Under the pieces are notes generated by a model. That model had not been told where the DNA came from. It did no database searches and worked only from the letters and a program-made list of their open reading frames with translations. Both the position numbers and the translations under genes were made by a program. From NCBI GenBank assembly GCA_041483195.1, contig JBGPFC010000016.1:1-64000 (forward strand): a stretch of DNA of 64,000 nt. Reading direction: 5' to 3'. The stretch comes from Candidatus Eiseniibacteriota bacterium (GTDB taxonomy: Bacteria > Eisenbacteria > RBG-16-71-46). Position 1 is the stretch's first letter. Every line of letters begins with the position of its first letter. Below, piece after piece: positions 1 through 64,000 of this stretch.

Positions 1-381
1 AGCCTCTCGACTGCTGCCTCCCGTAGGAGTCTGGGCCGTATCTCAGTCCCAGTGTGGCTGACCATCCTCTCAGACCAGCTACCCATCGTCGCCTTGGTGG
101 TCTTTTACACCGCCAACTAGCTAATGGGACGCGAAGCCATCTTCAACCGGTAGCTTGCAAGCAGAGGCCACCTTTGACCTCGGAATCATGCGAATCCGTG
201 GTCTCATGCGGTATTAGCACCCCGTTGGGAGTGTTATCCCCCTGTTGAAGGCAGGTTCTTCACGCGTTACTCACCCGTTCGCCACTCTACTAGAGGGGTT
301 GCCCCCTCTTTCGCGTTCGACTTGCATGCCTAATCCACGCCGCCAGCGTTCGTTCTGAGCCAGGATCAAACTCTCCGTGGT
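1..381 (-). rRNA. rrs: 16S rRNA, 5' portion (runs off the window start)
   Basis: Reverse complement of the 27F site (AGAGTTTGATCCTGGCTCAG) at 355-374; EUB338 sequence GCTGCCTCCCGTAGGAGT at 13-30. The 5' end is placed about 7 nt beyond the 27F site and is approximate. Confidence 0.98.
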
Positions 382-511
382 AAAACTCGGAGATCATGCG
401 AGCAGGCCGAGGCCTACCCGCATGGATCGATTGCAAGGAATTGAACCAACCAACACGCGAGCATCCGCGTGCGATCGGGACCTCGCGCGGGCATTCAGAA
501 TCTCGTGCGCT

Positions 512-529
512 ATTCAGTTTTCAATGAGC
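512..529 (-). promoter_or_regulatory. boxA-like rrn leader antitermination element
   Basis: Minus strand reads GCTCATTGAAAACTGAAT between the promoters and 16S, resembling the (T)GCTCTTTGAAAA-type boxA. Confidence 0.6.
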
Positions 530-571
530 GGAGATGCGAGCGCCCTCTCCTCGCGGAAAAGGCGGACGCGG

Positions 572-601
572 AATCTAGTCTTTGATCGGTAGGATTGTCA
601 A
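572..601 (-). promoter_or_regulatory. rrn P2 sigma70-type promoter
   Basis: TTGACA (601-596) - 18 nt - TAGATT (577-572), pointing to 16S. Confidence 0.8.
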
Positions 602-646
602 ACTAGATTTTGTTCCGGAGGGGTAATTCTTCCCTGCGGCAACCGC

Positions 647-675
647 AATATAGGCGTGACCCGCGCGGCTGTCAA
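647..675 (-). promoter_or_regulatory. rrn P1 sigma70-type promoter
   Basis: TTGACA (675-670) - 17 nt - TATATT (652-647), tandem with P2. Confidence 0.85.
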
Positions 676-777
676 CCCCCGCCCCCAAGACTGCCAAAGG
701 GCTGGGACCCAAGCCTTTACGCCTCCCGATCCGGCCCCGGCGCAAGCACCGGGCGGGAAGGCGCCGCGCCTCAGTCT

Positions 778-2001
778 TTAGTTCTCGGGTTCGACGCGAA
801 CCATCCGGCGGCCCAGTCGGAGCACGAAAGGACTCGTGACGCGTTGAACGTGCAGGCGATCCGTCACGCGTGCGCCGTCGATGCTCACCGCGCCCTGCTC
901 GACCGCACGCCACGCGGCGCTCCCCGACACCGCGAGGCCGGTGGTGACGAGCAGATCCTTGATGCCGACCTCCCCGGCCCGCACCCGCTTGACCGGCAGA
1001 TCCGCGGGGATCTCGCGCCGGCTGAATTGTGCCTCGAAATCGGCTTGCGCGCGCCGCGCGGCATCGTCGCCGTGATACATGCGCACCAGCCGCGACGCGA
1101 GGCGCTTCTTCACGACCATGGGATTCACGGACGGATCCGCCAGCTCGCGCGTCACGGTCGCGAGTTCCTCGTCAGAGGCGTCGGTGCCGAGCCGCCAGAA
1201 CAACGGCATCGCGCGGTCGGGGAGGCTCATGACCTTTCCGAACATCTCGCCGGGAATGTCGGCGACGCCGATGTAGTTTCCGAGACTCTTGCTCATGCGC
1301 TGAACGCCGTCGAGCCCGGGCAGCAGCGGCAGCGTCATCACGATCTGGGGCGGCTGGCCATCGACTTCCTGCAGCACGCGTCCGACCAGCAGATTGAATT
1401 TTTGATCGGTGCCGCCCAGCTCGAGATCGGCGCGAATCGCCACCGAGTCGTGTCCCTGCATGAGCGGATACATGAGCTCGTGCACGCTGATCGGCTGCTG
1501 GGCCGAGAAGCGCTTCGCGAAGTCGTCGCGCTCGAGCAGACGCGCCACCGTGTACCGCGACGCGAGCCGGAGCACCTCCATGAACGACATGCGCGCGAAC
1601 CACTCGCCGTTTCGATGGACTTCGACCGGCAGCCTCGGCGAAGCCGGCCTGGGATCCAGCACGCGGTAGAATTGATCGAGGTAGGTGCGGGCGTTGGCGT
1701 CGATCTCATCGCGGGACAATTGGGGCCGGGTCTTGCTGAGCCCGCTCGGGTCTCCCACCATGCCGGTGTAGTCGCCGACGATGAGCACGACCTGGTGTCC
1801 GAGATCCTGGAACTGGCGCAGCTTTCGCAGCCCCACGGCGTGTCCGACGTGGATGTCCGGCGCGGTCGGATCGAAGCCCTGCTTGATTCGCAGCGGGCGA
1901 CCCTCCCGGGCCGACGCGCGAAGTCGCTCGAGCAATCCGCCGTCCGGGAGAATCTCCTCGGTGCCACGGCGAAGCAGTTCGAATTGGGCTTCGGGAGTCA
2001 T
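778..2001 (-). CDS. tyrS: Tyrosine--tRNA ligase
   Basis: GFDPTAPDIHVGH (HIGH), YPLMQGHD, GGTDQKFN, RMSKS (KMSKS) and a C-terminal S4-like domain. Confidence 0.97.
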   Translation of the reverse strand: MTPEAQFELLRRGTEEILPDGGLLERLRASAREGRPLRIKQGFDPTAPDIHVGHAVGLRKLRQFQDLGHQVVLIVGDYTGMVGDPSGLSKTRPQLSRDEIDANARTYLDQFYRVLDPRPASPRLPVEVHRNGEWFARMSFMEVLRLASRYTVARLLERDDFAKRFSAQQPISVHELMYPLMQGHDSVAIRADLELGGTDQKFNLLVGRVLQEVDGQPPQIVMTLPLLPGLDGVQRMSKSLGNYIGVADIPGEMFGKVMSLPDRAMPLFWRLGTDASDEELATVTRELADPSVNPMVVKKRLASRLVRMYHGDDAARRAQADFEAQFSRREIPADLPVKRVRAGEVGIKDLLVTTGLAVSGSAAWRAVEQGAVSIDGARVTDRLHVQRVTSPFVLRLGRRMVRVEPEN

Positions 2002-2045
2002 TGGACCTCGCTGTCCGCAGGGCGATGCAGGTGAAGGAACGGCGG

Positions 2046-2074
2046 ATTCTAGGCCGGGACAGCAGGGGCGGCAA
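2046..2074 (-). promoter_or_regulatory. Putative sigma70 promoter of tyrS
   Basis: TTGCCG - 17 nt - TAGAAT on the minus strand. Confidence 0.55.
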
Positions 2075-2095
2075 CTCGCGCGCGGGGAACCGCGC

Positions 2096-2125
2096 TTGAC
2101 CTCATTCCCCGCACCCGCCTACGCT
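2096..2125 (+). promoter_or_regulatory. Putative sigma70 promoter of the class A PBP gene
   Basis: TTGACC - 18 nt - TACGCT. Confidence 0.5.
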
Positions 2126-2162
2126 CGCGGTCCGGAAGGAGAACCTCGATCCCCTGGACCCC

Positions 2163-4322
2163 ATGCGCAACATCGCCGTCCGCGCCGCGATCCGGTTTCC
2201 GTGGAAGCTGTTCTTCGTGCTGGTCGTGGTCGCGGTATTCGGCTCGGCCGGCGCCGTGTTCGGAATCGTGCGCTGGCTCGGACGCGACCTGCCGACGCCG
2301 GAGCAGCTCACGGCGCTCCAGGCCCCCGTCAAGACGCTGGTTTACGACTCGCGCGGCCGGGTGCTCCACGAGTTCTTCAAGGAGAACCGCTCCCCGGTTC
2401 CGCTGAAGCAGATCCCGCGCAACCTCGTGAACGCCACGCTCTCCACCGAGGACCGGAATTTCTACCACCACTGGGGCGTGGATCTCTGGGGCGTGGGGCG
2501 CGCGGCATTGACCAACGTTCTCAAGATGCGCAAGGCGGAGGGCGGCAGCACCATCACCCAGCAGCTCGCGCGCAATCTCTTTCTGACGCACGAGCGGACC
2601 ATCACGCGCAAGCTCAAGGAAATCGCGCTCGCGGTCGAGATCGAGCGCAATTACTCGAAGGACCAGATTCTCGAAATGTACTTCAACCAGATCTACTTCG
2701 GCGAGGGCGCGTACGGCGTGGACGCGGCGGCGAAGACCTACTTCGCGAAGCCGGTGCGCGAGCTCACGCTGTCGGAGTGCGCGCTGCTCGCCGGCCTCCC
2801 GGCCAATCCCAGCCTCTACTCGCCGCGCCGGCGCCCGGCCGCGGCCCGTGCTCGCCGCGACAAGGTGCTGCGCAACATGCTCGTGACCCACGCCATCACG
2901 CAGGTGGAGTTCGACAACGCGGACGGCGCGCCGCTGGGGGTGACCCCGGTGCGCTACAACAACGATCGCGCGCCCTATTTCGTCGAGATGGTGCGTCTCC
3001 ACCTCGACGAGCGCTACGGCTCGAACGCCGTTTACGAGGGCGGCCTCAGGGTCTATACGACGCTCGACATGGATCTCCAGCAGATCGGAGAGCGCGCGCT
3101 CGAGAAACAGCTGACGGCCCTCGAGGCGGAGCTCAAGCTCAAGGACACCCGGACCGGCTACGTGCTCCCGGCGTCGGAGGCGGCGCGCGCCGGGGAGCGC
3201 ACGCCTTATCTCCAGGGCGCGCTCGTCGCCATCGATCCTCACAACGGCGCGATCCGCGCGCTGATCGGCGGTCGCGACTGGATGCACAGCAACTTCAACC
3301 GCGCGACCCAGGCGCGCCGCCAGTCCGGCTCGGCGTTCAAGCCATTCGTGTACACCGCCGCGATCGACAACGGCTTCCATCCCACCGACATCATCGTCGA
3401 CGAGCCGGTCGCGTTCCCGGGCGGCGACGGCAAGCTCTATCAGCCCGGGAACTACGATCGCACGTTTCGCGGACCGGTGACGTTGCGCTATGCGCTCCAG
3501 CAGTCCATCAACATCCCGGCGATCAAGCTGCTGCGCAAGGTCGGGACCTCGATGGTGTCCTCCTACGCGAGGCGCATGGGAATCAAGAGCCCGATCGGGC
3601 AGAACCTCTCGATGGCGCTGGGAACCAGCGAGGTGACGCTGTTGGAGCTCACCTCGGCCTACGCGGTGCTCGCGAACCGCGGCATCCGGACCGAGCCGCT
3701 GTTCATTCTCAAGGTCGAGGACAAGAACGGAAACGTGCTCGAGAAGAACGCGCCGCGCCCAGTCGAGGTGCTCTCCGAAGAAACGGCGGCGGTGATGACA
3801 TCGATGCTCCAGAGCGTGATGGACCACGGCACCGGCTACCCGGCCCGGCAGCGCGGGTTCATGAACCCCGCTGCGGGAAAGACCGGCACCATGGACGACT
3901 ACATGGACGCGTGGTTCGTGGGGTATGTCCCGAGCATCACCTGCGGGGTGTGGGTGGGCTTCGACCAGAAGAAGACCATCGGGCCGAGCATGACCGGCGC
4001 GCGCGCGGCGCTCCCGATCTGGGCCGATTTCATGATCGGCGCGACCCTCGGCCGGCCGGCCGAGGATTTTCAGGCCCCCGCCGGCACCACCACGCGCCAG
4101 GTGTGCGCCGAGACCGGCATGCTGGCGACCGATCGCTGCCCCAGCGTGACGAGCGAATTCTTCATGGACGGCTCGGAGCCCAGCGAGTACTGCACGGCCC
4201 ACCCGGGCGCACCGCTCCAGCCGATGGCACCCGTCGCTCCGCCGCCCGACGAGAAGCCGAACCTGCGCGAGATGGACCGCAACGACCGGGCGCGGGCCCG
4301 CGAGAAGATCCACACCTGGTGA
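2163..4322 (+). CDS. Class A penicillin-binding protein (PBP1A family, transglycosylase/transpeptidase)
   Basis: N-terminal TM anchor; GT51 motifs EDRNFYHHWG, GGSTITQQLARN, RKLKE; transpeptidase SAFK (SxxK), SIN (SxN) and KTGT. Confidence 0.95.
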   Translation: MRNIAVRAAIRFPWKLFFVLVVVAVFGSAGAVFGIVRWLGRDLPTPEQLTALQAPVKTLVYDSRGRVLHEFFKENRSPVPLKQIPRNLVNATLSTEDRNFYHHWGVDLWGVGRAALTNVLKMRKAEGGSTITQQLARNLFLTHERTITRKLKEIALAVEIERNYSKDQILEMYFNQIYFGEGAYGVDAAAKTYFAKPVRELTLSECALLAGLPANPSLYSPRRRPAAARARRDKVLRNMLVTHAITQVEFDNADGAPLGVTPVRYNNDRAPYFVEMVRLHLDERYGSNAVYEGGLRVYTTLDMDLQQIGERALEKQLTALEAELKLKDTRTGYVLPASEAARAGERTPYLQGALVAIDPHNGAIRALIGGRDWMHSNFNRATQARRQSGSAFKPFVYTAAIDNGFHPTDIIVDEPVAFPGGDGKLYQPGNYDRTFRGPVTLRYALQQSINIPAIKLLRKVGTSMVSSYARRMGIKSPIGQNLSMALGTSEVTLLELTSAYAVLANRGIRTEPLFILKVEDKNGNVLEKNAPRPVEVLSEETAAVMTSMLQSVMDHGTGYPARQRGFMNPAAGKTGTMDDYMDAWFVGYVPSITCGVWVGFDQKKTIGPSMTGARAALPIWADFMIGATLGRPAEDFQAPAGTTTRQVCAETGMLATDRCPSVTSEFFMDGSEPSEYCTAHPGAPLQPMAPVAPPPDEKPNLREMDRNDRARAREKIHTW

Positions 4323-4407
4323 GGACGGGACGCGCCGGCTCGCGCGCGGCGCGAACGCGCCCCGCCTCATGCCCCGCGCGCGACCAGACCGACCACGCGC
4401 CCCCGCC

Positions 4408-5658
4408 GTGATCCCGTTCGCGCCGCCGGATCGCGCGCAATCGGCCGCCGTGATCTTCGCCCTCACTTACGCGGTGCTGGGCTTCGGAGCGCTGCGGCCG
4501 CTTCGGCTCGACCGCGCCGGAGCGACCCTGGTCGGGGCCACCGCCATGCTCGGCCTCGGCGTCCTCACCCCGCGAGAGGCGGTGGCCGCCATCGATTTTC
4601 ACACGCTCGCGTTGTTGTTCGGCATGATGATCGTGGTCGCGCACCTGCGGCTCGCCGGGTTCTTCCGCTGGCTGGGCGCATGCGCCCTGCGCTGGGCGCA
4701 CGCGCCTCGCGCGCTCCTCACCCTCGTCGTGTTTCTCTCCGGCACGCTCTCGGCGCTGTTCGTGAACGATACCGTGTGCCTGCTGCTGACACCGCTGGTG
4801 CTCGACACCGCCCTCGCCCTCGGGCTCGACGCCACGCCGTTCCTGCTCGCGGTCGCGATGGGCTCCAACGCCGGGAGCGTCGCGACGGTGGTGGGCAACC
4901 CCCAGAACATGCTGATCGCGAGCCACTCGGGAATCTCCTACGCGCGCTTCGCGCTGTACCTCGCCCCGGTCGCGATCGTGGCCCTCGGGATGACGAGCGT
5001 GATGCTCCTGATCGCCTTCCGGCGCCCGCTGAGCCTCGCGACCCCCCTCGCGGTTTCCGGGCCGGCGGCGCCCATTCCACACCGCGGCCTGCTGGTGAAA
5101 TCGCTGGCCGTGACCGCGTTGCTGCTCGCAGCGCTCGTCGCCGGCGTCACTCCGGGCCTCGCGGCGCTGGGCGCGGCATCGGCGCTCCTCGTCACGCGCC
5201 GCGTGAAGCCGGCCAAGGTATACGCGCACATCGACTGGGCCCTGCTCGTCATGTTCGCCGGGCTGTTCGTGGTGGTCGCGGGCATCGAGCGAGCGGGGCT
5301 GCCCGCACGATGGATCGGTGCGCTCGGCCCGGCGGGACGTCATTCGATCCCCGCGTTCGCGGCGGTCGCGGCGATCACGAGCAATCTGGTCAGCAACGTC
5401 CCGGCGGTGCTGTTGCTTCGCACCTGGGCGGCCCACTTCGCGAGCCCCGAGCGCGCCTGGTTGACGCTCGCGATGGCGAGCACGCTGGCGGGCAACCTCA
5501 CGCTGGTGGGCTCCGTCGCGAATCTGATCGTCGTCGAGCAGGCGCGGGGCCGCTGCCCCGTGAGCTTCTGGACCTACGCGCGGGTCGGGGTGCCGGTCAC
5601 GCTCGTGACGCTCGCGCTCGGGACGGCGTGGCTGATGTGGATGGGGCCGCGCGGCTGA
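4408..5658 (+). CDS. ArsB/NhaD (ion transporter superfamily) anion permease
   Basis: Highly hydrophobic; motifs LSALFVND, SNAGSVATVVGNPQN, SNLVSNVPAV, STLAGNLTLVGSVANLIV. Start uncertain (GTG 4408 or ATG 4369). Confidence 0.85.
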   Translation: MIPFAPPDRAQSAAVIFALTYAVLGFGALRPLRLDRAGATLVGATAMLGLGVLTPREAVAAIDFHTLALLFGMMIVVAHLRLAGFFRWLGACALRWAHAPRALLTLVVFLSGTLSALFVNDTVCLLLTPLVLDTALALGLDATPFLLAVAMGSNAGSVATVVGNPQNMLIASHSGISYARFALYLAPVAIVALGMTSVMLLIAFRRPLSLATPLAVSGPAAPIPHRGLLVKSLAVTALLLAALVAGVTPGLAALGAASALLVTRRVKPAKVYAHIDWALLVMFAGLFVVVAGIERAGLPARWIGALGPAGRHSIPAFAAVAAITSNLVSNVPAVLLLRTWAAHFASPERAWLTLAMASTLAGNLTLVGSVANLIVVEQARGRCPVSFWTYARVGVPVTLVTLALGTAWLMWMGPRG

Positions 5659-5691
5659 GCGACTGCCCCCGTGCGGCGCCGCGGGCGTGCC

Positions 5692-6993
5692 TCACTCGAT
5701 GCGCTCGATCACCAGCGGCGGGGCGGGGATCGCGACGTCCGCGATCCGGAAGCAGCCCGCCGCACGCGCGATGACCCCGGGATTCGGCGCGGCGAGATGA
5801 AGCCGCGCGAGCGCATCGCCACGCGTGATCCGCGCGCCGAGGCGGCGCTCGATGACGAGCCCGACGCGCGGATCGATCGCGTCCTCCTTCGCGCGGCGTC
5901 CGCCGCCGATCGCGACCACCAGCTCGCCGAGGCCGTAGGTGTCGGCGGCCACGAGCCATCCGTCTCGATCGGCGAGCACGTCCGCGACGTGGGGCGCGCT
6001 CGGGAGACCGTCTTCGCGCTCGACGCTGCGCGGGTCGCCCCCCTGCGCTTCGACCATTGCGAGAAATCGCTCCCACGCCGTGCCGCGTTCGAGCGCGCGT
6101 TCCGCGAGCCTCCGGCCCGCCGCGAGGTCCGCTTCGGCCCCGGCGAGCACCAGCATGGTGGCCGCGAGCTCGAGCGTGAGCTCGCGCACGTCGGAGGGCC
6201 CCCGGCCGCGCAGCACGTCGGCGGATTCGCGCACTTCGAGCGTGTTCCCCGCCGTCCGGCCGAGCGGCTGGCTCATGTCGGTGATGAGCGCGGCGGCCCG
6301 CGCCCCCAGGGACCCGGAGGTGGCCACCAGGCGCCGGGCCAGCGAGCGCGCGGCGTCCGGCGTCTTCATGAACGCGCCGCTCCCGCACTTCACGTCGTAG
6401 GCGATGGCCTTCGCGCCCTCCGCGATCTTCTTGCTGACGATGCTCGCGACGATGAACGGCTCGTACTCCACCGTGGAGGTCACGTCGCGGAGCGCGTACA
6501 GCTTACCGTCGGCCGGGCAGAGGTCGGGGCCCTGTCCCACCATGACGACGCCCAGCCGGTCGAGCTGCGAGCGCATCGCCTCGGGCGTGAGCCTCGTGCG
6601 GAATCCGGGGATCGCCTCGAGCTTGTCGAGCGTGCCGCCGGTGTGGCCCAGGCCGCGGCCCGAGACCATCGGCACCAGGACGCCGCAGGCCGCGACCAGC
6701 GGCGCGAGGATCAACGAGACCTTGTCCCCGACGCCCCCTGTCGAGTGCTTGTCCGCGGTGGGGCGGCCCAGGTCGCTCCAGTCGAAAGCGCGGCCGGATT
6801 CGAGCGACGCCCGCGTGAGCGCGTCGGTCTCCGCGGCATCGAGGCCGCGAAGGAATGCCGCCATCAGCCACGCGCTGGCCTGGTAGTCGGGAACATCGCC
6901 GCGCGTGTAGGCCGCGATGAACGCCCGGAGCGCGTCGGGGCGATGGGAGCGGCCGTCGCGCTTCTCCCGGATGAGCTCGCGCGGATCGAGCAC
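5692..6993 (-). CDS. pdp: Pyrimidine-nucleoside/thymidine phosphorylase
   Basis: IREKRDG, DYQASAWLMA, DKHSTGGVGDK, SGRGLGHTGGTLDKLE, SIVSKKIAEG; GTG start just after the deoC stop. Confidence 0.93.
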   Translation of the reverse strand: MLDPRELIREKRDGRSHRPDALRAFIAAYTRGDVPDYQASAWLMAAFLRGLDAAETDALTRASLESGRAFDWSDLGRPTADKHSTGGVGDKVSLILAPLVAACGVLVPMVSGRGLGHTGGTLDKLEAIPGFRTRLTPEAMRSQLDRLGVVMVGQGPDLCPADGKLYALRDVTSTVEYEPFIVASIVSKKIAEGAKAIAYDVKCGSGAFMKTPDAARSLARRLVATSGSLGARAAALITDMSQPLGRTAGNTLEVRESADVLRGRGPSDVRELTLELAATMLVLAGAEADLAAGRRLAERALERGTAWERFLAMVEAQGGDPRSVEREDGLPSAPHVADVLADRDGWLVAADTYGLGELVVAIGGGRRAKEDAIDPRVGLVIERRLGARITRGDALARLHLAAPNPGVIARAAGCFRIADVAIPAPPLVIERIE

Positions 6994-6998
6994 CGGCC

Positions 6999-7949
6999 TC
7001 AGTAGCCTTTCTTCCCGGCGGCCTCGCCGCGCACGATCTTGATGCCGGCGGAGGCTCCGATGCGCGTCGCGCCGGCCGCGACCATGGCCTCGACGTCTTC
7101 CTTGGTGCGCACGCCGCCCGAAGCCTTGACGCCCATTTCCGGCCCCACCGTCTCGCGCATGAGCTCGATGTCCTCGACCGTCGCGCCGCCGCCGCCGAAC
7201 CCGGTCGATGTCTTCACGAAATCCGCGCCGGCGGCCTTGGCGAGCGAGCATCCCATGATCTTCTCGTCACGCGTGAGCATCGCCGTCTCGAGGATGACCT
7301 TGACCACGGTGTCCTTTCCCGAGGCCTGCACCACGCCGTGGATGTCCTGCTCGACCAGCGCGTAGTCCTTGGACTTGAGCGCGCCGATGTTGATCACCAT
7401 GTCCACTTCCTCGGCGCCCTGCTCGACGGCGCGCCGCGTCTCGAACGCCTTGACGTCCGGCATGTGCGTGCCGAACGGAAACCCGATGACGGTGCAGACC
7501 TTGACCCCGCTCCCGCGCAGCAGATCGCGGCAGAGCGGCACCCAGCTCGGATTCACGCACACCGACGCGAAGCAGAACTGCGCGGCCTCGCGGCACAACT
7601 GCTCGATGTCGCCCCGCACCGCATCGGGCTTGAGCAGCGTGTGATCGATGAGCGAGGCGAGGCCGTCGGATGCCGGGCAGTAGCCCATGGTGGTCACGAC
7701 GCGCGAGGCGCCGGCGGCGTGGAGCGCGCGAGTTTCCTCCGGGTCGCGCGAGCCCGAGACGCTGAACATCTTGAGCCGCTGGGCGGTCTCGGCGTCGTGC
7801 GCGATCGGCGGTGCCGGCCGCGAGGCGCCCGGCTCGGCCACCCCCTGCGGGATGCGTTCCGCGACGGCCGGCGGTCCGGTGGCGGCCCCCAGGTGCTCCA
7901 TCACCTTGCGCGTGATCGCATCGACCAGCTCGTCGCGCTCGCGGCTCAT
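6999..7949 (-). CDS. deoC: Deoxyribose-phosphate aldolase with a ~96-aa N-terminal extension
   Basis: [61 protein letters not shown] upstream of an ATG that overlaps the cdd stop. Confidence 0.95.
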
Positions 7950-8407
7950 CGTGCCTTCCTCCCCGGATACTTGAAGGGCTGCTGCAGGAGCCGCGCGAGC
8001 TTCGCCCGCGCGATGCGGCCGCGCGGGTCGCGCCAGTACACGACCAGGCCGGGCGCGAACTCGTGCAGCACCTGGCGGCACGCCCCGCATGGCGAGGCGC
8101 CGCCGTCGCGTCCCGCGGTCACGGCGACCGCGACGAAATCGCGCTCGCCTTCGCCGATCGCCTTCCAGATCGCGTTCCGCTCGGCGCAGATCGAGAGCCC
8201 GAACGACGCGTTCTCGACGTTGCAGCCGTGGATGACGCGCCCCTCCCGGGTGAGCAGCGCCGCACCCACCATGAAGCGTGAATAGGGCGCGTACGCGTGC
8301 GTGCGCGCGATCTCGGCCTCGGCCAGCAGCCGCGCGGGCGAGAATGCCGTTCGCGGCGCGCCCCGCGGAAGGGTGATGCCGCGAGGCCCGCCGCGGCGCG
8401 CGCTCAC
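7946..8407 (-). CDS. cdd: Cytidine deaminase
   Basis: [23 protein letters not shown] and PCGACRQ zinc motifs; GTG start overlaps the deoB stop (GTGA). Confidence 0.93.
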
Positions 8408-9570
8408 GTCCGCATCTCGCGCAGGAAGCTGCGCCCGGCGACCGGCCCCGGGAGCCCGAACAGCTCGGCCAGGGTCGCGGCAACGTCCGCGAAGGTGTCG
8501 CGCGTTCCGAGGTCCACGCCCGCCTTCACGCGCGGCCCCGCGACCAGCAGCGGCGTGTACTCGCGCGTGTGGTCGGTGCCGGGCGTGGTCGGATCGTTGC
8601 CGTGGTCCGCCGTGATCAGGCACATCTCGTCGCTCCTCAGGTGGGCCAGAATTTCCTCGAGGCGCTGGTCGAACTGCTCGAGCGCCCGCGCGAAGCCGAT
8701 GGGATCGTTGCGATGGCCGTACTGCTGGTCGAAATCCACGAGGTTCGCGAACACCAGCCCTTCCCCGCGCGACCGCGCCAGCTCGACCAGCACCGCCTCG
8801 CCCTCCGCGTTGCTCTTGGTGTGAATGGCCTCGCTCACCCCGCGCCCCGCGAACAGATCGTCCACCTTGCCCACCGCGACGACGCGCGACCCGCGCTCGA
8901 GCATGCGGTCGAGCAGCGTGCCGTCGGGCGGCGCGAGCGAGAAGTCGCGCCGGTTCGCCGTGCGCCGGTAGTCTCCGTCGCCCCCGAGGAAGGGCCGCGC
9001 GATGACGCGTCCCACCGCGTGCTCGCCCTGCAGGAGCTCGCGGGCGACGCGACACGCCGCGTACAGCTCATCGAGCGGGACCGTGCCCTCATGAGCCGCG
9101 ACCTGGAACACGCTGTCGGCCGAAGTGTACACGATGAACCGCCGCGAACGCTGGTGCTCCGCCCCGAAGCGCGCGATCACATCGGTACCGGAGCCCACGA
9201 CGTTCGCCATCCAGCCGCGCCCCACGCGCTCGCCCCACCGGTCGAGCAACTCCTGCGGGAACCCGTTCGGATAGGTCGGAAACGGCCGCTCGACCACGAC
9301 GCCGGCGAGCTCCCAATGGCCGGTGGTGCTGTCCTTGCCCTTCGAGCGCTCCGCCAGCCGCCCGCGCGCGCCGCGCGGGCCCGCCACGGCGCGCACGCCG
9401 GGCAGCGCGAGCAGGCATCCGAGCCCGAGCGATTGGAGGCACGGCAGCTTGAGGCCCGCGACCGCCTGAGCGACGTGCAGCAGCGTGTGACTGCCGCGAT
9501 CGCCGTACTCCGCCGCGTCGGGCAGCTCGCCGATGCCGACGCCGTCGAGCACGATGAGAAAGGCGCGCAT
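8404..9570 (-). CDS. deoB: Phosphopentomutase
   Basis: [60 protein letters not shown]. Confidence 0.96.
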
Positions 9571-9573
9571 CGC

Positions 9574-10818
9574 TCAGCCACGCCGCGCCGCGGCCACCGC
9601 CTGCGCGCGCAGGCGGAAGTGATCCGCCGCCTGTTCCGCCCAATCCGCGTGCTCGCCCACCAGCGTGGTGAGCTTGACCGGGCGTCCGCCCCGCACGTAG
9701 ATCCGCGTCACGCGCTTGCCGATCGTGCACATGATCTCGTAGGGAATGGTCTCGCTCCCGCGCGCGACTTCCTCGAGCGGGAGCGCCGCGTCCTGTTGAT
9801 CGCCGAACAGCACGACCTCGTCCCCCACGCGCGCCTCTGGCGCGTCGGCGAGATCCACCATGGTCAGGTCCATCGTCACGCGCCCGACGATGGGAACCCG
9901 GCGCCCGCCCACGAGCATCGCGCCGCGATTCGAGAGCAACCACGAGTAGCCGTGTCCGTAGCCCACCGCGACCACGCCGGTCCGGGTCTCGCGCGACGTC
10001 ACGTAGGTTCGTCCGTAGCTCACCGGCGCGCCGGCCGGCAGGTCGCGCACCTGCACCAGCCGGCTCTTGAACGACATGACGGGCTGGAGCACGACCCCGG
10101 TGGCCACGCCACCCGGCGAGTGGCCGTACGCGATCAGCCCCAGGCGCACCGCGTCGAAGTGGGCCTCGGGCAGTTGGAGCGTGCCGGCGCTGTTCGCGGC
10201 GTGCACGCGCGGCGCGCGAATGCCGCGTGCGCCGAGGCGTTCGAGCAGCGCGCCGAAGCGGGCGACCTGATCCCGCGAGAACGCGAGATCGTCGCCATCC
10301 GCGTCCGGGAAGTGCGTGTACACGCTCGCGAGGCGGAGCCCGGGGAGCGCGACCAGGGTCGCTAGAAACGCCTCGGCCTGGTCCTCGCGCACGCCGATGC
10401 GGCCCATCCCGGTATCCACCTCGACATGGACGCGCTGCGGCGCGCCGGCCGTGACGGCCGCGTCCGAGAGGGCGCGCGCGAATTCCAGGTCGCAGACCGT
10501 CGGATCGAGGCGGTGGGCCACCGCCTCGTCGATCTCGCTCGGGAGCAGCGGGGAGAGCACGACGATCGGGAGGCGACACCCCGCCTGGCGAAGCTGGATG
10601 CCCTCGTGCAGCGTGGCGACCCCGAGGTGCGCGACGCCCTCGCGCTCCGCGGCCTCCGAGATCTCCACCGCGCCGTGCCCGTAGGCGTCGGCCTTGACCA
10701 CCAGCAGGAGCTCGGGGACGCGTCCGGGCGGGCGGCCACGCGCGACGAAGGCGCGCACCGCGCGCAGGTTCGCCGCGAAGCGATCGAGGTCGACCTCGAC
10801 CCAGGTGGAGACGGGCAT
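9574..10818 (-). CDS. alr: Alanine racemase
   Basis: VVKADAYGHG (PLP lysine), DTGMGRIG, HAANSAG, GRVTMD, TIPYE. Start set at ATG 10818 because the upstream ATG lies inside the predicted -10 element. Confidence 0.95.
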   Translation of the reverse strand: MPVSTWVEVDLDRFAANLRAVRAFVARGRPPGRVPELLLVVKADAYGHGAVEISEAAEREGVAHLGVATLHEGIQLRQAGCRLPIVVLSPLLPSEIDEAVAHRLDPTVCDLEFARALSDAAVTAGAPQRVHVEVDTGMGRIGVREDQAEAFLATLVALPGLRLASVYTHFPDADGDDLAFSRDQVARFGALLERLGARGIRAPRVHAANSAGTLQLPEAHFDAVRLGLIAYGHSPGGVATGVVLQPVMSFKSRLVQVRDLPAGAPVSYGRTYVTSRETRTGVVAVGYGHGYSWLLSNRGAMLVGGRRVPIVGRVTMDLTMVDLADAPEARVGDEVVLFGDQQDAALPLEEVARGSETIPYEIMCTIGKRVTRIYVRGGRPVKLTTLVGEHADWAEQAADHFRLRAQAVAAARRG

Positions 10819-10870
10819 CGGCACCGGAAACCCTCGCGGACGTTGGATCGAGCTGCGGCGGCGGAAGCGC

Positions 10871-10900
10871 AGCATAGCGATGCGCGGTCCGGAGGCGCAA
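10871..10900 (-). promoter_or_regulatory. Putative sigma70 promoter of the alr-deo operon
   Basis: TTGCGC - 18 nt - TATGCT. Confidence 0.5.
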
Positions 10901-10948
10901 TCCGGTACGCGGCGCGTGCCTTCGGACGGCGGCCCCCGCCCGCGATTT

Positions 10949-10977
10949 TTGCCGTGCTGCCTCCCCTCCGCTATCTT
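10949..10977 (+). promoter_or_regulatory. Putative sigma70 promoter of mazG (leaderless geometry)
   Basis: TTGCCG - 17 nt - TATCTT; the ATG starts 7 nt after the last base of the -10. Confidence 0.6.
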
Positions 10978-10983
10978 CCGGGC

Positions 10984-11805
10984 ATGAGCGACCGCGAGCA
11001 GCAGGCCTTCGCCGAGCTGGTCTCGGTATGCCGCCGCCTGCGCGGGCCCGACGGCTGCCCCTGGGACCGCGAGCAGACGCTCTCAAGCATGACGCCATAC
11101 CTCACGGAGGAAGCGGTCGAGGCGGCGGAGGCGATCGCCTCGGGAAACGCGGAACACGTCGCGGAGGAACTGGGCGACGTCGCCTTCCTCGCGATCTTCT
11201 GCCTCGAGCTGCTGGGCGAGACCGGCGGGCCGCGGCTCGCCGACGCCCTCGAGCGCGCGGCGGCCAAGCTCGTCCGCAGGCACCCGCACGTGTATGGCGA
11301 CGCGAGCATCCGGGATGGCGATGCGGCCTACCGGCAGTGGCAGGAGATCAAGAAATCCGAGAAGGGCGAGCCCACGGCGTCGCTGCTCGGCGAGCAGCCG
11401 AAGGGGCTTCCCGCGCTGATCGCGGCCTATCGGGTGCAGGAGAAGGCCGGCGCGGTCGGTTTCGACTGGCCCGAGATCGCCGGCGCGCTCGCCAAGGTGC
11501 GCGAGGAGATGGCCGAGATCGAGCACGAGCTCGAAGGCGATGCCTCTCCCGCCCTGGCCCGCGAGATCGGCGACCTGCTCTTCTCGGTGGTCAACGTCGC
11601 GCGCCATCTCGGGGTGGATCCCGAGCGCGAGCTGCGTGCCTCGACGCATCGATTTCGCGACCGCTTCCACCACATCGAGCGACGGCTCGGCGAGCGCGAT
11701 CTCACGCCATCGCAGGTCACCCTCGAGGAGCTCGACCGCCTCTGGAACGAGGCGAAGGCTCACCCGCACTCGCCGCCGGCTCCGGCCGGACCCGAGACCC
11801 CGTGA
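10984..11805 (+). CDS. mazG: Nucleoside triphosphate pyrophosphohydrolase MazG
   Basis: LRGPDGCPWDREQT, EELGD, KLVRRHPHVY, VGFDW, EIGDLLF; two tandem MazG domains. Confidence 0.94.
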   Translation: MSDREQQAFAELVSVCRRLRGPDGCPWDREQTLSSMTPYLTEEAVEAAEAIASGNAEHVAEELGDVAFLAIFCLELLGETGGPRLADALERAAAKLVRRHPHVYGDASIRDGDAAYRQWQEIKKSEKGEPTASLLGEQPKGLPALIAAYRVQEKAGAVGFDWPEIAGALAKVREEMAEIEHELEGDASPALAREIGDLLFSVVNVARHLGVDPERELRASTHRFRDRFHHIERRLGERDLTPSQVTLEELDRLWNEAKAHPHSPPAPAGPETP

Positions 11806-12092
11806 TGGAAACCACGCCCTCGCGCGCCGCCGCGCTCTTTCTGCATCTCCTCCTCGGGCTTCAGCAGGGCGGCATGATGGCGCTCGGCAAGCTCATGAAT
11901 CCCATGACGCGCAAGATCGAGGTGAATCTCGAGGCGGCCCGCGACACCATCGATACGCTCGCCGCCATCGAATCCCGCACGCGCGGCAACCTCGAGCCGG
12001 ACGAGGAGCGGGTGCTCCGGCAGGTGCTCACCGAGCTGCGCATGAACTACGTGGACGAGCTGAAGAAGGCGAGCGCGAAGCCGGAATCATGA
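11805..12092 (+). CDS. DUF1844-like small protein
   Basis: ALGKLMNP...NLEAARDTIDTL...TRGNLEPDEERVL...LRMNYV pattern; TGATG coupling to mazG. Confidence 0.8.
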   Translation: METTPSRAAALFLHLLLGLQQGGMMALGKLMNPMTRKIEVNLEAARDTIDTLAAIESRTRGNLEPDEERVLRQVLTELRMNYVDELKKASAKPES

Positions 12093-12154
12093 GGCGTCGG
12101 CCCGGCGCGTCGCCCCGCGCCGGCGCGGCTTCGCCCGAGCGGCGCCGCGGACAC

Positions 12155-13339
12155 TCAGACCGGCTGCAGCACCGCGCACTTCAGGTAGTGGGTCTCCGGC
12201 ACCGCGAGCAGCTGCGGGTGATCCGCGGGCTCACCGGTCCAATCGAGCACGCGGAACGGGCGGCGCGCCGCGCGCGCCGCCTCGAGCAGCACCTGGCGAA
12301 ACAGGGCGTCGTCGAGGTGATGGCTGCACGAGCAGGTGATGAGCGTGCCCTCCTCCTCGAGCATCGCCATCGCCGCGCGGTTGAGCTCGCGATAGGCACG
12401 CGCGCCGGCCGCGAGATGGCGGCCCGACTTCACGAGCGCCGGAGGATCGAGCACGATGAGCCCGAATCGCTCTCCCAGCCGTTCGAGCTCGCGCACCACG
12501 TCGAAGCCGTCGCCGCGGCGAAGCGTCACGTTCGCGGTGAGCCCGTTGCGCTCGAGGTTGCGCCCCGCAGCTGCGAGCGCCGGCTCTGACGAGTCGACGG
12601 CCAGAACCGAAGCCGCCCCCCCGCGCGCGGCGTGCAGCACCCACTCGCCCTGGTAGCAGAAGAGGTCCAGCACGCGCTTCCCGCGGGCGCGCGCCTCGGC
12701 GCGGCGCCGGTTCACGCGCTGGTCGAGGAACAAGCCGGTCTTCTGCCCGTGGTGCAGGTCGGCCTCGACCCTGAAGCCCTCGAGCTCGACTTCGATGCGC
12801 TCCGGCACCTCGCCCCACCACACCCCGCGCTCGAGCGGCAGGCCCTCGAGCGTGCGGAGCGCCGAGTCGGCACATCGCATGACGCCGCGCGGGGCGAGCA
12901 CGGATTCGAGCGCCGCGCGCAGCAGGTCGGCGCGCCGCTCCATCCCCAGCGTCAGGACCTGGACCGCGAGGTAATCCCCGTACCGGTCCACGACCAGTCC
13001 CGGCAGCTGGTCGGCTTCGCCGTACACGAGGCGCAACGCGGGCTCCCCGGGCATCAGGGAGTCGCGCAGGCGCACGGCGCGCTCGAGGCGGCGCTTGAAG
13101 AATTCCGCGTCGATCGTGTCGCGCCCGCGGGTGAGGATACGGGCGCAGATCAGGCTCTTGCGATTGTAGTACGCGCGCCCCAGGTAGGCCCCGCGCCAGT
13201 CGGCGATCTCGACCAGATCGCCGTCGGCGGGCGTGCCTTCGACCGTCTCGATCTCGTTGCTGAAGATCCACGGGTGGCCACCGCGCACCCGGCGATCCTG
13301 ATTCTTGCGCAGCATCAGGCGCGCGGTGGGCTCCAGCAT
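12155..13339 (-). CDS. rlmI: RlmI-family SAM-dependent 23S rRNA methyltransferase
   Basis: PUA-like GHPWIFSNE, EADQLPGLVVDRYG, GQKTGLFLDQR, VLDPP, TCSCS, PETHYLK. Confidence 0.85.
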   Translation of the reverse strand: MLEPTARLMLRKNQDRRVRGGHPWIFSNEIETVEGTPADGDLVEIADWRGAYLGRAYYNRKSLICARILTRGRDTIDAEFFKRRLERAVRLRDSLMPGEPALRLVYGEADQLPGLVVDRYGDYLAVQVLTLGMERRADLLRAALESVLAPRGVMRCADSALRTLEGLPLERGVWWGEVPERIEVELEGFRVEADLHHGQKTGLFLDQRVNRRRAEARARGKRVLDLFCYQGEWVLHAARGGAASVLAVDSSEPALAAAGRNLERNGLTANVTLRRGDGFDVVRELERLGERFGLIVLDPPALVKSGRHLAAGARAYRELNRAAMAMLEEEGTLITCSCSHHLDDALFRQVLLEAARAARRPFRVLDWTGEPADHPQLLAVPETHYLKCAVLQPV

Positions 13340-13355
13340 GGGCGCGATGGCGCGA

Positions 13356-14261
13356 TCAGGCGCGCAGCGCGCCGGAGGGGATGCTGGCGAGGGCGAGGCC
13401 GATCAGCCGGTACGTGAGGCGCGCCGCGAGAAAGTCCGAGGCGACCATGCCGGGAAGGGGCGCGAGCTCGACGACGTCGAAGCCGACGATTCGGGAGCGC
13501 CGCGAGACCGCGGCGAGCAGATCCACCGTCTCGTACCAGCCGAGCCCGCCGGGCTCCGGGGTTCCGGTCCCGGGGACGATCGAGGGATCGAGCGCATCGA
13601 GGTCGAGCGTCAGGTACACGTCGTCGGTGAGGGAGCGGAGGATGGGATCCCAGCGACCCTCGAGCGCGTGGAACTGGCGCGCGCTCCAGATCGGCGCGGG
13701 ATGGCCCTCGAGGTACGAGGCCTCTTCCTCGCTCATCGAACGAATGCCGACCGATGAGGCCGGTACCAGCTCGCGGACGCGGCGCATGACGCACGCGTGG
13801 CTGTATGGTGAGTCGAGGTAGCGATCGCGCATGTCCGCGTGCGCGTCGAGCTGGAGCACGGACAGATTGCGCGTGCGGCTCGCGGCCGCGCGCACCGCGC
13901 CGGCGGTCAGGCTGTGCTCACCGCCCAGCATGACCGGGAGCTTGCCCTGCTCGAGGATCCACGCGACCGCCTGCTCGACCCGCGAGCACATCGTCTCGGG
14001 GCCCAGAGCGGTCGGCTCGAGCTCGGGGAGCGTGTGGATTCCGGCCTTGTAGATGGCGCCGATCTCCTCGTCCCAGAGCTCCATGTTCTGCGAAGCCGTG
14101 AGGATCGCGCGCGGACCCCAGCGCGTCCCGCCCTGGTACGTGGTGCTGAAGTCGTAGGGCGCGGGGAGAACCACCGCGCGGGCGGCGTCGAGGGCGGCGT
14201 GCTGTTCGCCGAGGCCGCCGAAATTGTTGGGCAGGCCGGTGGGCCAGTCGGGACGCTTCAT
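13356..14261 (-). CDS. speB: Agmatinase (ureohydrolase family)
   Basis: GGEHS, DAHAD, DLDALDP and GTGTPEPGG Mn-binding motifs; RBS AGGAGG upstream of ATG 14261. Confidence 0.9.
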   Translation of the reverse strand: MKRPDWPTGLPNNFGGLGEQHAALDAARAVVLPAPYDFSTTYQGGTRWGPRAILTASQNMELWDEEIGAIYKAGIHTLPELEPTALGPETMCSRVEQAVAWILEQGKLPVMLGGEHSLTAGAVRAAASRTRNLSVLQLDAHADMRDRYLDSPYSHACVMRRVRELVPASSVGIRSMSEEEASYLEGHPAPIWSARQFHALEGRWDPILRSLTDDVYLTLDLDALDPSIVPGTGTPEPGGLGWYETVDLLAAVSRRSRIVGFDVVELAPLPGMVASDFLAARLTYRLIGLALASIPSGALRA

Positions 14262-14290
14262 CGGTCGATTCCCTCCTGGTGCCACAAGCG

Positions 14291-14322
14291 GTGGGCCCCG
14301 CCCCGATCGGGGCGGGGCCCAC
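14291..14322. repeat. Perfect 32-bp GC-rich palindrome between the SpeD-family gene and speB
   Basis: GTGGGCCCCGCCCCGA|TCGGGGCGGGGCCCAC is self-complementary over its full length; no adjacent U-tract. Confidence 0.9.
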
Positions 14323-14334
14323 GCCGGACGGCGA

Positions 14335-14790
14335 TCAGCCCTGCCGGACCGCGGCGCGAGGCGTCGGGCGCGAGACCCGGCGGCGTTCGGCCCGCACCAG
14401 GCGCGCGGCGCCGTTCATCTCCTTCGGAAATTCGGTGCCCCGGTCGAGCACCGTGACGTCCACCTTCACCATGCCGAAGGCTTCCTTCAGGTAGGCGCCG
14501 GCGAACTCCGAGTCGAAGGCCTTGCACGAGAAGATGTCCACGCTCACGAAGTTCTTCTCGGGAAACGTGTGGATGCTGATGTGGCTTTCCGCGATAAGGA
14601 CGAATCCTGAGAGCCCCCAGTCCTCCGGCCTCACCCCGCTGTACTTGAACACGTAAGGCGGCATGATCTTCGTCATGCTGATCCGCGTCGGAAGCTCATC
14701 CAGAATCCGGTAGATGAGATTCAAGTCTTGAAGCCTCGCCTTGTCGCACCCATAACCGTCCAGCATCAGGTGAGGGCCGAAACCGACCAT
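14335..14790 (-). CDS. speD: Pyruvoyl-dependent decarboxylase proenzyme, SpeD/SpeH (class 1B AdoMetDC) family
   Basis: GPHLMLDGYGC, self-cleavage motif AESHISIHTFPE, DIFSC; RBS GAGGAGGT 10 nt upstream of ATG 14790. Substrate uncertain. Confidence 0.85.
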   Translation of the reverse strand: MVGFGPHLMLDGYGCDKARLQDLNLIYRILDELPTRISMTKIMPPYVFKYSGVRPEDWGLSGFVLIAESHISIHTFPEKNFVSVDIFSCKAFDSEFAGAYLKEAFGMVKVDVTVLDRGTEFPKEMNGAARLVRAERRRVSRPTPRAAVRQG

Positions 14791-14881
14791 TGGGTCAGCC
14801 ACCTCCTCGCAGCCATCGCGATTTACGCCTGTTTCCGTGTCCGATTCTCATCGGCAATGAACGCTTTCTGACTGGACCCGA

Positions 14882-15115
14882 CTAGGTCTCGTCGTCTGCT
14901 TCGAAGTCGTCGATGTCGTCTTCGTCGCCTTCGTACTCTTCGTCGAATTCGTCGTCGAAGTCTTCGTCTTCGAGATCTTCTTCGTCTTCGAGGTCGTCGT
15001 CGATGAGATCGTCTTCTTCGTCGCCGTCCTCTTCAGCATCCGTATAGCCCTCGGCTTCGTCGTCGGGGACGATCCCGAACTCTTCGCCGCCGGGGACTCC
15101 CTTTTTCCGCTTCAT
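14882..15115 (-). CDS. Small, extremely acidic, probably disordered protein (77 aa)
   Basis: MKRKK followed by a D/E-rich tract (44 of 77 residues are D or E); GAGGG RBS; a consensus promoter lies upstream. Confidence 0.75.
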   Translation of the reverse strand: MKRKKGVPGGEEFGIVPDDEAEGYTDAEEDGDEEDDLIDDDLEDEEDLEDEDFDDEFDEEYEGDEDDIDDFEADDET

Positions 15116-15239
15116 GGCACCCTCAGGCAGATGTCGCGCGCGGGGCGCGCCGGTCTCGGTTCTGGAGTCACTCGCTCCACGACGCGCTTGGATGCTCGCC
15201 CGCACACCTCGATGCGCGCCTTTCCGAAAAAGCATCGGC

Positions 15240-15267
15240 AGTATACGGAGCGCGTTCCCTCCGTCAA
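15240..15267 (-). promoter_or_regulatory. Sigma70 promoter for the acidic protein-speD-speB-rlmI unit
   Basis: TTGACG - 16 nt - TATACT. Confidence 0.65.
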
Positions 15268-15444
15268 TAAGAAATCGGCCTCGCCGTGAGCGAAGGTCAG
15301 CACATTCTGGAGACGCTCGGGCGGGCGAGGCGGCGACCGGGTGTCCGCCGCGGGGACCCAGGGGGGTGGTGGAGGGCCCGGCGCCGCGCGGGACGCGCCG
15401 GCAGCCTCACGGCACGGGAAAAATGCGGCGCGGCGTAGGACGAA

Positions 15445-15521
15445 TGGCGGGGTTGACGGGACTCGAACCCGCGACCTCCTGCGTGACAGGCAGGCGTTCT
15501 AACCAACTGAACTACAACCCC
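15445..15521 (-). tRNA. tRNA-Asp (GTC)
   Basis: 77 nt, GGGGTTGTAGTTCAGTTGGTTAGAACG...; anticodon arm CCTGC-CTGTCAC-GCAGG; GGTTCGAGTCC T-loop; encoded CCA. Confidence 0.98.
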
Positions 15522-15572
15522 ACGATGGGGCGGTGCGGCTCGGAACGAGGGCCGGCCGACCGCGAGCGAGGG

Positions 15573-15602
15573 ACAATAGACGTGCCCCTTCGCGAGTGTC
15601 AA
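15573..15602 (-). promoter_or_regulatory. Sigma70 promoter of tRNA-Asp, overlapping the thioesterase stop codon
   Basis: TTGACA (15602-15597) - 18 nt - TATTGT (15578-15573). Confidence 0.6.
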
Positions 15603-16024
15603 ACGAGGAAGGGCGAAAGCGCCTCGCGGAGGGCTTCGGGGACCGGGGCGGCGACCAGCTTCCCCCCCTCGCGGCGCATGCACGCGACTTCCTGCGTGCC
15701 GCGCGCCACCAGTTCGTCGCCGCCGCCGCGTCTCCTCCAGTACTCGAACTCCAGCCCGAGACGGTTCTGGGTCAGGCTCTCGAGCCTCATCCGCACGACG
15801 ACTTCGTCGAATGGCGCGAGTTCGGCGAGGTACTCGCACCCGCAGCGCGTCGTGACGAGCGCGAACCCGTCGGCGAAGTCCCGAAACACCGACGGGGCAT
15901 GATCCCGCAGAAACAGCTCGCGACAGCGCCCCTGCCAGCGGAGATGGTTCACGTAGTAGACATTGCCCACCAGATTGGTGTCTTCGAACCCCACCACGTG
16001 CCGGTACTCGTAGGCGCGCCTCAT
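15599..16024 (-). CDS. Enediyne-type hotdog-fold thioesterase (SgcE10/DynE7/CalE7-like)
   Basis: YEYRHVVGFEDTNLVGNVYYVNHLRWQGRCRELFL closely follows the enediyne TE signature; ATGA overlap with the PKS stop. Confidence 0.92.
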   Translation of the reverse strand: MRRAYEYRHVVGFEDTNLVGNVYYVNHLRWQGRCRELFLRDHAPSVFRDFADGFALVTTRCGCEYLAELAPFDEVVVRMRLESLTQNRLGLEFEYWRRRGGGDELVARGTQEVACMRREGGKLVAAPVPEALREALSPFLV

Positions 16025-19000
16025 GAGGGGGCGGCGCAGAGCACCGCGAGCGCCATCGGACCCGGCGAGCCGCGCGTGGCCGAGATCAGCGTGACCACCG
16101 CGAGCCGCCCGGACGCGAGCACGACCCAGCCGTCGGGTTCGGGCGCAACCAGCGTCAGGGGCGCGCCGGCGGGGACGCCCGCCTTTCGAAGCGCTTCGCC
16201 GGCGGACCAGACGCGCGTCGCGGCGCTCGAGAGGCCCTCGCCCGTCTCCCGCGCCAGGCTCTGCGCGAGGATGTAACGCTCCGGGGCCAGCAGATCCCTC
16301 CAGATCTCGGGCGCTCGCTCCCGCACCGCCTCGAGATCGCAGCCGACGGGTGCGTCCCCCCCGACCGCGAGCGTCAGCTCGCCGGCGTGCGCAAGCGAGA
16401 TCGCGGTCCCGTCCACCTCGGGCCGGCCATCCGGGCGATGACGTACCCGCGCCTCCCGGCCGAGGAGCCTCGATGCCGCGCACGCGCCCCGCGATTCGCG
16501 CGCGTCCTCGCGACCGCGTTCCATGACCACCCCGACGCGGGCCCCCGGCAGCAGCTCGCTCACGCGGCGCTCCACGTACGGCGCGAGGAGCATCTCCGGC
16601 CATGCTGCGCTCCTCGCCTGGGGCGCGACGCGCCGCAGCGTGAGCCCTTCCCAGCGCTCGAGAACGGCGCCCCCGCTCCCGATGAGGTCGAGGTCGTAAA
16701 CGAGGGTCTGCGCCGTCTCCGCGCGCTGGCGGGCGCGCACCCGGACGCCCTCGGTCGCGCTCAGCGCGAACGGCACGATCCGCTCGACGGAAACCGGCAA
16801 CACCACGGCGTGCGGAATGCAGGCTTGCACCGCGTGCATCGCCGCGTCGCGGGCGGCGGGATCGCCGAGCACCAGCTCCGCCGGCAGGTACCGGCCGAAC
16901 CACGCCGTCGCGCCGTCCGGAGAGATGTCGGCGATGCAGGACGTCGCCCGCAGCTCGGCGTATGCACGCAGCCGCCTGAAGCGTCCACGCTGAAACAGGA
17001 TCTCGCCGTACAGCTCCCGCGCCGGATCGAGGGCGGGAGACGCTCCACGCGCGTCGGGCGCGGCGGCCGTCTCCGCGCCGGCCTCGCGCTCGGCGGGGGC
17101 GCCGAAGATGCACGCCGCTCGGAAGTGGTCGGCCTGGAATCCGCTCGTCGAGCAGCGGAGCGCCACGTCGATGCGCCCCGGCCCGCGCGCGAGCGCGAGC
17201 AGGCGCACGCTCGTGCTCTCGCCGGCGGCGACCACCACCGGGCGTTCGAAGCGCACGTCCTCGAAGCGCGGCGGGGAATCCTGGTTCGCGAGCGCCATGG
17301 CCGCCTGCGCCATGGCCTCGAGCCCCATGACCGCCGGGAGCAGCCGCTCGCCCTGAAACACGTGATCCTCGAGATAGGGATCGGTATCGGCCGACAACTC
17401 GGCCTCGACGATCAGCTCGACTCCGGGCACGTGCACGAGCGGGCGTTCGAGGAATCGCAGCAGCGGCAGCTCGCCGTCCCGCATGCGCAGGGTCGGCGGG
17501 GAGCCGAACCGTCCGCTCACGACGATCGCGGTCGCGGGCAGCGGGCGCTCGAGCAGCTCGCGGAGCATCGCGATCCCCTGATCCGGGGTGATCGCGGTCA
17601 CGCCTTCGCCGGCGAGCGCGTCGATGCGCCCGAGCCGCTCGCCCATCCCGACCCCCGACCAGACCGACCATTCCACGACGAGCGCGCGGCAGTGCGGATG
17701 CGAGTCGCGCCACGCGCCGACCAGGCGCGCGAGCCATTCGTTCGCGAGCGCGTAGTCGGCCTCGCCGCGCATGCCCGTGCGCGCGATGATCGAGCCGAAC
17801 GCGACGAGCATGCGCAGCCTCGAGGGATCGAGCGCCGCGAGCACGTTGCGCGCCCCCTCCACCTTGGGCGCCAGCGTCTCGCGAAACGCATCGACATCGA
17901 GCGACCCGACCAGGCGCGGCCGATTGATCCCGGCGCCGTGCAGCAGCGCGGTGATTCCCCCGAGCGCTGCCTCGATCGCGCGCACCGCTGCGGCGACCGC
18001 TTCGGCGTCGGTCACGTCGGCCATCTCGTAACGCGCGCGCACCCCGGCGGCCGCCATGCGCTCCAGGTTGCGCGACAGCTCCGCGTCGGCCTCGGGATGC
18101 GATCGCCCGATCAGCGCGAGCCGCGCGCCGCTCTCGCGCGCGAGCGCGAGCGCGCACTCGGCGGCGATACCCTTACCGCCCCCCGTGACGAGCAGCACGT
18201 CGTCCGGGCCGAGCGGAGCTTCGTGCCGCGCGGCATCCGGGGGCAGGAGCGACAGCACGGGTTCCCATCGCCGGCCATCCGCATCGTATCGGCAATCGCT
18301 GAAGTCCGGGCCGCTCACCGCCTCGTGCGCCGCCCAGCTCGCGGCGCGCGCGTCGCCCTCCGGCACCTCGACGATCGACGTCGCGATCCACGGCGCCTCG
18401 AGATGGAGCGACCGCGCGAAAGACGCCGAGTCGGGGCCGCGCTGAACCAGCGCGAAGCGACCCGCCGGATGCTGCGCGAGCGCGCGGCGCGCGGCCTCGA
18501 GCAGCAGCGGGAGGTGACGCTCGCCGGGCGATGCGGGAAGACAGACCGCGACGCCGCTCCCGCCCGCGGATCGCAGCGCTTCATCGAGCGCCGGGCCGAG
18601 CGCGTCGCCGGGTTCCGCGAACACGGTCCATGCCCCGGGCGGCCGCACGCCGTCGGATGGCCGCGGCGGACGCTCGACGTGGTCGAGCGTGAACGCCCGC
18701 ACCCAGGTGTCGATCCCGGACGGGGCGAGATCGCGCCGGGGCGCGGACGACGCTGGCCCCACGCGTTTCAGTTCCTCCAGCGCGAGCGCGAGCTCCGCGA
18801 CCGTCGCGCCCGCGTACGACGTGAGATCGCGCGATGGCGCGAGCTCGAGACGCCGGAGCGCATCGGCGACCAGCTGACCCACGGTGATCGAATTGAGGTG
18901 GAGATCGACGAGCAGCCGGCTTTCGTCGCGGACCGCGTCGGCGGGAAGCTCGGCCCGCGCGGCGACCAGCTCTCTCACGAGCGCGAGGGTGTCGATCTCC

Positions 19001-21819
19001 TCGCTCTCGGCGCGCACCGGCCGTGAATGCGCGGGCACGGACGCGAGCTCCTCGGCGTCCCGCGCGATTCCGCGGCCGCGGGTTGGCGCCGGCGGTGCGT
19101 CCCTCGCCGGCGCGAGCTCGCAGGGGTTGACGAAGAACCGGGGCCGACGCTCGGGATCGATGGGGCGGGCGAAACGGCCATCGAACAACGCCGCGTGACG
19201 AAGCGGGGCGCCCAGCGCATGCGCCGCGCCGACCACGGCGAGAAGCGGGGCGATCGACCACGACCCCGCGTCGAGCGAGAGTGCCGGCACCTTCCCGATC
19301 TCGCCCGCGAGCCCGGAGAGCACCGTGCCGGGGCCAGCCTCGATCCAGAGATCGAGACCGTCCGCCGCGGAGGCCACGGCCTCGTGGAACCGCACCGGAG
19401 CGGTCACCTGCCTGACCAGCAACGCACGCGTGTCGGCGCGGCGCTCGAGGCGCGCGCCGGTCACCGTGGAGTGCACAGCGCGCGTGAGCGGCGCGAGCCT
19501 CACGCGCGCGAGCTCAGCATCGAGCGCCGGAGCGGCCCGCCCGACCAATGGCGAATGGAACGCGTGTGAAACGGAGAGCCTCGTGGCCGTGAGGCCGAGC
19601 GCGCGCGCCCGTGCCACGACCGTCTCGACCGCGAGGGCCTCTCCCGAGATCACGGTCTGGCGGGGTGCGTTGAGACCGGCGATCGTGACCGGCGCGCCGC
19701 CCAGCAGCGACGTCACCTCGTCGCGTCCCGCGCGAATCGACGCCATCGCCCCGGTCGGGCTCCCGAGGTCGCGCATCGCGCCGCCCCGCGCACGCGCGAG
19801 CGCGAGCAGCGCCTCCTCGTCGACCACCCCCGCCCAGTGGAGCGCGGTCAGCTCGCCCAGACTGTGGCCCACCGCGACCTCCGCCTCGATGCCGAGCGCA
19901 TCGAGCAATCGCAGGGCGGCGAGCGATGCGGTGACGATCGCGGGCTGGGCGATCTCGGTCGCGACCGCGTTGGCCCCCGCGGGGAGCGGGAACTTCGCAT
20001 AGAGGGCGCGCACCGATGGGAAGCGCAAGCGCAGCCTGCCGCCGTCGGGACGCGCGGGCGAGCCCTGTCCCGGAAACAGGAATCCGATTCGCGGCGCGCC
20101 CGCTCGGGCGCCGAGGAACACCCCGTCCGCCTCGGCGAGCCGCTCACGCACCCCCTCGCGGAGCCATGCGCGCAGGGTCTCGAGCCTTCGCGCGAGTTCC
20201 GCGGGGGTCGCGGCCACGATCCCCGCGCGCAGCGCGGAGGGAGCGAGCGATCGCCCGAGCCAGGCCGCGAGATCACCCAGCTCGGCGCGCGCCAGCGACG
20301 GCGCCAGCGCCGCGAGCCGATCGACATCGCGTCCGAGGGCCGCGGCATCCGCCGCGCCGAGCAGGAACAGCTCGGCATCCTGCGCAGAAGCCGCGAGCGA
20401 GCGCTCGTGCGGCGTCAGGGTCTGGCGGCGCTCGCCGTCCGCGGCTTCGAGCGCGAGGTGCGTGTTGATGCCGCCGAATCCCATGCTCGAAACGCCGGCG
20501 CGCCGCGGCGCGGCTTCGGGCCAGGCCTCCGCCTCGCGGAGCACGCGCAGCGCCGGCGACTCCCCCGTGAGCTCGACGTGCGGCTCGTCGCAGCCGGTGG
20601 TGGGCGGCAACACCTGATGATGAAGCACGAGCGCGGCCTTGATGATGCCGGCCGCGCCGGCCGCCGCCTTGGTGTGCCCGAGGTTGGCCTTGATCGAGCC
20701 CAGCGCGGCCGGCGAAGACGCCGAAGCCTCGCGGCGCGCACGCGAGAGCGCGGCGAGCTCGGTGGCGTCGCCAACGCTCGTTCCCGTGCCATGGCCTTCG
20801 AAGTAGCCGACGGTCTCGATGCCGAAGCCCGCGCGCCGGTAGGCCCGGCGGATCGCGAGCAGCTGGCCTCCCACCTCAGGGCGGGTCAGTCCGCCGCTTC
20901 CATCCGACGAGATCCCCCAGCCTCGGATCGCCGCGATCACGCGTCGTCCCTGAGCGAGCGCATCCTCCTCGCGCATGAGCACCAGCACGCCGCATCCCTC
21001 GCCCGGCCAGAAGCCGGCCGAGCGCCGGTCGTACACCCGCATCTCGACCGGAGCGAGCGCCGAGGTCATCGCGAAGCCGACCAGCTCGAACGGATCGAGG
21101 CTCAGATCCACGCCGCCGGCGATCGCCACGTCGAGATCGCGCGCGACCAGCGCCGAGCACGACTGAGAGATCGCGAGCAGCGAAGATGCGCACGCGCCGT
21201 CCACCGTGAAGCCGCCGCCCCCGAGATCGAAGTGGTTGCAGATGCGGCCGGCGATGGTGTTCGAGAGACCGCCCGCGAGGGTCTCCTCGCCCACCTCGGG
21301 AAACGGCGCCTTGTATCGCTCCTCGAGCCGCTCGATGAGCGCGCGCCGCCTCGCGGGTTCGAGCGTCAGCTCGTCGAGCTCGGCCTCGAGCACCCGGCGC
21401 ACGTATGGCCAGCGCAATCGCATGGCGTTCGCGCGGGAGAACTCTCCGGTCAAGGTGTTGCCGAGCAGCACACCGGTGGTCTCGCGTGGCAGCCCATTCC
21501 CCCCGCCGAAGCCCGCGTCCTCGAGCGCGAGCGCCGCGATGTCGAGCGCGAGCCAGTGCGCGAGGTCGGCCGACCGAAACGTGCTGCCCGCCACCCGGTA
21601 CGCCACGCGGTCGAACTCCCAGTCGGTGATGAGTGCCGCCTCGGCCGCGTAGGTACGGTCCCGCGCGCCGCGCACCGGCGACCAGTAGTCCTCGAGGCGC
21701 ATGCGCTCCCTCGGCATGCGCCGGAACGCGCGCCGCTGCGCGAGCACGTTCTCCCAGAGCTCGGCGGGCGTTCGAGCGTCGGGGTAGCGGCAGGCCATGC
21801 CCACGATGGCGATCGACAT
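16021..21819 (-). CDS. Iterative type I enediyne-type polyketide synthase (PKSE), KS-AT-ACP-KR-DH-PPTase, 1932 aa
   Basis: KS: IAIVGMACRYP, LAGGLSNTIAGR, DGACASS, EGHGTGT, NLGHTKAAAG. AT: GHSLG, HAFHS (malonyl type). Internal ACP: DLHLNSITV. KR: GGGKGIAAE, GEADYALAN. DH: HVFQGERLLP. C-terminal PPTase: VGCDLE...WSAGEALRK. Confidence 0.95.
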   Translation of the reverse strand: MSIAIVGMACRYPDARTPAELWENVLAQRRAFRRMPRERMRLEDYWSPVRGARDRTYAAEAALITDWEFDRVAYRVAGSTFRSADLAHWLALDIAALALEDAGFGGGNGLPRETTGVLLGNTLTGEFSRANAMRLRWPYVRRVLEAELDELTLEPARRRALIERLEERYKAPFPEVGEETLAGGLSNTIAGRICNHFDLGGGGFTVDGACASSLLAISQSCSALVARDLDVAIAGGVDLSLDPFELVGFAMTSALAPVEMRVYDRRSAGFWPGEGCGVLVLMREEDALAQGRRVIAAIRGWGISSDGSGGLTRPEVGGQLLAIRRAYRRAGFGIETVGYFEGHGTGTSVGDATELAALSRARREASASSPAALGSIKANLGHTKAAAGAAGIIKAALVLHHQVLPPTTGCDEPHVELTGESPALRVLREAEAWPEAAPRRAGVSSMGFGGINTHLALEAADGERRQTLTPHERSLAASAQDAELFLLGAADAAALGRDVDRLAALAPSLARAELGDLAAWLGRSLAPSALRAGIVAATPAELARRLETLRAWLREGVRERLAEADGVFLGARAGAPRIGFLFPGQGSPARPDGGRLRLRFPSVRALYAKFPLPAGANAVATEIAQPAIVTASLAALRLLDALGIEAEVAVGHSLGELTALHWAGVVDEEALLALARARGGAMRDLGSPTGAMASIRAGRDEVTSLLGGAPVTIAGLNAPRQTVISGEALAVETVVARARALGLTATRLSVSHAFHSPLVGRAAPALDAELARVRLAPLTRAVHSTVTGARLERRADTRALLVRQVTAPVRFHEAVASAADGLDLWIEAGPGTVLSGLAGEIGKVPALSLDAGSWSIAPLLAVVGAAHALGAPLRHAALFDGRFARPIDPERRPRFFVNPCELAPARDAPPAPTRGRGIARDAEELASVPAHSRPVRAESEEIDTLALVRELVAARAELPADAVRDESRLLVDLHLNSITVGQLVADALRRLELAPSRDLTSYAGATVAELALALEELKRVGPASSAPRRDLAPSGIDTWVRAFTLDHVERPPRPSDGVRPPGAWTVFAEPGDALGPALDEALRSAGGSGVAVCLPASPGERHLPLLLEAARRALAQHPAGRFALVQRGPDSASFARSLHLEAPWIATSIVEVPEGDARAASWAAHEAVSGPDFSDCRYDADGRRWEPVLSLLPPDAARHEAPLGPDDVLLVTGGGKGIAAECALALARESGARLALIGRSHPEADAELSRNLERMAAAGVRARYEMADVTDAEAVAAAVRAIEAALGGITALLHGAGINRPRLVGSLDVDAFRETLAPKVEGARNVLAALDPSRLRMLVAFGSIIARTGMRGEADYALANEWLARLVGAWRDSHPHCRALVVEWSVWSGVGMGERLGRIDALAGEGVTAITPDQGIAMLRELLERPLPATAIVVSGRFGSPPTLRMRDGELPLLRFLERPLVHVPGVELIVEAELSADTDPYLEDHVFQGERLLPAVMGLEAMAQAAMALANQDSPPRFEDVRFERPVVVAAGESTSVRLLALARGPGRIDVALRCSTSGFQADHFRAACIFGAPAEREAGAETAAAPDARGASPALDPARELYGEILFQRGRFRRLRAYAELRATSCIADISPDGATAWFGRYLPAELVLGDPAARDAAMHAVQACIPHAVVLPVSVERIVPFALSATEGVRVRARQRAETAQTLVYDLDLIGSGGAVLERWEGLTLRRVAPQARSAAWPEMLLAPYVERRVSELLPGARVGVVMERGREDARESRGACAASRLLGREARVRHRPDGRPEVDGTAISLAHAGELTLAVGGDAPVGCDLEAVRERAPEIWRDLLAPERYILAQSLARETGEGLSSAATRVWSAGEALRKAGVPAGAPLTLVAPEPDGWVVLASGRLAVVTLISATRGSPGPMALAVLCAAPS

Positions 21820-22871
21820 CACGCGCTCCCCTCGCGCTCGAGGCGTGAGCGCACTCGCGCGCGCCAGGATTCGTACGCCGGCTCCGCGCCGTCGCGCGGC
21901 TCGGGCGCCAGCGCGTCGTCGCACACGCGCGCGGCATCGCTGGCCGTGAGTCCGCACAGCACATCGCACGCGAACGCGGTGTGCGCTGCGGGATTACCCG
22001 CCCGCTCGCGCGCCTTGGCCGCGAAAGCGGCGCCCTGCGCGAGATGATCGCGATGCGTTCCGCTCAGGTCGCGCAGCGCCTCGAGCGCGCCGCGCTCCGC
22101 GCCGCCCGCGTAGGCCGCCGCGAGCCCCGCGCCGCTCCAGAGGTCGGCGTGGCGGGCGGCATCGAGCCCGGCGATCGCGGCCGCGATCCGTCCGGGCTCT
22201 CCCCCCTCGCCGAACCAGAGGCTGCGTCCGAGCCCCTGATCGTACGCGCGCCGCGCGTAGCCCAAGATGTCGCGCGGAACGAGCCCGCGCTTCACGCGCC
22301 GCACGCGCGCGAAATATCCGTCGTGGAATCCGCGCCCGTCGAGGACCAGCCAGCGCAGCAGCGGGTCGAACCCGGCGATTCGCCTCGCGAGCGCATGCGG
22401 GAGCCGCGCGGTCGCCCAGCCCGCGCCGACGTGCAGCATGTACGCGTGCGGTGCCCCGTCGCCGCGCGCGAAGCGAGCCCATCGACCGCGATCGAACGGC
22501 GAGATCGCGTCGAGCAGCGCGAGCGCCATGCCCGCCCCTTCGAACGCGAAGCCGCGGATCTCGAGGGGTTCGTCGTCGAGCCGCGCGCCGAGCGCCGGGG
22601 CACCGCCCCGCTCGAGCGCCGCGTGGTACCCCCGGACGAACGCGAGGCCGATCGATTCGAGCCGCTCGCGCATCGCGGCCGCCGGCACATCGAACCCGCG
22701 CCGCGCGACCGATGTCTCGCCGGACGGGATTCCGAAGAGCGCGATGCGCACCCGAGCCGCTGGCGAGAGGGCGCGCGGCCGCCCGACCGCCTGGACGATC
22801 GGGGCGGCAGGCACCATGGCGATCGGGAGAGGGCCTGAGTCCCGGGGGGTCTTTCGGCCTGCGGCGCGCAT
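21819..22871 (-). CDS. Enediyne cassette protein UnbL / E3 (DUF1702 family)
   Basis: RGFAFEGAGMAL, YMLHVGAGWA, WLVLDGRGFHDGYF, DQGLGRSLWF, DLWSGAGLAAAYAGG, QGAAFAAKAR, YESWR; TGATG coupling to PKSE. Start at ATG 22871 (AGGAG RBS) or 22817. Confidence 0.88.
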   Translation of the reverse strand: MRAAGRKTPRDSGPLPIAMVPAAPIVQAVGRPRALSPAARVRIALFGIPSGETSVARRGFDVPAAAMRERLESIGLAFVRGYHAALERGGAPALGARLDDEPLEIRGFAFEGAGMALALLDAISPFDRGRWARFARGDGAPHAYMLHVGAGWATARLPHALARRIAGFDPLLRWLVLDGRGFHDGYFARVRRVKRGLVPRDILGYARRAYDQGLGRSLWFGEGGEPGRIAAAIAGLDAARHADLWSGAGLAAAYAGGAERGALEALRDLSGTHRDHLAQGAAFAAKARERAGNPAAHTAFACDVLCGLTASDAARVCDDALAPEPRDGAEPAYESWRARVRSRLEREGSA

Positions 22872-22924
22872 GCGGAGCTCCTGAGAGACCGCGCCGGGTG
22901 CGATGGAGCGCCGCGGCACGGGCG

Positions 22925-22961
22925 GACCATGATGGTCGCGCCCCGGTCCGAGCGCTGTCAA
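22925..22961 (-). promoter_or_regulatory. Candidate promoter and operator of the UnbL-PKSE-TE cassette
   Basis: TTGACA (22961-22956) - 18 nt - GACCAT (weak -10); the palindrome GACCAT-G-ATGGTC (22925-22937) overlaps the -10. Confidence 0.4.
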
Positions 22962-22989
22962 TGCCGAATCCGGCGCGCGGGGAGAGGCG

Positions 22990-24336
22990 CTAGTACATGT
23001 GCCGCAGCTCGACGCCCGTGTAGTAGTGCTCGAGGATCTCGGCCGCGTTCTTTCCCGTGCGCGCCATGCCGAGCGCCCCGGTCTGGCAGAGGCCGACGCC
23101 GTGACCCGACCCCGCCCCGCTCGCCACGATCGCGAGCGTGCGCCCCGTCGCCGGATCGCGCCGCACGTCCACCTTGAACAGGTTCGAGCGGAGGATCGCC
23201 CCCGCGTTGCCGGCGCGACGCAACACCTGCCGCAGCACGTAGGCGGGGACGATGATCGTGCCGGTGCTGGTCGTCACCTCGAGGCGCCAGACGCGTCCCG
23301 ATCTCGAGCGCGACGCGACGCGCACGTCGAACAGCGTTCCCACGCCCGTGGGGGGCAGCTCGACGCCGTACTGCGGCGCGAAGTGCGCGAGATTGGAGCC
23401 GAACTCGGCGGCGGTCCATTCTTCGCGCCAGCGATACTGGGGCGATGCCGCGCAATAATCCTCTGAGCCGTCGCGATCGCGACGGCTCACGAGGTAGCGC
23501 AGTCCGTCGGTGGGCCAGGCCTCCCACGCCTCGGCGGTGATGCCGCCGCAGGTCGAGCAGTAGTTCGCGCGAATCGGCCAGCCGTCCGCGAGCGGAACGT
23601 CCCCCCGCGTGCTCTCGACGCAACGCGTCGCGAGCGGGCGCTCGGTCTCGACCGGACCGTAGACCTGGTCCTCGACCGTTCCGTAGAGATCGAAGCCCTC
23701 CTCGCCGCGGCGCCCGCGATAGAAGAGGGTGTAGCCGCGCGCCGCGATCGCCTGCGCGCGGCCCGCCTCGATGAGGGCGTCGGAGAGCGCGCCGATCTCC
23801 CCGGGCACGACGCCGAGCAGGTAGGTCTCGAGCGGCAAACGGTCCACCACGGTCAGCCTGCCGCGCGGATTCACGAATATCTTGATGCTGCCGCGCCACG
23901 TCTTGCCGCGCCACGCCACGACCGCCTCCGGTGAGAGTCTGCGGTCGCGCACCCAGAGCGTGTCGCCGGCGCGCAGCGCGGAGCCGAGGTTCCCGCGTCC
24001 CCTCGGCCCGAGGTTGTCGAAGGTGGCTTCGCCGTTCTTCGCCGTGACGCGGATCGTGCCCAGCGAGCGCTGGGCGGATCCATCGGGCGTGACGAGCATC
24101 GCGTCCGATCCCACGGTCGTGAGCTCGACGTCGTCGAGATCCCACGCCAGCCCCACGTCCATCGCGGGCTCGGCGGCCAGCTCGAAGGCCGCGGGCGCGG
24201 GGGGTGGCAGCGGCGCGGGCGCGCCGGGCCGTGCCACGGGTGGCGCCGGTGGCGAGACCGGTCGCGGCAGGGGCGCACAGGAGGCGGCGAGCGCGACCAG
24301 CGCGGCGGCGGCGAGTCGTGTGCCCGGGCCGCGCAC
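22990..24336 (-). CDS. SpoIID/LytB-domain lipoprotein (putative lytic transglycosylase)
   Basis: Lipobox-like LAASC; LETYLLGVVPGE, AQAIAAR, DQVY, STCGG, GSGHGVGLCQTGA, EILEHYY. Confidence 0.9.
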   Translation of the reverse strand: MRGPGTRLAAAALVALAASCAPLPRPVSPPAPPVARPGAPAPLPPPAPAAFELAAEPAMDVGLAWDLDDVELTTVGSDAMLVTPDGSAQRSLGTIRVTAKNGEATFDNLGPRGRGNLGSALRAGDTLWVRDRRLSPEAVVAWRGKTWRGSIKIFVNPRGRLTVVDRLPLETYLLGVVPGEIGALSDALIEAGRAQAIAARGYTLFYRGRRGEEGFDLYGTVEDQVYGPVETERPLATRCVESTRGDVPLADGWPIRANYCSTCGGITAEAWEAWPTDGLRYLVSRRDRDGSEDYCAASPQYRWREEWTAAEFGSNLAHFAPQYGVELPPTGVGTLFDVRVASRSRSGRVWRLEVTTSTGTIIVPAYVLRQVLRRAGNAGAILRSNLFKVDVRRDPATGRTLAIVASGAGSGHGVGLCQTGALGMARTGKNAAEILEHYYTGVELRHMY

Positions 24337-25548
24337 TCAGATCCCGGGGGTGATCTGCCCGAGCACGACAGGCCGCGATGCTCCGGTCGCGCGCGGCACG
24401 TTGCCCGGATGCCCGCAGAGCGTGAGGTGCGCGAGAAACGCGAACGCCAGCGCCTCCTTCGAATCGGCGCTCACGCCCAGCGTATCGAGCGGCGCGATGC
24501 GCGCGGGGCGCAGCCGCCGCGCGAGCGCACGCATCAGCGTCGCGTTCTTCACACCGCCCCCGCTCGCGTAGATCCCATCGACGCCAGAGTGCGGCTCGAG
24601 AAACTGCTCGACGCCCGACGCGACCGCCGCGGCGGTGAGCTCGACCGCTGTCGCGAGCAGATCGTCGTCGGCGAGACTCATGGCCGCGCCCAGCCTGCGC
24701 AGCATCACGGCGTAGTGTTCGCCGAACAGCTCCCGGCCGGTCGATCGCGGAGGCGGCGCCGCGAAAAACGGGTCGGACAACAACTCCGAGAGCAGCGCCT
24801 CGTTCGCGGTCCCGCGCGCGGCCGCCGCCCCGCCCGCGTCGTGCCGCTCGGTCCCGCCCGAGCGCAGGCCGACGAGCGCATCGAGCACCACGTTGCCCGG
24901 CCCGGTGTCGAACGCGACCACGTCGCCGATCCCGCCACCGCGAGGAAGAAACGTGAGGTTCGCCATGCCCCCGAGATTGAGGAGCACCCGCGATTCGAGA
25001 TCGGACCGGAACAGCCACCAGTCGGCGAGCGGCACCAGCGGAGCGCCCTCGCCCCCCGCCGCGGTATCGCGCGCGCGGAAGTTGGAGACCACGGCGATGC
25101 CGGTGCGCTCTGCGAGCACGGCGGCCGAGCCGATCTGGAGCGTGAGCGCCTGGCCGTGCCCCGCGCGCCGCGGCACGTGACGCACCGTCTGGCCGTGCGA
25201 GCCGATCGCGTCCACCTCTCGCGGATCCACGTGCGCTGACGCGAGCAGCTCGAACACCGCCGCCGCGTATCGCTCGCCGAGCGCGGAGTCGAGGCGCATG
25301 AGTCGCTCGAGATCGACCGCCGGCGCGGAGGCCACCTCGAGCACCTCGCGGCGCAGCGCGCCCTCGAGCGGGGTCTCCGCGTATGCCTCGAGCGCGTGGC
25401 TCGCGCCGAGCCCCGCCCCGCGGAATCGCACGAGCGCCGCGTCCACGGCGTCGGCCGACGTCCCGGTCATGAGCCCCACGATCAGGTGCTCTTCGCGCGA
25501 GCCATACTCCCGGAACCCGGCCAGCGCGTCGTGCGGCTGTCGTTTCAT
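24337..25548 (-). CDS. anmK: Anhydro-N-acetylmuramic acid kinase
   Basis: GLMTGTSADAVD, IGSHGQT, GGEGAPLVP, NLGGMAN, FDTGPGN, STGRELF, KEALAFA. Confidence 0.94.
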   Translation of the reverse strand: MKRQPHDALAGFREYGSREEHLIVGLMTGTSADAVDAALVRFRGAGLGASHALEAYAETPLEGALRREVLEVASAPAVDLERLMRLDSALGERYAAAVFELLASAHVDPREVDAIGSHGQTVRHVPRRAGHGQALTLQIGSAAVLAERTGIAVVSNFRARDTAAGGEGAPLVPLADWWLFRSDLESRVLLNLGGMANLTFLPRGGGIGDVVAFDTGPGNVVLDALVGLRSGGTERHDAGGAAAARGTANEALLSELLSDPFFAAPPPRSTGRELFGEHYAVMLRRLGAAMSLADDDLLATAVELTAAAVASGVEQFLEPHSGVDGIYASGGGVKNATLMRALARRLRPARIAPLDTLGVSADSKEALAFAFLAHLTLCGHPGNVPRATGASRPVVLGQITPGI

Positions 25549-25573
25549 CGCCCGGACCCCGTTCGCGGCCCCG

Positions 25574-26494
25574 TCATGGCGCGTCGCCGAGCGCACCGCG
25601 AACGAAGCCGCCCGCGCGCGCGAGCCGCTCCTCGGCCTCCGCGCGCGCGCATCCGCGCTTCAGCATCACGATCGCGGTCTTCACGCTCTTTCCCGCCGCC
25701 TCGATGGCCGATTCGGCGCGCTCGTAGTCCACGCCGGTCACCGTCATCACGGTGCGCCGCGAGCGCTCGACCAGCTTCTGACTGGTCGCCTTCAGATCCA
25801 CCATCATGTTCTCGTAGGCCTTCCCCATTCGCACGAAGGCGGCGGTCGTGATCATGTTGAGCACCAGCTTCTGCGCGGTGCCCGCCTTCATTCGCGTCGA
25901 GCCCATCAGCACCTCGGGCCCCACCTCCACGCAGATCGACGCGTCCACCTCGAGCGTGAACTCGCTGCGCGGGGTGCACGTGACGTACCCGGTGCGCGCG
26001 CCGAGCCTGCGCGCGACGCGAAGCGCCGCGACCACGAACGGCGTGCGCCGGCTCGCGGCGAGCCCGATCACCGTGTCGCGCGGTCCCACCTCGAGGTCGA
26101 TCAAGGCGGCTTCGCCTTCATCCTCGCGATCCTCTGCGCCCTCCACGGCGCGAATCAGCGCGCCGGGGCCTCCGGCCATGACGCCCCGCACCATGCCCGG
26201 CTCCGAGCCGAAGGTGGGAGGACACTCCGAGGCGTCGAGCACGCCGAGCCGCCCGCTGGTCCCGGCACCGACGTAGATCAGGCGGCCGCCCTCGCGGAAG
26301 GAGGCGACCACCAGCTCGACGGCCCCGGCGATCGCCGGCAGCTCGCGCGCCACGGCGTCCGGCACGGCGCGGTCCTCTGCGGAAATGCGCTCGAGCAGGG
26401 CCGGGACGTCGAGCGTGTCCAGGTCCATGGTGCGCGGATTGCGCTGCTCGGTGGCGAGGCGGGCGAACTCATCGAAGCGTGCGCGGTCGTCCAT
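25574..26494 (-). CDS. murQ: N-acetylmuramic acid 6-phosphate etherase
   Basis: TEQRNP, GAGTSGRLGVLDASECPPTF, AVEGAED, GSTRMKAGTAQKLVLNM. Confidence 0.96.
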   Translation of the reverse strand: MDDRARFDEFARLATEQRNPRTMDLDTLDVPALLERISAEDRAVPDAVARELPAIAGAVELVVASFREGGRLIYVGAGTSGRLGVLDASECPPTFGSEPGMVRGVMAGGPGALIRAVEGAEDREDEGEAALIDLEVGPRDTVIGLAASRRTPFVVAALRVARRLGARTGYVTCTPRSEFTLEVDASICVEVGPEVLMGSTRMKAGTAQKLVLNMITTAAFVRMGKAYENMMVDLKATSQKLVERSRRTVMTVTGVDYERAESAIEAAGKSVKTAIVMLKRGCARAEAEERLARAGGFVRGALGDAP

Positions 26495-26553
26495 GACCCG
26501 CCCAAGATGCCACGCCGCGCGCGGCGGGCGCAACGAGGGAGACGCGCGCGATC

Positions 26554-26582
26554 TTGACGCCCCCGCGATCGCGCCATAGCGT
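26554..26582 (+). promoter_or_regulatory. Sigma70 promoter of mutM (leaderless geometry)
   Basis: TTGACG - 17 nt - TAGCGT; the GTG of MPELPEV starts 7 nt after the last base of the -10. Confidence 0.6.
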
Positions 26583-26588
26583 GCGGTG

Positions 26589-27443
26589 GTGCCCGAACTG
26601 CCGGAGGTCGAGACCGTGCGCCGAATGCTCGAGGCGCACGTGGTGGGACGCAGGGTGCGCGCCGTGCGGCTCTCGGGCAAGCGCCTGCGCGACCCCGTGC
26701 CGCGCGCGACGCCGCGGATGCTCGCGGGCCGCACGATCGTGGCGGTCGGCCGCCGCGGCAAGTACCTGCTGGTCTCGCTGGAGGACGGCGTGACGCTGCT
26801 CTCCCACCTCGGGATGAGCGGACGCTGGCTGTTCTATCTCGAGCCACCCGCTGCGCGGCTCCCGCACGTCCACGCGTGCATCGCATTCACCGATGGCAGC
26901 GCGCTCTGGTATCAGGACCCGCGCCGCTTCGGCTTGCTGCGCGCGGTGCGCACCGAAGCCGTCGACTTGGACCCCGCGATCGCGGTGCTCGGACCCGACC
27001 CGATCGCGACGCCGCCCACCGGCCCCGCGCTCGCTGCACTCGCACGGGGCCTCACGCTCAGCGTGAAGGGCTTCCTGCTCGACCAGAGGCGCATCGCGGG
27101 CGTCGGGAACATCTACGCGAGCGAGATCCTCCATCGCGCGGGCGTGGATCCGCGCCGGCGCGCCTCGAGTCTCACGGGCGCGGAGTGGGCGCGCGTCGCG
27201 TCCGAGCTGGCCGCTGTGCTCGACGAGGCCATCCGCCGCTTCGGCACCACGTTCAGCATGTACCGAACGCTATGGAACGAGCCGGGCACGTACGGCGAGA
27301 AGCTGCGTGTGTACGATCGCGCGGCCGAGCCGTGCCGCCGCTGCGGCACGCCGATCCGCCGCATCGTCCAGGGCCAGCGCTCGACCTTCTTCTGTCCTCG
27401 CTGCCAGTCGCGCCGTGCCGCGCGCCCTGGCGCGCGCGCCTAG
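26589..27443 (+). CDS. mutM: Formamidopyrimidine-DNA glycosylase
   Basis: N-terminal PELPEVE, RRGKYL, HLGMSG, DPRRFG, AGVGNIYASE and zinc finger CRRC...CPRCQ. Confidence 0.97.
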   Translation: MPELPEVETVRRMLEAHVVGRRVRAVRLSGKRLRDPVPRATPRMLAGRTIVAVGRRGKYLLVSLEDGVTLLSHLGMSGRWLFYLEPPAARLPHVHACIAFTDGSALWYQDPRRFGLLRAVRTEAVDLDPAIAVLGPDPIATPPTGPALAALARGLTLSVKGFLLDQRRIAGVGNIYASEILHRAGVDPRRRASSLTGAEWARVASELAAVLDEAIRRFGTTFSMYRTLWNEPGTYGEKLRVYDRAAEPCRRCGTPIRRIVQGQRSTFFCPRCQSRRAARPGARA

Positions 27444-28620
27444 ACGACCTCCCACCTCCGCGCCAGCACGCGCGCGGCCGCGAGGAACACCACCGTCAGC
27501 GTGATCAGCACCGTGAGCTGGGGCCAGAGCTCGAGCAGCGGCGCCTCGCGCCAGAACACCTTGAGGTAGCCGTCGAGCGCCCACGCGTTGAAGGTGACGA
27601 GCCCCATCCTCTGCATGCTCTCGCTCATGAGGAAGCGCGGGAACATGCTGCCGCCGAGCGCTGACATCACCAGGATCACGATGGTCGAGAGCCCCGAGAG
27701 CTGCTGCCGGCTGCGCGAAGCGGTGGCGAGCACGAGGCCGAAAGCCGCGGCGGCGGCGGCGGTCGCGAGCGTCATGATCGCGAAGCCCGGCAGGTGGCCG
27801 AGCAGATCGAGCCCGAATACCGCAGCGCCCCACAGGAACATGACGAGGACCTGGAGCATGCCGAGCAGGGTGAGGTGCACCCACTTGCCCGCCAGCAATC
27901 CGGTCATCCCCACGCTGGTGTTGAGCACGCGCTCGAGCGTTCCGGATTCCTGCTCGTCCAGCAGCGCGCCGCCCCCCGACGACGACGAGAAGAGCAGGAA
28001 CATCACCGCGATCCCCGCCGCGTAGAACGAGATCATGCGCCGGCTGTCCCTCCGGTCGCCAACCACGTTGGTGACGTGCGTCGCGACCAGCATGCCGGCT
28101 TCATCCCCCGATGCGCCGGCGGCGGACGACCCCTCCGCCGCGACTCCGCCACGCAGCACCCGTGCCGCGGCGCGCTGGAGCAGCCCGGTCACCACGCGAG
28201 CGCCCACCGGATCGGACGGATCCGCGAGCATCTCCGCCCGCATGCCTTTGCCGTTCAGATTGGGGAACGTCGCGCCCCACCCCTTCGGCAGCACGACCGC
28301 CACCGGCAGGTCGCCGCCGCGCACCATTGCCTCGGCGCGTGCGCGATCGATCGGACCCGCCGCGCCAGTGCCCGAGCCCGCGACCGAGTCCCGCACGCGC
28401 AGGCTCGAGTCGGCCTTCAGCGCCTCGATCAGGTAGCGGCTCATGTCGGAGCGATCCTCGTCTGCCACCGCCACCCGCACGCGGGGCATCCGGCTCATGG
28501 ACGCTCCGCCGAAGACCGATGCGAAGATCGAGAAGAAGGCGATGGGAAGCACGAAGGTCATGGCCTGCGCGACGCGGTCGCGACGCAGGGTGATGCGGCT
28601 GATGCGCATGAGGGTCGTGA

Positions 28621-28624
<4 letters not shown>
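27440..28624 (-). CDS. ABC-2 type exporter permease
   Basis: N-terminal TM, large extracytoplasmic domain (VAVADEDRS), EQESGTLERVL, multiple TM helices, SALGGSMFP; ATGA coupling to the ATPase. Confidence 0.88.
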
Positions 28625-29580
<956 letters not shown>

Positions 29581-29940
29581 GGAGCCTCCGGGGCACGAGT
29601 TGGGGTCCGAATGCGGGTCCAGACTACCCTCGGGAGTCGCCCCGCCCATGCGGGTCCCGACGGACGGTCGATGGAATGGGACCAACGGTCACGGCGGGAG
29701 ACGGGCGGCCCCGCGCGGCGTTCCATCGAGTCCTCCCCCCGGCGCGCCCCGAACGGGCTCGCTCGGCGACCATGGGGCCGGGTTCGGCCGCGATTTCCGC
29801 GGCATCCGTGTGGAATCAGGCGATTTGCACGCCGCGCCGGGGTCCGGGGTGAGCCCCGCCCGTCCACTTTTTTTTGGAAAGTTCTTTCCCCGGCGGCCGT
29901 CCCCCCCTAACCTGTCGGCGGGTTTCGGCATCCGACACCC

Positions 29941-31491
29941 GTGACCAACGCGCTGGAACCCGATCCGTCACCTCAGACGAACCCATTCACCTCTCACGGA
30001 GGTCTCGTGACGTTCGCATCATTTGGGCTGCCTACTCCCATCTTGAAAGGCATTCGCGCCGCGGGCTTTACCGAGCCCACCGCGATCCAGGGCCGGGCGA
30101 TCCCCGTCATCCTGCAGGGCAACGATCTCATCGGCGCCGCGCAAAACGGGAGCGGCAAGACCGGCGCCTACATCATCCCCATCCTGGCGCGCCTGATCGA
30201 GAGCACCGGACGGCTCAGCTCGCTCATCGTGGTACCCACGCGTGAGCTGGCGAGCTACGTCGAGACCCGGGCTCGGGACTACGCGCGCTACACGAACATC
30301 AAGATCGGTGTCGTGTTCACCGGCGCGCCGATCGCCGCGCAGGAGCGCATGCTCCGCGAGCAGCCGTTGGACGTGCTGGTCTCGACCCCGGGCCGCCTGC
30401 TCGAGCTGCACGCCCGCGGCTGCCTCAACTTCGAGGATGTCGAGATCATGGTGCTCGAGGAGGCCGACCGCATGGTCGCGCTCGGCCTCGCGCCCGATCT
30501 GCGCAAGCTCCTGAAGCTCCTGCCCGAGACGCGGCAGACGCTCATGTTCGCGATCACCATGCCGCCCGAGCTGAACCGGCTCGCGAAGGAGGCGCTGATC
30601 GAGCCGGTGCGCGTGGACATGGCGCCGCCCGCACGACCGAGTTCCGGCATCACGCAGGCGATCTACCCGGTGCCCAAGGAGCTGAAGCCCGATCTGCTCG
30701 ACGAGATGCTCTCGCGCGCGGAGGTGCGCAACACCATCATGTTCTGCCGCTCGCGAGCTTCCGCCGAGCGCGTCGCGAAGCAGCTCCAGCGCCGCGGCTA
30801 CAGCGTCGCGATCCTGGACGAGCACCCGAGCCAGGGCGAGCGCGAGCAGGCGCTCGAGGACCTGCTGCGCGGTCGCGTGCAGATCCTGGTCGCGAGCGAC
30901 GCATCGGCGCGCAGCCTCGACGTGACCGGGGTTTCGCACGTCATCAACTTCGAGGTGCCTCAGACGCCCGAGGACTACGTGCATCGCCTCGGTCGCGCGG
31001 GGAAGGCCGATCCGGTCGGAGACGTGTTCACGCTCATGAGCCCCGACGAGCGCAAGGACGTCGCGGCCATCGAGCGGCTCGTCGGGCGCGCGATTCCGCT
31101 CGTCATGCTCCCCGACTTCGACTACGGCCGGCCCCCGGCGCTGCTCAAGCAGGTGGTGAGTTACGGCGAGGACAGCCTGGCTCCGGCCGCGGCGAGGCCG
31201 CCGGCGGGGGTCGCGGGCGCCGCGGCACGCATCGCCGTGGTGCCGCGAGCCGGCGTCACGATCGTCAAGCCCGGTGGCGCCCAGGCGAAGGTCTCTGTGA
31301 ACGGCGGCGCGAAGAGCGGTGGCGCGCGCGCGAAGACCGCGAAGGGCGCGCAGCCCGGCCGTGGAAAGAGCGCGGCACGCCCCAAGTCGCGGCCCGAGCG
31401 CTCGCACCATGCGACGCACGCGCGCGCGAGCGGACACGCGAAGTCCTCCCGCTCACGCCCCGCGCAGCGGGCGTCGGGGAAGCGCCGCTAG
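29941..31491 (+). CDS. DEAD-box RNA helicase-like protein with degenerate motifs and a basic tail
   Basis: Q motif GFTEPTAIQ, AQNGSGKT, PTRELA, TPGRL; motif II reads EEAD, motif III AIT, motif VI HRLGRAGK. Start uncertain (GTG 29941 or 30007). Confidence 0.88.
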   Translation: MTNALEPDPSPQTNPFTSHGGLVTFASFGLPTPILKGIRAAGFTEPTAIQGRAIPVILQGNDLIGAAQNGSGKTGAYIIPILARLIESTGRLSSLIVVPTRELASYVETRARDYARYTNIKIGVVFTGAPIAAQERMLREQPLDVLVSTPGRLLELHARGCLNFEDVEIMVLEEADRMVALGLAPDLRKLLKLLPETRQTLMFAITMPPELNRLAKEALIEPVRVDMAPPARPSSGITQAIYPVPKELKPDLLDEMLSRAEVRNTIMFCRSRASAERVAKQLQRRGYSVAILDEHPSQGEREQALEDLLRGRVQILVASDASARSLDVTGVSHVINFEVPQTPEDYVHRLGRAGKADPVGDVFTLMSPDERKDVAAIERLVGRAIPLVMLPDFDYGRPPALLKQVVSYGEDSLAPAAARPPAGVAGAAARIAVVPRAGVTIVKPGGAQAKVSVNGGAKSGGARAKTAKGAQPGRGKSAARPKSRPERSHHATHARASGHAKSSRSRPAQRASGKRR

Positions 31492-32681
31492 CGGGACGGC
31501 TCGATCGCGGCGGGGATCTTCGCCGCCGCCCACCGCCAGGCGTCTTCCGCGCCGCCCGCGTCGGCGGCCGCGATCTGCAGGAGTTCCGGGCTGCCGCCGC
31601 CCTTCCCCTTCGCGAGCGTGAGCAGCTCCGGCAGCCACGCCTTGAGATCGAGGCTCCCGCCTTTCGCGCGTGCCACGATCACTGTCGGCTCGGGAGCGCT
31701 CGCGGCCGCCGCCACCCATGGCGCTCCCGCCTCGAGGCACTTGAGCACGAACGCGCGCAGCTCGTCTCGCGGCCGGGCGGGCGACAGCTCGGAGACGCCG
31801 TGCGGCGGGTGCCCCACGCGCTCCCTGGCCTCGGCCGCGATCGCCTTCGCGGTCAGCTCGCGCAATCGCTTCGCCAGCTCGTCGCGCTCTTCGGCCGCGC
31901 GCTCGAGATGGGCGATCAGCTCGCGGTCCTTCAGCGTGCGGCGCTTCGCCGCCTCGAGCAGCGCCTCGGTCCGCCACGCGTGATCGCGCAGGGCGCGGCC
32001 GCCGCACAGAAACTCGAACCGGAGATTCCCGCGCACCTTCTCCCAGCGCACGATCTTGATCGCGCCCACCTCGCCCGTGCGCCGGGTGTGCGTGCCGCCG
32101 CAGGCCGACACGTCCCACTCCGGGATCTCGACGATGCGAATTCGCCCGCTCACGGCGAGCGGCTTGCGGAGGACGAAGCGCTTCACGCCCTCGTCGTCCA
32201 CCCAGTGCCGCTCGATCGGGCGGTCCTCCCACACCACGCCGTTCGCCGCAGCCTCGATGCGCTCGACCCGCCTCCAGTCCGCGTCAGCCAGCGCCAGCTC
32301 GACGGAGCTACGCTCCTCGCCGAGGTGCGAAGACAACGTCGGCGCGTTCAGCACGCGCTCGAACGCCGCGGAGAGGATGTGCTGTCCGGTGTGCTGCTGC
32401 ATGTGGTCGAAGCGCCGCGGCCAGTCGATCGCGGCCTCGATCTCGCCCCGAAGATCCACGCCGTCGATCACGTGCCACACGCGTCCGCCCTCGTCCTGCA
32501 CGTCCACCACCGTGGCCCCGCCGAGCGTGCCGCGGTCGGCTCCCTGCCCGCCGCTCTCTGGGTAGAAATACGTGGCGTCGAGCTCGACGGCCGCGCGGCC
32601 ACGATGTTCCCCCGCCGCCGCGACCCGCGCGGTGAATCGCGTGGTGTATGCGTCGTCGTAGTCGAGCCGGGTCGAGGCCAT
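31488..32681 (-). CDS. Alanyl-tRNA editing protein (AlaX-type, with DHHA1/C-Ala domain)
   Basis: FYPESGGQ, HMQQHTGQH, CGGTH and C-terminal GKGGG. Confidence 0.88.
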   Translation of the reverse strand: MASTRLDYDDAYTTRFTARVAAAGEHRGRAAVELDATYFYPESGGQGADRGTLGGATVVDVQDEGGRVWHVIDGVDLRGEIEAAIDWPRRFDHMQQHTGQHILSAAFERVLNAPTLSSHLGEERSSVELALADADWRRVERIEAAANGVVWEDRPIERHWVDDEGVKRFVLRKPLAVSGRIRIVEIPEWDVSACGGTHTRRTGEVGAIKIVRWEKVRGNLRFEFLCGGRALRDHAWRTEALLEAAKRRTLKDRELIAHLERAAEERDELAKRLRELTAKAIAAEARERVGHPPHGVSELSPARPRDELRAFVLKCLEAGAPWVAAAASAPEPTVIVARAKGGSLDLKAWLPELLTLAKGKGGGSPELLQIAAADAGGAEDAWRWAAAKIPAAIEPSR

Positions 32682-32685
32682 CGGA

Positions 32686-33723
<1,038 letters not shown>

Positions 33724-33734
33724 GAGCTGGCGCC

Positions 33735-34601
33735 TCAGACCGATGACGGGGCGCCCGGCTCCGGCTCGGGCGACCTCGCGGGCTCCACCAGCGTGAGCCG
33801 CGCGCCGTGGCCGGCTCCGGCCACGCGCGCATCGAGATCCGCGCCGGCGTAGGCGGGTCCGACCTCGACCAGCTCGGCGTCGGCCTCGACCAGCCGGAGG
33901 TAGAAGAACGTCCACGCGTATTGAATGACCGGCGTGAACGCCGTGACGAGCAGCCAGCAGATCGCGACCCAGGTGGTCACCCCCGCTCCCGGCACGAGCA
34001 GAGAGAGCACGGTGACGGCGAACACCGCGGCGAGGGCAAGAAACACCGACACCACGATCATCTCGAACCAGCGCTCGAAGCGTCCCGACGAAAGCCGGAA
34101 CGAACGCTGGAACGCGCCGGACAGGTGCGGCTCGTCGAGCACGACCGCCTCGGTCGCGAACGCCAGGCGGTAGCCCAGCACGATCGCCGGGACCACGAAG
34201 AAGAAGGTCGCGAACAGCAGCGCGAGATTGCGCACGATCTCGGTCACGATGAGCCAGGGCAGGCGCCTCAAGCCCCGCGCGTAGCACTCGAGCGCTGGCG
34301 CGGGATGCGCGGCGGGGGGCGTATTGAACACCGACCGCGCGCGGAACCGGAGCATGGCTCCCACCACCATCAGCATCAGGTAGTCGCCGAGCAGCGCCAC
34401 GCTGCTGAGCAGCATGACGCGGCCGGGTTGCTCGGTCTGATCGAGTGGCGGCAGCAGCGCGAGCGCCACGATCCATGGCGCGCGCAGCAGCAGCGGCACG
34501 ACCAGCGAATGCAGCGCGTCACGGCGCACCGCCAGATCGAAGGCGAGCGCGAAGGCGTGCCGCGTGGAGGCCGGGAGACGCGGATCATGGGGCGTGGGCA
34601 T
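33735..34601 (-). CDS. Hypothetical integral membrane protein (about 6 TM)
   Basis: Alternating hydrophobic segments, EAVVLDE...AFQRSFRL; directly upstream of and co-oriented with the sigma54 activator. Start 34601 or 34622. Confidence 0.7.
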   Translation of the reverse strand: MPTPHDPRLPASTRHAFALAFDLAVRRDALHSLVVPLLLRAPWIVALALLPPLDQTEQPGRVMLLSSVALLGDYLMLMVVGAMLRFRARSVFNTPPAAHPAPALECYARGLRRLPWLIVTEIVRNLALLFATFFFVVPAIVLGYRLAFATEAVVLDEPHLSGAFQRSFRLSSGRFERWFEMIVVSVFLALAAVFAVTVLSLLVPGAGVTTWVAICWLLVTAFTPVIQYAWTFFYLRLVEADAELVEVGPAYAGADLDARVAGAGHGARLTLVEPARSPEPEPGAPSSV

Positions 34602-34632
34602 GGAGTGGGCCGCGCGGTCCATGCGCGGCCGA

Positions 34633-34664
34633 TTGACACTAGAGAGAGCCCTCACTAGTGTCAA
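34633..34664. promoter_or_regulatory. Symmetric bidirectional sigma70 promoter / inverted repeat
   Basis: TTGACACTAG-N12-CTAGTGTCAA gives TTGACA-17-TAGTGT on both strands. Confidence 0.7.
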
Positions 34665-34669
34665 GCTGC

Positions 34670-35152
34670 ATGCCTCGCAAGCTCTCACACGTCGACAGCA
34701 GAGGCCGGATCCGCATGGTGGACGTGAGCGACAAGCCCGTCACCGCCCGCGTCGCGGTCGCCCATGGCCGTATCTACATGCATCACGATACGCTCGCGCT
34801 GGTGCGCGAGGAACGCGCCCCGAAGGGCAACGTGCTGACCACCGCGCAGATCGCGGGCGTGATGGCCGCGAAGCGCACCGGCAGTCTGATCCCCCTCGCC
34901 CACACCCTTCCGCTCGACAGCGTCGATCTCGCCTTCTCGTTCGACGAGGACTCCTCGTCGATCGGGATCGAGGCGCGCGTCAAGTCGCGCGGGCGGACCG
35001 GCGTCGAGATCGAAGCACTCACGGCCGCGATGACGGCGGCGCTGACGCTCTACGACATGCTGAAGGCGGTGGATCGAGGCATGGTCATGGGCGAGTTCGC
35101 GCTGCTGGAGAAGCGCGGAGGCCGGAGTGGGGCCTACCGCCGCGGCTCCTGA
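34670..35152 (+). CDS. moaC: Cyclic pyranopterin monophosphate synthase MoaC
   Basis: LSHVD, MVDVSDK, KGNVL, AAKRT..LIPLAH, TGVEIEALT, YDMLKAVD, EKRGGRSG. Confidence 0.95.
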   Translation: MPRKLSHVDSRGRIRMVDVSDKPVTARVAVAHGRIYMHHDTLALVREERAPKGNVLTTAQIAGVMAAKRTGSLIPLAHTLPLDSVDLAFSFDEDSSSIGIEARVKSRGRTGVEIEALTAAMTAALTLYDMLKAVDRGMVMGEFALLEKRGGRSGAYRRGS

Positions 35153-36392
35153 GCCGCTGAGCTACGCCGAGGCGCGGGCCAGGGTGCTTGCGGCCGCGCG
35201 GCCGCTGGCGTCCGAGATGGTCGCGCTCGCGGACTGTCGCGGGCGCGCGCTGCGGCGGCGCGTGACGGCCGCGCACGCCCTGCCCCCCTTCCGCAACAGC
35301 TCGATGGACGGCGTCGCGGTGCGCTCGGACGATCTGGCTGCGGCGAGCGCGGCGAGCCCGGTGACGCTGCCGGTGGCCGAGACCATCGCGGCGGGGCACC
35401 TCGCGTCGCGCGCGCTTCGCCCCGGGGAGGTCATGCGCATCATGACCGGCGCGATGCTCCCCGAGTCCGCCGACGCGATCGTTCCCGTCGAAGACTTCGA
35501 GGTCGAAGCATCGGCCGGCTCGGAGCGCGCTCGCTTCACCCGCCCGGCGTCCGCAGCTCAGTACGTGCGCGAGGCGGGCGCGGATCTCGCGGCGGGCGCA
35601 CTCGCGCTCGAGGAGGGCCGCGAGCTTTCGGCACACGATCTCGCGTTGCTCGCGGCGCTCGGCGAGGCCACGCTCGCGGTGGGGCCGCGTCCGCGCGTTG
35701 CGGTGCTCTCGACCGGCGACGAGCTGCTCGACGTCGGCCAGCCGCTGCGCGAGGGGGCGATCCGCGACAGCAACCGCGTCATGCTGGCGTCGCTGCTCGA
35801 GGAGTGCGGCGCCCGCGTCGTGGCCGCGCGCCGCGTGCCGGATGATCCCGCCCGCGTGGCCACCGACGTCGCGAAGCTGCTCGAGATCGCAGACGTCGTG
35901 CTCACCATCGGTGGCGTATCGGCCGGCGATTTCGATCCGGTCAAGCTCGCGCTCGCGGCCGTTGGCGACGTCGCCCTGTGGCGCGTCGCGATGAAACCCG
36001 GCCGGCCCCAGGCGTTCGGCACCCCGCGGGGCCGGCTCTTCTTCGGAATGCCGGGCAATCCGGCCTCGGTCGCGTGCACGTTCGAGGCGCTGGTGCGCCC
36101 CGCGCTTCGCAGGCTCGCGGGCTGCGCATCGCTCGACCGCCCGCGGCTCACGGTGCGCGCGGCGGAGCCCATCGGTTCCCGCGAGGGTCGCACCGACTTC
36201 GTGCGCGTGACGCTGGCCGAGCGCGATGGGACGTGGTGGGCGAGCGTCGCCGGCGATCAGGTGTCCGGTCACCTCACGCCCCAATCGCGCGCGCACGCGC
36301 TCCTGATCGTGCCAGAGGCCGACGCTTCGCTCGAAACCGGCGCGGGCGCCGAGGCGATGATCCTCCGCTGGCCGGAGCGCGAAGGCTCGTGA
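35127..36392 (+). CDS. moeA: Molybdopterin molybdotransferase MoeA
   Basis: PPFRNSSMDG, IMTGAMLP, STGDEL, DSN, GGVSAG, MKPGRP, MPGNPAS. Confidence 0.94.
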   Translation: MGPTAAAPEPLSYAEARARVLAAARPLASEMVALADCRGRALRRRVTAAHALPPFRNSSMDGVAVRSDDLAAASAASPVTLPVAETIAAGHLASRALRPGEVMRIMTGAMLPESADAIVPVEDFEVEASAGSERARFTRPASAAQYVREAGADLAAGALALEEGRELSAHDLALLAALGEATLAVGPRPRVAVLSTGDELLDVGQPLREGAIRDSNRVMLASLLEECGARVVAARRVPDDPARVATDVAKLLEIADVVLTIGGVSAGDFDPVKLALAAVGDVALWRVAMKPGRPQAFGTPRGRLFFGMPGNPASVACTFEALVRPALRRLAGCASLDRPRLTVRAAEPIGSREGRTDFVRVTLAERDGTWWASVAGDQVSGHLTPQSRAHALLIVPEADASLETGAGAEAMILRWPEREGS

Positions 36393-38467
36393 GCCGGCGC
36401 CGTCCGCCGGCGCGCGGCGAAGCACGAACGCACCCGGCTCCGCCGGCCGTCGCGCCCGCTTACCAGGCGCCTCCCCTCTCGCCGAGCCATCCCGCGGCGA
36501 TCGCGGCGTTGCTCGCGGCGATCGCGTGCGTCGTGCTGAGCGCGACGTTCGAGATCTACGACACCGATTTCTGGCAGCACCTGCTGGTGGGCAAGGCGAT
36601 CTGGCAGGCCCATGGAGTTCCGCGGCTCCACGAGTGGACGTGGCCGGGTCTCGGCCGCCCCGACGTGCTGCCCTCCTGGGGATTCCGAGCGCTGATCTGG
36701 CCGTTCTGGGCCGCGGGCGGGGTCTGGGGGCTGTTCGCCTTCCGCTGGATCGCGTCGCTCGCCGCGCTCGGGGTGATGTGGCAGACCGCGCGTCGCATGG
36801 GAGCGCGCGGGCTCTCCCCGCTATTCGTCGTGGTGCTCGGCTCTGTGATCCTGCGCACCCGATCGCAGGTGCGGCCCGAGGCCCTCGCCGCGATCCTGCT
36901 GGCGCTCGAGATCGCGATCCTCGAGACGGCGCGCGCGGGCGGCGCGCTGCGCCGTGCTCCCGCTGCATCGCTGATCGCGATCGCGTGGGCGTGGATCAAC
37001 GTGCACGTCTCGTTTCCGCTCTTCTTCGTCGTGCTCGGGATTCACGCGCTCGACGCCCGGCTCGCGGCCCGCGGCGGGAGCGGCTCCGGCGACGCCGCTC
37101 GCGCGCGGCGGCTCGCGTTCGTCGGCCTCGCGGCGCTCGCCGCTTCCTTCCTCAACCCGTTCGGCGCGCGCGCGGTCTGGCAGCCGTTCGAGTTCATCCT
37201 CCACCAGCGCCAGGAACCCATCTTCCTCACCATCGGCGAGCTGCAACCGCCGCGCATCGACGAGAACCTCTGGAACGGCCTCCCGCTGCTGGCGCTGGGC
37301 TGGCCGCTGCTGCTGGCGTGGCGTGCGCGGCGCACCGGGTGGGATCGCGTCGAGCTCATGACGCTGCTCGCGTTCGGGGCGATGGGCGCGAGCAGTGCGC
37401 GCTTTCTCGGCAACGCGGCGCTGGTCGCGGTGCCCTACGCGGCTCGCGATCTCGACGCGTGGATTCGCGCGAGAGGCTGGCCGCGCTGGACCGCCTCGCC
37501 ATGGGCGCGCGCCGCGATCGCGATCGCCGCCTCGGTCCTGGTGGGATGGTTCGAATGGACGGCCCCCGATCCGCGCCCCGGCGTGGGGATCGAGATGAGC
37601 CAGTACCCGGTGCGTGCGTGCGATTTCATGCGCGATCACGACGTGCGTGGGCGCGGCTTCAACCACTTCTCGCAGGGCGGCTACCTGTTGTGGCGGTTCT
37701 GGCCGGACCCGGCGCGCCTGCCGTTCATGGACATTCACCAGTCGGGAACGCGCGAGGACCGGCTGCTCTACATGCTGGCCGGTGCACGCTTCGAGCGCTG
37801 GCGCGCGCTCGATGCCCGCGAACGTTTCGCATGGGTGTTGCTCAATCGCCGGCAGGTGGTGGGCGATCACCTGTTGGATTTCCTCGACCGCGACAGCACG
37901 TTCGCGCTCGTCTTCCTCGACGACGCTGCTGCGCTCTACGCGCGGCGCGGCGGCGTGCTCGATCCGCTCACGCAGCGCGGCTACCGGCTGATCCCGGGCG
38001 GGCGCGCCGCGCTCGCCGCGCTGGGGGAGCGCTGCGCGGAGGATCCCGTGCTCCGCGAGCGGGCGCGCATCGAGCTCGAACGCCAGGTGGACGGCTCCCC
38101 GTGGAACGCGGCGGCGCACAGCCTGCTCGCGAACATCGCGCTCATGGAACATCGCGCCACGGCGGCACGCTTCCACCTGGAGCGGGCGCTCGAGGCGGAC
38201 CCACTCATTCCGCGCACCCACGAGCGGCTCGGCGACCTCGCACTCGAGGGCGGCGATCCGCGCGCGGCGATCCGCGAGTACCGTCTCGAGCTGGTCACGA
38301 ACGAGCCCCCGCCCCAGATCGAGCTGCGCATGGGACGCGCCTCGGAGGCCCTGGGCGATCCCGGGGCGGCTCGCGCGCACTACCGCGCGGAGCTGAAGCG
38401 CGACCCATCGAGTCGGGAAGCGCTCGATCGGCTCTCGGCGCTCGAAGCGCGCATCGCGAGACCGTGA
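36389..38467 (+). CDS. Polytopic membrane protein with C-terminal TPR-like repeats (possible GT-C-fold glycosyltransferase)
   Basis: DTDFWQHL after TM1, about 10 hydrophobic segments, then helical TPR-like repeats (AAAHSLLANIAL, ALEADP, YRAELKRDP); GTGA coupling to moeA. Confidence 0.7.
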   Translation: MSRRRPPARGEARTHPAPPAVAPAYQAPPLSPSHPAAIAALLAAIACVVLSATFEIYDTDFWQHLLVGKAIWQAHGVPRLHEWTWPGLGRPDVLPSWGFRALIWPFWAAGGVWGLFAFRWIASLAALGVMWQTARRMGARGLSPLFVVVLGSVILRTRSQVRPEALAAILLALEIAILETARAGGALRRAPAASLIAIAWAWINVHVSFPLFFVVLGIHALDARLAARGGSGSGDAARARRLAFVGLAALAASFLNPFGARAVWQPFEFILHQRQEPIFLTIGELQPPRIDENLWNGLPLLALGWPLLLAWRARRTGWDRVELMTLLAFGAMGASSARFLGNAALVAVPYAARDLDAWIRARGWPRWTASPWARAAIAIAASVLVGWFEWTAPDPRPGVGIEMSQYPVRACDFMRDHDVRGRGFNHFSQGGYLLWRFWPDPARLPFMDIHQSGTREDRLLYMLAGARFERWRALDARERFAWVLLNRRQVVGDHLLDFLDRDSTFALVFLDDAAALYARRGGVLDPLTQRGYRLIPGGRAALAALGERCAEDPVLRERARIELERQVDGSPWNAAAHSLLANIALMEHRATAARFHLERALEADPLIPRTHERLGDLALEGGDPRAAIREYRLELVTNEPPPQIELRMGRASEALGDPGAARAHYRAELKRDPSSREALDRLSALEARIARP

Positions 38468-38537
38468 GCCGCAGGTCCCCGCGCCGCGGATCCGTCGACC
38501 GCGACCGGGGGACGGCCCGCGAGGGTGTGGCTCTCGG

Positions 38538-40001
38538 CTAGAGCAGCCCGCGCACGCTGCGCTGCGCCGCGACCAGCAGCGCCTGCGCCTGCACGCCCCA
38601 CCAGAGCGTGAGCACGATGCTCGCGAACAGCGCGACCATGGCCGGCGCCGCCCACGAGACCTCCGTGGGTTCCCCGCTCGGCTCGTCCATGTACATCGCG
38701 ACGGTGATGCGCAGGTAGTAGAAGATGGACACCACGCTGTTCAGCACGCCAACGATCACCAGCGACACCAGGTGCTGGTCGAGCGCCGCGCCGAAGATGT
38801 AGACCTTGCCCATGAACCCGGCGGTGGGCGGAATTCCGCCCAGCGAGAGCATGAACACCGTCATCGCGAGGCCGAGCACCGGGTGGCGGAAGCCCAGCCC
38901 CGAGAGGTCGGAGATCAGCACGCGCTCGTCTTGTCCGCGACCGAGCAGCGCGAGAACGCCGAACGCCCCGAGGCTCGTCACGGCGTAGATCACGAGGTAG
39001 AAGACGGCGGCCGAAGTTCCCTGCGGCCCGCCCGCCGCGAGCGCGACCAGCACGTAGCCCGCGTGCGCGATGCTCGAGTAGGCGAGCATGCGCTTCACGT
39101 TGGTCTGGAGCAGCGCCGTGACGTTGCCGAGCGTCATCGTCAGGATCGCGATCCACGACAGGATCGGGCGCCAGTCGCCCTGCACCTCGGCGAGCGCGCT
39201 CATGCTCACCCGCAGGATCGCGGCGAAGCCCGCCGCCTTGGCCCCCGCCGACATGAAGCCCGTGACCGAGGTGGGCGCCCCTTCGTAGGCGTCCGGCGCC
39301 CACATGTGGAAAGGCACGGCGGCGACCTTGAACCCGAAGCCCACCAGCAGCAGCAACCCGCCGGTCACGAACAGCGGATTCTGGAGCATCGGGGAGTCGG
39401 CCATGAAGGCCGCGATCGCGCGCAGATTCGTCGAGCCGGTCGCGCCGTACACCAGCGCGATGCCGTAGAGCAGGAAGCCGCTCGCGAAGGCGCCCAGCAG
39501 GAAGTACTTGAGCGCGGCCTCGTTCGATTCGAGCTGGCCCCGCCGGAAGCCCACCAGGACGTAGAGCGAGATCGACATCAGCTCGAGCCCGAGGAACACC
39601 GTGATGAGATCGTTCGATGCGGCCATCACGATCATGCCGAGCGTGGCGCTCAGCAGCAGCGCGTAGTACTCCGTCGCGCGCAGGCCGAGCCGCTTCACGT
39701 AGTTCCAGGACACCAGCACGCTGACCGCCGCGATCGAGCAGAACAGCAGCGTGAAGAACACGCTGAATCCGTCGTGCACGAACATGCCGCCGAACAGCGA
39801 GCGCCTGGCGTCCCGCACGAAGAACACGGACGCAGCGGCTGCGATCAGCGTGAGCAGCGCGAGCGCCGGCGCGCGGCCGCTCTCCGCCCGGACCGGCACG
39901 AACTCGAGCATCAGCAGCAGCATCACCCCGGCGCTCAGCGCGATCACGGCGCCCAGCGCCCACCAGTCCACGGCGAGCAGCGCGGCAGGCAGCGGCATCA
40001 T
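38538..40001 (-). CDS. nuoN: NADH-quinone oxidoreductase subunit N
   Basis: EAALKYF, FKVAAVPFHMWAPDAYEGAPT, KRMLAYSSIAHAGY, GIPPTAGF. Confidence 0.95.
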   Translation of the reverse strand: MMPLPAALLAVDWWALGAVIALSAGVMLLLMLEFVPVRAESGRAPALALLTLIAAAASVFFVRDARRSLFGGMFVHDGFSVFFTLLFCSIAAVSVLVSWNYVKRLGLRATEYYALLLSATLGMIVMAASNDLITVFLGLELMSISLYVLVGFRRGQLESNEAALKYFLLGAFASGFLLYGIALVYGATGSTNLRAIAAFMADSPMLQNPLFVTGGLLLLVGFGFKVAAVPFHMWAPDAYEGAPTSVTGFMSAGAKAAGFAAILRVSMSALAEVQGDWRPILSWIAILTMTLGNVTALLQTNVKRMLAYSSIAHAGYVLVALAAGGPQGTSAAVFYLVIYAVTSLGAFGVLALLGRGQDERVLISDLSGLGFRHPVLGLAMTVFMLSLGGIPPTAGFMGKVYIFGAALDQHLVSLVIVGVLNSVVSIFYYLRITVAMYMDEPSGEPTEVSWAAPAMVALFASIVLTLWWGVQAQALLVAAQRSVRGLL

Positions 40002-41557
40002 CGCGGGCCCCCCGCGCTCGCGAGCGGCGGCGCGACGCGCGCCGGCGCGGCCTCCACCACCTGCATGGTCTCGCGCTGCTGCGCGAGCGCGAGCGTGCGA
40101 TCGAGCGCCGGCTGCATGCGGTCGAGGAAGGGCTGCGGCATGAAGCCCATCCAGAAGACGAGGATCAGCAGCGGCGCGAACACCAGTCGCTCGCGCAGGC
40201 TCAGGTCGGAGAGCTTCTCGTTCTCGGCATGCGTCACCGGGCCGAACATGACGCGCTGGTACATCCACAGCATGTAGCAGGCGGAGAGGATCACTCCGGT
40301 CGCCGCGATCACCGCCCACACCGGCTGCGCGCGGTACGCGCCGAGCAGGATCAGGAACTCGCCGACGAATCCGTTGGTCCCGGGGAGCCCGATCGAGGAG
40401 AGCATCACGACGAGGAACACCGCCGCGAACACCGGGAGCGGCTTCCACAGCCCGCCGAAGTCCGCGATCATACGCGTGTGCCGGCGCTCGTAGACGACGC
40501 CCACCAGCTGGAACAGCGCCCCGGTCGAGATGCCGTGGTTGATCATCTGGAGCATCGCGCCCGCGAAGCCTTGCGGATTCATCGCGTAGAGGCCGAGCAT
40601 CGCGAAGCCGAGGTGGCTGACCGACGAGTAGGCCACCAGCTTCTTGAGATCGGGCTGCACCATCGCGACCAGCGCGCCGTAGATGATGCCGACCAGCGCG
40701 AGCCCCGCGATCCACGGCGCGAACTGGTGCGAGGCCACCGGGAACAACGGGATCGCGAAGCGGATGAAGCCGTAGGTGCCCATCTTGAGGAGCACCGCCG
40801 CCAGGATGACGGAGCCCGCCGTCGGCGCCTCGACGTGCGCGTCGGGGAGCCAGGTGTGGAGCGGGAACATCGGCACCTTGATCGCGAACGCCAGCGCGAA
40901 GGCGAGGAACAGCCAGACCTGGGTCGCGTGCGGGATCGCGAGCGCGTAGAAGGCGTCGAGCTCGAAGGTCGCGACGCCCGTGGCGGCGCGCTGCATGAAG
41001 TAGAGCCACAGGATCGCGGCCAGCATGAGCACGCTGCCCGCCATGGTATAGAGGAAGAACTTGATCGCGGCGTACACGCGCCGCGGGCCGCCCCAGATCC
41101 CGATCAACAGGTACATCGGGACCAGCATCGCCTCCCAGAACACGTAGAACAGCAGCAGGTCGAGGCAGAGGAACGTGCCGATCATCCCGGTCTCGAGCGC
41201 GAGCATCAGCGCGTAGAACTCGCGAGGGCGCTGGTGGACGGCGCCGGTCGAGCCCAGCACCGCGACCGCCGTCAGCACCGTGGTGAGCAGCACCAGCAGC
41301 ACGCTGATGCCGTCGACGCCCAGGTGGTAGGTCGCGCCGAGGGCGGGCAGCCACGCGTGCTTCTCCTCGAACTGCCAGCCGGGCTGGGCGGGAACGAACC
41401 GCCACCAGAGCGGCAGCGAGAACAGGAGCTCCGCGATCGAGACCGTGATGGCCCAGCGGCGGATCGCGCGCTCGGCGGTCGCCGGCATGAGCGCGATCAG
41501 CACGGCGCCCATGAGCGGGAAGAACACCAGCCACGACAGCCAGGGGAATTCGGTCAT
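39998..41557 (-). CDS. nuoM: NADH-quinone oxidoreductase subunit M
   Basis: FWEAMLVPMY, KVPMFPLHTWLPDAHVEAPT, LLKMGTYG, GLPGTNGFVGE. Confidence 0.96.
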   Translation of the reverse strand: MTEFPWLSWLVFFPLMGAVLIALMPATAERAIRRWAITVSIAELLFSLPLWWRFVPAQPGWQFEEKHAWLPALGATYHLGVDGISVLLVLLTTVLTAVAVLGSTGAVHQRPREFYALMLALETGMIGTFLCLDLLLFYVFWEAMLVPMYLLIGIWGGPRRVYAAIKFFLYTMAGSVLMLAAILWLYFMQRAATGVATFELDAFYALAIPHATQVWLFLAFALAFAIKVPMFPLHTWLPDAHVEAPTAGSVILAAVLLKMGTYGFIRFAIPLFPVASHQFAPWIAGLALVGIIYGALVAMVQPDLKKLVAYSSVSHLGFAMLGLYAMNPQGFAGAMLQMINHGISTGALFQLVGVVYERRHTRMIADFGGLWKPLPVFAAVFLVVMLSSIGLPGTNGFVGEFLILLGAYRAQPVWAVIAATGVILSACYMLWMYQRVMFGPVTHAENEKLSDLSLRERLVFAPLLILVFWMGFMPQPFLDRMQPALDRTLALAQQRETMQVVEAAPARVAPPLASAGGPR

Positions 41558-43467
41558 GGCGTGTGCCGGAGGAGGTGGAACAGCAGGGCGGCGACGCCCA
41601 GCGAGAAGAAGAGCGCGTAGGTGCCGACGAATCCGGTCTGGACCAGTCGCAGGATGGCGGAGGCCCCCTCGATCACGGAAGCGACCCCGTTCACGGTGCC
41701 GTCGACGATGGTCTCGTCCCAGAATTTCCAGAGCCGCATGCTCCAGCCTTGAATGGGACGCACGACCGCAGCTTCGTAGAACTCGTCGACCCAGTACTTG
41801 TGGCTGAGCACGTTGTGCAGGCCCGGCAGGAGCCGCGCGACCGGGTCGTCGGCTCCGGCGCGCGCGTACGCGCGGAACGCGAGCGCAATGCCGAGTGCGG
41901 CGACGCCCACCGAGAGCGCGATCAGCATCCACTCGACGGTGGCCGACACCTCGTGCGCCGCGGCATGGCCGTCGGCGAACACCGGGGCCAGCCAGCGCGC
42001 GAACGCGTGGCCGCCTTCCTGGAACGGCATGCCGACCAGACCGCCCACCACGGAGAGCACGGCGAGCGCGACCAGCGGCGCGATCATCGATGGCGGCGAC
42101 TCGTGCAGGTGGTGCTCAGCCTCGTGCGTGAGCCGGGAGGTGCCGCGGAAGGCGAGGATGTAGAGCCGGAACATGTAGAAGGCCGTGAGCCCGGCGCCCA
42201 GCACGCCGACGATCCACACGCCGTAGTGCCCGGAGGCGAACGCGTCCGTCAGAATTTCATCCTTGCTGAAGAATCCGGCGAAGGGCGGGATGCCCGCGAT
42301 CGCAATGGTCGCCATCAGCATCGTGCCGTGGGTCCAGGGCAGGCGCGGGGCGAGCGCGCCCATGCGCCTCAGGTCCTGCTCGTCCGAGAGCGCGTGGATC
42401 ACGGAGCCGGCGCCGAGGAACAGCAGCGCCTTGAAGAACGCGTGGGTCATGAGGTGGAAGATCCCGGCGCCGAATCCGCCAACGCCGCACGCGAAGAACA
42501 TGTAGCCGAGCTGGCTCACGGTCGAGTAGGCGAGCACCCGCTTGATGTCGTTCTGCGCGAGCCCGATGGTCGCGGCGAACAGCGCGGTGGCGGCCCCGAT
42601 CACCGCCACCGTCTCGAGCGAGAACGGCGCGAGCTGGAACAGCACGTGGCAGCGCGCCACCATGTAGACGCCGGCGGTCACCATGGTGGCGGCGTGGATG
42701 AGCGCCGACACCGGCGTCGGGCCCTCCATCGCGTCGGGGAGCCAGGTGTAGAGCGGGAGCTGCGCGCTCTTGCCGGTCGCGCCGAGGAACAGCAGCAGGG
42801 TCGCCGCCGTGATCACGGGGGTGCCGACTGCGAACACGTGCGGGGCGATCGCGAACAGCCGCTCGAAGTTGAGGCTCCCGCCGAACGCGAACAGGATCAG
42901 CATTCCGAGGATGAAGCCGAAGTCGCCGATGCGGTTGACGATGAAGGCCTTCTTCCCGGCGGCCGCGGCCGCCGGGCGCACGTACCAGAACCCGATCAGC
43001 AGGTAGGAGCACAACCCCACGCCCTCCCAGCCCACGAACATGAGCAGGAAGTTGTCGGCGAGCACCAGCGTGAGCATCGCGAACATGAACAGGTTCAGGT
43101 AGAGGAAGAAGCGCCGGAACGACGGGTCGTGCGCCATGTACCCGATCGAGTACACGTGGATCAGGAAGCCCACGCCGGTGACGACCAGCACCATGACGGC
43201 CGAGAGCGGATCGAGCAGGAACGCGACGCTCGCCGAGAAGTCGCCGACGCGGATCCAGGTCCACGCGTTCTCGACCAGGCTCCGCTGCGCGGCGGGCAGT
43301 GCGGCCAGCCGGAACACCGCGCGCGCCGCGAACAGGAACGCGAGCCCCACCGCGCCGCAGGCGAGCCAGGCGGTGGCGCGCTTGCCCAGACGGTCGCCCA
43401 GCAGCAGGCTCAGCGCGACCGCGCCCAGCGGCAGCGCGGGGATGATCCAGAGCAGCGGCAGGCTCAA
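41554..43467 (-). CDS. nuoL: NADH-quinone oxidoreductase subunit L
   Basis: GWEGVGLCSYLLIGFW, GKSAQLPLYTWLPDAMEGPTPVSALIHAATMV, THAFFKALLF; TTG start. Confidence 0.96.
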   Translation of the reverse strand: MSLPLLWIIPALPLGAVALSLLLGDRLGKRATAWLACGAVGLAFLFAARAVFRLAALPAAQRSLVENAWTWIRVGDFSASVAFLLDPLSAVMVLVVTGVGFLIHVYSIGYMAHDPSFRRFFLYLNLFMFAMLTLVLADNFLLMFVGWEGVGLCSYLLIGFWYVRPAAAAAGKKAFIVNRIGDFGFILGMLILFAFGGSLNFERLFAIAPHVFAVGTPVITAATLLLFLGATGKSAQLPLYTWLPDAMEGPTPVSALIHAATMVTAGVYMVARCHVLFQLAPFSLETVAVIGAATALFAATIGLAQNDIKRVLAYSTVSQLGYMFFACGVGGFGAGIFHLMTHAFFKALLFLGAGSVIHALSDEQDLRRMGALAPRLPWTHGTMLMATIAIAGIPPFAGFFSKDEILTDAFASGHYGVWIVGVLGAGLTAFYMFRLYILAFRGTSRLTHEAEHHLHESPPSMIAPLVALAVLSVVGGLVGMPFQEGGHAFARWLAPVFADGHAAAHEVSATVEWMLIALSVGVAALGIALAFRAYARAGADDPVARLLPGLHNVLSHKYWVDEFYEAAVVRPIQGWSMRLWKFWDETIVDGTVNGVASVIEGASAILRLVQTGFVGTYALFFSLGVAALLFHLLRHTP

Positions 43468-43474
43468 GCGACGC

Positions 43475-43777
43475 TCATCCTTTCAGCAGGGTCACTTCGT
43501 CGACGAACACCGTCTCGCGGAGGCGGAACAGGTTCACGATGATCGCGAGGCCCACCGCGACTTCGGCGGCGGCCACCGTCATCACGAAGAACACGAAGAT
43601 CTGGCCGTCGATCGAGTGCAGCGCACGCGCGAACGCCACGAAGGCGAGGTTGGCCGCGTTCAGCATGAGCTCGATGGACATGAAGATGACGAGCGCGTTG
43701 CGGCGCACCAGCACGCCCACCACGCCGATCACGAACAGCAGCGCGCTGAGCGCGAGCGTCCACGCGAGCGGAATCAC
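43475..43777 (-). CDS. nuoK: NADH-quinone oxidoreductase subunit K
   Basis: [28 protein letters not shown] start overlapping the nuoJ stop. Confidence 0.95.
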
Positions 43778-44289
43778 GGCTGCTCCCTCCTGCGGCCCTT
43801 GCCGATCACGATCACGCCCACCATCGCGACCAGCAGCACCATCGACGTGATCTCGAACGGAAACAGGTAGCGCGTGTAGAGCGCCTGCCCGATCGCCTGG
43901 GTGTTGCCGCCCGCCGGCGGCGCGGCCTCCGGCATCACCGGCCCCGGCGACCAGCGCCGCATGAAGAGCAGCGCCGATTCGGCAGCGATCACGGCCCCCG
44001 TCACCCAGCCGACGCCGCGGCGCACCGCGTGGTGGACGCCGGCGTCGATGTCGTGGGAGAGGTTCAGGTACATGAGCACGAACAGGAACAGCACCATGAT
44101 CGCGCCGGCGTACACGATGATCTGGACCAGCCCGACGAACTCGGCGCCGAGCAGCAGGTAGATGCCGGCGAGCGAGCAGAACGCAAGCACCAGGAACAGC
44201 GCGCTCGTCACCGGGCTGCGGTGGAGGATCACGAGCAGCGCGCACGCCACCAGCATCGCGCCGAAGCCCACGAACAGGGCTGGGGTCAT
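43774..44289 (-). CDS. nuoJ: NADH-quinone oxidoreductase subunit J
   Basis: [29 protein letters not shown]; its ATG overlaps the nuoH stop. Confidence 0.95.
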
Positions 44290-45311
44290 GGGTGCGTCAC
44301 CCAGAAGACCCAGACCGAGGTCACGACGATGTTGGCGAGCGCGACCGGGAGCAGCACCTTCCAGCCCAGGTTCATGAGCTGGTCGTAGCGGAGCCGGGGA
44401 TAGGTCCAGCGCACCCATATGAAGAAGAAGAGGAGCGCGCCGAGCTTGGCGAAGAACCAGAGGAACTTGAGGGAGTCGGGCAGCCACGGCCCGTTCCACC
44501 CTCCCAGGAACAGCGTCACCGCGATCGAGCAGATGGTGATGACGTTCGCGAACTCGCCGAGGAAGAAGAGGCCGAATTTCATGCTCGAGTACTCGGTGTG
44601 GAATCCCGCCACCAGCTCGGCCTCGGCCTCGGGCAGGTCGAATGGCGCGCGGTTGGTCTCGGCCAGCGCCGTGATCATGAACACGGCGAATGCGACCGGC
44701 TGGTAGAAGACGAACCAGCGCGGCAGCGCGAGCGGCCCCAGCTGGATCGCGCTCGCCTGCGCGTGCACGATATCCACCAGCGAGAGCGACCCGGCGATCA
44801 GCAGCACGCCGATGGTCGAGAGCCCCATCGCCAGCTCGTACGACACCATCTGGGCGGCGGAGCGCAGCCCCCCGAGCAGCGCGTACTTGTTGTTCGATGA
44901 CCAGCCGCCGAGCGTGATGGAGTACACGCCCAGGCTCGACATCGCGAGGAACAGCAGCAGCCCGACGTTGATGTCGGTGACGATGAAGTTGGGCCCGATC
45001 GGAATCACCGAGAACGTCACCAGCGCCGGCACCACCGCCAGCATGGGCGCGATGTGGAAGATGACCTTGTTCGCGTCCGCCGGAATGAACTCCTCCTTGA
45101 AGAAGAGCTTCAGCACGTCGGCGATGGGCTGGAGCAGGCCGAACGGGCCCACGCGGTTGGGGCCGACCCGGGCCTGCATGTGGCCGGCGATCTTGCGCTC
45201 GGCGAAGATCATGTAGGAAACGACCCCCAGCATCCCGAACAGGATCACGACGATCTTGATCATGGCCCAGAAGACGAACTGGAAGTCGGGGTTGCTCCAG
45301 AGGGCGGCCAT
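44286..45311 (-). CDS. nuoH: NADH-quinone oxidoreductase subunit H
   Basis: [53 protein letters not shown]. Confidence 0.96.
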
Positions 45312-45318
45312 CCCGGCG

Positions 45319-48012
45319 CTAAGCTCCCACCTTCTCCGCGACGCCGGAACGGCGCGCCGCGACTCGGAGTCCCGCGCCCTGCGGGGCGCCGAGACGGTTG
45401 AGCTGCACGCCGGGGTGCGCGTGGGGCACGAATACGCTGCCCTCTGGCACGGCGTCGTCGATCGCGACCGGCAGCTCGATGCGGCCCCCCGGCCCCGCGA
45501 GCTCGACGCGATCTCCCTCGCCCAGGCCGAGGCTTCGCGCCTCGGCCGGATGGAGGAAGGCGCGCGCCGCCTTCGCGAGCTTCGGGAGCAGCGTGCCGCG
45601 ATCCGCGACGGTGTCGTTCAGGAAGAGCGTCGCGCCGGACAGCAGCGACAATCCGTCCGCGCGTCCTGCCGGCGCACCCGGCGCGGCGACCGGCGTCAGC
45701 GCCGCGGCCACGGCCGGCGCCCCGGGGCTCGACCACTGGGGACCCAGCGGCAGGAGCGTCGCGTAGCTGGTTCCCTGGTAGCCGGGCGTGAGGCGCGCGA
45801 TCTCGCGGTACACGTCCTCGACGGTGCGATAGCTCCACGCCGCGCCGAGCGCGCGCGCGACGGACTGGATGATCTCCCAGTCGGGCCGGCTGCCGCGGCG
45901 CGGGGACAGCGCGCGCGCCGAGCGCTGAAGGCGACGCTCGCAGTTCACGACAACGCCTTCCTTCTCCGCGAAAGCCGAGGCCGGGAACACGACGTGCGCG
46001 TGCTTCGCGGTCTCGGTGAGGAACAGATCGCTCACGATGACGAGGTCCGCCGTCTCGAGCGCCCGCATCGCGAGCGCGCGGTCGGGGGCGCTCCGCAACC
46101 AGTCGTCGCCCGCGATCCACAGCGCCCGAACGCGGCCATCGGCGGCGGCGGCGAGGATCTCGGGCGCGGTCATGCCCGGCGCCGGCGCGAGCGCGGCGCC
46201 CCACTGCTGCTCGAAAGGCTTGCGCCGCGCCGCGTCAGCGACCGGGACGTAGCCCGGGAGGCAATCGGGCGTGAGGCCCATGTCGAGAGCGCCCTGGCTG
46301 TTGTTGCGGGGACCCAGGTACATCACAAACGACCGCTCCGCGGTGAGCGCGCCGGTCACCCAGCCGAGATGCTCGATCGCCTGGAGCAGCGCCACCGCCT
46401 GCGGATGCTCCGCCACCGCGCGTCCGAACAGCACGAGCTTGCGTTGGGCCGACCGGAGACGTGCGGCCGCGGCGCGGATCGCGGCATACGAGACGCCGCT
46501 CGCGCGCTCGACCGCTTCGGCGGTCCACGGCGCGAGCGAGGCTTCCAGCGCAGGCCGCGCAGCCGCGAGCTCGGGAGGCGGCGCTTCGGGTCCGCCCGCC
46601 TCGAGCGCCGCGCGCGTGAGGCCATGGAGCAGCGCCAACTCACCGCCCGGCTTCACAGCGAGCCAGTCGCCTCCGAACTTCGGGCGGGCGAGCTTCACGC
46701 GTCGCGCGTGCGCCACGGTGAGATGGAGTCCCCGCTGATGCTGGCCCTGGATGAGCACCGCCTGCGCGAATGGCGATTCCCCCTGCAGGTCGTCGAACAG
46801 CACCAGGGCCTCCCGCGCGCCGCGCGCCTCGTCGAACGAGACCAGCGGCCGGCCGCCGCCGGTCGCCCGCAGGAGCGCGGCGCCCGGCACCTTCGCCGTG
46901 AAGCGCGTGCGCGCGTCGACGTGCGGGGTGCCCAGCACCGCGCGCGCGAGCTTCTGGAGCAGGTACTGCTCCTCGAGGTTGAGCGTCTCGCCGCCCAGGA
47001 ACGCGATCGCGCCGGGGCCATGCGCGCCCGCGATCGCCCGCAGGTGCGTCGCCGCGAGCGCGACCGCCTCGTCGAAGGACGCCGGCGCGAGCGCGCCGCC
47101 CGCGCGCACGAGCGGCGCCGAGAGCCGCTCCGCGCTCTGCACGAACTCGTAGCCGAAGCGGCCGTGGACGCACAGGTATTCCTGGTTCACGCCGCGGTGC
47201 TCGGTGCCGCGCGCCCTGAGAATCTCCATGCCGCGCACCCCGAGCCGCACGCTGCACCCGTTCGAGCACGACGGGCAGATCGTCACGTGCTGGCGCAGGT
47301 CCCAGGGGCGCGCCTTGAAACGGTAGGGCAGCGCGGTGAGCGCGCCGACCGGGCACACCTCGATGCAGTTGCCGCACTGCTCGCACTCGAGCGGCTGGCG
47401 GTCGAACGACGAGATCTCGGTGTGAACGCCACGCTGGTGCGCGGTAAGCGCGTCGTCGCCCATGATCTCGTCGCAGTAGCGCACGCACCGCATGCACACG
47501 ATGCAGCGGTTCGCCTCCTTCTTCACGACCGGGCCCAGGTCCTCGGAAACGAAGGTGCGCTTCGCCTCGTCCATGCGCGAGAAGTCGTGGCCGAACGCGA
47601 AGGCCAAGTCTTGAAGTTGGCACTCGCCGCCCTCGTCGCACACCGGGCAGTCGAGCGGATGGTTGACGAGCAGGAATTCCATGACGCCCTGCCGCGCCTT
47701 CACGGCGCCGGGCGATCGGGTCGCGACCACCATGCCGTCGGACACGGTCGTGGTGCACGCGGTCTGCGGCTTCGGCATCCACGCGATGACCGGCTCGCCG
47801 TCCGGCCCCAGCACCGGCTTGCCGTCGCGCTCGCGTTTCGGCGTCCCGATCTCGACGACGCAGATCCGGCACGCGCCGAGCGGCGGGAGCTTCTGGTGCG
47901 AGCAGAAGATCGGAATGTGCGTCTCCGCCATGCGGGCGGCGTCGGTGACGAGCGTGCCGGCCGGCACCTCGATCGCGTGGTCGTCGATGCGCACGCGGCA
48001 GGTCGCGCTCAT
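45319..48012 (-). CDS. nuoG: NADH-quinone oxidoreductase subunit G
   Basis: GACRICVVE, HPLDCPVCDEGGEC, RCIVCMRCVRYC, CGNCIEVCPVGAL, CPSCSNGC, then a molybdopterin-oxidoreductase-like domain. Confidence 0.94.
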   Translation of the reverse strand: MSATCRVRIDDHAIEVPAGTLVTDAARMAETHIPIFCSHQKLPPLGACRICVVEIGTPKRERDGKPVLGPDGEPVIAWMPKPQTACTTTVSDGMVVATRSPGAVKARQGVMEFLLVNHPLDCPVCDEGGECQLQDLAFAFGHDFSRMDEAKRTFVSEDLGPVVKKEANRCIVCMRCVRYCDEIMGDDALTAHQRGVHTEISSFDRQPLECEQCGNCIEVCPVGALTALPYRFKARPWDLRQHVTICPSCSNGCSVRLGVRGMEILRARGTEHRGVNQEYLCVHGRFGYEFVQSAERLSAPLVRAGGALAPASFDEAVALAATHLRAIAGAHGPGAIAFLGGETLNLEEQYLLQKLARAVLGTPHVDARTRFTAKVPGAALLRATGGGRPLVSFDEARGAREALVLFDDLQGESPFAQAVLIQGQHQRGLHLTVAHARRVKLARPKFGGDWLAVKPGGELALLHGLTRAALEAGGPEAPPPELAAARPALEASLAPWTAEAVERASGVSYAAIRAAAARLRSAQRKLVLFGRAVAEHPQAVALLQAIEHLGWVTGALTAERSFVMYLGPRNNSQGALDMGLTPDCLPGYVPVADAARRKPFEQQWGAALAPAPGMTAPEILAAAADGRVRALWIAGDDWLRSAPDRALAMRALETADLVIVSDLFLTETAKHAHVVFPASAFAEKEGVVVNCERRLQRSARALSPRRGSRPDWEIIQSVARALGAAWSYRTVEDVYREIARLTPGYQGTSYATLLPLGPQWSSPGAPAVAAALTPVAAPGAPAGRADGLSLLSGATLFLNDTVADRGTLLPKLAKAARAFLHPAEARSLGLGEGDRVELAGPGGRIELPVAIDDAVPEGSVFVPHAHPGVQLNRLGAPQGAGLRVAARRSGVAEKVGA

Positions 48013-49325
48013 GCGCGCACCGCCTCGCCCCACCGCGACTCGATCTCGGCGCTGCGGCGGTTCACCATGCAGCGCCGGTGGGCGACGTGGTACTCGAACT
48101 CGGCGCGGAAGTGCTGGATGAAGCCCTGCACCGGCATCGCGGCCGCGTCGCCCAGCGCGCAGAACGACTTGCCGAGGATGTTGTCCGCAACGTCCTCCAG
48201 CAGGCCGATGTCGCTCTCGCGCCCATGGCCGTGCTCGAGGCGCTCCAGCACCTCGCTCATCCAGTAGGTGCCCTCGCGGCACGGCGTGCACTTGCCGCAC
48301 GACTCGTGCTCGTAGAAGCGCGTGATGTTCCAGAGCGCGTCCACCAGGCAGGTCTGGTCGTCGATCACGATCACGCCGCCCGAGCCGAGAAACGTGCCCG
48401 CCGCGTTCATGGATTCGTAGTCGAGGCCGGTGCTCAGCATCGAGGCCGGCAGCGGAGGCACCGACGATCCGCCCGGGATCACGGCCTTGATCGCGAGGCC
48501 GTCGCGCATGCCGCCGCAGTGCTCATCGAGCAGCGTCGAGAGCGGCAGGCCGAGCGGCACCTCGTAGTTGCCGGGGCGCTTCACGCGGCCCGAGACGCTC
48601 AGGATCTTGGTGCCGGCGCTCTTCTCGGTTCCCCACTGCCGGTACCACGCCGCTCCGTGCTTGAGAATGTGCGGCACGTTCATGAGCGTCTCGGTGTTGT
48701 TCACCACCGTGGGACAGGCGTAGAGGCCCTCGACCGCGGGGAACGGCGGCTTGAGACGCGGCTGGCCGCGGTAGCCTTCGAGCGAGGAGAGCAGCGCGGT
48801 TTCCTCGCCGCAGATGTACGCGCCGGCGCCGAGGTGCGTGTACAGCTCGAAGCGGAATCCGGTGCCGAGCACGTTCGCGCCGATCAGGCCCGCCGTGCGC
48901 GCATCCGCGATCGCGCGGTCGAGGATGCGCTGGATGTAGTCGAACTCGCCGCGCAGGTAGATGTACCCGGTGTTCGCCTGGATCGCCCACGCCGAGAGGA
49001 TGATGCCCTCGATGAGCAGGTGTGGGTTCTTCTCCATGAGCTCGCGGTCCTTGAAGGTGCCGGGCTCGCTCTCGTCGGCGTTGCACACGAGATACTTCGG
49101 CTTCGTGGTCTGCTTCGGCACGAAGCTCCACTTGAGCCCGGTGGGAAATCCGGCGCCGCCGCGGCCGCGCAATCCCGATGCCTTCACGATCTCGATGCAT
49201 TCGTCGGGGCTCCGCTTGCCGAGCGCCTCGGCGAGCGTTTCGTAGCCACCGCCCGCGCGATAGGTCTCGAGCGCGGCCAGCCCCGGCGTGTCGATGTCCT
49301 TGAAGAGCAGCGGCCCGCGGCTCAT
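48009..49325 (-). CDS. nuoF: NADH-quinone oxidoreductase subunit F
   Basis: GLRGRGGAGFPTGLKW, NADESEPG, GAGAYICGEETAL, ESCGKCTPCREG. Confidence 0.97.
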   Translation of the reverse strand: MSRGPLLFKDIDTPGLAALETYRAGGGYETLAEALGKRSPDECIEIVKASGLRGRGGAGFPTGLKWSFVPKQTTKPKYLVCNADESEPGTFKDRELMEKNPHLLIEGIILSAWAIQANTGYIYLRGEFDYIQRILDRAIADARTAGLIGANVLGTGFRFELYTHLGAGAYICGEETALLSSLEGYRGQPRLKPPFPAVEGLYACPTVVNNTETLMNVPHILKHGAAWYRQWGTEKSAGTKILSVSGRVKRPGNYEVPLGLPLSTLLDEHCGGMRDGLAIKAVIPGGSSVPPLPASMLSTGLDYESMNAAGTFLGSGGVIVIDDQTCLVDALWNITRFYEHESCGKCTPCREGTYWMSEVLERLEHGHGRESDIGLLEDVADNILGKSFCALGDAAAMPVQGFIQHFRAEFEYHVAHRRCMVNRRSAEIESRWGEAVRA

Positions 49326-49831
49326 TTCAGCTTCTCCAGCAGCGCGTCCACCTTCGCCTCGTCCAGGTGCTCGTGGTATTCGAGCCCGGCCTGCAGGCAC
49401 GGCCCGCCGCCGCACGCCGCCAGGCACTCGACGCGCCGCAGCGTGAACCGGCCGTCCGGGGTGGTCTCGCCGTGCCCGATCCCGAGCTTCGACTCGAGAT
49501 GGCTGAACAGGCGGTCGGCGCCCATCAGCGAGCACGAGAGCGTCATGCACACCTGGAGATGATGGCGGCCGATCGGCTTCAGATTGAACATCGTGTAGAA
49601 GGTCGCGATCCCGAACACCTCGGGCTCCGGCAGCTCGAGGGTGCGGGCGACGAGCCTGAGCGCGGCGGGCGAGATCCACCCCCACTCGCGCTGCGCGATC
49701 CAGAGAATGGGCAGCACCGCCGAGCGCCGGAGCGGGTAGTGCGAGAGCGCATCGTCCACCTCCGCTCGGCGCGCGGCGGGCCACTCGAGCGGCGGGGCCG
49801 CGCTCTCGATCGAGACGACCGGCGCGCTCAC
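49322..49831 (-). CDS. nuoE: NADH-quinone oxidoreductase subunit E
   Basis: ATFYTMF and [2Fe-2S] ligands VCMTLSC, VECLAAC; GTG start. Confidence 0.94.
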   Translation of the reverse strand: MSAPVVSIESAAPPLEWPAARRAEVDDALSHYPLRRSAVLPILWIAQREWGWISPAALRLVARTLELPEPEVFGIATFYTMFNLKPIGRHHLQVCMTLSCSLMGADRLFSHLESKLGIGHGETTPDGRFTLRRVECLAACGGGPCLQAGLEYHEHLDEAKVDALLEKLK

Positions 49832-51006
49832 CGGTCGACCTCGCCCAGCACGATGTCGATGCTCCCGATGGCGGTGATCACGTCGGCGACCAGTCTTCCC
49901 TCGATCATGGTCGGAATCGTCTGGAGATTGACGAACGACGGCGAGCGCACCTTCATGCGCCAGGGCCGCGGGGTGCCGTCCGAGACGAAGTAGAAGCCGA
50001 GCTCGCCCTTCGGCGCCTCGATCGCGTGGTACGCCTCGCCCACCGGCGGGAAGAACCCGTGCGCGACGATCTTGAAATGGTGGATCAGGGCCTCCATCGA
50101 GGTCTTGACCTCTTCCTTGGGCGGGAGCACGTACTTGTAGTCGCGCAGGCGGTAGTCGCCGGGGCCCAGCTCGCGCAGGCGCCGGATCGCCTGATCCGCG
50201 ATGCGCGTGCTCTGGCGCATCTCCTCGACGCGCACCTGGTAGCGATCGTACGCGTCTCCCCCGGTGCCGATCGGGATCTCGAAGTCGTAGGCTTCGTAGC
50301 CGGAGTAGGGCTGGCTCTTGCGCAGGTCCCACTTGACCCCCGAGCCGCGCAGCACCGGCCCGGTCGCGCCCAGCGCGAGGGCGTCCTTCGCGGAGAGCGG
50401 CGCGACGCCCCTTGTGCGCGCGAGCCAGATCGGGTTCTTCGTGAGCAGCGCCTCGTACTCGTCGATGTGCGCCGGCATCTCGTCCACGAACGTCTGGCAA
50501 CGGTCGAGGAACCCCTCCGGGATGTCCATCGCGAGCCCGCCCACCCGGAAATAGGAAGCGGTCATGCGCGCGCCGCACACCTGATCGTAAATCGACAGCA
50601 CCCGCTCGCGCTCGCGGAAGCAATAGAAGAAGACGGTCATGGCGCCGATGTCGAGCGCGTGCGTCCCGAGCCACACGCAATGCGCGCTGATCCGGCTCAG
50701 CTCGGTGAGCAGCACCCGCACCGCCTGCGCGCGCGGCGGCGCCTCGATCGCCAGCAGGCGCTCCGCCGCGAGGCACAGCGCCAGGTTGTTGCTCATCGGC
50801 GCCAGGTAGTCCATGCGGTCGGTCTGCGGGATGGACTGGGTGTAGGTCTTGTACTCGGCCTGCTTCTCCATGCCGGTATGCAGGTAGCCGATGATCGGCC
50901 TGGCGCGCAGCACGGTCTCGCCGTCGAGCTCGAGCGCGACCCGCAGCACGCCGTGGGTCGCGGGGTGCTGGGGACCCATGTTGAGGGTCATGGTCTCAGT
51001 GCGCAC
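49828..51006 (-). CDS. nuoD: NADH-quinone oxidoreductase subunit D
   Basis: NMGPQHPATHGVLR, GYLHTGMEK, DRMDY, EAPKGELG, DIVLGEVDR. Confidence 0.97.
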   Translation of the reverse strand: MRTETMTLNMGPQHPATHGVLRVALELDGETVLRARPIIGYLHTGMEKQAEYKTYTQSIPQTDRMDYLAPMSNNLALCLAAERLLAIEAPPRAQAVRVLLTELSRISAHCVWLGTHALDIGAMTVFFYCFRERERVLSIYDQVCGARMTASYFRVGGLAMDIPEGFLDRCQTFVDEMPAHIDEYEALLTKNPIWLARTRGVAPLSAKDALALGATGPVLRGSGVKWDLRKSQPYSGYEAYDFEIPIGTGGDAYDRYQVRVEEMRQSTRIADQAIRRLRELGPGDYRLRDYKYVLPPKEEVKTSMEALIHHFKIVAHGFFPPVGEAYHAIEAPKGELGFYFVSDGTPRPWRMKVRSPSFVNLQTIPTMIEGRLVADVITAIGSIDIVLGEVDR

Positions 51007-51565
51007 GGTATCGAACCTTCTTCGGCGCGAGCTTCTTGAGCGTGGGGTCGGGCTTCATGCGGTGGGGCGTGTTGTGAGTGAAGGCGACCTCTTCGTAGCC
51101 CAGCGGGGAATCCTTGCGCAGCGGCCAGCCCACCCAGTCCTCGGGCAGCAGGATGCGCGTGAGGTCCGGGTGCCCCGTGAACTCGATGCCGTAGAAGTCG
51201 TAGGTCTCGCGCTCGTGCCAGTTGGCGGTGGGCCACACGCCGGCGACGGTCGGCACGCGTGGATTCTCCTCGGGCACCGCGACCTTCAGCGTGACGCGTG
51301 TGTTGCGCGTGAGCGAGAGCAACCCGTATGCGACCTCGAAGCGGGGCTCGCGCGGGAGCCAGTCGATGCCCGCGATCCACGACAGCATCGCGAAATCGAG
51401 CTCGGGGTCGTCGCGCAGGAAGGCGCAGATCTCCGCGATCCGTTCGGCCGGCACCATCAGCGTGAAGTCTCGGACCGCCTCGCCGGTCTGACGGTGAAAC
51501 GGCGCGTCGGGAAAGCGCTCGCGGAGGCGCTCCTCGATGCGCAGCGGCGTGAGGGCGGTGGTCAT
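50996..51565 (-). CDS. nuoC: NADH-quinone oxidoreductase subunit C
   Basis: [33 protein letters not shown]. Confidence 0.95.
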
Positions 51566-52179
51566 GCCGCGCCCTTGGCCTTCTTCCTGCTCGGGAGGGG
51601 ACCGAGCTCGACCTTCGAGACGAGGATCTTCTCCTGCAGCTTCATGATCCCGTGAATGAGCGCCTCGGGGCGCGGCGGGCAGCCGGGCACGTAGACGTCC
51701 ACCGGCACGATCTTGTCGACCCCCTGGAGGATCGCGTAGTTGTTGAAAACGCCTCCGCAGGACGCGCACGCGCCCATCGAGATCACCCACTTGGGATCGG
51801 GCATCTGGTCGTACAGCTGGCGCAGCACCGGGGCCATCTTGATGCTGACCCGCCCCGCGACGATCATGAGGTCAGCCTGGCGCGGGGACGAACGAAACAC
51901 CTCAGCGCCGAAGCGAGAGATGTCGAAGCGCGGGCCGACGATCGCCATCATCTCGATCGCGCAGCAGGCCAGACCGAATCCGAGCGGCCAGATCGAATTC
52001 GCGCGGGACTGATTGACCGCCCAGCTCACGAGCTTCTCGGCCGACGTGAACAGCACGCCGCGCTCGACCTCTTCGCGGATCGCGTCGGCCTCGCTGATCG
52101 GCAGGTCGCGATGCGCCGGGGCGGCGGCCGGCGGCGGCGCGAGCGTGCGAAACGGATTCAGCGTCCCGTCGTCAGGCAA
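51562..52179 (-). CDS. nuoB: NADH-quinone oxidoreductase subunit B
   Basis: [34 protein letters not shown] start behind GAGGAGGT. Confidence 0.95.
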
Positions 52180-52257
52180 GCCCCACCTCCTCGCGCCGGT
52201 GGCCGTTCGCGGGTGCGGGGCGCACCCCGGAAACACGCGGGCCCAGGGTGCCGCGCC

Positions 52258-52611
52258 TCATTCCCATTCGAGGGCCCGCTTCTTCAGCAGGTAGAGATAC
52301 CCGACGAGCAGGACGACGATGAAGAGCAGCATCTCGACGAGGCCGTACATCCCGAGCGCCCGAAACGCGACCGCCCACGGGTACAGGAACACCGCCTCGA
52401 TGTCGAACAGGATGAAGAGCACGGCCACCAGGTAGAACTTCACGGAGAACCGCGCCCGCGCATCGCCCACCGGCTCGACGCCGCATTCGTACGGCGAGTT
52501 CTTGATGGCGTTGGTGCGCCTCGGGACGATGATGGTCGACAGGCCGATCGTGCCCGCCGCGAAGGCGAATCCCACGGCCACGAACAGCAGCACCGGCAGG
52601 TACTCTCTCAT
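52258..52611 (-). CDS. nuoA: NADH-quinone oxidoreductase subunit A
   Basis: PYECG, FYLVAVLFILFDIE, ALEWE. Confidence 0.96.
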   Translation of the reverse strand: MREYLPVLLFVAVGFAFAAGTIGLSTIIVPRRTNAIKNSPYECGVEPVGDARARFSVKFYLVAVLFILFDIEAVFLYPWAVAFRALGMYGLVEMLLFIVVLLVGYLYLLKKRALEWE

Positions 52612-52666
52612 GCCACCCCTCAGGCCTCCCCGAAGCACCTCATGCGAAGCGTGCGGTGGAATTCGC

Positions 52667-52696
52667 ACCCTAGCGGCCGCGCGGAACGAGCGTCAA
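52667..52696 (-). promoter_or_regulatory. Putative sigma70 promoter of nuoA
   Basis: TTGACG - 18 nt - TAGGGT; the -35 overlaps the etfA stop. Confidence 0.45.
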
Positions 52697-53673
52697 GCGC
52701 GCTGCGCGTTGAGCTCCCGCACCGCGCGCGCGAGCGCCGGCACGATCTCGAACAGGTCCCCCACCACGCCGTAGTCCGCGACCTTGAAGATGGGCGCATC
52801 CGGATCTTTGTTGATAGCCACGATGCAACGCGACGACGACATCCCGGCCAGGTGCTGGATCGCGCCCGAGATCCCCACCGCGACGTAGAGCTTGGGCGAA
52901 ACCGTCTTGCCGGTCTGGCCCACCTGATCGGCGTGCGGGCGCCAGCCCGCGTCCACCACGGCGCGCGATGCGCCGACCGTCGCGCCCAGCGCGTCTGCGA
53001 GTTCCTCGATCAGATGGAAATTCTCGGGGCCCTTGAGCCCGCGGCCGCCCGAGACGATGATCTCGGACTCCGTGAGGTCGATCTTGCCGCCCGCGGAGGC
53101 CGCGGTCCGCACGACGCGCGCGCGGTAGGTGGCCGGATCGTAATCGAGCGCGAGCGGTTCCACCGCCGCGACGCCGCCCGGATGGCTCACCGCCGCGAAG
53201 ATCTTGGGGCGCAGCGACACCAGCGCCGGGGTGTGCGGAAAGGCCACGGTCTGGAGCGCCTTGCCCGCGAAGACCGGGCGGGTCGCGACCAGACGGCCGC
53301 CGGAGGCCGAAAGCGCCGTGCAGTCCGACGCGAGCCCCAGGCCGAGCCGCGCGGCGACGCGCGGGGCGAGATCGCGCCCCATCGCCGAAGCGGCGAACAG
53401 CACGACCGAAGGCGTGAGTGCCGCGATCGCGGCCGCGACCGCATGGGCGTAACCCTCCGCGTGGTAGAAGGCGAAGGCGTCGTGACGCGCGAAGAGCACG
53501 CGCGCCGCGCCCGCTTCACCCAGGCCCGAGAGCCCGGGGTCGGCGGCGGCCGCGCACACGCCCACCACCTCGCCTCCCAGCGCTCCGGCGAGGCGGGTGG
53601 CCTCGCCCAGCACCTCGCGCGCGCCGCTGCGCACGTGCCCGTCGCGCTGCTCGATGACCGCCAGGATGCTCAT
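52693..53673 (-). CDS. etfA: Electron transfer flavoprotein subunit alpha
   Basis: [45 protein letters not shown]. Confidence 0.96.
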
Positions 53674-53683
53674 CGCCGCCCTC

Positions 53684-54433
53684 TCAGATCGCCCGCGCTT
53701 CGTCGCGCAGGACACGCACCAGCACGGGCACGGCGTCCACGCCCTGGCCGACGATCCGCCCCGGAGGGCGCGCGGGCGGCAGCGCGAGCGACACGATCTC
53801 GAGCGCGCTCCCGCCCGGCACCGCCGGTTTCTCGTCGATGGTCTTCTTCTTCGCCGCCATGATGCCCTTGAGCGAGGCGTAACGGGGCTGGTTGAGTCCC
53901 TTCTCGGTCGTGAACACGGCGGGCAGTGTGACCTCGACGACCTCGCGGCCGCCCTCGATCTCGCGCTCGGCGACCGCGCGCGCGCCATCGAGCGCGAAAG
54001 ACCCCACCACGGTGACGCAGGGGAGACCGAGCAATTGAGCGAGCATCGGCCCCACCTGGGCCGCGTCGTCATCCACCGCCTGTTTTCCGAGCCACACGAG
54101 CTCGGGAGCGAGCGCACCGATCTCGGCCGCCAGGGCGCGCGCGATCTGAAGGGGATCGAGCGCGGCGTCGGCGCGCAGGTGCACGGCGCGGTCCGCGCCC
54201 ATGGCGAGCGCGCTGCGGAGCGTGGTCTGCACCGTGGGTCCGCCGAGCGAGACCACGACGACCTCTCCAGCGCCCTGCTTCTCGCGGATCGAGAGGGCCT
54301 GTTCGACCGCGATTTCGTCGTACGGGTTCAGGATCCACGTGACGCCCGCGGGATCGAGGCTCCTGCCGTCTGGCGCGACGCGGACCCGGGTCTCGGTATC
54401 CGCCACCTGCTTGATGCAGACCACCTGAAGCAC
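53684..54433 (-). CDS. etfB: Electron transfer flavoprotein subunit beta
   Basis: VCIKQVAD, NPYDEIAVE, ALAMGADRA, GKQAVDDD, NQPRYASL; GTG start. Confidence 0.95.
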   Translation of the reverse strand: MLQVVCIKQVADTETRVRVAPDGRSLDPAGVTWILNPYDEIAVEQALSIREKQGAGEVVVVSLGGPTVQTTLRSALAMGADRAVHLRADAALDPLQIARALAAEIGALAPELVWLGKQAVDDDAAQVGPMLAQLLGLPCVTVVGSFALDGARAVAEREIEGGREVVEVTLPAVFTTEKGLNQPRYASLKGIMAAKKKTIDEKPAVPGGSALEIVSLALPPARPPGRIVGQGVDAVPVLVRVLRDEARAI

Positions 54434-54473
54434 GGAAGCCCTCGTCTCATGAGCCGGCGCGAGCCGCGGAACT

Positions 54474-54491
54474 TTGGTCAAACTTTCACAA
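54474..54491. promoter_or_regulatory. Rex-like operator upstream of etfB
   Basis: TTGGTCA-AACT-TTCACAA versus the Rex consensus TTGTGAA-N4-TTCACAA (one perfect half, 4/7 in the other). Confidence 0.4.
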
Positions 54492-54767
54492 TCTGACTCG
54501 CAGGCCGCGTTGGCGCGGCCTGGCGGGTATCCAGCGGCGCAGTCTCGCTGCTCTCCGCGCGGAGTGTCAAGCGACCACGGGGTCCGCGCCGCGCCGCGCC
54601 GGGACCCGTTCCGTCGCGAAATGTCGCCGCGATCGTCGCCGGGTACCGCAAACGCATCCCGGATTCCGGGGCACATGCGCATTGACGCTCGCGGCCACCC
54701 TGTGTCAGGCTTTTTGTGGTTTGGTTCGCCCGATCCATTTGGCCAGCCCCTGGGGACGGAGGATCCG

Positions 54768-55355
54768 TTGAAAACCATCAGCGCCATCGTCGAGATCGAG
54801 GAGTTGGGCCGCCGAATCCGCAAGCTCCGCCTCGACTGCCGGATGACACTCAAACAGGTCGAAAAGTCCTCCGGCCTGTCCGCCACGCACCTCTCCGAGA
54901 TCGAGCGGGGCCGCACCTCCCCGACGATTGGCGCGCTGGTCCGCATCGCGCGGGCGCTCCATCGCGACGCCTCGTACTTCATCGAGCGCGAGGAGCGCAC
55001 CGAAGTCGCTCACCAGACGTACGAGCGCGTGCAGCGATTGGCTCCGAGCCCCGGGGTGACGGCCGAGGTGCTCACGCCGGGCATTCCAGGCAGCAGGATC
55101 TTCAGCTACCGCCTGCTCCTCGGCGCATCGCCCCGCTCCGAATTGAAGCTTCCCACCCACGAGATTCCGGGTGACGCGCTCTACTACGTGCGCCAGGGCG
55201 CGATCGACGTCGAGTTCGGGGACCAGCGGGTCACGCTCTCGGCCGGGGACTCTGCTCAGGCCACGTTCGCGGTGCCGCATCGCGTGCGCGCGGCGCACGG
55301 CGCCGACGCAGAAGTCATCGCCATTCTCACGCGCTCGCTGGACGAACAGCCATGA
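54768..55355 (+). CDS. XRE-family HTH regulator with C-terminal cupin domain
   Basis: LGRRIRKLR..MTLKQVEKSSGLSATHLSEIERGRTSPT; cupin (YVRQG...LSAGDS...PHR); TTG start with GGAGG. Confidence 0.88.
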   Translation: MKTISAIVEIEELGRRIRKLRLDCRMTLKQVEKSSGLSATHLSEIERGRTSPTIGALVRIARALHRDASYFIEREERTEVAHQTYERVQRLAPSPGVTAEVLTPGIPGSRIFSYRLLLGASPRSELKLPTHEIPGDALYYVRQGAIDVEFGDQRVTLSAGDSAQATFAVPHRVRAAHGADAEVIAILTRSLDEQP

Positions 55356-55395
55356 GACCGCGCCAGAGTACCGCATCCATCCACGGAGAACGCGC

Positions 55396-56022
55396 ATGAC
55401 ACACGAGACCCACGCGATCCTCGAATCCGCCGGCGCCGAAGGCACGCATCCGCTCCGGCCGCGCGATCCCTCGCCCACCGAGCTCGGCCGCCGCATCAAG
55501 CTGTTGCGTGTCTCGCGCGGACTCACGCTCAAGGATCTCGAGGAGCGCGGCGGCATCTCGGCCACCCACGTTTCGGAGATCGAGCGCGGCAAGGCGTCGC
55601 CGACGGTGGGCGCGCTCGGACGGATCGCGCGCGCGCTCGGCATGCGACCGGCGACGCTGGTCGAGCCCTACGTGCTGCCCGAGGTCACCGTCATGCGCGC
55701 GCAGGACCGCGAAGGACGCTTCGTGCAGTGGGGCTCCGCGCGGCTCGCGCCGCTCACAGAGCCCGTGCAGTGCGCGCTGGTGAGCGCGCAGCTGCTCACC
55801 CTCCCGATCGGCCGCGAGCCGGCACTCTCGCACTGTCACGAGGGCGAGGAGTGGGTGACCGTGTTGTCGGGCGTCGCGGAGATCCGCGTCGACGGCGAGC
55901 AATTCGTATTGCGCGAGGGCGAGTCGCTCCACTTCCGCTCCCATCGCCAGCATTCGTATTCGAATCTCGCGTCGAGCCCCGCGCTGCTGCTGATGGCGAG
56001 CCGCCCGAGACTGGCGCTCTAG
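55396..56022 (+). CDS. XRE-family HTH regulator with C-terminal cupin domain (tandem paralogue)
   Basis: LGRRIKLLR..LTLKDL..GISATHVSEIERGKASPT; cupin HCHEGEE...LREGESLHF..QHSYSN. Confidence 0.9.
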   Translation: MTHETHAILESAGAEGTHPLRPRDPSPTELGRRIKLLRVSRGLTLKDLEERGGISATHVSEIERGKASPTVGALGRIARALGMRPATLVEPYVLPEVTVMRAQDREGRFVQWGSARLAPLTEPVQCALVSAQLLTLPIGREPALSHCHEGEEWVTVLSGVAEIRVDGEQFVLREGESLHFRSHRQHSYSNLASSPALLLMASRPRLAL

Positions 56023-56041
56023 CCCCGCGCGGCGGGCGCGT

Positions 56042-57337
56042 TCACCATTCCAGCCGATCGTCCGCGCGCCGCGCGGCGAGCTCGCCCGGCGTCTCGCCGG
56101 CCCGCGCGCGACGCAGCATCGCCCCTTCGATCACCAGCTCGGCGAGCCGTCCGCGGCCGTTGTAGTTGGACGCCATCGAAGCGCCATACGCTCCGGCGTC
56201 GAGCACCGCCACCAGATCGCCGGGCTCGAGCGGTGGCAGCGAGGCGGCCGCCGCGAACACGTCTCCGCTCTCGCAGACCGGACCCACCACCGTCGCCGCC
56301 ACGCTCGCACCGGCGCGCGGGCGCACCGGCACGATGCGGTGCGGGGCGCCGTACAGCGCGGGCCGGATGAAATCGTTCATCCCCGCGCCGAGCACGATGA
56401 AGCGCCGCGGCGCGCCGGCTCCTGAGGCGGCCCTGTGCTTGACTCCCAGCACTTCGGCGAGCAGCACGCCGATCGGGGCCGTCATCCAGCGTCCGGGCTC
56501 GAGCACCCACTCGAGATCGCGGCCGCGTGCGCGCTCGGCCAGTCGCGCGGCGTGGCGCTCGAGCGGAAACTCCGCCCCCGCGCCGGAGTAGTCGACGCCG
56601 AATCCCCCGCCGAGATTGACGAACGCGAGCGGCGCCCCGCGCCGCGCGGAAGCATCCACGAGCGCGAGCCCGGCCTCGGCCGCGGCTTCGAGCGGCGCAG
56701 GATCGAGCAGCTGCGAGCCCACGTGCAGGTGGAGGCCATCGAGCGCGAGATGCGGCCAGCGCGGCCGTCCCTCCCACGCCGCGAGCGCGTCCGCCTCGCT
56801 CATTCCGAACTTCGCGTCGTCGCCGCCGGTCGCGACGTAGGGGTGCCCGGGGATCTCGATGCCCGGGTTCACGCGCAGCGCGACACGCACCCTGGATCCG
56901 GCGGACGCCGCCGCCCGCTCGAGCAGGTCGAGCTCCGGGACCGCGTCCGCGTTGACGGAGTGCGCCCCCTCCCGCGCCACCCACGCCGCTTCCTCGCGCG
57001 TGCGCCCGTTGCCGTTGAGCACGCGGCACGCCGGGGCGAAGCCCGCCGCGCGCACCAGCTCGAGCTCGCCGAGCGAGCCCGCGTCCGCGCCCAGCCCGGC
57101 GGCGCGCGCGCGATCGAGCAGCGCCGGCAGCCCGTTCGCCTTGACCGCGAGCGCGACCAGCGGATCGAGCGCTGCGAAGGCCGCGCGGAAGCGCCGCGCG
57201 CGGGCGTCGAACGCATCGAGATCGTACACCCAGCACGCGTGCGCGTCGGGCTCGAGCCGGCGCAGCGCTTCGAACGCCCGGTCGAGCGGGACTCCGCCGA
57301 GCGCGAGCGCGGCGCCCCCCGGATCCGACCCGCTCAC
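56042..57337 (-). CDS. lysA: Diaminopimelate decarboxylase
   Basis: AVKAN, ALRVNP, KFG, HLHVGSQ, NLGGGFG, EPGR, IRPALYGA, GPVCESGD, GAYGASMASNYN. Confidence 0.92.
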   Translation of the reverse strand: MSGSDPGGAALALGGVPLDRAFEALRRLEPDAHACWVYDLDAFDARARRFRAAFAALDPLVALAVKANGLPALLDRARAAGLGADAGSLGELELVRAAGFAPACRVLNGNGRTREEAAWVAREGAHSVNADAVPELDLLERAAASAGSRVRVALRVNPGIEIPGHPYVATGGDDAKFGMSEADALAAWEGRPRWPHLALDGLHLHVGSQLLDPAPLEAAAEAGLALVDASARRGAPLAFVNLGGGFGVDYSGAGAEFPLERHAARLAERARGRDLEWVLEPGRWMTAPIGVLLAEVLGVKHRAASGAGAPRRFIVLGAGMNDFIRPALYGAPHRIVPVRPRAGASVAATVVGPVCESGDVFAAAASLPPLEPGDLVAVLDAGAYGASMASNYNGRGRLAELVIEGAMLRRARAGETPGELAARRADDRLEW

Positions 57338-57951
57338 CGGCCGGGCTCCGCGCGCGCGATCGAGTCGATGCGCCTCCGCGCCTCCTCGAGGTCGGCGGGC
57401 GTGTTGAGGTTGAAGAACGGGTCGTCTCCGCCGATCCGCGCGCTCGCGGCCTCATCCAGCAGCAGCGCATCGAGCGCGAGCACGGCGGGCGTGAGGGCAC
57501 GTTCGCCGCGCGCGAGCGCCGCCGCGAGCGCCGGCGCGGCGGCGGGGGCGTAAGCCGCCGCCAGCGGCTGCGGCACGCCGCGCGGCGACGGCAGCGCCGC
57601 AGCATGGCCGGGCAGGCATGCGAGCATCGCCCCGAGCGCCGCGGGCGACATGAACGGAAAATCCACGCCGAGCGCGACCGCCCGATCGAACGGCCGCGCC
57701 GCGAGGCCCGCGACCAGTCCCGCGAGCGGACCCCCGGCGCCCGCCACGTCGTCGACGCGCGCATAGGCATGGCGCGGCAGCTCGCACCCGCGCGGCGCAG
57801 CGATCACGATCGCGTCGCAGACCGACTCGAGCACGCGGACCGCGCGGGCGAGCAGCGAGACCCCGCCGACCTCCGCGAACGCCTTGGGTCCCGCGAGCCC
57901 GAGGCGGGCGCCGCGCCCGCCGGCCACCAGCACGCCCAGCGTGCGCTCCAT
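57334..57951 (-). CDS. mobA: Molybdenum cofactor guanylyltransferase
   Basis: VAGGRGARLG...KA, GPLAGL, VDFPF, QPLAAAY, FFNLNTPADL. Confidence 0.88.
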   Translation of the reverse strand: MERTLGVLVAGGRGARLGLAGPKAFAEVGGVSLLARAVRVLESVCDAIVIAAPRGCELPRHAYARVDDVAGAGGPLAGLVAGLAARPFDRAVALGVDFPFMSPAALGAMLACLPGHAAALPSPRGVPQPLAAAYAPAAAPALAAALARGERALTPAVLALDALLLDEAASARIGGDDPFFNLNTPADLEEARRRIDSIARAEPGR

Positions 57952-57952
57952 G

Positions 57953-58936
57953 TCAGTATCCCGCCCGCTTGTCCACGACGTTGGCCAGCGGCCGAGAGTC
58001 GAGGTACGCGCGCAGGTTGCCCGCGAACAATTCGACGGCGCGTTCCCAGTACCGCGGCCCGAGACCCGAGACGTGCGGCGTCGCGATCACCTGTGGCATG
58101 GACCACAGCGCGCTCTCCGCCGCGAGCGGCTCGCGGCGGAACACGTCGAGCGCCGCGCCGGCGATGCCGCCCGAGCGCAGGGCGTCGATCAGCGCGTCTT
58201 CGTCCACCAGGTCGCCGCGGCCCAGGTTGACGAGCAACGCGCCGGGCCGCATGCGCGCGATCCGGTCGCGACTCATCAACCCGCGCGTCTCCGCCGTGAG
58301 CGGCGCCGCGAGTACGAGGATGTCGGCGCGCGCGACCAGCGCATCGAGGCGCTCGACCCCCCACTGCTCGTCGGCGGGCGCGGGCGGCGAGGACGGATGG
58401 TGGCGCACCGCGATCACGTGGAGGCCGAGGGCGCGCGCGCGACTCGCGATCGCGGAGCCCACCGCGCCGAGCCCCACCAGGCCGAGGGTCTTCCCCGAGA
58501 GCTCGCCGATCGGCGGCGCGTCCGTCCACAGCGAGCGCTGCGTCCAGCGACGCTCGTGCTGCGCGTCGCGGGCGAGATGCAGCTTGCGGGTGAACGCGAG
58601 GATCACGCCCAGCGTGTGCTCGGCCATCGCGGTCGCGTGGAGCCCGCGCCCGTTGGTCAGCACGACATCGCTCTCGACCAGCGCCGGAAACAGCTGCGCC
58701 CCCGCGCCGGCGGCCGTGATCTGGATCCAGCGCAGCATCGAGGCGGAGGCGAAATTGTCGGCGGTCACCGCCCAGCCGAACACCACCTCGGCGCCCGGCA
58801 GCATCCGGTCGGCCCCGGCCTGGTCGGCCGGCGCCACGAACTCGACCGAGGGAAACGACGCCCGCAGCGAATCGACGAGGGCCGGCGGAAGATTCCATAC
58901 GCCGTCCTTCGATCGATTGAATTCCAGCACGCGCAT
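57953..58936 (-). CDS. D-2-hydroxyacid dehydrogenase family protein
   Basis: LTNGRG, GLGAVG, PLTAET, NLGRG, LDVF..EPL, TPHVSG, VDKRAGY. Start 58936 or 58945. Confidence 0.9.
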   Translation of the reverse strand: MRVLEFNRSKDGVWNLPPALVDSLRASFPSVEFVAPADQAGADRMLPGAEVVFGWAVTADNFASASMLRWIQITAAGAGAQLFPALVESDVVLTNGRGLHATAMAEHTLGVILAFTRKLHLARDAQHERRWTQRSLWTDAPPIGELSGKTLGLVGLGAVGSAIASRARALGLHVIAVRHHPSSPPAPADEQWGVERLDALVARADILVLAAPLTAETRGLMSRDRIARMRPGALLVNLGRGDLVDEDALIDALRSGGIAGAALDVFRREPLAAESALWSMPQVIATPHVSGLGPRYWERAVELFAGNLRAYLDSRPLANVVDKRAGY

Positions 58937-59057
58937 GACGCTCACGGCGGCATGGTGCCACAGCGGCGCGGCGGCGCGCGAGCGGCCCGCGCGAGGCGCC
59001 GGGTACGCGGCCGGACGCGCGGGACTCGGCGCCCAACGGGCGCGTCCCACGATTCGC

Positions 59058-59086
59058 TTGCGCCCCGCGTGGCACCCGGATAGATT
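59058..59086 (+). promoter_or_regulatory. Putative sigma70 promoter
   Basis: TTGCGC - 17 nt - TAGATT. Confidence 0.5.
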
Positions 59087-59129
59087 GCACGCATTCTGCG
59101 GTAACCGACCGGTGCGAGGAGGGTGTCAT

Positions 59130-60092
59130 TTGCACATGAGCGTGCGCCATCCGATGTCGATCGTTCTGATTGCCGCCGTCTGCTCGGCCCTCTTCGCCGG
59201 CCGCGCGATCAGCGGCCCGTGGCTCCCGGCCCCGGGCGAATACTCCACGGAGCTGCGCGGCAGCCTGTTCTCCGCAGACGACTTCCACAACCGGCTGGGC
59301 CATCGCGAGCAGTTCGCGACCGGCGGGGTGCTCCAGCAGCGCACGGCGCTCTCGTACACCGAGTTCGGCTGGAAGAAAAACGTCAGCGCGGTGCTCGGCA
59401 TTCCGGCCGTGAGCGTGACGCGGCGCAGCGGCACCGGCGCCCCGAACAACACGCAGACCGGGTTGTCGGATCTGAAGTTCGGATTGCGCTTCAAGCTGGC
59501 GGATGGCCCCACCGCGCTCGCGTTCGAGGTGGATTACGGCGCCCCGCTCGGCTACGACCACAACGTGCGGCTCACGAGCGCTCAGCTCCGGGCGGCGGAC
59601 ACCACGTTCGCGCGTGGCCTGACCGGCGGCGATTCCGCCAACGCGGTGCGGCAATCCGCACCGCCGAACCTGGGGCTGGGGCAGCAGGAAGTCACGGCGA
59701 TGCTGCTCTGGGGCGCCGAGATCCGGCCGCTCAAGGGTTTCATCCAGCTCGCGCACGGATATCGTCACCTCGGCCGGGAGGTCTCTGGCCAGGCGCTGCT
59801 CGGCGCCGATCTGGGAATCTGGTTCTTCCCGCGGGTGATGATGGCCGGCCGCTACCAGGGTGCGATCCAGGTCGGTCACGGCACCACTTCCGCCGACGCG
59901 ATCGAAGAACATCTGGTCGGACCGCTGCTCCTCTATCGCGTGGATGACCAGCTCGACGTCTACGCGGGATTCATGAGCACCGCGACCGGGCGGAATACGG
60001 TACACGCCGATCGTTACTACGTCGGAATTTCGATGAAGCAGACCGGACTCAATCGGCTTCAGGGCTTCCTGGGCGGCACGAAGCGCCCCTGA
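59130..60092 (+). CDS. Secreted protein, probable outer-membrane beta-barrel
   Basis: Signal-peptide-like N-terminus; amphipathic strands (YTEFGW, GLSDLKFGLRFKL, ALAFEVDY, YYVGISM); GAGGAGG RBS before TTG 59130 (alternative ATG 59136). Confidence 0.65.
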   Translation: MHMSVRHPMSIVLIAAVCSALFAGRAISGPWLPAPGEYSTELRGSLFSADDFHNRLGHREQFATGGVLQQRTALSYTEFGWKKNVSAVLGIPAVSVTRRSGTGAPNNTQTGLSDLKFGLRFKLADGPTALAFEVDYGAPLGYDHNVRLTSAQLRAADTTFARGLTGGDSANAVRQSAPPNLGLGQQEVTAMLLWGAEIRPLKGFIQLAHGYRHLGREVSGQALLGADLGIWFFPRVMMAGRYQGAIQVGHGTTSADAIEEHLVGPLLLYRVDDQLDVYAGFMSTATGRNTVHADRYYVGISMKQTGLNRLQGFLGGTKRP

Positions 60093-60159
60093 AGTCCGCG
60101 CGGGCCACGCGCGGCGCGCGAGGCCGCGAATCGCCCGGGGGAGGCGACCCATTCGCTCC

Positions 60160-61896
60160 TTGAGCGCTCGGCTGGTCCCCTACCTCGCCCGCTATCGGCG
60201 CGGGCTCGCGTGGGGGCTCGCGTGCGTGGCGCTCGCCAACTTCATCGCGCTCGCGCAGCCGCAGGTGCTGTCGCACGCGGTGGACGACCTCTATCGTGGC
60301 GTCACGGCCGAGAAGCTCGGGCGCTACGCGCTGATCCTGTTCGGGATCGCCCTGGTCGCCGGCGTGTTTCGCTACGGCATGCGCCGGGCGGTGCTCGGCA
60401 TCTCGCGCGACATCGAGTTCGACCTGCGCAACGACCTGTTCGCGCATCTCCAACGGCTGCCGCTCCAGTATTTTCAGCGCACGCGCACCGGCGAGATCAT
60501 GTCGCGCGCGACGAACGACCTCTCGGCGGTCCGCATGATGCTGGGCCCCGGGGTCATGTACCTGGTGAACACCGCCGTGGTCGCCGTGGTGTCGGTCGCG
60601 TTCATGCTCGCGATCAGCCCGCGCATCACGCTCTACGCGATGCTGCCCCTGCCGCTGGTGTCGCTCTCGGCCTGGTTCTTCGGCGAGCGCATTCACCACC
60701 GCTTCGAGGAGATCCAGGCGCACTTCGCAGCGATCTCGGCCCGAGTGCAGGAGAATCTGGCCGGCGTGCGCGTGGTGCGCGCGTTCAATCGCGAGGCGGG
60801 CGAGCTCGCGGACTTCGCGGGCCTCAATCGCGAGTACCTCGATCGCAACGTCCGGCTGATCCAGACCTCCGGCGTGTTCCATCCTTCGCTCGCGTTCCTG
60901 TCGGGACTCGCGGCGCTGCTCGGCCTCTACCTGGGCGGGCGGGAGGTGGTCGGCTCGCGGATCACGCTCGGGCAGTTCGTGGCGTTCACCGTGTACCTCG
61001 CGATGCTCAACTGGCCGATGGTCGCGCTGGGCTGGGTCATCAGCCTGTTTCAGCGCGGGGCGGCCTCCTTCGCCCGCCTCACCGAGATCCTCGACGTGGT
61101 CCCCGAGATCGCGAGCCCGCCGGGCGGCATCGTCCCCGCGCGCTGCCGCGGTGAGATCGAGTTCCGGGATCTCACGTTCACCTATCCGGGAGCGGACCGG
61201 CCCGCGCTGCGCGGGATCTCCTTCACAGTCCCCGCCGGCAGGACCGTGGCGCTGGTGGGCCACACCGGATCGGGAAAGAGCACGCTGCTCGCGTTGATCC
61301 CGCGCGTCTTCGACCCGCCCCCGGGCACGGTGTTCCTCGACGGGGCCGACGTGCGCACGTTGGACCTCGAGGCGCTGCGCGCGCAGATCGCGCCGGCCCC
61401 GCAGGAGACGTTCCTGTTCTCCGCCACGATCGCCGAGAACATCGCGTACGGCGTGGAGCGCTGCGATGCGCCGGCCGTCGAGCGCGCCGCGGGCGTCGCG
61501 CACCTCGACGGAGACGTGTCCGGCTTCCCGGCGGGCTACGCGACGCAGGTCGGCGAGCGCGGCATCACGCTCTCGGGGGGACAGAAGCAGCGGGTCGCGA
61601 TCGCCCGCGCGGTACTGCGCGACGCTTCGGTGCTCATGCTCGACGACTGCCTGTCGAGCGTGGACACGCAGACCGAGGAGGCGATCCTGACGGGCCTGCG
61701 GCGCGAGATGCGCCGCCGCACCACCCTGATCGTTTCGCATCGCGTCAGCACCGTGCACGACGCGGATCTCATTTTGGTCCTCGAGGACGGGGCGATCGTC
61801 GAGCGTGGCGACCACGCCGCCCTGCTCGAACGCGGCGGGCGCTACGCCACCCTGTGGCGCGAGCAGCAGATCGAAGAGGAGCTCGAAGCTTCGTGA
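60160..61896 (+). CDS. ABC exporter, fused TMD-NBD (MdlA-like half of a heterodimer)
   Basis: TGEIMSRATND, GHTGSGKST, LSGGQKQR, Walker B LDDCLSSVD (catalytic Glu replaced, the degenerate site). Confidence 0.92.
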   Translation: MSARLVPYLARYRRGLAWGLACVALANFIALAQPQVLSHAVDDLYRGVTAEKLGRYALILFGIALVAGVFRYGMRRAVLGISRDIEFDLRNDLFAHLQRLPLQYFQRTRTGEIMSRATNDLSAVRMMLGPGVMYLVNTAVVAVVSVAFMLAISPRITLYAMLPLPLVSLSAWFFGERIHHRFEEIQAHFAAISARVQENLAGVRVVRAFNREAGELADFAGLNREYLDRNVRLIQTSGVFHPSLAFLSGLAALLGLYLGGREVVGSRITLGQFVAFTVYLAMLNWPMVALGWVISLFQRGAASFARLTEILDVVPEIASPPGGIVPARCRGEIEFRDLTFTYPGADRPALRGISFTVPAGRTVALVGHTGSGKSTLLALIPRVFDPPPGTVFLDGADVRTLDLEALRAQIAPAPQETFLFSATIAENIAYGVERCDAPAVERAAGVAHLDGDVSGFPAGYATQVGERGITLSGGQKQRVAIARAVLRDASVLMLDDCLSSVDTQTEEAILTGLRREMRRRTTLIVSHRVSTVHDADLILVLEDGAIVERGDHAALLERGGRYATLWREQQIEEELEAS

Positions 61897-63842
61897 GCCA
61901 CGAGGAAGAAGCGCTCGGACGCAGCTACGACCAGCGCCTCATGCGGCGCCTGCTGGGATACCTGCGGCCCTACCGCGGCCGCATGGCCTTCGCGGGCATC
62001 GTCGTGATCGCCGACGCGCTGGTCGGACTCGCCGGACCGTGGCTCACGAAGGAGGCGATCGACAACGGCATCCGTCACCACGATCTGCTCCATCTCGACC
62101 GGGTGGCCATCCTCTACCTGTGCATGCTGGTCGTGGGCTTCGGCCTCGGCTACCTCGAGCACCAGATCATGCAGCGTGTCGGCCAGTACGTGATGATGGA
62201 CCTGCGGATGGCGCTCTTCCGCCATCTCCAGCGCCTGCCGGTCGCCTTCTACGATCGCAATCCGATCGGCCGGCTGATGACGCGCGTCACGAACGACGTG
62301 GACGTGCTGAACGAGCTGGTGACCGCGGGAGTCGTCGCGATCTTCGGCGACCTGTTCGCGCTCGCCGGCATCGTGTTCGCGATGTGGCGTCTCAACGTCG
62401 AGCTGCTCGGCGTGACCTTCACCGTGATCCCGCTCATCCTGATCGTGACCCTGGTGTTCCGCTCGCGCGTGCGCCGGTCGTTCCGCGACATCCGCACGCG
62501 TCTCGCGCGCATGAACGCGTTCCTCAACGAGAACCTCACCGGCATGAGCACGGTCCAGATGCTGAACCGGGAGCGCCGCAACTTCGAGGCATTCCGCGAC
62601 GTGAACGCCGGGCATCGCGACGCCAACATCCAGGCGGTGTTTCTCTACGCGATGTTCTTCCCGGTGCTGGAATTGGTGGGCGCGCTCGCGGTCTCGCTGA
62701 TCGTGTGGTACGGCGGACGCCAGGTGATGTGGACCGGCATCACGCTGGGAACGCTGGTGGCGTTCATCCAGTACACCCAGCGGTTCTTCCGCCCGATCTC
62801 CGACCTGAGCGAGAAGTACAACATCCTGCAGCAGGCGATGGCGTCCTCGGAGCGCATCTTCGACCTCCTCGACACTCCGGCCGATCCCGCGACGCCGGTC
62901 CCGGCGGCCGATCCCGCCCGGCCGCGCGGCACGAGCGGCCCGATCGCGGTGACCGAAGCTGCGAGGCTCGCGCCCGCCGCGGGCGACGGCAACGGCTCAC
63001 CGGTCCGCGAGAAGCCGCTCGAGGGCGGCGTGGAGTTCGACCGGGTGTGGTTCGCGTACCGCGAGCCGCAGTGGGTGATCGAAGACGTCTCCTTCGGCAT
63101 CGCGCCCGGCGAAAAGGTGGCGCTGGTGGGGGCCACCGGCTCTGGCAAGACCACGCTCACCCACCTGCTCCTGCGTTTCTACCGGGCGCAGCGCGGCGAG
63201 ATCCGCGTGGACGGACGCGCGCTCGAGGACCGCGACGCGGGCTGGCTGCGCCGCCACGTGGGCCTCGTCATGCAGGACGTCTTCCTGTTCTCGGGCACGG
63301 TCGAGAGCAATCTGCGGCTCGGGGATCCAGGCGTGTCGCGGGAGGCGCTCGAGCGCGCGGCGCGCGAGGTGCACGCTCACGAGTTCATCTCGCGTCTGCC
63401 CGGGGGATACGACGCCGTGGTGCGCGAGCGCGGCGCGACGCTCTCCTCGGGCCAGAAGCAGCTGCTCGCGTTCGCCCGGGCGCTCGCGCGCGATCCGCGG
63501 CTCCTGATCCTGGACGAAGCGACGTCGTCGGTGGATACCATGACCGAGAGCCTGATCCAGGACGCGCTCCAGCGCCTGATGCGGGGGCGCACCAGCCTCA
63601 TCATCGCGCACCGCCTCTCCACCATCCAGCACGTCGACCGCATCGTGGTGCTCCACCGCGGGCGGGTGCGCGAGGTGGGAACGCACGCGGAGCTGCTCGC
63701 GCTGGACGGAATCTACTCGCGCCTCTACGAGCTGCAGGCGCTGGGTGGTCGCGGCGGCCGTCACGAACCGACACCCTCGGAGTGGGAAACCCCGGAAGAT
63801 ACGGCTGCGACGATGGTTGACAGAGGCTTGAACTTGGCCTAG
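61893..63842 (+). CDS. ABC exporter, fused TMD-NBD (MdlB-like half of a heterodimer)
   Basis: GRLMTRVTND, GATGSGKTT, LSSGQKQL, LDEATSSVD, IAHRLST; GTGA coupling to the upstream gene. Confidence 0.92.
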   Translation: MSHEEEALGRSYDQRLMRRLLGYLRPYRGRMAFAGIVVIADALVGLAGPWLTKEAIDNGIRHHDLLHLDRVAILYLCMLVVGFGLGYLEHQIMQRVGQYVMMDLRMALFRHLQRLPVAFYDRNPIGRLMTRVTNDVDVLNELVTAGVVAIFGDLFALAGIVFAMWRLNVELLGVTFTVIPLILIVTLVFRSRVRRSFRDIRTRLARMNAFLNENLTGMSTVQMLNRERRNFEAFRDVNAGHRDANIQAVFLYAMFFPVLELVGALAVSLIVWYGGRQVMWTGITLGTLVAFIQYTQRFFRPISDLSEKYNILQQAMASSERIFDLLDTPADPATPVPAADPARPRGTSGPIAVTEAARLAPAAGDGNGSPVREKPLEGGVEFDRVWFAYREPQWVIEDVSFGIAPGEKVALVGATGSGKTTLTHLLLRFYRAQRGEIRVDGRALEDRDAGWLRRHVGLVMQDVFLFSGTVESNLRLGDPGVSREALERAAREVHAHEFISRLPGGYDAVVRERGATLSSGQKQLLAFARALARDPRLLILDEATSSVDTMTESLIQDALQRLMRGRTSLIIAHRLSTIQHVDRIVVLHRGRVREVGTHAELLALDGIYSRLYELQALGGRGGRHEPTPSEWETPEDTAATMVDRGLNLA

Positions 63843-63845
63843 CAT
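63817..63845 (+). promoter_or_regulatory. Sigma70 promoter for the downstream XRE gene
   Basis: TTGACA - 17 nt - TAGCAT, inside the end of the upstream CDS. Confidence 0.6.
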
Positions 63846-63890
63846 TTCTAAACTTGTTTCACTGTCTCCCAACATCCGGCGGGGCCCCCC

Positions 63891-64000
63891 ATGCAACTCG
63901 GCAGGAAGATCCGCGACTTGAGGCTGCGCCGCGGCCTCACCGTCCAGCAGCTCGCCCAGGCGAGCGGTCTCTCGAAGGGATTCATCAGCCAGGTCGAGAA
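63891..64000 (+). CDS. XRE-family HTH regulator, 5' part (runs off the window end)
   Basis: Hand translation MQLGRKIRDLRLRRGLTVQQLAQASGLSKGFISQVE; not in the ORF track. Confidence 0.85.
   Translation, partial: MQLGRKIRDLRLRRGLTVQQLAQASGLSKGFISQVE

Follow-up and report, generated by a model that had tools for sequence, protein, structure and literature searches.

A three-gene enediyne-type polyketide synthase cassette in an Eisenbacteria genome and its candidate partners at a second locus

In the genome studied here (G000), three overlapping genes encoding an E3/UnbL-type protein, an enediyne-type polyketide synthase (PKSE) and a hotdog thioesterase (TE) lie as a compact insertion among housekeeping genes, while divergent relatives of the enediyne proteins E4/UnbV and E5/UnbU, here termed E4' and E5', are encoded together with a TPR-like protein on another contig, C26. 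We interpret these two modules as a split, non-canonical version of the five-gene enediyne cassette, consisting of an E3-PKSE-TE core and likely E4'/TPR/E5' partners, and assign this reading a probability of about 0.55, a figure that applies jointly to the whole explanation and to its component, argued from sequence, that the three genes would form a working core, maintained by selection, of an enediyne-type PKS system. The cassette is likely not self-sufficient. PKSE homologues outside the actinomycetes have already been published; the split arrangement with divergent E4' and E5' is what is new.

The E3-PKSE-TE cassette and its insertion site

The window, i.e. the whole analysed stretch of 64,000 nucleotides on contig C16, contains the cassette and its two flanks as follows, all on the minus strand:

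15445..15521, minus strand: tRNA-Asp(GTC), one flank of the insertion site (ARAGORN)
15599..16024, minus strand: hotdog thioesterase of the CalE7/SgcE10/DynE7 type, 141 aa (PDB sequence search)
16021..21819, minus strand: PKSE-type iterative type I polyketide synthase, 1932 aa (Pfam domains)
21819..22871, minus strand: E3/UnbL-type protein (DUF1702), 350 aa, start codon ATG at 22871
22990..24336, minus strand: SpoIID/LytB-domain gene, other flank of the insertion site (TIGR02669, E 1.2e-49)

ORF calls and translations place the three cassette genes as co-directional and overlapping, and the translational coupling described in the original prediction is borne out by the junction sequences: the E3 stop and PKS start share one nucleotide (...GCG TGATG TCG), and the PKS stop and TE start form an ATGA overlap (...TCATGAGG), with the TE starting at the ATG at 16024 and not at 16027. 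E3 therefore directly abuts PKSE, as had been stated, although this abutment does not hold up as a special trait, since it was seen in 15 of 80 PKSE loci, seven of which come from actinomycetes and have canonical E4/E5 within a few kb downstream. Compared with the sister species G003, the dN/dS values of 0.30 (E3), 0.26 (PKS) and 0.19 (TE) show that the cassette is under purifying selection; the flanking genes range from 0.07 to 0.32 with dS similar to that of the cassette. None of the 24 runs containing the stretch was an RNA run, and the two consensus sites that a promoter scan returned both lie close to the tRNA, with no site upstream of E3.

The PKSE carries the domain order KS-AT-ACP-KR-DH-PPTase on one polypeptide:

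20590..21816, minus strand: KS domain, residues 2-410 (PF00109 E 5.7e-47, PF02801 E 2.9e-33)
19123..20379, minus strand: AT domain with linker, residues 481-899 (PF00698 E 3.2e-29)
18730..19032, minus strand: ACP region, residues 930-1030 (PP-binding E 0.0021, 18.7 bits, below the cut-off of 20.8)
17656..18195, minus strand: KR domain, residues 1209-1388 (PF08659 E 3.6e-31)
16609..17424, minus strand: DH domain, residues 1466-1737 (PF21089 E 2.2e-13, PF14765 E 2.7e-17)
16024..16602, minus strand: C-terminal PPTase-like domain, residues 1740-1932 (ACPS PF01648 E 1.1e-4, 22.7 bits, below the cut-off of 25)

The ACP and the PPTase are only weakly detected, scoring below the Pfam cut-offs, yet both lie at the expected places. 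Together with the Pfam domains, collinearity over residues 3-1929 with the PKSE of the Streptomyces globisporus locus (51% identity) confirms the assignment to the PKSE family with its enediyne domain order, and the AT domain matches the DynE8 AT structures 4amo/4amn (E 5.2e-57). In an alignment of 12 full-length PKSE homologues, the residues behind the catalytic motifs proposed to be intact proved to be invariant, namely C210 in the KS, GHSLG (G651-H652-S653-L654-G655) and HAFHS (H752-S756) in the AT, S977 in the ACP, Y1356 and N1360 in the KR, and H1486 in the DH. Also invariant are H343 and H382 in the KS, D972, L973 and H974 in the ACP, and D1828, E1875 and K1879 in the PPTase; the functional meaning of these residues we take from general knowledge of polyketide synthases. 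A KS-AT tree of 79 rows, built without an outgroup (PUFA or modular KS) and without named SgcE, CalE8 or DynE8 sequences, places the PKSE in a non-actinobacterial clade of 38 rows (support 100), whose sister is a clade of 41 actinomycete rows including the Streptomyces globisporus locus. Identity to actinomycete PKSEs is 49-52%; metagenomes contain very many homologues with 54-72% identity, some of which, several in number, are named 'enediyne polyketide synthase' by JGI.

The two smaller proteins are likewise full members of their families. E3 matches PF08012 (DUF1702) at E 2e-104 over profile positions 4-318 of 319, is the sole DUF1702 match in the genome, and shares 40-66% identity with 40 E3 proteins from PKSE loci and 37-50% with actinomycete E3 proteins. 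Its AF2 model (pLDDT 88.7) is an all-helical repeat with no clear enzyme fold. A Foldseek search of the PDB with a threshold of E 0.001 yielded nothing, and a sequence search of the PDB found no relative. Similarity to MA3/MIF4G helical repeats (best Z 6.5 over 98 residues in a wide VIA-align search) was too weak to name a fold or function. The TE (Pfam 4HBT_2, E 1.8e-13) aligns end to end with CalE7 (E 1.9e-48), the 'ACP-polyene thioesterase' 4i4j (1.2e-44) and DynE7 (3.8e-41) and is 51-58% identical to actinomycete TEs. This closeness to solved members, combined with its position adjoining PKSE, agrees with the SgcE10/DynE7 type named earlier.

ARAGORN and the Pfam families of the flanking genes support the description of the surroundings as tRNA-Asp and peptidoglycan-recycling or other housekeeping genes: AdoMet decarboxylase, agmatinase, an RlmI-like methyltransferase and alanine racemase lie on the tRNA side, and SpoIID/LytB, AnmK, MurQ, Fpg and an ABC-2 transporter on the E3 side. 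Scanning 19 other ORFs of the window gave PBP, complex I, Moco and similar housekeeping families, and one ORF without a family. The claim that nothing else enediyne-like lies near the cassette holds for the 64-kb window, where no UnbV, UnbU, oxygenase, apoprotein or regulator was found. In G005, a member of the same family, the site is empty and reads AnmK, SpoIID, about 120 nt, tRNA-Asp, AdoMetDC, agmatinase, RlmI; relative to it, the cassette is an insertion. G003 carries the cassette at the same site, with a PKS of 73% identity and the same tRNA after the TE. The E3-SpoIID junction is spanned, without differences, by contigs from further sediment samples; the host is an uncultured sediment bacterium. 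As to signs of a genomic island, no integrase was seen and the cassette is located 5' of the tRNA; its GC content is 0.73-0.75, against 0.71-0.73 in most flanking windows.

A divergent E4'/E5' operon on a second contig

The original prediction had described the cassette as lacking E4 and E5. This is correct for the window, which holds neither, but not for the genome, in which contig C26 carries, at about 11.6-16.3 kb, an operon of E4', the TPR-like protein and E5'. E4' is an UnbV-like FG-GAP/ASPIC protein with 31% identity to a cassette E4 (E 5e-60) and is the only UnbV_ASPIC protein of the genome, and E5' is an UnbU-like membrane protein with 32% identity to a cassette E5 (E 1e-31); both carry the same Pfam signatures as their cassette counterparts. 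Neither is canonical by clade position. The E4' tree separates a five-member E4' clade (support 98) plus one further sequence from 62 cassette E4 proteins (support 100), and in the E5' tree a branch with support 100 divides 64 cassette E5 proteins from eight others, among which the C26 protein and its L070 orthologue group with RnfD-like paralogues. E5' is about equally distant from cassette E5 and from the RnfD-like paralogues of relatives without PKSE. The TPR-like protein between the two has no Pfam or NCBIfam family and no similarity to E3, its TPR assignment resting on fused forms only (L061, L080, L114).

No tailoring, apoprotein or self-resistance genes were found in the 64-kb window or at positions 4-36 kb of C26. 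It had also been stated that E4/E5 and a tailoring cluster elsewhere in the genome would count against the prediction; this applies in part only, because the E4- and E5-like genes on C26 group apart from the canonical clades and the stretches searched contain no tailoring cluster. The assignment of C16 and C26 to one genome depends on metagenomic binning, although both modules are present in G003 too. An AhpD-like probable selenoprotein is encoded on C26 as well and may belong to the system: in L070 the TE is followed by an AhpD-like pair, X-Y, which in L142, L148 and L149 directly adjoins E5', as does Y alone in L141. A TMEM260-like glycosyltransferase, present in G003 between SpoIID and E3 and in G000 on C26, was dropped as a shared component because the two copies match over 77 residues only (45%). 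Similarly, an MMPL-like gene on contig C3 of G000 is merely 28-35% identical and was not counted as part of the system; its placement with respect to a conserved neighbour matches that in L070.

The proposed system and its alternatives

In the split system as we picture it from sequence, PKSE would prime itself and build a conjugated polyene on its own ACP, from which the CalE7-type thioesterase would release it. E3, modelled as a cytosolic helical-repeat protein without a recognisable enzyme fold, probably handles or presents the polyene. On C26, E4' is predicted to be a signal-peptide-bearing FG-GAP/ASPIC beta-propeller related to enediyne E4/UnbV, the TPR-like protein a membrane-anchored partner, and E5' an RnfD-like polytopic membrane protein related to enediyne E5/UnbU, and these proteins may act on the hydrophobic polyene at the membrane or in the periplasm. 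Because tailoring, apoprotein and resistance genes are lacking, a modified polyene/polyyne hydrocarbon or envelope lipid is more likely as end product than a classical enediyne chromophore.

Evidence that the two modules belong together comes from their co-occurrence and adjacency. In a phylum sample of 201 genomes, DUF1702 exceeds the cut-off in five and E4' is present at ≥50% identity in five, four of which have DUF1702. The co-occurring genomes are related to one another, however, and stand for three or four lineages rather than for five separate events. In the remaining DUF1702 genome, G043, a canonical E3-E4-E5-PKSE-TE cassette is present, so that none of the five is without an E4-type gene. 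Within the genus, E4' (83% identity) occurs in the PKSE-bearing G003 and was not found in the PKSE-less G001 and G002. Physical proximity is seen within the family and also in other phyla, namely in L070 of the same family, where an E5'<-TPR<-E4' operon lies divergently about 250 nt from E3->PKSE->TE (here, as in G142, E4' has an apparent frameshift or in-frame TGA), in G066, where an E4'-TPR fusion, MMPL, E3, PKSE and TE form a single cluster, in L061 (Pirellulaceae) and L080, where an E4'-TPR fusion adjoins PKSE genes, and on the metagenome contigs L142 and L151, where E3 lies beside E4', in L151 together with PKSE.

These associations argue against an autonomous minimal pathway, in which E3, PKSE and TE alone would yield a polyene pigment or lipid of the heptaene type, which E3 might modify or carry, and the C26 operon would be unrelated. 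We consider this unlikely. In its favour, the translationally coupled genes form a compact insertion that stands by itself in a housekeeping locus, E4' and E5' stand outside the canonical clades, and PKSE plus TE alone made pentadecaheptaene in E. coli, as given in the available part of PMC9992847, where the heptaene was monitored at 370 nm. Furthermore, 12 of the 14 evaluable metagenomic E4'-TPR-E5' operons lie without E3 or PKSE alongside. Against the split reading also count G146 (85% complete, 450 contigs), which has an E4' of 70% identity with neither DUF1702 nor the PKSE C-terminus found, and the PKSE-less G016, which has a distant E5-like/E4-like pair. In the other genomes with E3 abutting PKSE, a cassette-E5 query found nothing in four out of five (G202, G203, G204, G206), and G203 gave no E4' match at E 1e-40 or better, whereas G202 and G204 do have E4'-type genes on other contigs. 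Between the two options originally offered, a split pathway in a non-actinomycete lineage fits better than an undescribed minimal pathway.

A classical enediyne producer whose canonical warhead and tailoring genes are merely dispersed in the genome appears very improbable. PKSE, TE and E3 are full-length family members, and the genome is in 93 contigs at 96.8% completeness, so something could be missed; against this, the sole UnbV_ASPIC protein is the non-canonical E4', a canonical E5 is absent, the window and the C26 neighbourhood contain no oxygenase, apoprotein, glycosylation or resistance set of the kind usual in enediyne clusters, and the PKSE belongs to a non-actinobacterial clade for which the available text of PMC10308959 reports no enediyne. 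Least probable of all is a silent or decaying remnant left after E4/E5 loss, for although 29 of the 38 rows of the non-actinobacterial clade fall in the tree's catch-all class, mostly contiguous five-gene loci, and the ancestor therefore probably had E4/E5, all three ORFs are intact in two species at dS ~0.8, their dN/dS resembles that of the housekeeping neighbours and their motif residues are invariant.

Beyond this genome, we tentatively propose, with less confidence than the split reading itself, that a second type of PKSE system may exist in the Gram-negative-type phyla Eisenbacteria, Planctomycetota, Acidobacteriota and Verrucomicrobiota. Here, canonical E4/E5 would be replaced by an E4' fused to or partnered with a TPR domain, Eisenbacteria would add E5' and the AhpD-like selenoprotein, an MMPL-type lipid exporter would often be adjacent, and the heptaene might be turned into an envelope-associated polyene/polyyne lipid instead of a DNA-cleaving enediyne, with modules that could scatter over the chromosome, as in the present case. 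The recurrent MMPL exporters and the periplasmic or membrane partners suggest a role in the cell envelope which, if true, would alter the reading of 'enediyne' matches in metagenome mining.

Comparison with known systems

Among the best partial NCBIfam matches of the KS region is the PUFA synthase PfaA (TIGR02813, E 7.1e-154); its score of 513.9, however, is far under the family cut-off of 1010, and domain order and the C-terminal PPTase differ. A model for a polyene end product is RerA/RerB of Rhodococcus erythropolis PR4, whose iterative PKS is not part of an enediyne cluster and produces extended conjugated polyenes (Chem Commun 2024; available part of PMC11563203). In contrast to RerA/RerB, set apart here by description only, the present system keeps E3 and a discrete CalE7-type TE and its PKSE would be a genuine member of the PKSE clade.

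In the outgroup-free tree, this PKSE falls in the non-actinobacterial 'enediyne' KS/PKSE clade that surveys of genomes and metagenomes have revealed (mSystems 2023, PMC10308959), for which the available text gives no member with a known product; that survey classified KS domains, and cassette variants are not described in the same portion of it. Searches of the literature for Eisenbacteria with polyketide, or for enediyne with MMPL or phylum names, found nothing on a split variant. While 48 of the 80 PKSE loci carry, by reading, a contiguous five-gene cassette (E3-E4-E5-PKSE), E3-E-E10 stand alone here. As late as 2024, the accessible part of PMC11069151 called it uncertain what E3, E4 and E5 do, and the locus and its relatives provide three natural combinations for heterologous expression: E3-PKSE-TE with the divergent E4'/TPR/E5' set, E3-PKSE-TE in genomes without a detected E5 homologue, and canonical five-gene cassettes within the same phylum.

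Compared with the actinomycete E3/E4/E5/E/E10 cassette of C-1027, calicheamicin, dynemicin and tiancimycin, canonical E4/E5 are missing here, and divergent E4' and E5' with an added TPR-like partner are found at another locus. Unlike the actinomycete clusters, no tailoring, apoprotein or resistance genes accompany the core in the stretches searched, and the host is of Gram-negative type and uncultured, with a PKSE in the sister clade of all actinomycete PKSEs in the outgroup-free 79-row tree. E, E10 and E3, in turn, are present as in the actinomycete cassette, with the same PKSE domain order. Every PKSE/TE pair tested gave 1,3,5,7,9,11,13-pentadecaheptaene according to the available text of PMC9992847, and a C15 heptaene would likewise be the expected first product here.

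The cassette in the window and its history

The minus strand of the window carries genes for E3 (a DUF1702/UnbL protein), PKSE (an enediyne-type PKS) and TE (a thioesterase):

21819-22871, minus strand, E3 (DUF1702), 350 aa
16021-21819, minus strand, PKS, 1932 aa
15599-16024, minus strand, thioesterase, 141 aa

The original prediction of an overlapping three-gene cassette with intact motifs was confirmed by the ORFs, the Pfam domains, the gene junctions and the residue conservation: the E3 stop and PKS start codons have one base in common (TGATG), the PKS stop and TE start form ATGA, and the PKS motif residues all stay unchanged across 11 aligned full-length homologues. E3 matches DUF1702 (Pfam, E 2e-104), TE contains a hotdog 4HBT_2 domain (Pfam), and the KS, AT, KR and DH domains of the PKS exceed the Pfam threshold, with ACP and PPTase at their expected positions below the cut-off (E 0.0021 and 1.1e-4, respectively, each segment scanned alone). 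Furthermore, TE matched the solved CalE7, the 'ACP-polyene thioesterase' 4i4j and DynE7 over its whole length (E 1e-41 to 1e-48), and the PKS AT region matched DynE8 AT structures (E 5e-57). The cassette is flanked by tRNA-Asp and by polyamine, rRNA-methylation, peptidoglycan-recycling and repair genes, and the remaining 19 scanned window ORFs are housekeeping genes, except one without a family. A promoter scan found no consensus promoter upstream of E3; a strong sigma-70-like site (TTGACA, 18 nt spacer, TATTGT; window 15573-15602, minus strand) overlaps the TE stop codon and is directed at tRNA-Asp.

The same-family genome G005 has no cassette and shows the order AnmK, SpoIID, about 120 nt, tRNA-Asp, AdoMetDC, agmatinase and RlmI. 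The sister species G003 carries the cassette at the same site as the window's own genome (G000), plus an additional TMEM260-like gene ahead of E3. This PMT/ArnT-type glycosyltransferase gene lies between SpoIID and E3 (L016, about 6450-8561); a TMEM260-like gene on contig C26 of G000 is no orthologue of it. Between G000 and G003, a simple Nei-Gojobori count gave dN/dS values of 0.30 for E3, 0.26 for PKS, 0.19 for TE, 0.23 for E4' (a divergent E4-like protein encoded on C26) and 0.07-0.32 for three flanking genes, with dS, rough owing to strong GC3 bias, ranging over 0.78-0.84 in the cassette and 0.57-0.75 in the genes beside it. In addition, the junctions E3-SpoIID, PKS-E3 and TE-PKS are spanned by short contigs from further sediment samples. 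Together, the shared site, the dN/dS values and the bridging contigs indicate that the cassette was present in the common ancestor of G000 and G003 and has been maintained by selection (dN/dS 0.19-0.30 for its genes), and that it is no recent deletion remnant. The three genes are a genuine PKSE core, under selection, in a Candidatus Eisenbacteria-type genome.

Distribution and gene order of PKSE loci

In a protein search with the window PKS, 6388 of the 8000 candidates scored reached E 1e-50 or better; the 120 top homologues (54-72% identity) are nearly all full-length with the same domain set, the sources named including Gemmataceae, Pyrinomonadaceae, Tautonia, a cyanobacterium and Herpetosiphonaceae. 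From a species-genome scan, the best 80 PKSE loci of 571 confirmed relatives span Verrucomicrobiota to Streptomyces globisporus. A KS-AT tree without outgroup, comprising 79 rows (G000, G003 and 77 of the 80 loci, three being omitted because their best match was too short in coverage), separates an actinomycete clade of 41 rows from a non-actinobacterial clade of 38 (support 100 each), and the PKSs of the window and G003 form their own branch inside the latter. KS domains of the enediyne type, without a known product, have already been published for bacteria other than Actinobacteria (PMC10308959). In the same tree, the PKSE of L025, labelled a Bifidobacteriaceae MAG, groups with a Pedosphaera locus among Verrucomicrobiota rows, and the bin label looks doubtful; here a 2816-aa BNR/HYR protein precedes PKSE, and the locus has E3-PKSE with no TE match.

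Across the 80 loci, E3 is present in 71, TE in 68, and E4-type and E5-type matches (cassette queries) in 67 each; by our own reading of the locus table, 48 show a contiguous E3-E4-E5-PKSE order. E3 directly abuts PKSE in 15 loci, seven of which are actinomycete with canonical E4/E5 (UnbV/UnbU) downstream of TE, while one (L051) has E5 farther along the same contig, two are truncated by contig ends, two (L061, L070) are flanked by E4' and three (L019, L025, L030) have neither E4 nor E5 in the locus. By itself, the abutment is therefore nothing special.

A divergent E4'-mid-E5' operon and its proposed link to the cassette

Throughout the G000 genome (4.17 Mb, 93 contigs, 96.8% complete), DUF1702 has one match, the window E3, and the proposed genome-wide ASPIC/UnbV search likewise gave one protein, on C26, which falls in a non-canonical E4' clade. 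Hence the claim that E4/E5 are lacking holds at the locus but not for the genome, as C26 encodes divergent forms of both in an operon: E4' (FG-GAP/UnbV_ASPIC; ORF of 904 aa, about 663 aa from the likely start, with a hydrophobic N-terminus), mid (343 aa, a single N-terminal membrane helix, no family match) and E5' (306 aa, a polytopic membrane protein with a weak RnfD/NqrB match). Cassette E4 and E5 from Pyrinomonadaceae and S. globisporus loci have Pfam signatures identical to those of the C26 proteins, which they match at 31% (E4, E 5e-60) and 32% (E5, E 1e-31). In the E4 tree, from which L070, a locus whose record is titled Candidatus Eisenbacteria, was omitted because its E4' gene is split, 62 cassette E4 (support 100) are separated from five E4', which group together with support 98, and from a single homologue of a genome that has no PKSE; in the E5 tree, a branch with support 100 parts 64 cassette E5 from the E5' of C26 and L070 and six Eisenbacteria RnfD-like paralogues. 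Judged by these trees, C26 E4' and E5' are non-canonical and lie outside the cassette clades. The paralogues include a second RnfD-like membrane protein of G000 (C57:331-2518, L105), 34% identical to E5' and adjoining a DUF2330 gene. The same paralogue probably accounts for the RnfD-like matches seen at 28-37% identity (56% for a single short fragment) in 24 of the 41 relatives, G000 among them.

Co-occurrence speaks for a link between operon and cassette. Among the 41 relatives, with the unpublished genome G026 entered as negative, both a full-length PKSE and a close E4' orthologue (83% identity) are confined to G000 and G003, whose contig stops right after E4'; G016 has a 40% E4' homologue. 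Of 201 phylum genomes, five have DUF1702 above cut-off (G000, G003, G142, G043, G066) and five have E4' at 50% identity or more (G000, G003, G142, G066, G146), G043 carrying a canonical contiguous cassette in place of E4'. Moreover, in L070, apparently also represented in G142 (the two counted once), a C26-type trio (75%, 61% and 66% identity) lies divergent from E3-PKSE-TE, about 250 nt apart. G066 combines an E4'-TPR fusion, an MMPL gene, E3, PKSE and TE in a single cluster, and L061 (Pirellulaceae) and L080 have such a fusion and an MMPL gene beside PKSE genes. Fused E4'-mid polypeptides of 860-994 aa were found in three other lineages:

L061:3027-6011, E4'-mid fusion, MMPL-family gene adjacent
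L080:2248-4974, E4'-mid fusion, MMPL-family gene adjacent
L114:7482-10064, E4'-mid fusion, MMPL-family gene one gene away

From these fusions, mid is recognized as a TPR-like domain that partners E4'. When metagenomes were scanned with E5', 41 loci were returned, and as far as their contigs extend the E4'-mid-E5' order is always kept; two of them, L142 and L151, have E3 next to E4', the latter also with PKSE. On metagenomic contig L147, a PKS (16653-19985; 44.5% identity to residues 3-1055 of the window PKSE) lies 6 kb downstream of the operon, with no E3 detected.

However, several observations weigh against the link. Of the 14 metagenomic loci whose contigs extend far enough for assessment, just two (L142, L151) have E3 adjacent, neither DUF1702 nor the PKSE C-terminus was found in G146 (85% complete), which has E4', the E4' of L070 is interrupted, and the co-occurring genomes are kin and hence non-independent. 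Distant E5-like/E4-like pairs also occur in PKSE-less genomes; in the same-family G016 (C1:2346982-2349696, L110), an E5-like (33%) and an E4-like (40%) gene stand back to back in a 991-aa open frame and may be fused, so such a pair exists without PKSE. The E4' of L070 (6837-8695; G142:C85:74827-76775) is broken into two frames that overlap, with a single in-frame TGA; misassembly, pseudogene formation or recoding may explain this.

Outside the window, C26 also carries an AhpD-like 'peroxidase-related' gene (TIGR01926; 29929-30642, L106:13929-14642) split by a single in-frame TGA, which takes the second position in a C-P-F-TGA motif. This TGA is kept in L070 and L023, a conserved GC hairpin begins 13 nt downstream, and G000 has a tRNA-Sec (C9:87187-87284); from sequence, the protein is a probable selenoprotein. 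In L070 the gene comes after TE, and several metagenome contigs have it immediately next to E5'.

Proposed function and relation to enediyne systems

According to PMC9992847, PKSE plus TE gives 1,3,5,7,9,11,13-pentadecaheptaene for every cognate or mismatched pair tested, and by homology the window pair would yield the same heptaene. The predicted fold of E3 is an all-helical repeat (pLDDT 88.7), for which structure comparison found no convincing relative; its invariant residues are mostly Gly and aromatics in repeated motifs. Its role would be in binding or presenting rather than catalysis. E4', with an N-terminal signal or anchor and beta-propeller repeats, would act outside the cytoplasm, as would the TPR protein with its membrane anchor and the polytopic E5'.

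MMPL-type exporters occur in 13 of the 80 PKSE loci, 11 placed within the non-actinobacterial clade by the KS-AT tree and two (L027, L089) in Pyrinomonadaceae records, with no actinomycete record among the 13, which suggests that these phyla export a lipid-like product; G000 has no close orthologue of this exporter. The roles of E3/E4/E5 are still called uncertain in PMC11069151. Overall, the most plausible reading of the system is that of an enediyne-type cassette in a split and non-canonical variant, the end product of which is probably not an enediyne.
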